A stretch of 21,682 bases of DNA. Source: a virus (Duplodnaviria > Heunggongvirae > Uroviricota > Caudoviricetes). Shown here one piece after another: positions 1 through 21,682 of this stretch (position 1 is the first letter of the stretch; the number at the start of each line of letters is the position of its first letter). The DNA lies in the IMG/VR virus record IMGVR_UViG_3300028797_000009, positions 64,001 to 85,682 of that record; one strand, 5' to 3'. The position numbers and the translations under genes were made by a program. The notes below the pieces were generated by a model. It saw only the letters and a list, made by a program, of their open reading frames with translations, made no database searches and had not been told where the DNA came from.

Positions 1-2
1 TT

Positions 3-254
3 GAAACTAGATTAGATGGTATAAGAACTTTATTAACAATGTATATAAATACTCAACCAGAAAATCACGATACAATATTGAAAATTGCTCAAAGGTATTT
101 CGTAGAATATGGTGGGGATTGGGTAATGACAGATGAATTTTTGAAATGGGCTGAAAGAGAGAATGAGGCTGGGAGGAAGGTCCATATCCCTGCCACACTC
201 TCTAGCACTATGCAACTTCGTGTGAATGAAGAAGAAAATAGGAATATGTTATAA
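3..254 (+). CDS. Hypothetical phage protein, 3' part (5' truncated by window edge)
   Basis: Frame is open from position 3 (ETRLDGIRTLLTMYINTQ...YFVEYGGDWVM...) to TAA 252-254, upstream of the capsid gene. No family confidently recognised. Confidence 0.6.
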   Translation, partial: ETRLDGIRTLLTMYINTQPENHDTILKIAQRYFVEYGGDWVMTDEFLKWAERENEAGRKVHIPATLSSTMQLRVNEEENRNML

Positions 255-255
255 T
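247..255 (+). promoter_or_regulatory. Extended -10 promoter element (TGtTATAAT) upstream of capsid gene
   Basis: TG-n-TATAAT at 247-255, overlapping the upstream stop codon, ~75 nt before the capsid start. Confidence 0.55.
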
Positions 256-329
256 AGGCACTAGATACGGAGAGCTAAGATTTATAGCCAGTTGTCTAAA
301 ACACGAACACTTAAAAATTGAGGTTCAGA

Positions 330-2477
330 GTGAAACAAAAGTTTAAAAACATAATCGAAGTCACTCGAAACTCCTACAAAGATGAAGGTGAAGGTGTAGT
401 TTCCTTCCCGAACGGTCTTTGTATTTCAGATAATCAGACTCAACGTAACGGAACTCGTTACGATATTGATTCTCTTGACATCAGCAAATATGCAGGCCAG
501 CTGACTGCAGACCACGAGGATAAATTATCCAACATCATTGGTCGTGTTGAGGGTGTCAAAAAAGAAAATGGACGAATTTCAGTTGAGAAGATTGTCTATG
601 CCGTTAAGCAAAATCCATACGCAAGATTAGCTTATGATTTGTTAGTCGGTGGATTTTCGAAGGCTTTTAGCACAGAAACTATTGGACCTGGTGCAGATAG
701 CACAGATGGAACTCTTAAAAATCATGAGTTGGTCGGTCTATCACAAGTCGTCTGCCCTAACAACTACTCCGCTATTATCAATTCTGTGCGTAATTCATTA
801 AAGACCGCTGAGGCTGATGGATTAAACGTTGAAGGAGTAGAAGAAGAAATCCTGAATAGTTTTAGTAAGGAAACAAATATGCAAGATGAAAACAAACCTG
901 TCGAAGCCGAGGAAAAGGTAGAAGAGGTTGTCGAAACTCCAGAGGTTGAAAAAACTGAACCAGTTGAAGAGCCAAAAGAAGAAGTAGAAGAGCCTGTCGC
1001 CGAAGCCGAGGAAGTCGAGGAAGTTGTAGAAGAAAAGACCGAAGAGCCGGAAGTAGAAGAGACTGAAAACAAAGTTGATGAAGTCGAAAAAGAAGAAAAT
1101 GAGATTTCCGATGAACAGGTCGCTGAACTCTTTGAAAAACTTGATGGTTTAATCGATATGGTAAAAGACTTCACTGGTGAGGATGAAGAAAAACCTGCCG
1201 ATGAAGAAGGTGTTGAGGAAATTGTAATTGATGACCTTAATTCCGCTGATGAAAAAGTAGAAAATAAAAAGGAAGAAACAATGGATAAAGAAGAAATCCA
1301 GAATGCAGTTGCAGAAGTTCTTAAAGGCTACTTCTCCAACGATGCAAAAGCTCCAGAATTCAAGAAGGATGAGGAAGGTGCTTCCTTCACCGATATGGAT
1401 TGGAAAGAGCGTTATAATAAGCAGGTAAATTCTGCTTATGAAGCCTTCCGCAACGGTTCTATTGCGGGTCGCCAAACTCTTAATGAGATTAATGAAGTTA
1501 ACTTCAACGCTCTCAAAGAGGCTGGCATTGTTAAGAATAGCATGACTATCGCCTCTATGGGCAACTTTGTTATTCCGCCAGAGATGTACAGAGAGATTGT
1601 TGGCAAACGTACTGACTACTCTGCAATCATCAATGCTACCGAATGGAAAGAAACCGATAGTCTTGAATTCGCTTGGTTGAAGCGTAAAGGCGACATCGAT
1701 ATGAAGAATGTCGCTATGTGTGATGATGGTAAGGATGGCAACTTGAAGCCAATTTCCGAGTATACCGCCGAGCCAGTCACCAGCAAACTTGAAGAAATGG
1801 CCGCTGTTACTGTCGTATGTAATGCTGCTACCCGTTTCTTCGCTGTTGACCTCTTGAGTGATGTTGCTGCTGGTTATCGTAATGATTATGACCGCAAACG
1901 TGCTCAGTTGGTTATTGCTCGTCTTGAGCAGGCTGTTGAAGAGAATGGTCAGAGTGTTGATTATGCTCCAATGACCGATACCGAAGCTATGGTTGATTGG
2001 TTGAAGGCTATTGCCGAAATCAGCGACACCACCGTTAATGGTACGCTTCTCTTTAACAACAAGACCTTCGCACAGCTCAAAGCTCATGCTCTTGAAGCAG
2101 GTGCTAATGGTCCACTTTCAAGCATCTTTATTGATGGTGAGATTCCACGCATCTTTGGTATGCCATATATTGTGCTTCCAAACGATTTGCTCCCAACCAT
2201 CGAGAGTGATGATGAAGTAGTCTTTGTTGTTGATGGCAAAGAAGTAGAAATCAAGCACGCTGTATTCTACGCTGACCTTGGTGAATTCACTGGTCGTACG
2301 AGTGGTGGTTTGCAGTATGATATTTCTGCTGATGCTTCTTACGAAGTTGATGGCACTGTACGTTCTGCCTACCAGCGCAACGAACTTGTCCTCCGTGGCT
2401 CGTTCTTCCGTGGTGGTGCTATCAAGGATACTAGCCGTGTTGCCGGTATTCTTGCGACCGAAGGTCCAGCATCCTAA
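330..2477 (+). CDS. Prohead protease-scaffold-major capsid protein fusion (HK97 fold)
   Basis: N-terminal HK97-type prohead protease motifs (ADH..IIGRV, GFSKAFS, ELVGLSQVVCPNNYSA), a Glu-rich linker, then a capsid domain (GNFVIPPE...DYDRKRAQ...FNNKTFAQLK...IFGMPY...AYQRNELVLRGSFFRGG). GTG start at 330 chosen over TTG 318 because GAGGT lies 5 nt upstream. Confidence 0.9.
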   Translation: MKQKFKNIIEVTRNSYKDEGEGVVSFPNGLCISDNQTQRNGTRYDIDSLDISKYAGQLTADHEDKLSNIIGRVEGVKKENGRISVEKIVYAVKQNPYARLAYDLLVGGFSKAFSTETIGPGADSTDGTLKNHELVGLSQVVCPNNYSAIINSVRNSLKTAEADGLNVEGVEEEILNSFSKETNMQDENKPVEAEEKVEEVVETPEVEKTEPVEEPKEEVEEPVAEAEEVEEVVEEKTEEPEVEETENKVDEVEKEENEISDEQVAELFEKLDGLIDMVKDFTGEDEEKPADEEGVEEIVIDDLNSADEKVENKKEETMDKEEIQNAVAEVLKGYFSNDAKAPEFKKDEEGASFTDMDWKERYNKQVNSAYEAFRNGSIAGRQTLNEINEVNFNALKEAGIVKNSMTIASMGNFVIPPEMYREIVGKRTDYSAIINATEWKETDSLEFAWLKRKGDIDMKNVAMCDDGKDGNLKPISEYTAEPVTSKLEEMAAVTVVCNAATRFFAVDLLSDVAAGYRNDYDRKRAQLVIARLEQAVEENGQSVDYAPMTDTEAMVDWLKAIAEISDTTVNGTLLFNNKTFAQLKAHALEAGANGPLSSIFIDGEIPRIFGMPYIVLPNDLLPTIESDDEVVFVVDGKEVEIKHAVFYADLGEFTGRTSGGLQYDISADASYEVDGTVRSAYQRNELVLRGSFFRGGAIKDTSRVAGILATEGPAS

Positions 2478-2508
2478 TATAAATATTTAACAAACAGAGG
2501 TGTCCAGA

Positions 2509-3210
2509 GTGGATTTAGAAAAATATGAAAAACTTACTGGGATAATTATTCCAGCCGAGAAAAGACCATATTATACGGCTCAAATTAAGCGTGCTCAAAG
2601 TAAATTGGAAACGCTTTTGGGTTACACTCTGGAGCCTCAGAACCTTTACATTGAATTGGGTAAATCGCAAAGAGAATGCGTTTGCCCAGATATTCCGCAA
2701 ACTTCAACCTTATTACCTCCTGATGGGGTGAGGGGTATTATAAAGGTATTCCCATACAATTCAAAGGATAAATTTCTTCATGTTGACCCATTTCACGATG
2801 TTTATAATGTGAAATTAGGTAAAGTGTTAGAAAATAGGCAATTTATTACCTATAAAACATTTGAGCATTTTACTAAGCAATATATGCAGAGTGGTATCGG
2901 TAATCATATTGAGAAATGTGAAACTTGTTTCTGTGATTGTGATTGTAAGGATTGTGTCCAATTAATTGTAGATGCTGACTGGGTAGATATTACCGAGGAA
3001 GAGGAATTGCCTAATGACCTTGCTTATCTCTTGTGTGATATGGTTGATTACTATGCAGACCAATCTAGAAATATTAAAAGTGAGTCTGTGGATGGTCATT
3101 CTTGGTCGGTTGGCGAAATCAAGGCACCAGAGGAATCGAAAGATGCTCTTCTATTATTGAAGAGATATGCTGGTCCTTATGGCTCGGTAATTCAGATGCC
3201 AACGATATGA
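2509..3210 (+). CDS. Head-tail adaptor/connector (gp6/gp15-like) with Cys-rich insertion
   Basis: Follows the capsid gene. C-terminal LPNDL..LL.DMV.YY...NIKSESVDGHSWS...LLKRY is typical of adaptors. GAGGTG SD before GTG 2509. Confidence 0.75.
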   Translation: MDLEKYEKLTGIIIPAEKRPYYTAQIKRAQSKLETLLGYTLEPQNLYIELGKSQRECVCPDIPQTSTLLPPDGVRGIIKVFPYNSKDKFLHVDPFHDVYNVKLGKVLENRQFITYKTFEHFTKQYMQSGIGNHIEKCETCFCDCDCKDCVQLIVDADWVDITEEEELPNDLAYLLCDMVDYYADQSRNIKSESVDGHSWSVGEIKAPEESKDALLLLKRYAGPYGSVIQMPTI

Positions 3211-3590
3211 ACCAATTATTAGACTATAAAGATAACTTGCTTTTGATAGAAACTGCTCAGGATGGTTATGGGGATAATTCTCTTGGTCATCTTGAAGTGG
3301 TAAAGGGATTGTTCTTACAAGGGACTTCCCAAAATGAGATTACTTATACTGAAATGTTGAGTACGGATGCCCACGTCTATTTGGATATTAATAATCCATA
3401 TGTAAAGGCAAATGCGTTCAGATTAGAAGGAATGTATCTTGTGGCTAACCTATATGGTGGCAAAGATGACGAATCTTGGTATAAGATTTCTCGTTGTAAG
3501 GTTGGGCAAAGAAAACTGCTTGAAAACGATATTAATAATGTTCATTGTTTTCTAACTAAATGTGAGGCGTTAGATATACTGGGGTCTTAA
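3207..3590 (+). CDS. Head closure/stopper protein (putative)
   Basis: ATGA overlap with the previous stop, 127 aa, DGYG motif near the N-terminus, syntenic position. Confidence 0.6.
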   Translation: MNQLLDYKDNLLLIETAQDGYGDNSLGHLEVVKGLFLQGTSQNEITYTEMLSTDAHVYLDINNPYVKANAFRLEGMYLVANLYGGKDDESWYKISRCKVGQRKLLENDINNVHCFLTKCEALDILGS

Positions 3591-3591
3591 T

Positions 3592-3936
3592 ATGGGGATT
3601 GAATACAAAAGTAATATTCCTCAAGTTAAATTCCAAACTAAAAATCAGGTTAGCTTAATGTTAAGGCTGATGATAGAGGATGTACATATTAAGTCCGTTT
3701 ATAAAACTCCATTCAAGCACGGTGATTTGAGGGCTATGGTTGGCAAACAAATCAACGGTTTGACTGGTATAATTGAATGGAGAGCCCCATACGCAGAGTA
3801 TCAGGAAAGAGGATATACATCTGGTCCTGTGAGACACTATACGACTCCTGGAACACAGGCACACTTCGTAGAAGAATCTGTTGAAGATGTGATGAGTAAT
3901 GTCGATGAATATATCCAGAAAGTTGGGATAGAATGA
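3592..3936 (+). CDS. Neck/tail-completion protein (HK97 gp10-like / 'minor capsid' family)
   Basis: TPFKHGDLR and YAEYQERG...YTTPGTQAHFVE motifs, synteny. Confidence 0.7.
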   Translation: MGIEYKSNIPQVKFQTKNQVSLMLRLMIEDVHIKSVYKTPFKHGDLRAMVGKQINGLTGIIEWRAPYAEYQERGYTSGPVRHYTTPGTQAHFVEESVEDVMSNVDEYIQKVGIE

Positions 3937-4343
3937 CAATATCGAGAGCATTTGTAAAATTACTAGAAGATAAAGGTTGCGGTGTATTTGGGCAAAACAT
4001 CTTTTTGTATCGAGTGCCTAATTCGTTGAAAACACAAACTGAACTCTATTGGGTAATACCAAGTGGGGGGATGAAAGTATCCACCAATAAGACAGGTGAA
4101 GCCGTTAAAGCGTATAATTTTCTGATTTATTTCAGGAGTAATGAAGCAAAGACGGTGGATGAAACATTATCTGCATTAGAAGAAATGTTGAACTGTTCTG
4201 GCTGTGTGGAATTAGAAGGTTTCGAGCTGGTCGACATAAATACAACCCAATTCCCTGCCGACCAAGACATCGATTCTGAAAATCGTATGGTTGGGCTTAT
4301 CCAAGTTCAACTATGGGTTTATAAGGGTTGTAATAACAACTAA
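3933..4343 (+). CDS. Tail terminator protein (putative)
   Basis: ATGA overlap, 136 aa, immediately before the tail tube gene. Confidence 0.65.
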   Translation: MTISRAFVKLLEDKGCGVFGQNIFLYRVPNSLKTQTELYWVIPSGGMKVSTNKTGEAVKAYNFLIYFRSNEAKTVDETLSALEEMLNCSGCVELEGFELVDINTTQFPADQDIDSENRMVGLIQVQLWVYKGCNNN

Positions 4344-4369
4344 AAAACAAAAGGGATAAAAAATAAATT

Positions 4370-4867
4370 ATGGCATTAGTAAAAGGTCCATTCACTATTA
4401 AGTGGGGTAGCAATACTCTTCTTGATGTTAGCGAACTTGGCTTCAACTATGATGTAGCCTCCAATGACTACGAAACGCTTGATGGTCGTACCTACACTGT
4501 CGAGGGTGCTATTACGGCTTCGGTTGACCTCACTCTCTTGGCTTCCGATGTTTCGGCACTTGCTACGATTTTCCCACAGTATTTTGTGGCTAAAGGTGGC
4601 ACGCTTTCTACTGGCGAAACTGTTACGAGTGATGATGGTGCAATTGATATTGTTGCCGCTTCTTGTGACATGTCTGCTTCTAAGTACGATTTGGAGATTA
4701 CTAGCTGTACTGGTGAAACCACTCGTCTTGTAAAGGCTCGTACTAGCCTTTCTGCGATTGATTTTGCTGATAATGCTGTTCGTACTGTTCAGGTAACCTT
4801 CCGTGGTGAGCCTGGCACGGGCGAGGGCGTTGTTCAGTTCTTCAACGGTATTCAAGCCGCTTCCTAA
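4370..4867 (+). CDS. Major tail (tube) protein
   Basis: 165 aa beta-rich acidic protein with highly-expressed-type codon use, followed by a terminator, then chaperones and the tape measure gene. Confidence 0.75.
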   Translation: MALVKGPFTIKWGSNTLLDVSELGFNYDVASNDYETLDGRTYTVEGAITASVDLTLLASDVSALATIFPQYFVAKGGTLSTGETVTSDDGAIDIVAASCDMSASKYDLEITSCTGETTRLVKARTSLSAIDFADNAVRTVQVTFRGEPGTGEGVVQFFNGIQAAS

Positions 4868-4871
4868 TCTT

Positions 4872-4907
4872 AAAAGTCCCCTCTTCGATTTGGAGAGGGG
4901 CTTTTTT
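4872..4907 (+). terminator. Intrinsic terminator after the tail tube gene
   Basis: AAAAGtCCCCTCTTC-gattt-GGAGAGGGGCTTTT followed by a T tract. Confidence 0.85.
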
Positions 4908-4914
4908 GTTGTCG

Positions 4915-4923
4915 TGCTATAAT
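4915..4923 (+). promoter_or_regulatory. Extended -10 promoter (TGcTATAAT) restarting transcription for chaperone/tape measure genes
   Basis: Exact TGnTATAAT directly after the terminator. Confidence 0.65.
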
Positions 4924-5046
4924 TTACTTAGTTAAAAATGTTATTTTTCTCGATGAGATGATAAATGTATCGTCTTTGAGATTAAAAGCCCGTAGAGGCG
5001 AAAATAGAGGGGAATAACGCTAAAATATATGAAGGAGTAGAACCAA

Positions 5047-5376
5047 ATGAGTTCACGATTAAATCTAAATGAAAATACTTCGGAGGTATTCGAGTTCACT
5101 ATTGGTGGTTTGGATTATGATATGAAATATCCAACTCTTGAAGAAATTGAGCCGATTACTGAACTTAGCAAAAAGCGTGAAGTTTTGAGTAAAACTGATA
5201 CGCCAGAGGCAGTCGAGGAGATGGATAAAATTGATGAAAAACTTACGGAAGAGTTCTATAAGTTAATTATTCCTGTTGGCCACGACACTCCGATTGCCGA
5301 TACGCTTCGTAAACAACCATTCCCTGTGGTTAAAGCGTTTAATAAAATGGTTCTTGAACAACTCTCTGCGGAGTAA
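5047..5376 (+). CDS. Tail assembly chaperone (gpG-like)
   Basis: GAAGGAG SD, 109 aa acidic helical protein between the tail tube and tape measure genes. Confidence 0.7.
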   Translation: MSSRLNLNENTSEVFEFTIGGLDYDMKYPTLEEIEPITELSKKREVLSKTDTPEAVEEMDKIDEKLTEEFYKLIIPVGHDTPIADTLRKQPFPVVKAFNKMVLEQLSAE

Positions 5377-5380
5377 TTAG

Positions 5381-5680
5381 ATGAATCCGGCTAATGACGA
5401 GCCGAGGAGAATATCGGTAAAGCCCGTAAGACCGGTAAAAGAGCAAAAAACTTCCAATCGGGAATTATGGGCTACGATATGTTACTATTATCCGCAATAT
5501 ACTCTTGAAGATGCTAAAAGATTAAGTATTAGAGATATACGGTTATTGTTAAAAACAGCATCAAAGAAAGAGGCTGAAAAATATCTGCAATTAACGCAGA
5601 TTGTGGCTTCTCCACACACGAAGAAAGGGCAAGGCGTAAAACAATTAACTAATTATTATAAAAAACAAATAGGTAATTAA
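5381..5680 (+). CDS. Second tail assembly chaperone (gpT-like)
   Basis: LWATICYYYPQYTLED..LS pattern resembles gpT regions, and it lies directly before the tape measure gene. Confidence 0.6.
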   Translation: MNPANDEPRRISVKPVRPVKEQKTSNRELWATICYYYPQYTLEDAKRLSIRDIRLLLKTASKKEAEKYLQLTQIVASPHTKKGQGVKQLTNYYKKQIGN

Positions 5681-5685
5681 ACGAT

Positions 5686-8600
5686 ATGCCAACCCACGGT
5701 GGAACTGTTAGATGGATAATTGAGGCCGATGACTCTCAATTTAATCAAACCTTAGATAATGTAGAAAAACGAGCAGAAACTACGGTAAAAGTCCTTAACC
5801 GTCAGGATACTAGTTTTTGGGGTTCTCTAAGCAAAGGGGCAAAAGAAACTTCTTTTTCTATGGGAGAGTTAGCGTCTAGTCTGGCTAATGTCGGATGGAC
5901 TGCTTTTAATCTTGGTGCGACCTCTGCTGTCACGGCTTTGACTAGTCTTGTGAGAAAAGGTGTTCAGGCAACTGATTTCTTGGAAACCTCTCGTATCGCT
6001 ATGGCTGGTCTTACTGGTTCCGTTGAAGCAGGTAATGAGGCGATGTCGATTGCCGCTGATTATTGGTCTAATAACCCATTTCAGCGTATTGATGTTACGA
6101 GTGCGACAAAACAATTAGTCCAGTTTGGTAGAAATACTGGTCAATTGGCAGGCGATTTGAAAATATTGGGCGATGTGTCTTTGTCGTCTGGTGTTAAGAT
6201 TGATGAATTAGCAAGGTATTATGCTCGTGTGTCTGCGTCTGGCCGTGCTATGACGATGGACTTGGAGATGATGTCCGACCGTGGTGTTCCAATTTATAGG
6301 GAATTGGCAAAGCAATTAAATACAACTACACAAGGTGTTCGTGAGTTAGCATCGCAGGGGAAGATTGGTTTTGAAGAATTCCGAAAGGCGATGGAAAGTT
6401 CAGTCAATCCAGAGGCTATGGAAGCCTATGAAAATACGCTTGCTCGCCAGATGGATAGGTTTAAGGGTTCTTTGCAACAATTAGGCGCCGCTTTGGCTGG
6501 CTATAAAGTTGTAAATAATGAAGTTATTATTTCCGAGCAGGGTCTTGAAAAAGCGTGGATGAGGTTAGTAAAGACTCTTGCTACTGCTTTGCGTTCCGAT
6601 AAATTGAAGGAGGCATTAACTACTCTTGGTGAAACTCTCGCTAAAATACTCGATAAAGTATCGGCAATTATTCCAAAAGTTGTAGATTGGTTAGCAAAAG
6701 TCGTAAAGTTCTTGTCTGAAAACAAAGCCCTTCTTGCTGGTGTCGCTGGTGTAGCCACCTACTTTGTTGGAGGGTTAGCGAGTAAGTTACCGATTGTGGG
6801 CGGAGTGATTGAAAAAATCACGGGCAGTGCTAAAGGTCTGGTCAACGTATTCACAAATTTGTTTAAGAAGAACCCGTTGTTAGCCGTATTCCTCGGGCTT
6901 TTAACTACTGGTCTTGTTACGGCTTATAAGAATAGTGAGAATTTTAGAAATTCTATAAGTCGGTTGTTCTCTGCTCTTGGTAAATTGCTTCAAAAGATTA
7001 TCCCTATATTCCAAGCATTTGTGGATATTATTGTAACGATTGTTTCGTCTGATGAATTTATATGGATAATGGAAACCCTTGCTAATGTTTTGGCTTCAAT
7101 AGCAGAGGCATTGGCGAGTATTCCGACAGATGTCTTAACCTCTTTGGTCACGGCATTTTTGATGTTTAGTCTGTTGGATTCTAAACCGATTCTCGGATAT
7201 GCTGCGGCGATTATGTATATTATCGCAGTAGTAAAGAAGTTTGGCCCAGCAATGATTGAGGGTATTAAAAATACTTTTGAAAATGTTGGGACGGCTATTT
7301 ATAACGCTGGTAAGAACTTTATTATCGGTTTCCAAAATGGTATCAATGAAGGTGTTAAAGCTGTCTATAATTTCTTAAAGCAAATTGCTGAAACGATGGT
7401 TGCCACCTTCCAGAAAGCGTTGGGTATCCATTCTCCATCTACTGTGATGGCGGAGCAAGGCAAATATGTAGTGTTAGGTCTTGCCGAAGGTATCACGAAT
7501 AATAAGTCTGTCGCTCAAAAAGCGATGGATATGCTTGCTAGTGATATTCTCCAATCAATTGAAAAAATTATTTCAAATAAGATTGATTTTGGGCTTCTTG
7601 ATTATCCGAAGCAATATCAGGAATGGAAGAAAGTTTCGAAGATGTTTGCTGTTGGCTCTCAGCAGTATCAAACGGCAATCGAGAAAATGGAGGAAGCAAG
7701 GAAACAGGCTAATCTTCAGATTCTTTCGCTCCAAAGAGATTATAATGATACGCTTGATAGCACAATTAGCAAGATTGCTAAGATGTATGGCTTGTTTGAT
7801 AAAGTTGATACGTCTGGTGGTAAGAGTTCAACTGATATTATTTCTGATTTAGACCAACAAGTTGCCGCTCTTCAGAATTTTGCCTCAACGAAAGAAGCGT
7901 TAAATAATATTGGTCTTGAGACTGGTCTTGTTGATGAACTTCAAGAAATGGGGATTGATGCCGCTCAAGAATTAGCAACGATTGCTCAAATGAGTGGGGA
8001 TGAAATCGCTAGATTAAATGAGTTATGGTTGGCAAAACAAGAACAGGCCAATCGTGCCGGTATTGAAGAAGTAAAAAATCTTAAAGAAAAGACTCTTGAC
8101 CAAGTTGATGAAATTCGTAAAGGCATTGATGGTGAAACTATCGAGTTACAAGATGTCGGTGGTAGATTAGTAGAAAATATTGCCGAAGGCATCTATGGTG
8201 CTATGCCGACGCTCGAAGATGCGTTTGCCCAAATGGGAACGTATATGGCAAAGGCGGCGAAGGAACTTGGTGGCTCTGGTTCTGGTAGTACTGGTGGTAT
8301 AACTCCCGATGATATTGCTGACCCTCTTAAAAATACTCTCAATGAGGCCCAAAATAGCTTAAATAAGTTTGCCGAAGATTTTGGTATTAATATGATGAAA
8401 TCTATTGGTATCGGGTTAGTCGGTGGTATTGCTTTGAAGTGGATTGCTCCAAAATTGATTTCATTCTTTAAGGATAAAGTTCTCCATAAAGGAGTGCAGG
8501 ATACTATTGCTAACCAACTTCTTAAATCGGGTATAGGTAAAACCGGTGGGGCTGGTGAATTAGCAAAAGCCGCTCAAGAAAGCAGTAAAACCGCTACTTC

Positions 8601-10911
8601 CGTAAATCAGATTAGTTCTAGTACTACTAGTATGAGCCCTGGTATGAGCAAGGTTTCACAAGTTGAAGGTTTGATTATAAAAGGTGCAGTTGCTATTGTG
8701 GCTATTGCTGTGGCTATTGCGGCTATGGCTGGGGCTTTATGGGTAGTAAATAAGGCTCTTGAAAATGTGGATTTGGGTAGATTGGCTCTTGAATTAGTAT
8801 TAATTGTGGCTGTTACTGCGGCTATGGGTCTAATCGCTAACGCTATTGCTAAAGTTGATTGGAAAACTATGGCTAAAGGATTATTAGTCATAGTGGGGAT
8901 TGCCGCCACTGTCGCCGTTCTAGGCTTAGCTCTTGGTGTTGTGGATGCTTCTATCAAATCTGATTTCGGTGCTCTTGCCCAAAAGATTGGTGCTATTGCT
9001 CTTGCTGTAGTAGCAATGGGTGTCTTAGCAGGGGTAATTGGGGCAATCATGGCTACTGGTGTGGCGGCTATTGTTATGGGTGCCGGTCTTGTTGCTATGT
9101 TAGCAATGGCTGGTGCATATGCTTTAATTGCGGTTGAGTTGAAAGTTCTTCAAAGTATCGATTTGGATGCTGGGAAGATTATTGAAAAAGTTAATCTTAT
9201 TAAATATATTCTCGAGAAAATTGGACCAGATGGAGGAATTTTAGAGAACATCGCCGAAATTGCAAAAATGTTCTTGGAGATGATTAAGACGATTGAGTTA
9301 GCCGTAATTGTCGCTATGTATGCCGGCATCGCCAAGGAACTTGAACTTTTGCAGAAAATTAAGATTAACCCAGAGAAAGTTATTGCTAAGGTCAATCTTA
9401 TTAAAGATGTAATCAATATTATTGGTGGAAGTGGGCAAGGTTCCATTCTAGACCAGTTGAAATCTGTCGTTAGTATGTTCATGGAAATGGCAAAAACGAT
9501 TGCCATTGGGATTATTGTCCAAACATATGCCGATATGGCCGACAATCTCGATAAAATTCAGAACATTGAGATTGATAAAGAAGCAATTATTGCTAAAGTT
9601 AAACTCCTCGGTGAAATTTGTGAGACGGTTGCAAACCCAACTTTGAGTAATGGTAAAGATATTTGGGAAGCGCTTGGCGATGCTATAAAGATGATGCTTC
9701 AAGCAGGTGCAACAGAAAATGCTGCTAAGATTTTGGGCGTCTATTCTGATATGGGTGATAGTTTGAATAAGATTCAAAATATCAAGGCTGATTTTGGCGC
9801 TGTTCAGAATGCTGTAAATGAATTAGGTAAAGTAGTTCAATTAGTAATCGATATGAAGGGTGATGGTGGTATATTTGGAGCCATTAATAACTTCTTCACG
9901 GGTAACCCAATTACTGTTGATAAAGTCAATGAAGTAGTAGAGATTCTTAAAAAATTGTCTCAAATTGGTGAAGCAATCAATGGTATGCCTGGTGTTTGGG
10001 TTGATGGTGCTAAGGAAAAGATTCACGCTGTCACAGAAGTAATTAATAAGATTCGTGATATTAAAGATATTGGCGATATTGATAAAAAGAGAAATACTGT
10101 CGAAAATGCTACAGAGATTGCGAAGAAATTAATTGAGCTAGAAAAGACACTAGAAAAATCTAAAGGTGAAGATAAAACTGGTATAATTTCCGCCCTCTTG
10201 AATACTATGTCTATTTTGTTAGATGGTGTCGAAAAGACTCTTCGAGACAGACTTGTAGATATGGATACTCTGGGTAGAGATATTGTTTCACACTTTATCT
10301 CAGGTATGGATAGCCAACGAGGGCTTTTGAATGAAGCCGCCGCTAGAGTTCAAGGTGCTATTTGGGATACTATCGAAGCCAAGATGAGAGATGAGTTCTA
10401 TCAGGGCGAAGCATTGGCTAAGAATTTGAAAAATGGTTTTGAAAGTGTGTCATTTAAGACAAGTGGTGAAAATGCCGTTCAAGGCTTTATTGACGGGTCT
10501 AATGGTAAGCTTTCTGCTGTTTATAAAGTAGGTAGGGATATTGCAGACAGATTCTTGAAGGGATTGAAAGATAGAGGGAAAGAAGGTTCTCCGTGGAAAA
10601 CGACATTTGAAAGTGGTGCTTGGGCTGGATTAGGTCTGGCAGAAGGTATTGCTTCAACGGAAGATTTGGTAGTAGGTGAGGCAAAAAGTCTTGCCGACCA
10701 AGTGATTGATGCGCTCACTATGGAAGATGTACCATTTAGCACGGATTTGAGTGCTTCGGTTAGTGGTTCTTCTTTGCCGATGATGGATATGGATGGCACA
10801 AATTATGGAGATAAGCGTCCTGTTCAGATTAACCAAACAAATAATAATTACACAAACTACTCAATGCAAAAACTTAACACCGATTTGGCTTGGGAAATTT
10901 CAAAGGTTTAA
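5686..10911 (+). CDS. Tail tape measure protein
   Basis: 1741 aa. N-terminal tape-measure domain (NPFQRIDVTSATKQLVQFG...GVPIYRELAKQL), GIHSPSTVM and GSPWK motifs, hydrophobic segments, internal ~67-72 aa repeats. Confidence 0.93.
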   Translation: MPTHGGTVRWIIEADDSQFNQTLDNVEKRAETTVKVLNRQDTSFWGSLSKGAKETSFSMGELASSLANVGWTAFNLGATSAVTALTSLVRKGVQATDFLETSRIAMAGLTGSVEAGNEAMSIAADYWSNNPFQRIDVTSATKQLVQFGRNTGQLAGDLKILGDVSLSSGVKIDELARYYARVSASGRAMTMDLEMMSDRGVPIYRELAKQLNTTTQGVRELASQGKIGFEEFRKAMESSVNPEAMEAYENTLARQMDRFKGSLQQLGAALAGYKVVNNEVIISEQGLEKAWMRLVKTLATALRSDKLKEALTTLGETLAKILDKVSAIIPKVVDWLAKVVKFLSENKALLAGVAGVATYFVGGLASKLPIVGGVIEKITGSAKGLVNVFTNLFKKNPLLAVFLGLLTTGLVTAYKNSENFRNSISRLFSALGKLLQKIIPIFQAFVDIIVTIVSSDEFIWIMETLANVLASIAEALASIPTDVLTSLVTAFLMFSLLDSKPILGYAAAIMYIIAVVKKFGPAMIEGIKNTFENVGTAIYNAGKNFIIGFQNGINEGVKAVYNFLKQIAETMVATFQKALGIHSPSTVMAEQGKYVVLGLAEGITNNKSVAQKAMDMLASDILQSIEKIISNKIDFGLLDYPKQYQEWKKVSKMFAVGSQQYQTAIEKMEEARKQANLQILSLQRDYNDTLDSTISKIAKMYGLFDKVDTSGGKSSTDIISDLDQQVAALQNFASTKEALNNIGLETGLVDELQEMGIDAAQELATIAQMSGDEIARLNELWLAKQEQANRAGIEEVKNLKEKTLDQVDEIRKGIDGETIELQDVGGRLVENIAEGIYGAMPTLEDAFAQMGTYMAKAAKELGGSGSGSTGGITPDDIADPLKNTLNEAQNSLNKFAEDFGINMMKSIGIGLVGGIALKWIAPKLISFFKDKVLHKGVQDTIANQLLKSGIGKTGGAGELAKAAQESSKTATSVNQISSSTTSMSPGMSKVSQVEGLIIKGAVAIVAIAVAIAAMAGALWVVNKALENVDLGRLALELVLIVAVTAAMGLIANAIAKVDWKTMAKGLLVIVGIAATVAVLGLALGVVDASIKSDFGALAQKIGAIALAVVAMGVLAGVIGAIMATGVAAIVMGAGLVAMLAMAGAYALIAVELKVLQSIDLDAGKIIEKVNLIKYILEKIGPDGGILENIAEIAKMFLEMIKTIELAVIVAMYAGIAKELELLQKIKINPEKVIAKVNLIKDVINIIGGSGQGSILDQLKSVVSMFMEMAKTIAIGIIVQTYADMADNLDKIQNIEIDKEAIIAKVKLLGEICETVANPTLSNGKDIWEALGDAIKMMLQAGATENAAKILGVYSDMGDSLNKIQNIKADFGAVQNAVNELGKVVQLVIDMKGDGGIFGAINNFFTGNPITVDKVNEVVEILKKLSQIGEAINGMPGVWVDGAKEKIHAVTEVINKIRDIKDIGDIDKKRNTVENATEIAKKLIELEKTLEKSKGEDKTGIISALLNTMSILLDGVEKTLRDRLVDMDTLGRDIVSHFISGMDSQRGLLNEAAARVQGAIWDTIEAKMRDEFYQGEALAKNLKNGFESVSFKTSGENAVQGFIDGSNGKLSAVYKVGRDIADRFLKGLKDRGKEGSPWKTTFESGAWAGLGLAEGIASTEDLVVGEAKSLADQVIDALTMEDVPFSTDLSASVSGSSLPMMDMDGTNYGDKRPVQINQTNNNYTNYSMQKLNTDLAWEISKV

Positions 10912-10934
10912 CTAATGTATAATAGGGCTTAAAG

Positions 10935-11786
10935 ATGATTTTTAGAATTGGCGACGATATAGTATTAGGGGGTAATTCAAAGTATCATTTAAGTGCACCA
11001 CTTTCTGGTTTGACGGCACCAGATATTAGAACTGGTGATGGGCTTTATGCTGGGGTAGATGGTGGATATATTTCTTCACAGTTGTATGGTTTTAGGACAA
11101 TTATTCTTCAAGGTTTTTATATTGGAGATACTTGCGAAGAGGCTGACCAACTTCGGTCTGATTTGATGGCTAAATTGCATATTAGGTATCTGTATCCTGT
11201 ATTTATCAAGACTTTTTCTGGTAGAAACTATTTTGTAGAAGGTTATATTTCTGATATTAAATCAGATGTCGCAAATCCTCGAAGTGGAGAGTTCCAGATT
11301 TCTATTTTGTGCCCAGACCCGATTATCTATGATGGTGGTGATGGTTTGACAACCGATTCATCGTGGGTAGAGGTTGTCTTTTATAAAGAGCAGGGTGGCG
11401 GTTTTACGATTCCGTATGAAGTTCCGGTTACATGGTCGTCTGGCCAGACTACTACGGTAGTTAATAGTGGCGATGTTGATGCTTACCCTATAATTACGCT
11501 AAAAGGTATAGTTCATGACGCTAAAATTAGGAATCTAACGACTGGTGAGTTTATTTTATTAAATACTCCTGCTGGTGAAACTGTGGCTAACAGTGATATA
11601 ACGATAATTGATATGAAACAACGGATTATCACAAAAAATGGTCTGTCTATTGCTTCATGGAAAGATGTCGATTCTACTTGGTGGGCTCTTATTCCTGGTA
11701 ATAATAAGGTAGTTCTAGAAACTAGTAGCTCTAACGATATTTCGTCTGGTAGTATAAAGTATAAATTTGGGTATAGAGGTATCTAA
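10935..11786 (+). CDS. Distal tail protein (Dit)
   Basis: Follows the tape measure gene. FQISILCPDP, VVNSGDVDAYPIITLKG and WWALIPGNN are Sipho_tail/Dit hallmarks. Confidence 0.85.
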   Translation: MIFRIGDDIVLGGNSKYHLSAPLSGLTAPDIRTGDGLYAGVDGGYISSQLYGFRTIILQGFYIGDTCEEADQLRSDLMAKLHIRYLYPVFIKTFSGRNYFVEGYISDIKSDVANPRSGEFQISILCPDPIIYDGGDGLTTDSSWVEVVFYKEQGGGFTIPYEVPVTWSSGQTTTVVNSGDVDAYPIITLKGIVHDAKIRNLTTGEFILLNTPAGETVANSDITIIDMKQRIITKNGLSIASWKDVDSTWWALIPGNNKVVLETSSSNDISSGSIKYKFGYRGI

Positions 11787-13759
11787 TGGATAAATCTAGG
11801 GAGTTAGAGGTTGTATCTTACGATATTGAAATCTGGGATTGGAAAACGGGGCAGTATGTCGCTGATATTTCCTCTATTGTGAACTCTGATTTGGATATTG
11901 AGTGGATTTTGGATGATGTCGAAACTGTTACTTTTTCTATTGATTTAGTTCAATTTGAGAAGAAGTGTGAAGCGATGGGGGTTTCTCCTGCTGATGTTCT
12001 TACTCCGTACGTCCACGATATTCGTATTCGTAGAAATGGTGAATATATTATTGGCGCTCAGGTTGTAGAAACTAACTTCCAAATCAATAATGATGCTCCT
12101 GTTAGTATCCAAGTTAAATGTACGGGATTTTTGAATTTGTTCAAAGACCAATATATTACTGAATCTTGGAGTGGCTATACTTATGCAGAAATTGCTAGAA
12201 AACTAGTGGAGGGCGCTCAAAAAGCAGAGAATTTGGTGAAGAACCCAACGGCAGATATTGATGTTTCTTACTGGCTATGTCCGGTGGGGGTTATGGCTAG
12301 GACGACCGCCTCGGCCAATGTTCATAGTGGGGATGGGGCAGTGGCAATTGCTGCTTCTTCTGCTGGTTGGGTTGGTGCTGGAACTCAAATGAATGCCTCA
12401 TCTGGTGATAGGGTTCATTTTGATGTTTGGGTGAAAGGTGTTTCTGGAAAGACTATTTATTTTAGGGAAAGAGAGTTAATCACCACGAGTGATAACCAAG
12501 TTACAATCACTAGTGTTCAGGGAAATGGAAGTTGGCAACACCAGGAATTAGATTTTTCGGTTACTTTTGATAAAGGGTATTTTTATATTGAACAAGATAC
12601 TAGCACTGCGTTGTATATAGATGATTGTTATGTTTATCCAAAAGATGAAGTTGAAAATTCGCTGTGTAATTTGAATGTTTCTCTTGGGGTGGATACGGCC
12701 TCATTGTCTCAAAGTAATACTCGTCAAAGAAACTATCAACTTCAAAATATCAAGGACGCTTTGATTAATTTAACTTGTTTGGAAGAAGATAATTTCGATT
12801 TTTGGTTTGATGAGGATAGGACTTTCAATTGTGCTTCGAGAAAAGGTTCCGATAAACTAAATTTGAAAGTCGTATATCCTGGTAATATTCATCAGATGTC
12901 TATTACTAGGTCTGCCGCAAATCTGGCTAATAAGATTATTAATATCGGCTCTGGGATTGGGGATGAGCGTTTGGAGGTAGTAACTTCGAATGTCGCTTCT
13001 CGCCAACTATATGGCACAAGAGAAAGTGTAGTGACTTATAATAATGTTCAACTTGAACAAACTTTATCTGAACACGGAATAGGTGATTTATGGGATAAAA
13101 AAGACCCAACTAATTTGCCAAAAATTACAATCAGGGATGGCTCTATAAACCCGTCAAACATCGAAGTGGGTGATGTTGTTTATGTCGGCGTTGAAAGTGA
13201 TGATTATTTAGGGACTGTAAGTGGTTTTTATCGTGTCGGTCAATTACAAGTGAGTGTCGATAGTGAGCATGTTGAAACTGTGAATTTAACTCTTGAACCT
13301 CCAATTATTCGTCCAGTACCAGTAATGGTACGGTATATAAAAGATACGATTAATGGTAATACTGTTAACTCTGGAAATCATTGGAACGAAATCGAGGTTT
13401 GGATGAATGGCGTGAATATTGCTAGTGGGTTAGTGCCAACTCCAACCGGGACTGTTTCGAGTGGCTGGCCTATGTCAAATGCAACCGATGGGGTTCTAAC
13501 CAACTATGCAGGTGTCTCTTCGACTGGTACTCAATCTATAACAATCGATTTGGGTGCTGAATACCCAATAGATTACGTAAAAGTATGGCACTATTATCAG
13601 GATGGAAGGAGATATAACGATTGTACGCTATCTGTCGGCGCAACAAATAAAACAGGGAATACTCCTCTTGATATAATCTTATGGCAATATTCTGGTGCCG
13701 CTTATAAAGAAACAAGCTCTGGGCATCAATCTAAGTGGGTTCAAGGGTTGAATATGTAA
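11786..13759 (+). CDS. Baseplate hub/Tal-like minor tail protein with CBM4/9-like insertion and C-terminal discoidin (F5/8C)-like domain
   Basis: Follows Dit (TAATG coupling). The hub fold is interrupted by NLVKNP...HSGDGA...VHFDVWVKG...WQH...LYIDDCY. C-terminal ATDG...ITIDLGAEYPIDYVKVWHYYQDGR. Confidence 0.8.
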   Translation: MDKSRELEVVSYDIEIWDWKTGQYVADISSIVNSDLDIEWILDDVETVTFSIDLVQFEKKCEAMGVSPADVLTPYVHDIRIRRNGEYIIGAQVVETNFQINNDAPVSIQVKCTGFLNLFKDQYITESWSGYTYAEIARKLVEGAQKAENLVKNPTADIDVSYWLCPVGVMARTTASANVHSGDGAVAIAASSAGWVGAGTQMNASSGDRVHFDVWVKGVSGKTIYFRERELITTSDNQVTITSVQGNGSWQHQELDFSVTFDKGYFYIEQDTSTALYIDDCYVYPKDEVENSLCNLNVSLGVDTASLSQSNTRQRNYQLQNIKDALINLTCLEEDNFDFWFDEDRTFNCASRKGSDKLNLKVVYPGNIHQMSITRSAANLANKIINIGSGIGDERLEVVTSNVASRQLYGTRESVVTYNNVQLEQTLSEHGIGDLWDKKDPTNLPKITIRDGSINPSNIEVGDVVYVGVESDDYLGTVSGFYRVGQLQVSVDSEHVETVNLTLEPPIIRPVPVMVRYIKDTINGNTVNSGNHWNEIEVWMNGVNIASGLVPTPTGTVSSGWPMSNATDGVLTNYAGVSSTGTQSITIDLGAEYPIDYVKVWHYYQDGRRYNDCTLSVGATNKTGNTPLDIILWQYSGAAYKETSSGHQSKWVQGLNM

Positions 13760-14286
13760 TGTGTGTGAAATGGGTTTTGAGTAAAATGGGTCAACTGAAA
13801 ACATATAACGATGCTAATTTGGCGAATAGACTTGTTAAAGCGGAACAGGCCTTAAAAGAGTTAAAAACAAATCAGTTCTATTTTATGAATGATGCCGCTA
13901 TGTATGAGAGCGATAAACAAGTTTTTAATGTTGAGAGTCATAGCTATGATGGGTATTCTTATAAAAGGGCTTGGGTAGGGTTCTTAACATTTACTGGGAA
14001 CAAGCCAGATAAAGACGTGATAATAGTTCCAAAAGCGGAGGCTATCGACGATAATGGGAATGTTTATCCTTTCAAACCATTATGGTCTAGTACTGATGGT
14101 TCTCCTGAAATTCTTTTATCCACCCCGTTCAAAGATTCCGATAGGTCTAATGTGTGTAGGGCAATCTTACAAATTGAAGGAATAAAATATACTGGCTACC
14201 CTAGTTTTACAAAATTAAGGATATGGTGTGTTTCAAATGATATTGGAAAGTTAGAAATAAAACAAGAACAATATGAGTGGTATTAA
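13759..14286 (+). CDS. Small tail-associated protein, paralog 1 (N-terminal coiled-coil LANRLVKAEQALKELKTNQ)
   Basis: TAATG-coupled start at 13759 (alternative ATG 13786). Shares its N-terminal motif with the next two genes. Confidence 0.6.
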   Translation: MCVKWVLSKMGQLKTYNDANLANRLVKAEQALKELKTNQFYFMNDAAMYESDKQVFNVESHSYDGYSYKRAWVGFLTFTGNKPDKDVIIVPKAEAIDDNGNVYPFKPLWSSTDGSPEILLSTPFKDSDRSNVCRAILQIEGIKYTGYPSFTKLRIWCVSNDIGKLEIKQEQYEWY

Positions 14287-14287
14287 T

Positions 14288-14725
14288 ATGGATTTGGCGG
14301 ATAGAATTGTCGCTTTAGAACAAGGGATAAAAGAGTTAAAAACATCTCAATCCGTTGGGAGTGGGTCAAATATTTTAATTCCAGTCAAAAATGTAAACTA
14401 TGTGTTCAATTATGATGGAGTCCAAGGTTTTAACAGGATTTATGTCTTTGAGGCAACAAGTAGGTTTTTCCCGATTGTTGCTCCAAAATTAACTGCGACT
14501 TTTAATGGTTCACCTACAAATGTTCCAGAGTTTACTTACGATGCTTATGGGATATATTATCCTAGTTACTATTCTCCGTCTAACCCAAAACAATCGATTT
14601 TTGAGCTAACTGTTAACCCAGACTATCCTTATACTCCTGGGACATACACTGTAAGTGGAGTAATTTATGCAAATTGTTATGGGACTCTAAGAGCATTTTT
14701 ATCTGATGGGAGTGAAGTAGAATAA
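14288..14725 (+). CDS. Small tail-associated protein, paralog 2 (LADRIVALEQGIKELKTSQ)
   Basis: TAATATG junction as at 3590/3592 and 17156/17158. Shared N-terminal motif. Confidence 0.6.
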   Translation: MDLADRIVALEQGIKELKTSQSVGSGSNILIPVKNVNYVFNYDGVQGFNRIYVFEATSRFFPIVAPKLTATFNGSPTNVPEFTYDAYGIYYPSYYSPSNPKQSIFELTVNPDYPYTPGTYTVSGVIYANCYGTLRAFLSDGSEVE

Positions 14726-15123
14726 TGGACGAAGATTTAGCGAGTAGGATAAGTAGAGTCGAGGCTCAAATTGTTGAGTTAAAAACCTCTCAGAGAACCC
14801 AAAACGATAGCTATAATATCTATACCTACACAACTGGCAATTTGGCTTTTCCAGAAGGTTCAATTGGTATGAAAACATATAAATTTACCTTCTACCCGAA
14901 AAGTCAAAGAATAGACGATGTATTGTGTGAATTTTTTGTCTTTGACCCTTCTCAAGTAAACACGAGATTTTGGGGAACAGTTCATTTGGATACCCCTTTC
15001 ACTTGTGAGTTTACTGTTTACAGTTATACCCAATATGTTCCGACTTGGGCTAGGATAGTATATGGTTTGTGTGTCGCTAATTGCGAAGGGGAAATGAAAC
15101 TAGAATTAGTGAGTCAATCGTAA
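14725..15123 (+). CDS. Small tail-associated protein, paralog 3 (LASRISRVEAQIVELKTSQ)
   Basis: TAATG coupling and shared N-terminal motif. Confidence 0.6.
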   Translation: MDEDLASRISRVEAQIVELKTSQRTQNDSYNIYTYTTGNLAFPEGSIGMKTYKFTFYPKSQRIDDVLCEFFVFDPSQVNTRFWGTVHLDTPFTCEFTVYSYTQYVPTWARIVYGLCVANCEGEMKLELVSQS

Positions 15124-15124
15124 A

Positions 15125-15133
15125 TGCTATAAT
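15125..15133 (+). promoter_or_regulatory. Extended -10 promoter (TGcTATAAT) upstream of 15153 gene
   Basis: Exact TGnTATAAT in a 29-nt intergenic gap, with AAGGA SD at 15139-15143. Confidence 0.6.
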
Positions 15134-15152
15134 CTAATAAGGAATAAATACT

Positions 15153-15836
15153 ATGTCAAGATATGTATCAAACAGAAATAACTCAAGTGGGAAAACTGAT
15201 GAAAATGGGCATTTTCGTTTCCCATTGAAACTTGTGGATGGGTTTATCTTAAAGGGGCTTGAAGTTCAGGCTCAATCTACGCCTACTATGAACTTAAATA
15301 TTACGGCCGGTGAGATTAAAATTCCATCTACTCAATGGCCTCAAAATAATATTGACTACTTTGATGCCGATTATTCATATGCTGCTTGGTCCGATGCCAC
15401 TGAAACTGTTTCTATATCGGCGGCTGATTCGTCTAACCCTCGTATAGATAGGATTGTTGCATATATTGATTTGAGTGTTTTGAGCACTTCTAATAACAAC
15501 TTGAATGCGTTGAAGTTTGCCGTCATAAAGGGTAGTGCTAGCGCTAGCCCTTCGGCGAAGAGTAATACAACTGTCAACTCTACTTCTCCATTGAGTAGCA
15601 CTAATCCTTGGGTAGAATTAGCAAGGGTGAATGTTCCAAAAGGTGCTACTTCAATTACGTCTGCTAATATTGACACGTCCCACAGGTCAATGGTGAGTCT
15701 ATCCTCGAATGTGGGTATTCCTAATATCACTACTTCTGATGGTTCAAAAATACAGTTTGCAGTAATTAATGAAGGCGACCCTCTTCCATCTGCAACTGCT
15801 GGTGTTATAACAATAGTCTTAGTCGCTAAAAGTTAG
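15153..15836 (+). CDS. Minor tail/fibre-associated structural protein
   Basis: GLEVQAQSTPTMNLNITAG...ADSSNPRIDRIVAYID...ELARVNVPKGATSIT resembles a common phage minor tail domain. Located in the tail module. Confidence 0.65.
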   Translation: MSRYVSNRNNSSGKTDENGHFRFPLKLVDGFILKGLEVQAQSTPTMNLNITAGEIKIPSTQWPQNNIDYFDADYSYAAWSDATETVSISAADSSNPRIDRIVAYIDLSVLSTSNNNLNALKFAVIKGSASASPSAKSNTTVNSTSPLSSTNPWVELARVNVPKGATSITSANIDTSHRSMVSLSSNVGIPNITTSDGSKIQFAVINEGDPLPSATAGVITIVLVAKS

Positions 15837-15844
15837 GAGTATTT

Positions 15845-16636
15845 ATGGGACAAGCACTCGGTTGGCAAAGGATGTCCTCTGGCAGTAGTCACCCATTTGT
15901 TCGGGGACGAGCATGGGTTGATTCTGTTACTAGGGTGGGGAATGTAGTAACCTACTCGATTAATTTTTGTATGAGTTTGGAGCGTAATGGTTACTGGAAT
16001 TATATCTGGTATGTCGATATGCAGATTGGCACAAATGCTTCAAATAATAGAAAAGTGAAAAATGCTACTTCGGGTTATTTAGGGACAACAGAATACTATC
16101 AATCTGTTTTTAATGGTAATTATACTGGTTCAATTACTGTTTCTGGCAAAGCATCAAAAATTACTTTGAAAGCGAAATTTCACGATTCATATGGCAATAC
16201 TGGCCCAGACTGTTATTGGGATATTGGCATTCCAGAAGCATCTTCTATGGATGATATAAGAGCAGAAGTTTCAGATATTACTACCGATTCTGCTACTGTA
16301 TCTGCGGCAATTACAAAAGCAGGCAACTATTCAACGATTAACTCTTGGAAAATTGAATATGGTGTGGATGATTACTCTGAGCACACAGATACAAAATCTG
16401 TTTCGGATTTGTCTGTGTCTTGGGATTTGAGTAGTTTAAGTGCCGATACTGCGTATAAGTATAGAATTACTGTCACGAGTACATCGGGGTATTCAAAAGA
16501 ATACACTGGCGTGTTTAACACAATTGAGGAAGATATTGGTTATAAAGTTATAACCGGTGAAAATGTAGAATTAACTGGGTGGATTATTTATCCTGATGGC
16601 ACTCTAAAGAAAATTAAAGAGATTCGCACGGTATGA
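15845..16636 (+). CDS. Minor tail protein with C-terminal fibronectin type III-like domain
   Basis: AGGAG SD. VSDITTDSATVS...W.IEYG...LSSLSADTAYKYRITVTSTSG is an FN3 pattern. Confidence 0.7.
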   Translation: MGQALGWQRMSSGSSHPFVRGRAWVDSVTRVGNVVTYSINFCMSLERNGYWNYIWYVDMQIGTNASNNRKVKNATSGYLGTTEYYQSVFNGNYTGSITVSGKASKITLKAKFHDSYGNTGPDCYWDIGIPEASSMDDIRAEVSDITTDSATVSAAITKAGNYSTINSWKIEYGVDDYSEHTDTKSVSDLSVSWDLSSLSADTAYKYRITVTSTSGYSKEYTGVFNTIEEDIGYKVITGENVELTGWIIYPDGTLKKIKEIRTV

Positions 16637-17034
16637 GTTCGAGGGCTTATCTAGTCGATTTAATTCACTCAATAGGTGAGAAAACTGCTTTGGTTGACCA
16701 TCTAGAAGAGAAGATTGATAATAATCCAGAACTTCAAGATTTAATAGAAAAAATACTTGTTTTAAGAAGAAAGCAGATGAATCAATTGCTTTCTTTGGGA
16801 GAAAACCCTAACCCAGAGTATTGGTGCGCTTTCAAACACGCAGTGAAGGCTTGGGTAATGGATTGCGAAGTATATGAGGCGACTCTGACCGAAGAGTCTA
16901 AACAAAATATGATTGAATCTTCAAATATCTTGGCTTCAATGATTTCTCTATTCTTGGGGATGGAGTTTGAGGATTGTGCGAGATGTCTGTATGACAAATT
17001 GCTAGTAAAACAAATTAAACAAGGAGAAAAATGA
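16633..17034 (+). CDS. Hypothetical helical protein with WCxxKH and CxxC motifs
   Basis: ATGA overlap, 133 aa, function unknown. Confidence 0.6.
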   Translation: MSSRAYLVDLIHSIGEKTALVDHLEEKIDNNPELQDLIEKILVLRRKQMNQLLSLGENPNPEYWCAFKHAVKAWVMDCEVYEATLTEESKQNMIESSNILASMISLFLGMEFEDCARCLYDKLLVKQIKQGEK

Positions 17035-17156
17035 ACTTTTTAGAAAAAATAAAATGTAAACTGCAAGGTGTGGGAGAGATAGAAGATATTACTCCTGCGA
17101 AAGAGTTAAAAGAGGTAAATCTTTCTGCTCAACCTATTCAGAATGAGGTGGACTAA
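17031..17156 (+). CDS. Small hypothetical protein, 41 aa (MNFLEKIKCKLQGVGEIEDITPAKELKEVNLSAQPIQNEVD); not in ORF track
   Basis: AAGGAG SD at 17021-17026, ATGA overlap with the upstream stop, TAATATG junction to the endolysin. Confidence 0.6.
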   Translation: MNFLEKIKCKLQGVGEIEDITPAKELKEVNLSAQPIQNEVD

Positions 17157-17157
17157 T

Positions 17158-17775
17158 ATGGCTTATGAACAAGTTTTGAAATTTGACCCTCAAAAGATGG
17201 GCACCCGTAAGGGATGGTGTCTGATGAATTGCCGTCTAGGATTTGGAATAAATAAAGGCACCTATCCATCAGCAAAAGCAGATATGGAAGCACAACAAAA
17301 AGAGGGTTGCTTCCACGCTGGTGAATTACCGCCAACAAATATAGCCGCTCCGATTTATTTTGATACTGCTAGCCAGTATGAGCACGTTATGGTTGCCGAC
17401 CACGGAACATATTATTCTGATGGTAAAAGGTTGACTAGTTTGGCTGGGTGGAAGTTAATTGGCTGGGGTGAAAAGTGTGATGGTGTTCGAGTAGTTAAAT
17501 ACACCGATGGCCCTGCTCCACAACCTGTACCTGGTTTCCTACCTGCTAAGGGTTATTGGGCTTATGGCGATAATGATGGTCGTATTGGTCAGGTAGCAAG
17601 TTTCATGCGTGCTAAATTCCCTGCTTATACAAATAAAAAAGCACTAGGTAATTACTTCGGTCCTTATCTGAAAGCCTCAATCACGGAATTCCAGCGTAGA
17701 ACTGGGCTAGAAAGGGACGGCAGAATCGGACCTAAGACTTACGCAATGCTAAAGAAATATGGTTTCAAAGGATAA
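17158..17775 (+). CDS. Endolysin: Cys-His (CHAP/NlpC-P60-like) peptidase plus PG_binding_1 domain
   Basis: GWCL...EHV catalytic-like pair, PAPQP linker, EFQRRTGLERDGRIGPKT peptidoglycan-binding motif. GAGGTG SD supports ATG 17158. Confidence 0.82.
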   Translation: MAYEQVLKFDPQKMGTRKGWCLMNCRLGFGINKGTYPSAKADMEAQQKEGCFHAGELPPTNIAAPIYFDTASQYEHVMVADHGTYYSDGKRLTSLAGWKLIGWGEKCDGVRVVKYTDGPAPQPVPGFLPAKGYWAYGDNDGRIGQVASFMRAKFPAYTNKKALGNYFGPYLKASITEFQRRTGLERDGRIGPKTYAMLKKYGFKG

Positions 17776-17778
17776 AAT

Positions 17779-18024
17779 ATGGAAGTTTTTGAATTAGACC
17801 CTGTGACCGCCGCTATCCTTCTTGGTATGGTGGCTGGTGTAGTCGAATTAGTAAAAAGAGCGTTTGATAAAGATTGGAAAGCCACAGCAACGATTATTGG
17901 TGCTGGTTGTGCTGGTGGTATTACGTCTTTATTGATGGGCGTTAATCCACTCATGGGGATTGTAGTAGGATTAGCTGCTTCGGGCTATATTACAATTGTT
18001 CAGAATATTGGTCCGAAGAAATAA
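17779..18024 (+). CDS. Holin
   Basis: 81 aa, 2-3 hydrophobic helices, basic C-terminus, adjacent to the endolysin. Confidence 0.78.
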   Translation: MEVFELDPVTAAILLGMVAGVVELVKRAFDKDWKATATIIGAGCAGGITSLLMGVNPLMGIVVGLAASGYITIVQNIGPKK

Positions 18025-18028
18025 TGAA

Positions 18029-18056
18029 AAATAACCCTCGGTAACGGGGGTTATTT
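18029..18056. terminator. Bidirectional intrinsic terminator between late and early modules
   Basis: AAATAACCCTCG-gtaa-CGGGGGTTATTT flanked by A and T tracts. Confidence 0.85.
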
Positions 18057-18063
18057 ATTGGAA

Positions 18064-18072
18064 TGGTATAAT
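18064..18072 (+). promoter_or_regulatory. Extended -10 promoter (TGgTATAAT) for candidate sRNA-1
   Basis: Exact TGnTATAAT just after the terminator, with no + strand ORF downstream. Confidence 0.65.
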
Positions 18073-18077
18073 TAACT

Positions 18078-18138
18078 AGTAGCGCTACTTATACCTCCTT
18101 TCTTTGAGAATAGTCCTCTTTGTAGGGCTATTCTTTTT
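18078..18138 (+). ncRNA. Candidate anti-SD small RNA 1 (~60 nt)
   Basis: Promoter 18064-18072, AGTAGCGCTACT palindrome 18078-18089, TACCTCCTTTCTTTG seed, hairpin AGAATAGTCCT/AGGGCTATTCT (18107-18134) plus T tract. Confidence 0.6.
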
Positions 18139-18376
18139 CGTTGTCAATCCAGTCTTTTGCTTCCTCTACGGTGTCGAATGGTTCGGCTAGAATACGGAAT
18201 TGTCCAGTATCGTCACCTGTTCCTTGTTCTGCAACTGCATAGATTGGTGATTCGTAGAAATCGTTTGTAGTAAGAACTTCGCTGATGGACAATGCGACCC
18301 CTTGTGTGTCGTATGTAGTGAAGTATGACACCTCGTTAGAATGTCTGACTAGAATGTATAATCCTTTATATTCCAT
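18128..18376 (-). CDS. Hypothetical protein (82 aa)
   Basis: GGAG upstream and TAATG coupling. Last gene of an early operon. Confidence 0.6.
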   Translation of the reverse strand: MEYKGLYILVRHSNEVSYFTTYDTQGVALSISEVLTTNDFYESPIYAVAEQGTGDDTGQFRILAEPFDTVEEAKDWIDNEKE

Positions 18377-18627
18377 TAGTGATATGCTCCGACTAATTTT
18401 CCATTATATTCAGATTTTGAACTGTTCCACCAATCCTTTGCTTCGTGGTAAGTTTTGAAAATACCATCTGTAAAATCCTCATTGTATCCAAGAGCGAAAT
18501 CTGTGCATCCTTTTACGCTTTCGCAAAAGATAACATATCCTGTTTCGATTTTGGCGATTTGTGGGGATTGAAAATTACAAGAATTAAATTTTCCAAAAGC
18601 ACCATTTAAGCGTTTGGTTGGTTTCAT
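18376..18627 (-). CDS. Hypothetical protein (83 aa)
   Basis: ATGA overlap upstream and TAATG overlap downstream. Confidence 0.6.
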   Translation of the reverse strand: MKPTKRLNGAFGKFNSCNFQSPQIAKIETGYVIFCESVKGCTDFALGYNEDFTDGIFKTYHEAKDWWNSSKSEYNGKLVGAYH

Positions 18628-19022
18628 TTTGATACGACCTCTCTGAATTTAACGCCCCATACCTTTTCAATCTGGTTAATGATGGAAGAGTATGGACGAG
18701 TTTTGTCTAGGGTTTTAGGGTAATCTTCTGGAAACTCATTTTTGAAGAACTGTCGCCATTGTTGAGCGGTTAATGGCTTAATTTTGAAGGCTGGCTTTTC
18801 TCCTTTTGAATTGCGAACGATGGTGTATTTATGAGATTTGCCACGCTTTGAGATTTTGCCTCCGATGGAACCTGCTGATTTGGCTAGTTCACGATTGGCA
18901 AAAAATCCACCAGTAGTTCCGTTCTGACCTCCGATAGAACCGATTTCCTTGTAGAAGTTTTTACCGTGTAAGCGTTTATTGGTTATACTTGCTTTTTTAC
19001 CCCCTAATTTTGTTCCTGACAT
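18624..19022 (-). CDS. KGG/Con-10-like repeat (general stress) protein with C-terminal extension
   Basis: GTKLGGKKA...FYKEIGSIGGQNG..GGFFANRELAKSAGSIGGKISKRG, with AGGAGGT SD. Confidence 0.75.
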   Translation of the reverse strand: MSGTKLGGKKASITNKRLHGKNFYKEIGSIGGQNGTTGGFFANRELAKSAGSIGGKISKRGKSHKYTIVRNSKGEKPAFKIKPLTAQQWRQFFKNEFPEDYPKTLDKTRPYSSIINQIEKVWGVKFREVVSK

Positions 19023-19089
19023 TTCTTTTACCTCCTAATTTTGATACTAAATAATCTATATGGATTGAAAATCTTTGATGGTCGCCTCC

Positions 19090-19314
19090 TTAAATGATTG
19101 TATTAATTTGCTCTAAAACCTTCTCTTCGAGTAGGTCTTGATATTCTTCCTCAACGAAAACATCTGGCATTGAGATAATTTCTGGGGTTTCGATTGCCTG
19201 GGCAACATAACCATCTCCGTCATCTCCGTAGTCGAGAATGTCTGGGACGAGAGTCCATTCAACCTCTTTATTTTCGATAAGATATTTTGCGATTAGTTCG
19301 ATTGCTTGTTCCAT
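19090..19314 (-). CDS. Hypothetical acidic protein (74 aa)
   Basis: AAGAAAGG SD upstream of ATG at 19314 (MEQAIELIAK). Very Asp/Glu rich. Confidence 0.6.
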   Translation of the reverse strand: MEQAIELIAKYLIENKEVEWTLVPDILDYGDDGDGYVAQAIETPEIISMPDVFVEEEYQDLLEEKVLEQINTII

Positions 19315-19325
19315 ATTAACCTTTC

Positions 19326-19670
19326 TTATGCGTACCAACTTTCGTAAACTTGCTCACCGTGATATGGGGTTGCGATATGACCACCAATCTCGAAGCATTG
19401 GAAATCTTTGTAGTAGTCTTTGAATTTGACGATTTTGCCTTTGATTACATCGTTGATAAATACATCCCAACTTTTGAGTCTGGCTGTTGATGTGTCATAG
19501 CGAGAATCGCTACACATAAACCCTGTTGAATCTACTTGTCTGTCCATATCTACGGGTTCAACCACGGCTTGTGTTTTGCCTCGAAGGGCTTTTATTCTGT
19601 AAAAGTCCACATTTGTTTGGTCGTATCCCCAACTGATTGCGAAGATGTCGCCAATTTTTGCCTTTTTCAT
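19326..19670 (-). CDS. Hypothetical protein with GDIF..SWGYDQTNVDFY motif (114 aa)
   Basis: AAAGAAAGGAG SD before ATG 19670. First gene after the promoter at 19720-19748. Confidence 0.7.
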   Translation of the reverse strand: MKKAKIGDIFAISWGYDQTNVDFYRIKALRGKTQAVVEPVDMDRQVDSTGFMCSDSRYDTSTARLKSWDVFINDVIKGKIVKFKDYYKDFQCFEIGGHIATPYHGEQVYESWYA

Positions 19671-19719
19671 ATTGTTTCTCCTTTCTTTATCTGGGTGGGT
19701 TTTCTCCCCTCCCATTATT

Positions 19720-19748
19720 ATTATATATGAAAACTCTCAAAAAGTAAA
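19720..19748 (-). promoter_or_regulatory. Sigma70-type early promoter P1 (TTTACT-17-TATAAT)
   Basis: -35 at 19743-19748, -10 at 19720-19725, 17-nt spacer. Homologous to P2. Confidence 0.75.
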
Positions 19749-19780
19749 TAGTTTTTTTGAAGATTTTTCGAGATTTTTAT

Positions 19781-19815
19781 AAAAAACCACCCTCAATTTT
19801 GGTGAGGATGGTTTT
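19781..19815 (-). terminator. Intrinsic terminator (sRNA-2 / SprT operon)
   Basis: Minus strand AAAACCATCCTCA-ccaaaat-TGAGGGTGGTTTTTT. Confidence 0.8.
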
Positions 19816-19847
19816 CCGATAAAAGAAAGGGTAATCTTAATGATTAC
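19781..19847 (-). ncRNA. Candidate anti-SD small RNA 2 (~67 nt)
   Basis: Promoter at 19854-19882, 5' hairpin GTAATC-attaa-GATTAC starting at the predicted +1 (19847), CCTTTCTTTTAT seed, terminator 19783-19815. Confidence 0.62.
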
Positions 19848-19853
19848 AAGCCT

Positions 19854-19882
19854 ATTGTAGTTTGTTTTTTGCCGTGTGTCAA
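19854..19882 (-). promoter_or_regulatory. Sigma70-type promoter (TTGACA-17-TACAAT) for candidate sRNA-2
   Basis: -35 at 19877-19882, -10 at 19854-19859, exact 17-nt spacer. Only ~65 nt to the next terminator. Confidence 0.75.
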
Positions 19883-19957
19883 TGTATAGATGAGTATTTT
19901 ATCGTATTTGGCTGAAAAAGCCGTCAGAAGCCAAAATACGAGGTCTGGTGGGGGATT

Positions 19958-20425
19958 TTACTTAGTTCCCGTGAGCTTGAAGTCCAATAGGTAGTTCGGG
20001 TTAAAATGTCCGTTGCTACAATAGGAGCAAGAATAACGGCGACCTCGACCAACACGGTTGCGAGTGAAGGTGTGTCCACAATGGGTACAGACTGCGTAAT
20101 ATTTTGGTAGAGGAGTAACTATATCTTCCGATGAATAGCATCTTTCTGGTTTTGCTCCAATTTGTTGGCAATAGTGCCTCCAAGTTGAATCGTGTCCGTG
20201 TTTTGCCCCTGCTAAACCGTGGGCAATTTCATGGAGAACGGTGTCTTTTGTGGTTTCCCACGGGTTAAGTTCGGCTAAAACTTTGGAGATGGTGATTAAG
20301 TGAGAACTACAATAGCAAGTGCCATAAGTTCTTTTACCTCTGCTCCAATGGAAAGCCCAATTTTCGCCTAGGTGTTCCTTAATCATCGTGCGTATTCTTG
20401 GTTCTAGGATTTGTAGAGATTCCAT
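19958..20425 (-). CDS. SprT-like zinc metalloprotease with C-terminal Zn ribbon
   Basis: TVLHEIAH (HExxH)...HGHDSTW, CTHC...CSYC. GAGGAG SD supports ATG 20425. Confidence 0.88.
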   Translation of the reverse strand: MESLQILEPRIRTMIKEHLGENWAFHWSRGKRTYGTCYCSSHLITISKVLAELNPWETTKDTVLHEIAHGLAGAKHGHDSTWRHYCQQIGAKPERCYSSEDIVTPLPKYYAVCTHCGHTFTRNRVGRGRRYSCSYCSNGHFNPNYLLDFKLTGTK

Positions 20426-20427
20426 AA

Positions 20428-20784
20428 CTACTCCTCGTTCCATTCATGTCTTGCGTTTTGGATGATGTCATCTAGCCAACGGTAGCCCATCTGGAAACGA
20501 AGAGTAATGGCGAATTTGTCTAGATTGCACATATCGTCTAAGTCGATTATGAAGATATTTAAATCGTTTTGGAATTCGTCTGTTCCACTCAGATTGAATG
20601 TTCCATTGAGGTCTTTACCTTGGCAAGTGTAAACCGTGAATTCGTCTTTGAGAAAATTGTTCTCTTTGAGCTGGTTTATGTAAAGGTGAAGTTCCTCTGG
20701 CATATATCCTAGCATTGTACAAGCACTGCCATCGCATAATTGATAAAGTTTTTTATCGAATGCTTTTAGTTCTTTTCTTTTCAT
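20428..20784 (-). CDS. Hypothetical protein (118 aa)
   Basis: AAAAGAAAGGA SD. First gene after promoter P2. Confidence 0.7.
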   Translation of the reverse strand: MKRKELKAFDKKLYQLCDGSACTMLGYMPEELHLYINQLKENNFLKDEFTVYTCQGKDLNGTFNLSGTDEFQNDLNIFIIDLDDMCNLDKFAITLRFQMGYRWLDDIIQNARHEWNEE

Positions 20785-20831
20785 ATATTTTCCTTTCTTT
20801 TATGGGAGGTATTATCCCTCCTCCCATTTTT

Positions 20832-20860
20832 ATTATATATGAAAAGTGTTAATAAGTCAA
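20832..20860 (-). promoter_or_regulatory. Sigma70-type early promoter P2 (TTGACT-17-TATAAT)
   Basis: -35 at 20855-20860 (within the last codons of the nuclease gene), -10 at 20832-20837. Confidence 0.8.
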
Positions 20861-21307
20861 TACTTTTTTGATAATTTCTTTTGAAATTAGGTCGGAAATT
20901 TTTAAGAGGTAGCCTTCCGCATTATCTCCCATATCCACTAATTGAGGTTTGGTTTCTCGGATATAACTACGCATATCTACGAGCCAAAAGCCATATAATT
21001 CATTGGATTGGGATAGGTAATAGAGAATATAATCTGCGTGGCTTTTTGCTAGGCAACCAATGTTCCCGCTGGTAGTTTCCTCATAAACGAAGTTGCCGGT
21101 TTTATGGGCTAGTCGGTCGGTTTTGACCTCATATTTAATGACAATTCCACTATGTTTCTCGGCTAGAAAATCTATATCTAGGTCTTGGAAGTAGATATCA
21201 TTGCGAACATCCATTACTGTTTTATTTTGAGAAGATTGGCAAAGAAGTTTATAAACTAACTCCTCCCCTTTTTCTCCCTCCGTTAAATCTTCTTTGAAAT
21301 TTCCCAT
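20849..21307 (-). CDS. PD-(D/E)xK family nuclease-like protein, probably leaderless
   Basis: GEKGE...QDLDIDF...YEVKTD...TGNFVYE motif. ATG 21307 lies 6 nt downstream of a consensus -10. Confidence 0.75.
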   Translation of the reverse strand: MGNFKEDLTEGEKGEELVYKLLCQSSQNKTVMDVRNDIYFQDLDIDFLAEKHSGIVIKYEVKTDRLAHKTGNFVYEETTSGNIGCLAKSHADYILYYLSQSNELYGFWLVDMRSYIRETKPQLVDMGDNAEGYLLKISDLISKEIIKKVLTY

Positions 21308-21313
21308 ATTTTG

Positions 21314-21342
21314 ATTATAAATGGATTTCAATGATATGTCAA
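21314..21342 (-). promoter_or_regulatory. Perfect consensus sigma70 promoter (TTGACA-17-TATAAT)
   Basis: -35 at 21337-21342, -10 at 21314-21319. Confidence 0.85.
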
Positions 21343-21366
21343 AAAAGCCGTCGATTATGACGGCTT
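21341..21366 (-). terminator. Intrinsic terminator
   Basis: AAGCCGTC-ataatc-GACGGCTT followed by TTTT on the minus strand. Confidence 0.85.
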
Positions 21367-21372
21367 AATGCA

Positions 21373-21444
21373 CTATTCAAGTGGAGTTTCAATATACTGA
21401 ACACCAATCGAAGAAGTGGCTGAAACTACGTGAAATATCTTCAT
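21373..21444 (-). CDS. Possible 23-aa micro-ORF (MKIFHVVSATSSIGVQYIETPLE)
   Basis: TAAATATG junction with the upstream gene, filling the gap to the terminator. No clear SD. Confidence 0.3.
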   Translation of the reverse strand: MKIFHVVSATSSIGVQYIETPLE

Positions 21445-21446
21445 AT

Positions 21447-21680
21447 TTACCACCATTTATTTGCGTTCCAGAAGGCTACTGCGTTCGACCAAGAACCGTA
21501 TCGGCTCTGTGCGTAGCTTTGGCACCATTTCATTTGTGTCACGGGATTTGTTTGCCAATCCGTACCTGCCGAAGCCATTTTGCTTCCTGGTAAACTTTGA
21601 CAAACTCCGTAAGCACCTGATGATTTATTGGTTGCCGTAGGATTACAATTAGACTCTTTTTGGAAGATGAAGTAAGCATT
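21447..21680 (-). CDS. Lytic transglycosylase (SLT; Apf/Rpf-like C-terminal domain), 3' part; not in ORF track
   Basis: My translation: NAYFIFQKESNCNPTATNKSSGAYGVCQSLPGSKMASAGTDWQTNPVTQMKWCQSYAQSRYGSWSNAVAFWNANKWW*. It has the ES catalytic motif, SGAYG.CQ.LPGSKM and terminal WW. Confidence 0.88.
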   Translation of the reverse strand, partial: NAYFIFQKESNCNPTATNKSSGAYGVCQSLPGSKMASAGTDWQTNPVTQMKWCQSYAQSRYGSWSNAVAFWNANKWW

Positions 21681-21682
21681 TG

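Follow-up and report, generated by a model that had tools for sequence, protein, structure and literature searches.

Two predicted small transcription units with conserved anti-Shine-Dalgarno seeds in a gut phage, and their putative regulon of early promoter-leader cassettes

Two short non-coding units were found in the complete 86-kb genome of an uncultured gut phage, and the comparison with relatives indicates more than chance: both behave as genuine small transcription units under selection, their anti-Shine-Dalgarno (anti-SD) seeds being exposed. The explanation that we prefer, at about even chances, is that they encode two trans-acting anti-SD sRNAs that would damp the translation of the phage's own early-cassette regulon, genome-wide. 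It is built on the conservation, architecture, strand and complementarity of the units and on the enrichment of seed matches at cassette leaders.

Results

The window was the whole stretch of 21,682 nucleotides that was analyzed, and positions refer to it unless the genome is named. The relatives carrying the units were also uncultured phages, many of them from pig-gut metagenomes, and the clade carrying both loci consists of gut phages of roughly 81-86 kb that are probably virulent. A host among the Bacillota/Clostridia is probable, the sole hint being a cell-wall-binding domain with 64% identity to one from a Clostridia MAG. The two units and their neighbors are as follows:

18027-18056, bidirectional: terminator closing the late (holin) module and, on the opposite strand, the leftward operon A
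18064-18072, plus strand: sRNA-1 promoter, an extended -10 (TGnTATAAT; here TGgTATAAT), from the promoter scan and conservation
18078-18140, plus strand: sRNA-1, predicted transcript of ~63 nt, convergent with operon A and covering its last codons and 3' UTR
18090-18106, plus strand: sRNA-1 seed UAUACCUCCUUUCUUUG, C/U-rich, 17 nt, invariant and predicted to be unpaired
18106-18140 (18106-18135 in the terminator scan), plus strand: sRNA-1 intrinsic terminator
18128-19670, minus strand: operon A genes (114, 74, 132, 83 and 82 aa; ORF list)
19671-19748, minus strand: cassette promoter P1 (19748-19720) and leader with a 5' hairpin and the SD AAAGAAAGGAG (19688-19678)
19781-19847, minus strand: sRNA-2, predicted transcript of 67 nt (hairpin 19847-19831, seed 19833-19819, terminator 19817-19781)
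19854-19882, minus strand: sRNA-2 promoter TTGACA-17-TACAAT (promoter scan)
19958-20784, minus strand: operon B genes (118 aa; SprT-like, 161 aa; ORF list)
20785-20860, minus strand: cassette promoter P2 (20860-20832) and leader with a 5' hairpin and the SD AUAAAAGAAAGG (20803-20792)

All of the coordinates and strings quoted in a first-pass annotation of this DNA were correct on re-checking. P1, P2 and the sRNA-2 promoter were recovered by the scan, sRNA-1 was found with an extended -10 and a terminator, and the gene orders of operons A and B were those claimed. In the gene list of operon A, the 'KGG' label given to the 132-aa protein was a sub-threshold match (Pfam E = 0.1), and no function was assigned to any operon A protein by Pfam or PHROG. 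The 161-aa protein of operon B was SprT-like by Pfam (E = 4e-13), the sole identifiable product among the cargo of both operons. The genes beside the sRNA units encode soluble products of 82-161 aa. The terminator at 18027-18056 is a G+C hairpin with an A tract on one side and a T tract on the other, and equivalent hairpins of different sequence occupied the same place in L003, L004, L046 and L263.

Architecture and Conservation of the Units

Both units showed their own promoter and intrinsic terminator around a short non-coding stretch, with a conserved seed, single-stranded by prediction and complementary to the putative target ribosome-binding sites (RBSs). No ORF of at least 40 aa covered either seed in the ORF list, and the mini-ORF opposite sRNA-2 was not conserved in relatives. 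Rfam cmscan (E <= 10) returned no match over 18070-18140 or 19778-19848, the C4 family of P1/P7 c4 included. The search of relatives for promoter-hairpin-seed-terminator units, which had been put forward as a check, found sRNA-2 in 8 lineages, with SprT proteins 50-84% identical, and sRNA-1 in 5, its architecture being kept in L003, L004/L005, L046 and L263-L274; the units were kept in all of the lineages found. Across these relatives the promoter spacers, the hairpin loops and the sRNA-2 terminators diverged with the structure kept, and the seeds were invariant.

The sRNA-1 promoter was invariant as TG-n-TATAAT in its 5 lineages, the n and the flanks being variable. The seed was identical at 17/17 nt in all of them, with a mean unpaired probability of 0.66-0.97. 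In the predicted fold (z = -2.6) the 5' stem was weak, the seed stayed free and the terminator measured 12 bp. The architecture of promoter, 5' hairpin, free seed and terminator previously described was thus confirmed for both units, except that the '5' hairpin' of sRNA-1 is a short perfect palindrome that folds weakly; these palindromes differed between lineages (AGUAGCGCUACU, GUAGUACUAC, GGAGCUCC). In the terminator alignment 97.7% of the cells were paired and G-U pairs occurred, although the covariation is thin, with one compensatory pair, three sequence types and one terminator base fixed by an overlapping stop codon. In 5/5 lineages the terminator was no less stable on the sRNA-1 strand than on the other strand, and the U tract 3' of it was present on the sRNA-1 strand only. 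On the operon strand no U tract comes after the hairpin that lies past the last gene, so that transcription of operon A should continue across the entire sRNA-1 region; this makes sRNA-1 a perfect complement, fully antisense, of the operon A 3' UTR. Of sRNA-1 only the terminator, and not the seed, is overlapped by the final codons of the 82-aa gene.

The sRNA-2 unit folded into a 6-bp 5' hairpin, a free seed (ACCCUUUCUUUUA, C/U-rich) and a 15-bp terminator (z = -5.7). Its promoter kept an invariant -35 TTG and -10 TAnAnT across the 8 lineages, and the hairpin started exactly 7 nt past the -10 in 8/8 of them. The hairpin stem was 100% paired with 2 compensatory pairs (GUAAUC/GAUUAC vs GUAGUU/AACUAC), and 14 nt of the seed were invariant, with an unpaired probability of 0.86-1.0. 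Six unrelated terminator sequences were found, all of which fold (z -3.7 to -6.1). The earlier view that the two sRNAs share architecture and not sequence was borne out by the relatives, which support two unrelated families rather than duplicates.

Seed Targets in the Genome

The string CTCCTTTCTTT occurs within the sRNA-1 seed (18095-18105, plus strand) and again at 19678-19688 (plus strand), as the complement of the SD of the 114-aa gene; CCTTTCTTTTAT lies in the sRNA-2 seed (19830-19819, minus strand) and also at 20792-20803 (plus strand). The pairings originally described were reproduced, namely 11 nt of sRNA-1 with the RBS of the gene starting at 19670 and 10 nt with that at 20784, and 12 nt of sRNA-2 with the latter and 9 nt with the former.

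Furthermore, the seeds of both sRNAs were complementary to AAAGAAAGG(A/AG), and AAAGAAAGG is the SD of ~13 sigma-70-type promoter-leader cassettes, being rare at other genes. These cassettes, with the promoter signature TTGAyT-17-TTTTCATATATAAT, were scattered through the genome's early half, all of them outside the structural and lysis module, and relatives' cassettes retained the same SD. The genome had 11 promoter sites agreeing at 11 or 12 of 12 positions, compared with 1.3 +/- 1.1 for sequence simulated by a Markov model. sRNA-1 matches of at least 10 nt were found at 11/22 promoter-proximal genes vs 2/116 others (p = 8e-9), and sRNA-2 matches of at least 9 nt at 10/22 vs 4/116 (p = 9e-7). 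It counts against the preferred explanation that RBS pairing is expected by construction of any anti-SD sequence, and that the 12 kb of sequence available for the pig-gut clade showed a single AAAGAAAGG leader. When the nucleotides flanking the seeds were tested, no preference for own vs foreign leaders was obtained. Seed and SD were invariant everywhere, so that they showed no intermolecular covariation. Since the seed target is common to ~13 cassettes, any regulation would be regulon-wide; with 2 sRNA genes against ~13 strong promoters, its stoichiometry is uncertain.

Discussion

From these observations we infer that both units are transcribed and pair with their targets in vivo, and also in which direction and when they act. 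Both sRNAs (~63-67 nt) would be made by the host RNA polymerase from sigma-70-type promoters, the 5' stem being a likely stabilizer of each. Their seeds, UAUACCUCCUUUCUUUG in sRNA-1 and ACCCUUUCUUUUA in sRNA-2, would pair with the extended SD (A)UAAAAGAAAGGA(G), which marks the phage's strong early promoter-leader cassettes. As the stable sRNAs build up, the shared RBS would be occluded and decay possibly triggered, and the translation of the entire early-cassette regulon would be damped or shut off. sRNA-2 would be the more cassette-specific of the two, and sRNA-1, which nearly duplicates the anti-SD tail of 16S rRNA, the less selective. A more detailed and tentative version, with clearly less than even chances, is a temporal switch that a virulent phage would operate by RNA alone: the two stable sRNAs, made by the host polymerase from the first minute, would accumulate and shut off ~13 early operons marked by a private extended SD in a mobile promoter-leader cassette, sRNA-1 in addition mimicking the 16S tail and acting as antisense to an operon 3' end.

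The first-pass annotation had proposed instead that each sRNA gates the operon that it terminates, a pre-existing sRNA silencing it in an established infection, lysogen or superinfection and a naive cell receiving a burst of expression, as might suit anti-defence or toxic cargo. The complementarities to both adjacent leaders are real, the positions of the units relative to the operons are conserved, and antisense-RNA immunity has its precedent in P22 Sar and P1/P7 c4 (PMC12197685). Nevertheless, the claim that each sRNA best matches the first RBS of its own operon failed. Genome-wide, the longest match of sRNA-1 (12 nt) fell on a gene for a 52-aa membrane peptide (genome position 23771, 58 kb off) and that of sRNA-2 (16 nt) on an Api92-like gene (genome position 24278), at the RBS in both cases; sRNA-2 also matched two further cassette leaders over 13 nt, vs 12 nt with operon B. 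Matches better than or equal to those of the adjacent leaders lay 35-60 kb distant, and by cofold energy these leaders ranked only ~10th (sRNA-1) and ~6th (sRNA-2). In several relatives sRNA-2 matched the downstream leader as well as the upstream one. In the pig-gut clade both adjacent leaders matched the seeds poorly and both seeds were still invariant. A search of the complete genome for tyrosine or serine recombinases (integrase or resolvase) found none, which leaves the lysogen scenario without basis. Operon-by-operon gating is therefore very unlikely. A mainly cis action, which is compatible with the main explanation, is still unlikely, if less so. sRNA-2, which sits in the operon B 3' UTR in the same direction as the operon, would act as this 3' UTR, its anti-SD folding back on the operon's own 5' SD in an icaR-like manner; this is possible because no strong terminator precedes sRNA-2, and in L003 its promoter directly follows the SprT stop codon with no hairpin between. 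sRNA-1, the perfect complement of the operon A 3' UTR, would be OOP-like, forming a ~60-bp duplex with the 3' end of the operon A mRNA that directs cleavage. However, each unit retains its own conserved promoter, the first gene of operon B in the L263 (pig-gut) clade has no matching SD with sRNA-2 intact, and the seed is the sole invariant part of sRNA-1. Pure cis-antisense action needs no invariant 17-nt sequence, and the invariant seeds thus count for a trans role.

A little less likely than the cis action is a host-directed one, in which these look-alikes of the 16S anti-SD would bind host RBSs toward a shut-off of host translation, or serve as a decoy for a host or phage factor recognizing the 16S 3' tail. 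The sRNA-1 seed contains ACCUCCUUUCU, the same sequence as the 16S rRNA 3' tail of Bacillota, and the best cofold energies of sRNA-1 were with generic GGAGG sites and not with cassette leaders. By contrast, sRNA-2 has no CCUCC and fits a phage-specific SD variant, and the stoichiometric titration of all host SDs seems implausible. As improbable as the gating of single operons is the absence of any RNA function, the units being leftovers of cassette shuffling (an orphan promoter left in front of a terminator, inverted translation-initiation relics) or sites acting as DNA, for instance palindromic operators or insulators of transcription that separate modules. Read as its reverse complement, sRNA-2 does resemble an SD-spacer-ATG, sharing 16 nt with the initiation region of the Api92-like gene, the 5' element of sRNA-1 is a perfect DNA palindrome, and promoter cassettes that look mobile abound in the genome and resemble the PeSLs of T4-type phages (PMC2839356). 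But a relic would decay, and the seeds, the promoter elements and the spacing from -10 to hairpin were invariant at 50-84% protein identity, with terminators swapped for new ones that fold. In addition, the sRNA promoters lack the cassette signature TTTTCATATATAAT, and the palindromes, different between lineages, occur once per genome, so they are not repeated operators.

The trans-acting sRNAs that we prefer resemble several known systems in part. P22 Sar is a short phage RNA that blocks translation by pairing at an RBS, and P1/P7 c4 acts likewise (PMC12197685); the likeness is that of a short phage-encoded RNA proposed to pair at RBSs. Both belong to temperate phages; Sar is cis-encoded opposite a single target, and c4, which acts on ant, is a processing product of the same operon. 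In this phage, by contrast, two trans-encoded units have promoters of their own, their target is multi-copy, and no lysogeny genes were found. Unlike Sar, the two units lie clear of any RBS, and the RBSs that they match are 0.1 kb to ~60 kb away. Lambda OOP is a short promoter-to-terminator RNA that is convergent with and overlaps an operon 3' end, as sRNA-1 does with operon A, but OOP is not known to have a conserved trans seed, and in sRNA-1 the 17-nt anti-SD tract alone is invariant. In the Staphylococcus aureus icaR mRNA a C/U-rich anti-SD motif in the 3' UTR pairs with the SD, blocks initiation and yields an RNase III substrate (PMC3868564). The anti-SD of sRNA-2 in the operon B 3' UTR, with its 12-nt match to the operon B SD, is similar, but sRNA-2 has its own conserved promoter and the match to its own leader is not conserved (L263 clade).

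The C/U-rich anti-SD sRNAs of the Firmicutes (RsaE/RoxS, LhrC, RNAIII, SprD) place an unpaired pyrimidine-rich seed between stems, end in a terminator and have multiple SD targets. Their genes lie on chromosomes or prophages and their targets are host genes, whereas the putative regulon here consists of phage cassettes. The seed of the present units is linear and not a UCCC motif in a loop, and neither sequence nor Rfam links them to this class. In T4, the RegB endoribonuclease and the RegA repressor are proteins that shut off early messages globally and post-transcriptionally through their RBSs; the likeness would be one of functional analogy only, RNA being proposed here in place of protein. 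The PeSLs of T4-type phages, repeated strong sigma-70-like promoters with stem-loops in early plastic regions, are recombination or regulatory cassettes (PMC2839356) and resemble the ~13 promoter-leader cassettes of this phage. No RNA product has been proposed for PeSLs, and the sRNA units, individually conserved and without the cassette promoter signature, do not look like PeSL relics. A type I toxin-antitoxin system requires an adjacent or overlapping small hydrophobic toxin gene, but the neighboring genes here encode soluble proteins, and the 52-aa hydrophobic peptide with the best sRNA-1 match is encoded 58 kb off.

The phage sRNAs whose function is understood are not many, and most of them belong to temperate phages that infect Gram-negative bacteria (PMC12197685). 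If the preferred explanation is true, a lytic gut phage would time its early program by RNA and not by protein repressors, and a 'barcode' RBS carried on a mobile promoter cassette would serve as the shared target. The design would be simple, with two ~65-nt RNAs, a ~12-nt target and a dozen natural leaders of graded complementarity, and a phage clade common in pig-gut metagenomes could be annotated with two new RNA families.

Architecture of the two predicted small RNAs

All of the sequence strings and coordinates of the first-pass annotation proved exact on recheck, and the two units near operons A and B have the following predicted structure:

~18078-18140, plus strand: sRNA-1, predicted; 12-nt palindrome, free UAUACCUCCUUUCUUUG tract and 12-bp terminator (fold z = -2.6)
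19847-19781, minus strand: sRNA-2, predicted; 6-bp 5' hairpin, free CCCUUUCUUUUAUC tract and 15-bp terminator (fold z = -5.7)

P1 and P2, the promoters of operons A and B, were recovered on the minus strand by a promoter scan together with that of sRNA-2, and a terminator scan recovered one for sRNA-1, on the plus strand. The genome contained 11 promoter-like sites with 11 or 12 of the 12 positions, compared with 1.3 +/- 1.1 in simulated sequence. The promoter of sRNA-1 is of the extended -10 type (TGgTATAAT), and CCUUUCUUU is the only sequence common to both RNAs.

The hairpin 3' of the last gene of operon A has no U tract on the operon strand, and the late operon carries its own terminator upstream of sRNA-1; hence, a second terminator makes sense mainly for a transcript starting between both terminators. 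None of the ORFs of at least 40 aa in the window covered either seed, and no Rfam family was found on either unit at E <= 10. Non-RNA readings of both units are weak: sRNA-2 is very probably a real gene, and sRNA-1 is likely to be one.

Two features read from the opposite strands were rejected. A mini-ORF opposite sRNA-2 (MITSLL) has no start codon there in contigs L003 and L129 and in the pig-gut clade (L263-L274), and the orphan Shine-Dalgarno (SD) sequence opposite sRNA-1, on the operon strand, is not followed by a start codon in any lineage. Repeated operators were likewise rejected, as the palindromes occur once per genome, and a nut-like antitermination site (the sRNA-2 hairpin followed by a U/C-rich box) would be senseless for sRNA-1, which faces into the operon end. 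Separately, the reverse complement of sRNA-2 resembles an SD-spacer-ATG region, and this likeness suggests that sRNA-2 may derive from an inverted initiation region.

Setting in the phage genome

The record is a complete genome of 85,682 bp (38% G+C) bounded by direct terminal repeats of 127 bp; its final 21.7 kb form the window. Genes run rightward from ~4.4 to 82.0 kb, and a block of leftward genes extends across the termini (genome 4328 to 564, then 85331 to 82128). Both sRNA units lie at the 3' end of this block, at its junction with the late-module holin gene. The leftward genes include those for an Erf/Rad52-like annealing protein, a T4 Rnl1-like RNA ligase and a SprT-like protease, along with many small ORFans. 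The 132-aa protein of the block (window 18624-19022, minus strand) had been labeled KGG, a name that the sub-threshold Pfam score does not sustain (E = 0.1; 13.4 bits for a cut-off of 20.4). In relatives (L263-L274, L003 and L004), a metallophosphatase lies beside the RNA ligase, a pair that possibly forms a module for RNA repair (anti-anticodon-nuclease); the same block of some relatives also has a GIY-YIG/NUMOD3 homing-endonuclease-like gene.

The phage is probably virulent, since no tyrosine or serine recombinase was detectable in the complete genome, and the proposed silencing in a lysogen loses its footing for the same reason. The sole hint of the host, a weak one, was a cell-wall-binding domain 64% identical to that of a Clostridia MAG; a Pfam search of the large structural proteins gave no match. 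The only DNA likeness to GenBank phages was at window 21525-21620, adjoining the terminal repeat, where Lactobacillus and Streptomyces phages have tape-measure or transglycosylase segments of ~77% identity over ~95 nt.

The seeds match the SD of a repeated early cassette

The SD matched by the seeds, AAAGAAAGG, belongs to a repeated promoter-leader cassette and is not private to the two operons. The cassette consists, in this order, of an A-rich upstream tract, TTGAyT, a 17-nt spacer, TTTTCATATATAAT, a leader, the SD and ATG; a 5' hairpin is common in the leader, whose 3' end reads (A)UAAAAGAAAGGA(G) before the ATG. Genome-wide, with the P1 and P2 leaders included, the cassette SD was AAAGAAAGGA. 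Eight strict copies with the SD were found, plus several variants, all confined to the leftward block or the genome's early half and with none in the structural/lysis module.

In a crude set of 138 genes (22 promoter-proximal, 116 others), matches to sRNA-1 of at least 10 nt were present at 11/22 promoter-proximal and 2/116 other genes (p = 8e-9), and those to sRNA-2 of at least 9 nt at 10/22 and 4/116, respectively (p = 9e-7). The same SD is kept in the cassettes of relatives. The predicted pairing partner of the seeds is therefore a regulon-wide signature. Of the two RNAs, sRNA-2 has the higher cassette specificity.

Additionally, leaders A and B (window 19671-19713 and 20785-20825, minus strand) begin with a 5' hairpin, GGGAGG...CCUCCC, in which a cis anti-SD-like arm is paired with the SD-like 5' end; other cassettes have different 5' hairpins, conserved in relatives (e.g., GUAAAGGU/ACCUUUAC). 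A cassette promoter also drives a three-gene minus-strand island within the rightward block (segment L133, genome 46900-47700), the leader of which has matches to each of the two sRNAs, over 13 nt and 11 nt. The cassette resembles the PeSL cassettes of T4-type phages (PMC2839356).

Conservation in relatives

No relatives were found among GenBank phages (DNA in near and distant modes, and one protein query) or in IMG/VR when it was scanned for the promoter signature, the sRNA-2 hairpin and seed, the sRNA-2 seed alone or the sRNA-1 seed; the IMG/VR matches (4 and 117) were chance ones lacking hairpin or context. Relatives were reached at the protein level, where homologues of SprT and the 82-aa product led to sewage and gut metagenome contigs, and one further relative came from a DNA scan of JGI metagenomes with a 17-mer (L046, the one true relative among the matches listed, at least 119). 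More distant SprT homologues (44-48% identity) belonged to phages with Bacteroidota-type promoters, with neither unit present.

sRNA-2 was present in eight distinct lineages (the window, L002, L130, L046, L003, L004/L005, L129 and L263-L274, the last abundant in pig-gut metagenomes). Its promoter keeps the -35 TTG and the -10 TAnAnT, and the hairpin starts exactly 7 nt after the -10 in 8/8, though the intervening six nucleotides vary. Pairing in the stem is complete (100%), and the GUAGUU/AACUAC lineages show two compensatory pairs (arm AACUAC in L129 and L263 versus GAUUAC). UACCCUUUCUUUUA is invariant; the terminators comprise six sequences without relation to one another, each of which folds. 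sRNA-1 was found in five lineages (three sequence types), with TGnTATAAT and the 17-nt seed invariant and the 5' palindromes different; its terminator has a U tract on the sRNA-1 strand only, where its stability is at least that on the operon strand.

Operon-specific gating and other explanations

According to the first-pass annotation, each sRNA best matches the first ribosome-binding site (RBS) of the operon that it ends and would silence that operon, as an operon-specific form of immunity. Longer matches occur elsewhere in the genome, at two genes on segment L131:

L131:372-527 (genome 23771-23929): gene of a 52-aa strongly hydrophobic peptide, with its own promoter and a very short leader; conserved in L138
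L131:862-877 (genome 24261-24276): initiation region of the Api92-like/DUF1281_C gene, complementary to the sRNA-2 seed and 3' hairpin arm

The longest match of sRNA-1 (12 nt) is at the RBS of the first gene (genome 23771), whose product may be a membrane peptide of a holin-like or toxin-like kind. That of sRNA-2 (16 contiguous nt) is at the RBS of the second (genome 24278) and is conserved in three relatives (L136, L137 and L138); two distant cassettes also match sRNA-2 over 13 nt, compared with 12 nt for operon B. By cofold energy, leader A ranked ~10th for sRNA-1, which was strongest on ordinary GGAGG sites, and leader B ~6th for sRNA-2. In four relatives (L002, L046, L004 and L129), no upstream leader matches sRNA-2 better than the downstream one does. 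Furthermore, in the L263 clade the leader of operon A has the sequence AGAGAAAGGA, and operon B opens with a gene that lacks such an SD, yet both seeds are unchanged. With better or equal matches elsewhere and mismatched adjacent leaders, the modular model of one sRNA for each operon does not hold.

The units could also be non-functional relics of cassettes, like PeSLs (PMC2839356), an idea against which their conservation argues strongly. Cis roles would combine 3'UTR pairing as in icaR (PMC3868564) with OOP-like antisense action; sRNA-1 does have an OOP-like geometry, antisense to operon A across its entire 3' UTR, but a role confined to cis is hard to reconcile with the invariant seed. Another rival is host-directed action or mimicry of the 16S tail, and sRNA-1 contains ACCUCCUUUCU, the sequence of the Bacillota 16S 3' tail.

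Proposed mechanism

Anti-SD seeds as a principle of sRNA action are already known, as are the phage antisense RNAs c4 (reviewed in PMC12197685), Sar and OOP. The new element is the combination: a clade of gut phages, probably virulent, with two RNA families that are unannotated and not related to each other, and a private-SD match, in which the matched SD rides on a multi-copy promoter cassette.

The best-supported explanation is that two trans-acting anti-SD sRNAs would occlude the SD common to the early cassettes of the phage, and thus may exert a delayed negative feedback on early protein synthesis. T4 RegA/RegB would be a functional analogue of such early-gene feedback. Pairing in vivo is something that we infer, since no own-versus-foreign signal emerged when the bases immediately 3' of the sRNA-2 seed were examined for covariation with the bases immediately 5' of the leader SD; a single A-U to G-C coincidence, in the L263 clade at its homologous leader, is contradicted by L003 and L004. 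If the Api92-like/DUF1281_C or cassette leaders shift from ...AAAGGGUAAUU to ...AAAGGGUAGUU together with the AACUAC arm, the change would count as truly compensatory and point to a specific target; if these leaders are unchanged in the AACUAC-arm lineages, seed-only, regulon-wide pairing would be favored.

Follow-up and report, generated by a model that had tools for sequence, protein, structure and literature searches.

A candidate small RNA with an anti-Shine-Dalgarno seed between the late and early gene blocks of an uncultured phage

What is encoded in the 103-bp gap where the rightward late genes and the leftward early genes of an uncultured phage converge, and would its product act only on the message that it faces, or on ribosome binding sites (RBSs) elsewhere in the genome? 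The phage is represented by a record of 85,682 bp with direct terminal repeats, and the window, by which we mean the whole stretch of DNA analysed (21,682 nt), is its last 21.7 kb (64001-85682). Near, distant and protein BLAST searches against GenBank phages, with the DNA and with a 719-aa structural protein, gave zero matches to cultured relatives. On the plus strand the late block runs through an endolysin gene (17143-17775) to its end at a holin gene (17779-18024). From the other side comes a leftward block of small genes, which originates near the right end behind consensus -35/-10 promoters; the last gene of its early operon A encodes an 82-aa protein (18128-18376, minus strand). Just past the holin gene lies an intrinsic terminator (about 18030-18057), a hairpin flanked by an A-run on its left and a T-run on its right, which can therefore terminate on both strands. 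It ends the late (holin) operon on the plus strand and presumably early operon A on the minus strand. An 86% identical copy of this terminator precedes another promoter of the kind described below, at genome positions 14313-14347 (the module extends to 14358).

Seven nucleotides past this terminator hairpin there is an extended -10 promoter without a -35 element, TGGTATAAT (18064-18072, plus strand). Next come a perfect palindrome of 12 nt around the predicted +1 (18078-18089), which in RNA would form a 5' hairpin of 4 bp with a tetraloop, a CU-rich 17-nt tract with an anti-Shine-Dalgarno (anti-SD) core, which we call the seed (18090-18106), and an intrinsic terminator (hairpin 18106-18135, T5 to 18138). 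An earlier note on this DNA had listed the same four elements, and each lies where it had placed them; its 14-mer sits at 18092-18105, inside the CU-rich tract. It had also given the terminator hairpin 11 bp: the hairpin and its U tract are present, with 12 pairs, including two G.U, instead of 11. Promoter and terminator together predict a transcript of ~60 nt (18078-18138, plus strand), sRNA-1, within which the plus strand has no start codon. Folded from the predicted start it gives -15.3 kcal/mol (z = -2.56), with the seed single-stranded between the 4-bp and 12-bp hairpins and unpaired in minimum free energy folds. No Rfam family matches the region at E <= 1, and a covariance model of the unit (R1) finds one copy in its own genome (78 bits) and no paralogue.

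Evidence that the arrangement is selected comes from relatives. A profile search of JGI/NCBI metagenome contigs provided three (L015, L016 and L017), so that together with the window four sequences of one lineage can be compared. All three carry an adjacent 82-aa-type protein with 60-70% identity, and in all three the sRNA-1 unit stands directly after that gene; R1 recovers one copy in each, at 80-91 bits. Their leftward neighbours differ, and the unit remains tied to the 82-aa gene. Invariant in all four sequences are AATGnTATAAT (in which n is G or C), the 17-nt tract, and the terminator arms with a run of five or six T, while the 14-19 nt between the -10 element and the seed vary, as does the hairpin loop. 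At adjacent third codon positions only 17 of 77 (22%) are invariant across the four, and synonymous third positions are 43-64% identical in pairwise comparison, which is near saturation. As the invariant blocks are split by variable spacers, this argues for selection rather than a recently exchanged module. Covariation is weak, with one double-sided change and a signal that does not exceed shuffles, because only four sequences from one lineage were compared. The earlier proposal of an independent promoter-hairpin-seed-terminator unit with a full anti-SD seed is thus backed by three relatives, and we regard sRNA-1 as very probably a selected plus-strand RNA unit.

Wider searches delimit this distribution. 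DNA patterns of the unit found no homologue in IMG/VR (near-identical records left out) or in genome contigs, and no relatives were found in IMG/VR and GTDB genomes through the 82-aa protein. The bare 17-mer has 26 matches in IMG/VR, all of them complements of ordinary strong RBSs or leader hairpins and none a homologue of the unit. Three jumbo-phage contigs of 255-262 kb (L021:1860-1950, plus strand; L030; L045) have the identical 17-mer directly past a TATAAT; there its complement is an RBS 25 nt downstream, forming a leader hairpin that would sequester the SD.

A second set of relatives (L003-L014) was collected through the holin. The junction is not kept in these contigs, and R1 gives no significant match in them. 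One of them, L013, is a distant phage with a 73% identical holin and has an anti-SD element of its own (2320-2425, minus strand). There TGGTATAAT shares bases with the stop codon of a 155-aa gene that converges on it, and behind it come a hairpin, a CU-rich tract, an ACCUCC loop and the bidirectional terminator; relative to the holin the element is oriented the opposite way. In L008 (3225-3360) and L013 (2208-2340, plus strand) the final codons of the holin gene read GATGGTATAATCTAR and are followed by ~130 nt of non-coding sequence before the terminator, and this stretch may be another small transcript.

Which strand is functional is the next question, as the complement of the seed is a very long Shine-Dalgarno sequence. 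The earlier note had named one outcome that would speak against an sRNA, namely that the tract is the SD of a decayed minus-strand gene still intact in relatives. No such open reading frame (ORF) exists in the three relatives, and in all four sequences the minus strand has neither a start codon nor an ORF behind the SD-like tract; a decayed minus-strand gene is therefore rejected. The terminator helix points to the plus strand: across the four sequences 100% of its cells are paired on the plus strand and 80% on the minus strand. G.U pairs arose independently in the window and in L017 and become A.C mismatches on the minus strand, and the hairpin energies on the plus and minus strands are -12.0 and -9.0 kcal/mol in the window and -11.5 and -7.3 kcal/mol in L017. 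A T-tract past the hairpin is found on the plus strand and not on the minus strand. The stop codon of the 82-aa gene lies inside the hairpin in the window and L015, and 9-30 nt upstream of it in L016 and L017; as the T-tract is kept although the coding sequence ends upstream in the latter two, it is not conserved as coding sequence. Finally, the n of TGnTATAAT swaps between G and C while no partner base changes with it, as would be expected of a promoter but not of a stem.

The minus strand could still be the functional one without encoding anything, if an ORF-less SD in the operon A 3'UTR were to bind 30S subunits as a stabiliser or decoy of the STAB-SD kind, or to act as a sponge for a second small RNA, described below as sRNA-2. 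Its sequence would make an ideal RBS, and the complement of the identical 17-mer is a true RBS in other phages. The minus-strand version of the region folds well (z = -5.8) and could pair over 9 nt with the core of sRNA-2. However, all four sequences lack a start codon or ORF behind the SD-like tract, and the G.U pairs, the T-tract and TGnTATAAT are meaningful on the plus strand only. STAB-SD, known from Bacillus thuringiensis cryIIIA, is moreover a 5'-to-3' stabiliser, which at the extreme 3' end of a message would protect nothing. We consider a functional minus strand improbable.

The same sequence might also contain no independent sRNA at all. The hairpin and T-tract would then be a back-up terminator of the rightward operon, and the CU tract an anti-SD within its 3'UTR, similar to that of icaR in Staphylococcus aureus, where a C/U-rich 3'UTR motif pairs with the SD of its own mRNA, which prevents initiation and yields a substrate for RNase III (PMC3868564). 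In L015 rightward transcripts probably continue to the second hairpin, since the first terminator has no T-tract in that direction, and the CU tract may there double as a 3'UTR element; in L013 an anti-SD tract does lie within a 3'UTR. What this account leaves aside is AATGnTATAAT, which keeps both its sequence and its position, 14-19 nt ahead of the seed, between flanks that vary. The first terminator of the window is good in both directions, and the unit stays with the 82-aa gene while leftward neighbours change among the relatives. The icaR motif works inside a single mRNA, without a separate promoter, whereas that of sRNA-1 stands behind a conserved one. We therefore think it distinctly unlikely that the unit is merely the end of the rightward operon.

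At the predicted +1 each relative has a perfect palindrome without a loop, and its sequence differs from one to the next (L015:3313-3320, L016:1040-1051, L017:3313-3324). Such perfection exceeds what an RNA hairpin needs; the element could be a dyad operator or an RNA dimerisation site. The 5' hairpin of L015 would not be part of the RNA predicted there. The palindrome of the window (18078-18089) has no second copy in the genome, which rules it out as a multi-site operator.

When would sRNA-1 be made? Its promoter belongs to a recurrent type: TGnTATAAT without a -35 element occurs 25 times in the genome against an expectation of 7.5 +/- 2.5 (3.3-fold), and 22 of the 25 copies are on the plus strand, many of them directly past terminator T-tracts and just before genes. 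Within the window they lie at 247, 3765, 4915, 10179, 13669, 15125 and 18064. Middle and late genes are probably served by this motif as a second class of promoter, which suggests that sRNA-1 is co-expressed with them, the timing itself being pure inference. Three further copies (30988, 31097 and 32043) lie outside the window beside a tRNA-like sequence, in a region (genome 30500-32100) that may be a cluster of small RNAs and tRNAs.

Genes behind the other type of promoter have a characteristic RBS. A repeated cassette, made up of a near-consensus -35/-10 promoter and, 6-45 nt past it, an A/G-rich RBS of 10 nt, is present in at least 11 copies, two on the minus strand of the window (19678-19748 and 20791-20860) and others at genome positions 895, 3123, 18834, 19270, 20630, 23753, 34887, 39232 and 47615. 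The 8-mer AAGAAAGG, which lies within AAAGAAAGGA, serves as the RBS of 9 of the 14 genes placed right behind near-consensus -35/-10 promoters and of 12 of the 135 others (Fisher p=5e-6), and it is never the RBS behind a TGnTATAAT promoter. The cassette of promoter, leader and RBS is retained in the relatives; a change in L017 still permits a G.U pair.

The 10-nt A/G-rich part of the seed's complement is the exact RBS of about 13 genes. Eleven bases of the seed are identical to the 3' tail of 16S rRNA of the Firmicute type, from which the tail of the host may differ. What is presumably a copy of the 16S 3' end within the seed includes CCUCCUUUCU. Duplex energies were calculated for 149 crudely defined start regions, with a generic 16S tail as the comparator. 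Pairing with the seed at -12 kcal/mol or better was found for 38% of start regions and 5% of random windows. The longest match is one of 12 nt (genome 23752-23763), for the gene at genome position 23771, and another, at genome 47606-47616, covers 11 nt. The best trans match in the window, 11 nt at -16.2 kcal/mol, is the RBS of the first gene of operon A (19678-19688, minus strand; start codon at 19670), which lies 32 nt behind a -35/-10 promoter scoring 10/12. The seed would thus pair well with the beginning of the very operon whose 3' end sRNA-1 overlaps. This match, and those of 8 nt each at the RBSs of the KGG gene and of the 74-aa gene, had been reported before and are correct.

How specific such pairing would be is a separate matter. 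Seed energies follow those of the generic 16S tail (r = 0.80), so the seed is a general anti-SD whose specific targets cannot be named, and any strong SD, including those of some middle genes, would be expected to be bound. Genes in the minus-strand end clusters nevertheless pair better than structural and lysis genes, 56% of the former and 17% of the latter reaching -12 kcal/mol or better (p = 0.001), and this better fit to early than to late genes suggests that control is directed at the early set, in place of the broad decoy activity that the earlier note had considered possible. Only the 10-nt A/G part is used by the leader RBSs, which do not account for the invariant CCUCC and UAUA parts of the seed.

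These invariant parts are relevant to a further possibility, in which the seed, instead of pairing with mRNA, mimics the 16S 3' tail and so draws off a tail-recognising protein or nuclease. The 11-nt identity to a Firmicute-type tail, with a hairpin in front, would suit such a mimic, as would an invariance that reaches beyond what the leader RBSs need. No partner for it emerged, however, and the statistics of the RBS cassette are more simply explained by pairing, so that we judge a protein decoy highly improbable.

The window contains a sister candidate, sRNA-2 (19781-19850, minus strand), whose architecture is like that of sRNA-1 and which shares a core with it, CCUUUCUUU. A TTGACA-17-TACAAT promoter is separated by some 65 nt from a terminator, and the RNA would have a 5' hairpin and, left unpaired, the tract containing CCUUUCUUU; the unit is kept in two of the relatives (L015:1110-1215 and L017:1670-1800, both on the plus strand).

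The position of sRNA-1 opens a second route of action, in cis. As the earlier note had recognised, its whole length is antisense to the 3' end of the minus-strand operon, and in the window it overlaps the stop codon at 18128: the TAG of the 82-aa gene (18128-18130, minus strand) falls within the terminator hairpin, and the 3' end of this gene and its 3'UTR are fully complementary to sRNA-1. Since the hairpin lacks a T-tract on the minus strand, operon A should read through it to the terminator at 18057-18030. The resulting 3'UTR and sRNA-1 would form a duplex of ~60 bp with perfect complementarity, and its outcome could be RNase III-type decay of the operon A message or titration of sRNA-1.

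This could be all that sRNA-1 does, in the manner of OOP of phage lambda, with decay of the operon A message as its only role and the resemblance to an anti-SD incidental. The layout fits: like OOP, a phage RNA of ~60-77 nt that converges on the 3' end of an early message, sRNA-1 has a promoter and a terminator to itself, runs towards the last gene of operon A and overlaps its whole 3' end. OOP covers 52 bases at the 3' end of cII, and its effect depends on cleavage of the duplex by RNase III (PMC5869508; PMC12197685). In contrast to sRNA-1, OOP lacks an anti-SD seed, and trans targets are not known for it; the two share no sequence similarity, and in sRNA-1 it is the sequence of the unpaired tract that is conserved, and not the overlap with the coding region. 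Complementarity in cis survives any mutation, so it alone cannot keep 17 bases invariant beside saturated synonymous sites, which argues for a role in trans. A role only in cis would also leave unexplained the match to the leader-RBS cassette and an unlinked second sRNA with a common core. We regard it as unlikely.

The convergent layout had also reminded the earlier note of type I toxin-antitoxin loci, with sRNA-1 as the antitoxin RNA and the 82-aa protein or another operon A product as the toxin. In txpA/RatA and bsrG/SR4 a convergent antitoxin RNA does overlap the 3' end of a small toxin gene. The 82-aa protein does not look like such a toxin. It is acidic, with five predicted strands, one amphipathic C-terminal helix and no hydrophobic stretch, and its AlphaFold model is beta-rich and soluble (pLDDT 61, too weak for a fold search). 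It has 42 homologues with 61-99% identity, and searches of PHROGs and Pfam gave no match. The overlap with its coding sequence, stop codon included, is present in the window and L015 and lost in L016 and L017, and the antisense overlap is otherwise with the 3'UTR. The resemblance thus does not hold up: the type I reading is rejected on the properties of the 82-aa protein, and we leave it only a minute probability.

The account that we favour combines the two routes. Host RNA polymerase would start at about 18078-18080 from the extended -10 without a -35 element (18064-18072) and stop at the terminator (18106-18138). The seed of the resulting RNA would pair with the RBSs of promoter-proximal early genes in competition with the 16S 3' tail, and translation initiation of the early genes would be lowered as a group. 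That sRNA-1 is a real RNA of ~60 nt, which masks the ribosome sites of early genes and also forms a duplex with the operon A 3'UTR, we hold, from sequence comparison, to be an evenly balanced proposition; that anti-SD masking is its main role has about the same even chance.

Several known RNAs share parts of this design. The CiaRH-dependent csRNAs of Streptococcus are short, most of them with two stem-loops, and have an unpaired anti-SD with which they are proposed to block translation initiation regions (PMC3091779). Like them, sRNA-1 has its anti-SD unpaired between two stem-loops, and the csRNAs likewise occur as several sibling copies with a common core. However, the CiaR box TTTAAG-N5-TTTAAG, which stands 10 nt before the csRNA -10, is absent here, where 18030-18063 is the terminator hairpin. 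The csRNAs also carry an anti-start-codon CAU, which sRNA-1 lacks in 18087-18108, and the anti-SD of sRNA-1 equals the 16S tail in length. sRNA-1 furthermore has no Rfam match, belongs to a lytic-type phage and is cis-antisense to the end of an operon. Membership in the csRNA family fails on the missing CiaR box and the missing Rfam match.

Among phage RNAs, sar of P22 and c4 of P1/P7 pair around an RBS and block translation (PMC12197685). They target one gene (ant) through gene-specific sequence, whereas the seed of sRNA-1 is generic and fits an RBS cassette repeated in front of a dozen genes. We found no direct counterpart among phage-encoded anti-SD sRNAs in a search of the literature. To our knowledge, the RBS-masking phage RNAs described so far, sar and c4, act on one gene each and come from temperate phages, and the small RNAs of virulent phages are barely charted. 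A protein with a related task is RegB of phage T4, an endoribonuclease which cuts GGAG and so disables the SDs of early messages. Like RegB, sRNA-1 would be a phage device against the SDs of early messages, with the difference that masking by RNA would replace the nuclease.

Taken further, sRNA-1 and sRNA-2 could together be an RNA-only timer for early-gene shut-off, a reading of which, taken as a whole, we are doubtful. In such a timer, sRNA-1, expressed from the promoter class that it shares with structural genes and mimicking the 16S 3' tail over its full length, would out-compete the 30S subunit at the AAAGAAAGGA(GG) cassette of a dozen units. The 60-bp duplex would destroy the operon A message, whose 3'UTR would early on act as a sponge that delays the switch.

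If this is true, the phage would run its early-to-late translation switch by RNA alone, through a conserved sRNA with a generic anti-SD seed as long as the 16S tail and matched to a repeated cassette, together with a sister sRNA. It would represent an RNA counterpart of T4 RegB in a phage lineage without cultured relatives. With its 60 nt, a 17-nt seed and defined leaders, it would also be a compact case for the competition between an anti-SD RNA and the ribosome.

Follow-up and report, generated by a model that had tools for sequence, protein, structure and literature searches.

For phages that have no obvious repressor, it is often unclear how the strong early genes are switched off. The locus described here holds a near-consensus promoter that appears to fire into a terminator a short distance away with no gene in between. 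We asked what an RNA made from this promoter could be and which genes it might act on. The window is the whole 21,682-nt stretch of DNA that was analysed, positions 64,001 to 85,682 of IMG/VR record IMGVR_UViG_3300028797_000009, and coordinates are those of the window unless the genome or another locus is named.

The phage and its probable host

The phage genome is 85,682 nt long with a 127-nt terminal repeat, and the record is classed as a complete virus. Searches with the PF00589, PF07508 and PF00239 profiles found no integrase and no tyrosine or serine recombinase in the genome. The best genome matches of the KGG-type gene at 18624-19022 are almost all Saccharibacteria, with the top ones coming from ruminant gut. 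The host is thus probably a gut Saccharibacterium of a ruminant, an assignment based on this one gene family and on a match to the 16S tail. The 16S genes of the host family end in GGATTACCTCCTTTCT followed by AGGG or AGAG and have T where most bacteria have C, just before the anti-Shine-Dalgarno (anti-SD) core (about 62 of 64 matches, L199-L208). Two predicted phage RNAs described below both read UACC at the position matching this T variant.

A predicted small RNA gene downstream of SprT

The unit sits within a block of small minus-strand genes, 3' of a gene for an SprT-like protease and ahead of the promoter of the next operon. Its features are as follows.

19958..20425, minus strand: SprT-like metalloprotease gene (Pfam PF10263, E 3.9e-13), the constant upstream neighbour of the sRNA
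19877..19882, minus strand: -35 box TTGACA of the sRNA promoter, TTG invariant in 12/12 homologues, the -10 box always 17 nt away
19854..19859, minus strand: -10 box TACAAT, with T, A, A and T at positions 1, 2, 4 and 6 invariant in 12/12
19781..19847, minus strand: predicted sRNA of about 67 nt (64-76 nt in relatives), putative +1 at G19847
19831..19847, minus strand: 5' hairpin of 6 bp with a loop of 3-5 nt, outer three pairs invariant and inner three covarying
19820..19830, minus strand: single-stranded seed CCUUUCUUUUA, invariant, anti-SD with a U-rich extension
19781..19817, minus strand: intrinsic terminator hairpin and U run, predicted by folding and kept in homologues

The promoter (TTGACA at 19882-19877, 17 nt, TACAAT at 19859-19854) matches the consensus at 11 of 12 positions, in agreement with the initial annotation. 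Taken alone it is unremarkable, as a window scan at a loose threshold returned 21 such promoters where 23 were expected. The putative start G19847 lies 6 nt past the -10 box and is the first base of a 6-bp stem (19847-19842 paired with 19836-19831, 5-nt loop). A product of about 67 nt with this hairpin at its +1 had been proposed before, and the sequence bears out this layout, with the stem G falling as the seventh nucleotide after the -10 box in 12/12 loci. A 13-base unpaired stretch (19830-19818) separates the 5' hairpin from the 15-bp terminator stem (19817-19781), which has a U run at its end. When folding was assessed, as the initial annotation had suggested, the 70-nt sequence gave a z of -6.1 and 0 of 200 shuffles were as stable. 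No open reading frame of at least 50 aa overlaps the sRNA in the window, which upholds the earlier statement that no minus-strand frame is present.

The descriptor '-10 box, CCTTTCT, terminator' produced exactly two matches in the 85.6-kb genome and 0 in 12 block-shuffled genomes. The two matches are the sRNA at 19781-19847 and a second RNA at about 18079-18139. A consensus terminator scan of the window did not list the minus-strand sRNA terminator, and the terminator is supported by folding and by the 12 homologues. It probably also ends the upstream operon of the 118-aa gene and SprT.

The spacer between SprT and the sRNA promoter (19883-19957, minus strand) is loosely conserved, 80-150 nt long, with a recurring TCTAA..GC..TTTT..CCATATA pattern. 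A separate terminator in this spacer was considered and rejected, as there is no consensus RNA structure among relatives and the spacer is entirely missing in one of them (L118).

Conservation and covariation in related loci

Relatives were collected through homologues of two neighbouring proteins and with one DNA pattern, giving 12 loci (the window and 11 further) from about eight lineages. Their SprT proteins are 49-89% identical to that of the window. The metagenome search with the DNA pattern contributed two true homologues (L100 and L109) among 22 matches. The sRNA unit was found directly 3' of SprT in 12/12 loci with coverage, and it still follows SprT in L115 and L117, where the module is inverted, and in L118, where the spacer is absent. 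The inversion in L115 and L117 (positions 4300-6950 of each) spans the early module in full, with SprT at one end and the second RNA at the other, and both RNA genes keep their places in the module.

The layout of the unit is fixed in 12/12 loci: a TTG-type -35, 17 nt, a -10 box, 6 nt and G. Within this layout all 11 seed columns are invariant; the promoter spacer has 1 invariant column of 17, and the linker and terminator together have 1 of 41. The invariant block extends from 19833 to 19820 and consists of the seed and the adjoining UAC. In the 5' stem 100% of cells are paired (17-51% in slid controls) and three of the six pairs changed on both sides, the covarying cells representing perhaps 2-3 independent events. 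The length of the 5' loop varies (3-5 nt) and therefore fits an RNA rather than a DNA operator. Terminator sequences diverge among the relatives, and every one has a stem of at least 11 bp and a U run. Each homologous RNA folds with a z of -3.3 to -6.4 and leaves the seed open, with a mean unpaired probability of the seed of 0.91-1.0. Together with the stem covariation, this agrees with the initial proposal that the seed is exposed between two stems. Judged from sequence, such a conservation pattern arises when selection acts on an RNA whose single-stranded site works in a sequence-specific way. Because of this conservation and covariation, the prediction of a small non-coding RNA with an exposed anti-SD seed is strongly supported.

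We then asked whether the RNA belongs to a described family. An Infernal search against Rfam 15, another check suggested in the initial annotation, gave 0 matches at the gathering threshold in the window and in four relatives, and none over the sRNA even at E up to 10. The covariance model R1 built for the sRNA detected a single copy in its own genome, and none in the 151 host-family genomes searched. In KGG loci and distant phages it gave no significant match. When viral contigs were searched with exact and gapped forms of the seed, no true homologue came up, the matches being reverse-strand ribosome binding sites (RBSs) or chance, and blastn against 50,697 phage records returned only a weak 32-nt match. 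We consider the sRNA to be a real, previously undescribed RNA family with a predicted function.

Ribosome binding sites complementary to the seed

The seed complement TAAAAGAAAGG is the joint commonest 11-mer at start regions, being present at 9 of 133 called genes, with starts taken from a simple purpose-made gene caller. It occurs 10 times in the genome where 0.2-0.3 are expected; 9 of these are RBSs and 1 is the opposite strand of the sRNA gene itself. About 11 copies of a repeated promoter cassette are spread over the non-virion parts of the genome, and an A-rich extended RBS follows in each. With cassette and virion gene classes defined after inspection, seed matches of at least 9 nt were found at 10 of 11 first genes of cassette promoters versus 6 of 122 others (p 2.5e-10), and at 0 of 36 virion and lysis genes versus 16-19 of 97 others (p 0.002-0.006). 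Part of the match between seed and start sites is built in, because 7 of the 11 seed bases are 16S tail sequence. The invariant UUUA extension of the seed has no 16S counterpart and fits the phage RBS. The 10-mer RBS followed by ATG was found 12 times in 5.4 Mb (five host-family genomes) versus 10 times in the 85.6 kb of the phage, making it about 50-fold sparser in the host family.

Cassettes lie at genome positions 969, 3168, 18782, 19216, 20569, 23718, 34834, 47687, 83748 and 84860 (the last two are window 19748 and 20860). Common to the family are TTTTCATA ahead of the -10 box, a G at +7 and the extended RBS, and a 5' hairpin is often present as well. The cassette leader at genome 969 opens with a GUA...UAC stem, like the sRNA.

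Two candidate targets lie close to the sRNA gene.

20792..20803, minus strand: extended RBS of the 118-aa gene, 12-nt complement, behind the cassette promoter 20860-20832
19680..19688, minus strand: RBS of the 114-aa gene, 9-nt complement, behind the cassette promoter 19748-19720

The initial annotation had named the RBS of the 118-aa gene, at the head of the operon of the sRNA, as the best visible target. The complement of 12 of 12 nt is there (20803-20792), and cofolding this site with the sRNA gave a ddG of -14.3 kcal/mol versus -10.3 for the 16S tail duplex. However, the site ranks best only inside the window. The best seed matches outside it, all at start sites, are 16 nt long at genome 24261 and 13 nt long at 34882 and 47620, and the 16-nt match extends into the 5' stem of the sRNA. 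The 118-aa gene is ahead of SprT only in the closest relatives (L045 and L046) and is missing there in L047, L100, L114 and L116, where SprT itself can carry the same RBS. With the gene missing at this place in most relatives while the seed is invariant, the 118-aa gene is too narrow a choice as the particular target.

The relatives have the same RBS ahead of several genes each. One relative, with a protein of only 71% identity, keeps the 16-nt target site without change, in a gene that has few close relatives. For the top targets the cofold ddG was -13 to -18 kcal/mol versus -9 to -13 for the 16S tail, rough values that are not strictly comparable to ribosome binding. By inspection, the flanks of the seed do not track the flanks of the targets. 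The putative target proteins are mostly unannotated. The product of the 114-aa gene also occurs, at 70-73% identity, in L048 and L049, small phi29-like phages that encode a type B DNA polymerase and a connector, and therefore moves between unrelated phage groups; the covariance model did not find the sRNA in these two loci.

A second predicted RNA and the virion module

The second match to the descriptor has a layout like that of the sRNA.

18064..18139, plus strand: second RNA gene, with an extended -10 without -35, a short palindrome, a 16-nt seed and a terminator

This gene lies 3' of the holin terminator with no gene downstream, is present in 11/11 loci with coverage and has an invariant 16-nt seed reproducing the host 16S tail. 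The 5' element forms an almost perfect, nearly loopless palindrome and could serve for dimerisation or be a DNA site. The converging early mRNA 3' end is probably fully complementary to the second RNA.

The promoter type of the second RNA, an extended -10 without -35, dominates the virion module, and the sRNA at 19781-19847 has a -35/-10 promoter. Virion genes have weaker SD sites than others, with a median of -6.4 versus -10.1 kcal/mol (p 1e-6). Extended -10 promoters without -35 run through the virion module (genome 39854-82064), where several genes look leaderless or weak-SD. The 152-aa gene at window 20849-21307 also appears leaderless.

A proposed mode of action

From these data we consider it probable, with real room for doubt, that the sRNA is a phage-encoded trans-acting anti-SD RNA with which the phage dampens the translation of a class of its early genes. 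Host RNA polymerase of the sigma-70 type would make the 67-nt RNA from G19847. The 5' hairpin and the terminator, a structure backed by covariation, would shield both ends and may make the RNA stable, leaving the 11-nt seed exposed. By its computed complementarity the seed could bind the extended RBS UAAAAGAAAGG found at the head of the strong promoter cassettes and of a few small genes besides. Its pairing would reach four bases beyond the upstream limit of the 16S tail duplex, which would let the sRNA compete with the 30S subunit, and in this way it may block 30S loading and repress translation. A few targets ending in AGAAAGGGUA could invade the 5' stem as well. As the stable sRNA accumulates it would limit or end the production of early, mostly uncharacterised proteins, and the virion and lysis genes, with their weak SD sites, would escape. 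No Hfq above the cut-off was found in 41 host-family genomes, and pairing would therefore be unaided or would use another chaperone.

Some points weigh against this reading. The seed and the RBS are both invariant, hence there is no co-variation between seed and target to support pairing. In addition, the sRNA promoter is early-type like those of its targets, which leaves the timing unaccounted for.

The second RNA, with its virion-module-type promoter, might speculatively extend the shut-off to AGGAGG-type sites later on. A broader scheme can be drawn from this, although we hold it only tentatively and think it more doubtful than not. The form of the RBS would sort phage genes into translational classes, and two anti-SD RNAs, one with an early-type and one with a late-type promoter, would act as a protein-free timer that silences the early classes and leaves the ribosomes to the weak-SD virion genes.

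Comparison with described systems

The csRNAs of the CiaRH regulon of Streptococcus are chromosomal RNAs with CiaR-box promoters, an unpaired anti-AUG and a conserved nonamer (PMC3091779). Like the phage sRNA, they combine a strong promoter, two stem-loops with an unpaired SD-complementary region in between, and an Hfq-free host (PMC3091779); two stem-loops flanking an unpaired anti-SD region were also found in the phage sRNA. In contrast to the csRNAs, the phage sRNA is phage-borne, has an ordinary -35/-10 promoter and appears to target the phage's own genes. A search for a CiaR box in place of the -35 gave 0 matches in the window with one mismatch allowed, the canonical -35 being conserved instead. 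There is also no conserved unpaired anti-start-codon triplet, as CAU or CAC occurs in the 5' hairpin of only 7 of 12 homologues and is absent in 5.

In LhrC1-5 of Listeria monocytogenes and the UCCC sRNAs RsaE, RNAIII, SprD and FsrA a CU-rich single-stranded stretch blocks the SD (PMC4132741). The phage sRNA likewise has a CU-rich, exposed, SD-complementary seed between two stem-loops. The 5' stem of LhrC opens on pairing (PMC4132741), and such opening is predicted for the phage sRNA with some targets. The phage sRNA differs from LhrC in having one site instead of three, in being single-copy, in serving a phage and not a host regulon, and in showing no sequence similarity (Rfam negative). The UCCC motif is absent from its invariant block UACCCUUUCUUUUA.

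Among phage RNAs, the c4 antisense RNA of the temperate phages P1 and P7 blocks translation around the RBS of a phage mRNA and controls the message of the ant antirepressor (review PMC12197685). The likeness lies in a phage RNA pairing around a phage RBS. In the phage studied here the seed reads a generic RBS common to a dozen unlinked genes, no integrase or recombinase was found, and the Rfam C4 RNA model did not match the sRNA. T4-type phages have promoter-stem-loop cassettes (PeSLs), which are present in multiple copies and finish with an SD and a start codon (PMC2839356). The putative target genes resemble them in standing behind repeated sigma-70 promoter cassettes that include a stem-loop and an SD site, whereas the sRNA is single-copy, ends in an anti-SD and a terminator, and has no conserved antisense start codon.

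A literature search confined mostly to journals outside subscription found no description of a phage RNA aimed at the shared extended RBS of its own gene class, and nothing relevant on phage anti-SD sRNAs or CPR-phage sRNAs. In unrelated phage contigs of about 42 kb (L001:590-692; also L004, L009 and L013) the strand opposite a gene carries a consensus promoter and, about 24 nt on, CCTTTCTTTT followed by a strong terminator. This element is possibly an analogous anti-SD RNA.

Alternative explanations

The conserved seed could instead act in cis, inside a longer RNA, as an insulator or a feedback tail. The 3' end of the 118-aa/SprT mRNA would fold back on its own RBS, or read-through would lock the RBS of the next gene, in which case only the next cassette's own promoter would give protein. 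Consistent with this, the unit always lies between two promoter cassettes, its terminator probably serves the SprT operon too, and modelling of a read-through RNA gave P = 0.99 for pairing between the seed and the RBS of the 114-aa gene. We nevertheless regard a cis element as unlikely. Its own promoter with fixed spacing to the +1 hairpin, kept in 12/12 loci, is not needed by a purely cis-acting element, the gene downstream of the sRNA differs among relatives, and the second RNA, on the other strand, has no downstream gene to lock. The resemblance to 16S rRNA might suggest another role, in which the sRNA serves as a decoy, drawing a binding or cleaving protein (a host defence nuclease or a ribosomal protein) away from the anti-SD tail, and does not pair with mRNA. 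The sRNA reads GAUUACC-CUUUCU, near the host-family tail GAUUACCUCCUUUCU, and its outer three stem pairs are invariant, as for a protein site. However, it is without the central UC of the tail, its GAU changes with the stem (AAC and GGU in relatives), and the added invariant UUUA fits the phage RBS and not 16S. The second RNA fits mimicry better, and for the sRNA we find a decoy role quite improbable.

A trans-acting RNA might also be directed mainly at mRNAs of the host, or of co-infecting phages with the same strong RBS. The 10-nt site is present at some host-family genes, including those for the DNA polymerase III beta subunit, RNase Y and ribosomal protein L5 (single genomes), G-U pairing permits weaker binding at many AGGAGG sites, and other phages of a similar kind use the same RBS (L041-L044, L048). 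With only 1-3 sites per host genome, in different genes in different genomes, and with the phage's own genes the first that would be affected, we judge host shut-off or an attack on competitors to be very unlikely. It is hardly credible that the unit is a vestige or a DNA element, that is, an emptied promoter-terminator cassette, an inverted copy of a leader, a repressor operator or a plus-strand mini-gene with RBS, ATG and six codons. The phage does have about 11 repeated promoter-leader cassettes, which are PeSL-like (PMC2839356), and the plus strand of the window reads RBS-ATG-MITSLL-stop. An invariant seed beside neutral-looking spacers and covariation in the stem show selection; the spacer of the palindrome is variable, and the unit is single-copy in the genome. 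The plus-strand mini-ORF was rejected, as the antisense start codon is missing in 5 of 12 homologues and the peptides differ. As a present function this explanation is largely refuted, whereas an origin from an inverted leader is possible.

Implications

If the sRNA acts in trans as proposed, one 67-nt RNA that reads a shared RBS motif would bring a dozen gene cassettes, scattered and exchangeable as they are, under joint control, and a new gene inserted into a cassette would be controlled automatically. The sRNA would also be a compact RNA scaffold, apparently Hfq-independent. Were the two-RNA timer to prove true, the phage would have a developmental switch made of RNA, and the two would be, to our knowledge, the first known regulatory RNAs for a phage of Patescibacteria. 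For phages of the ultra-small Saccharibacteria, the locus gives an initial view of how genes are controlled.
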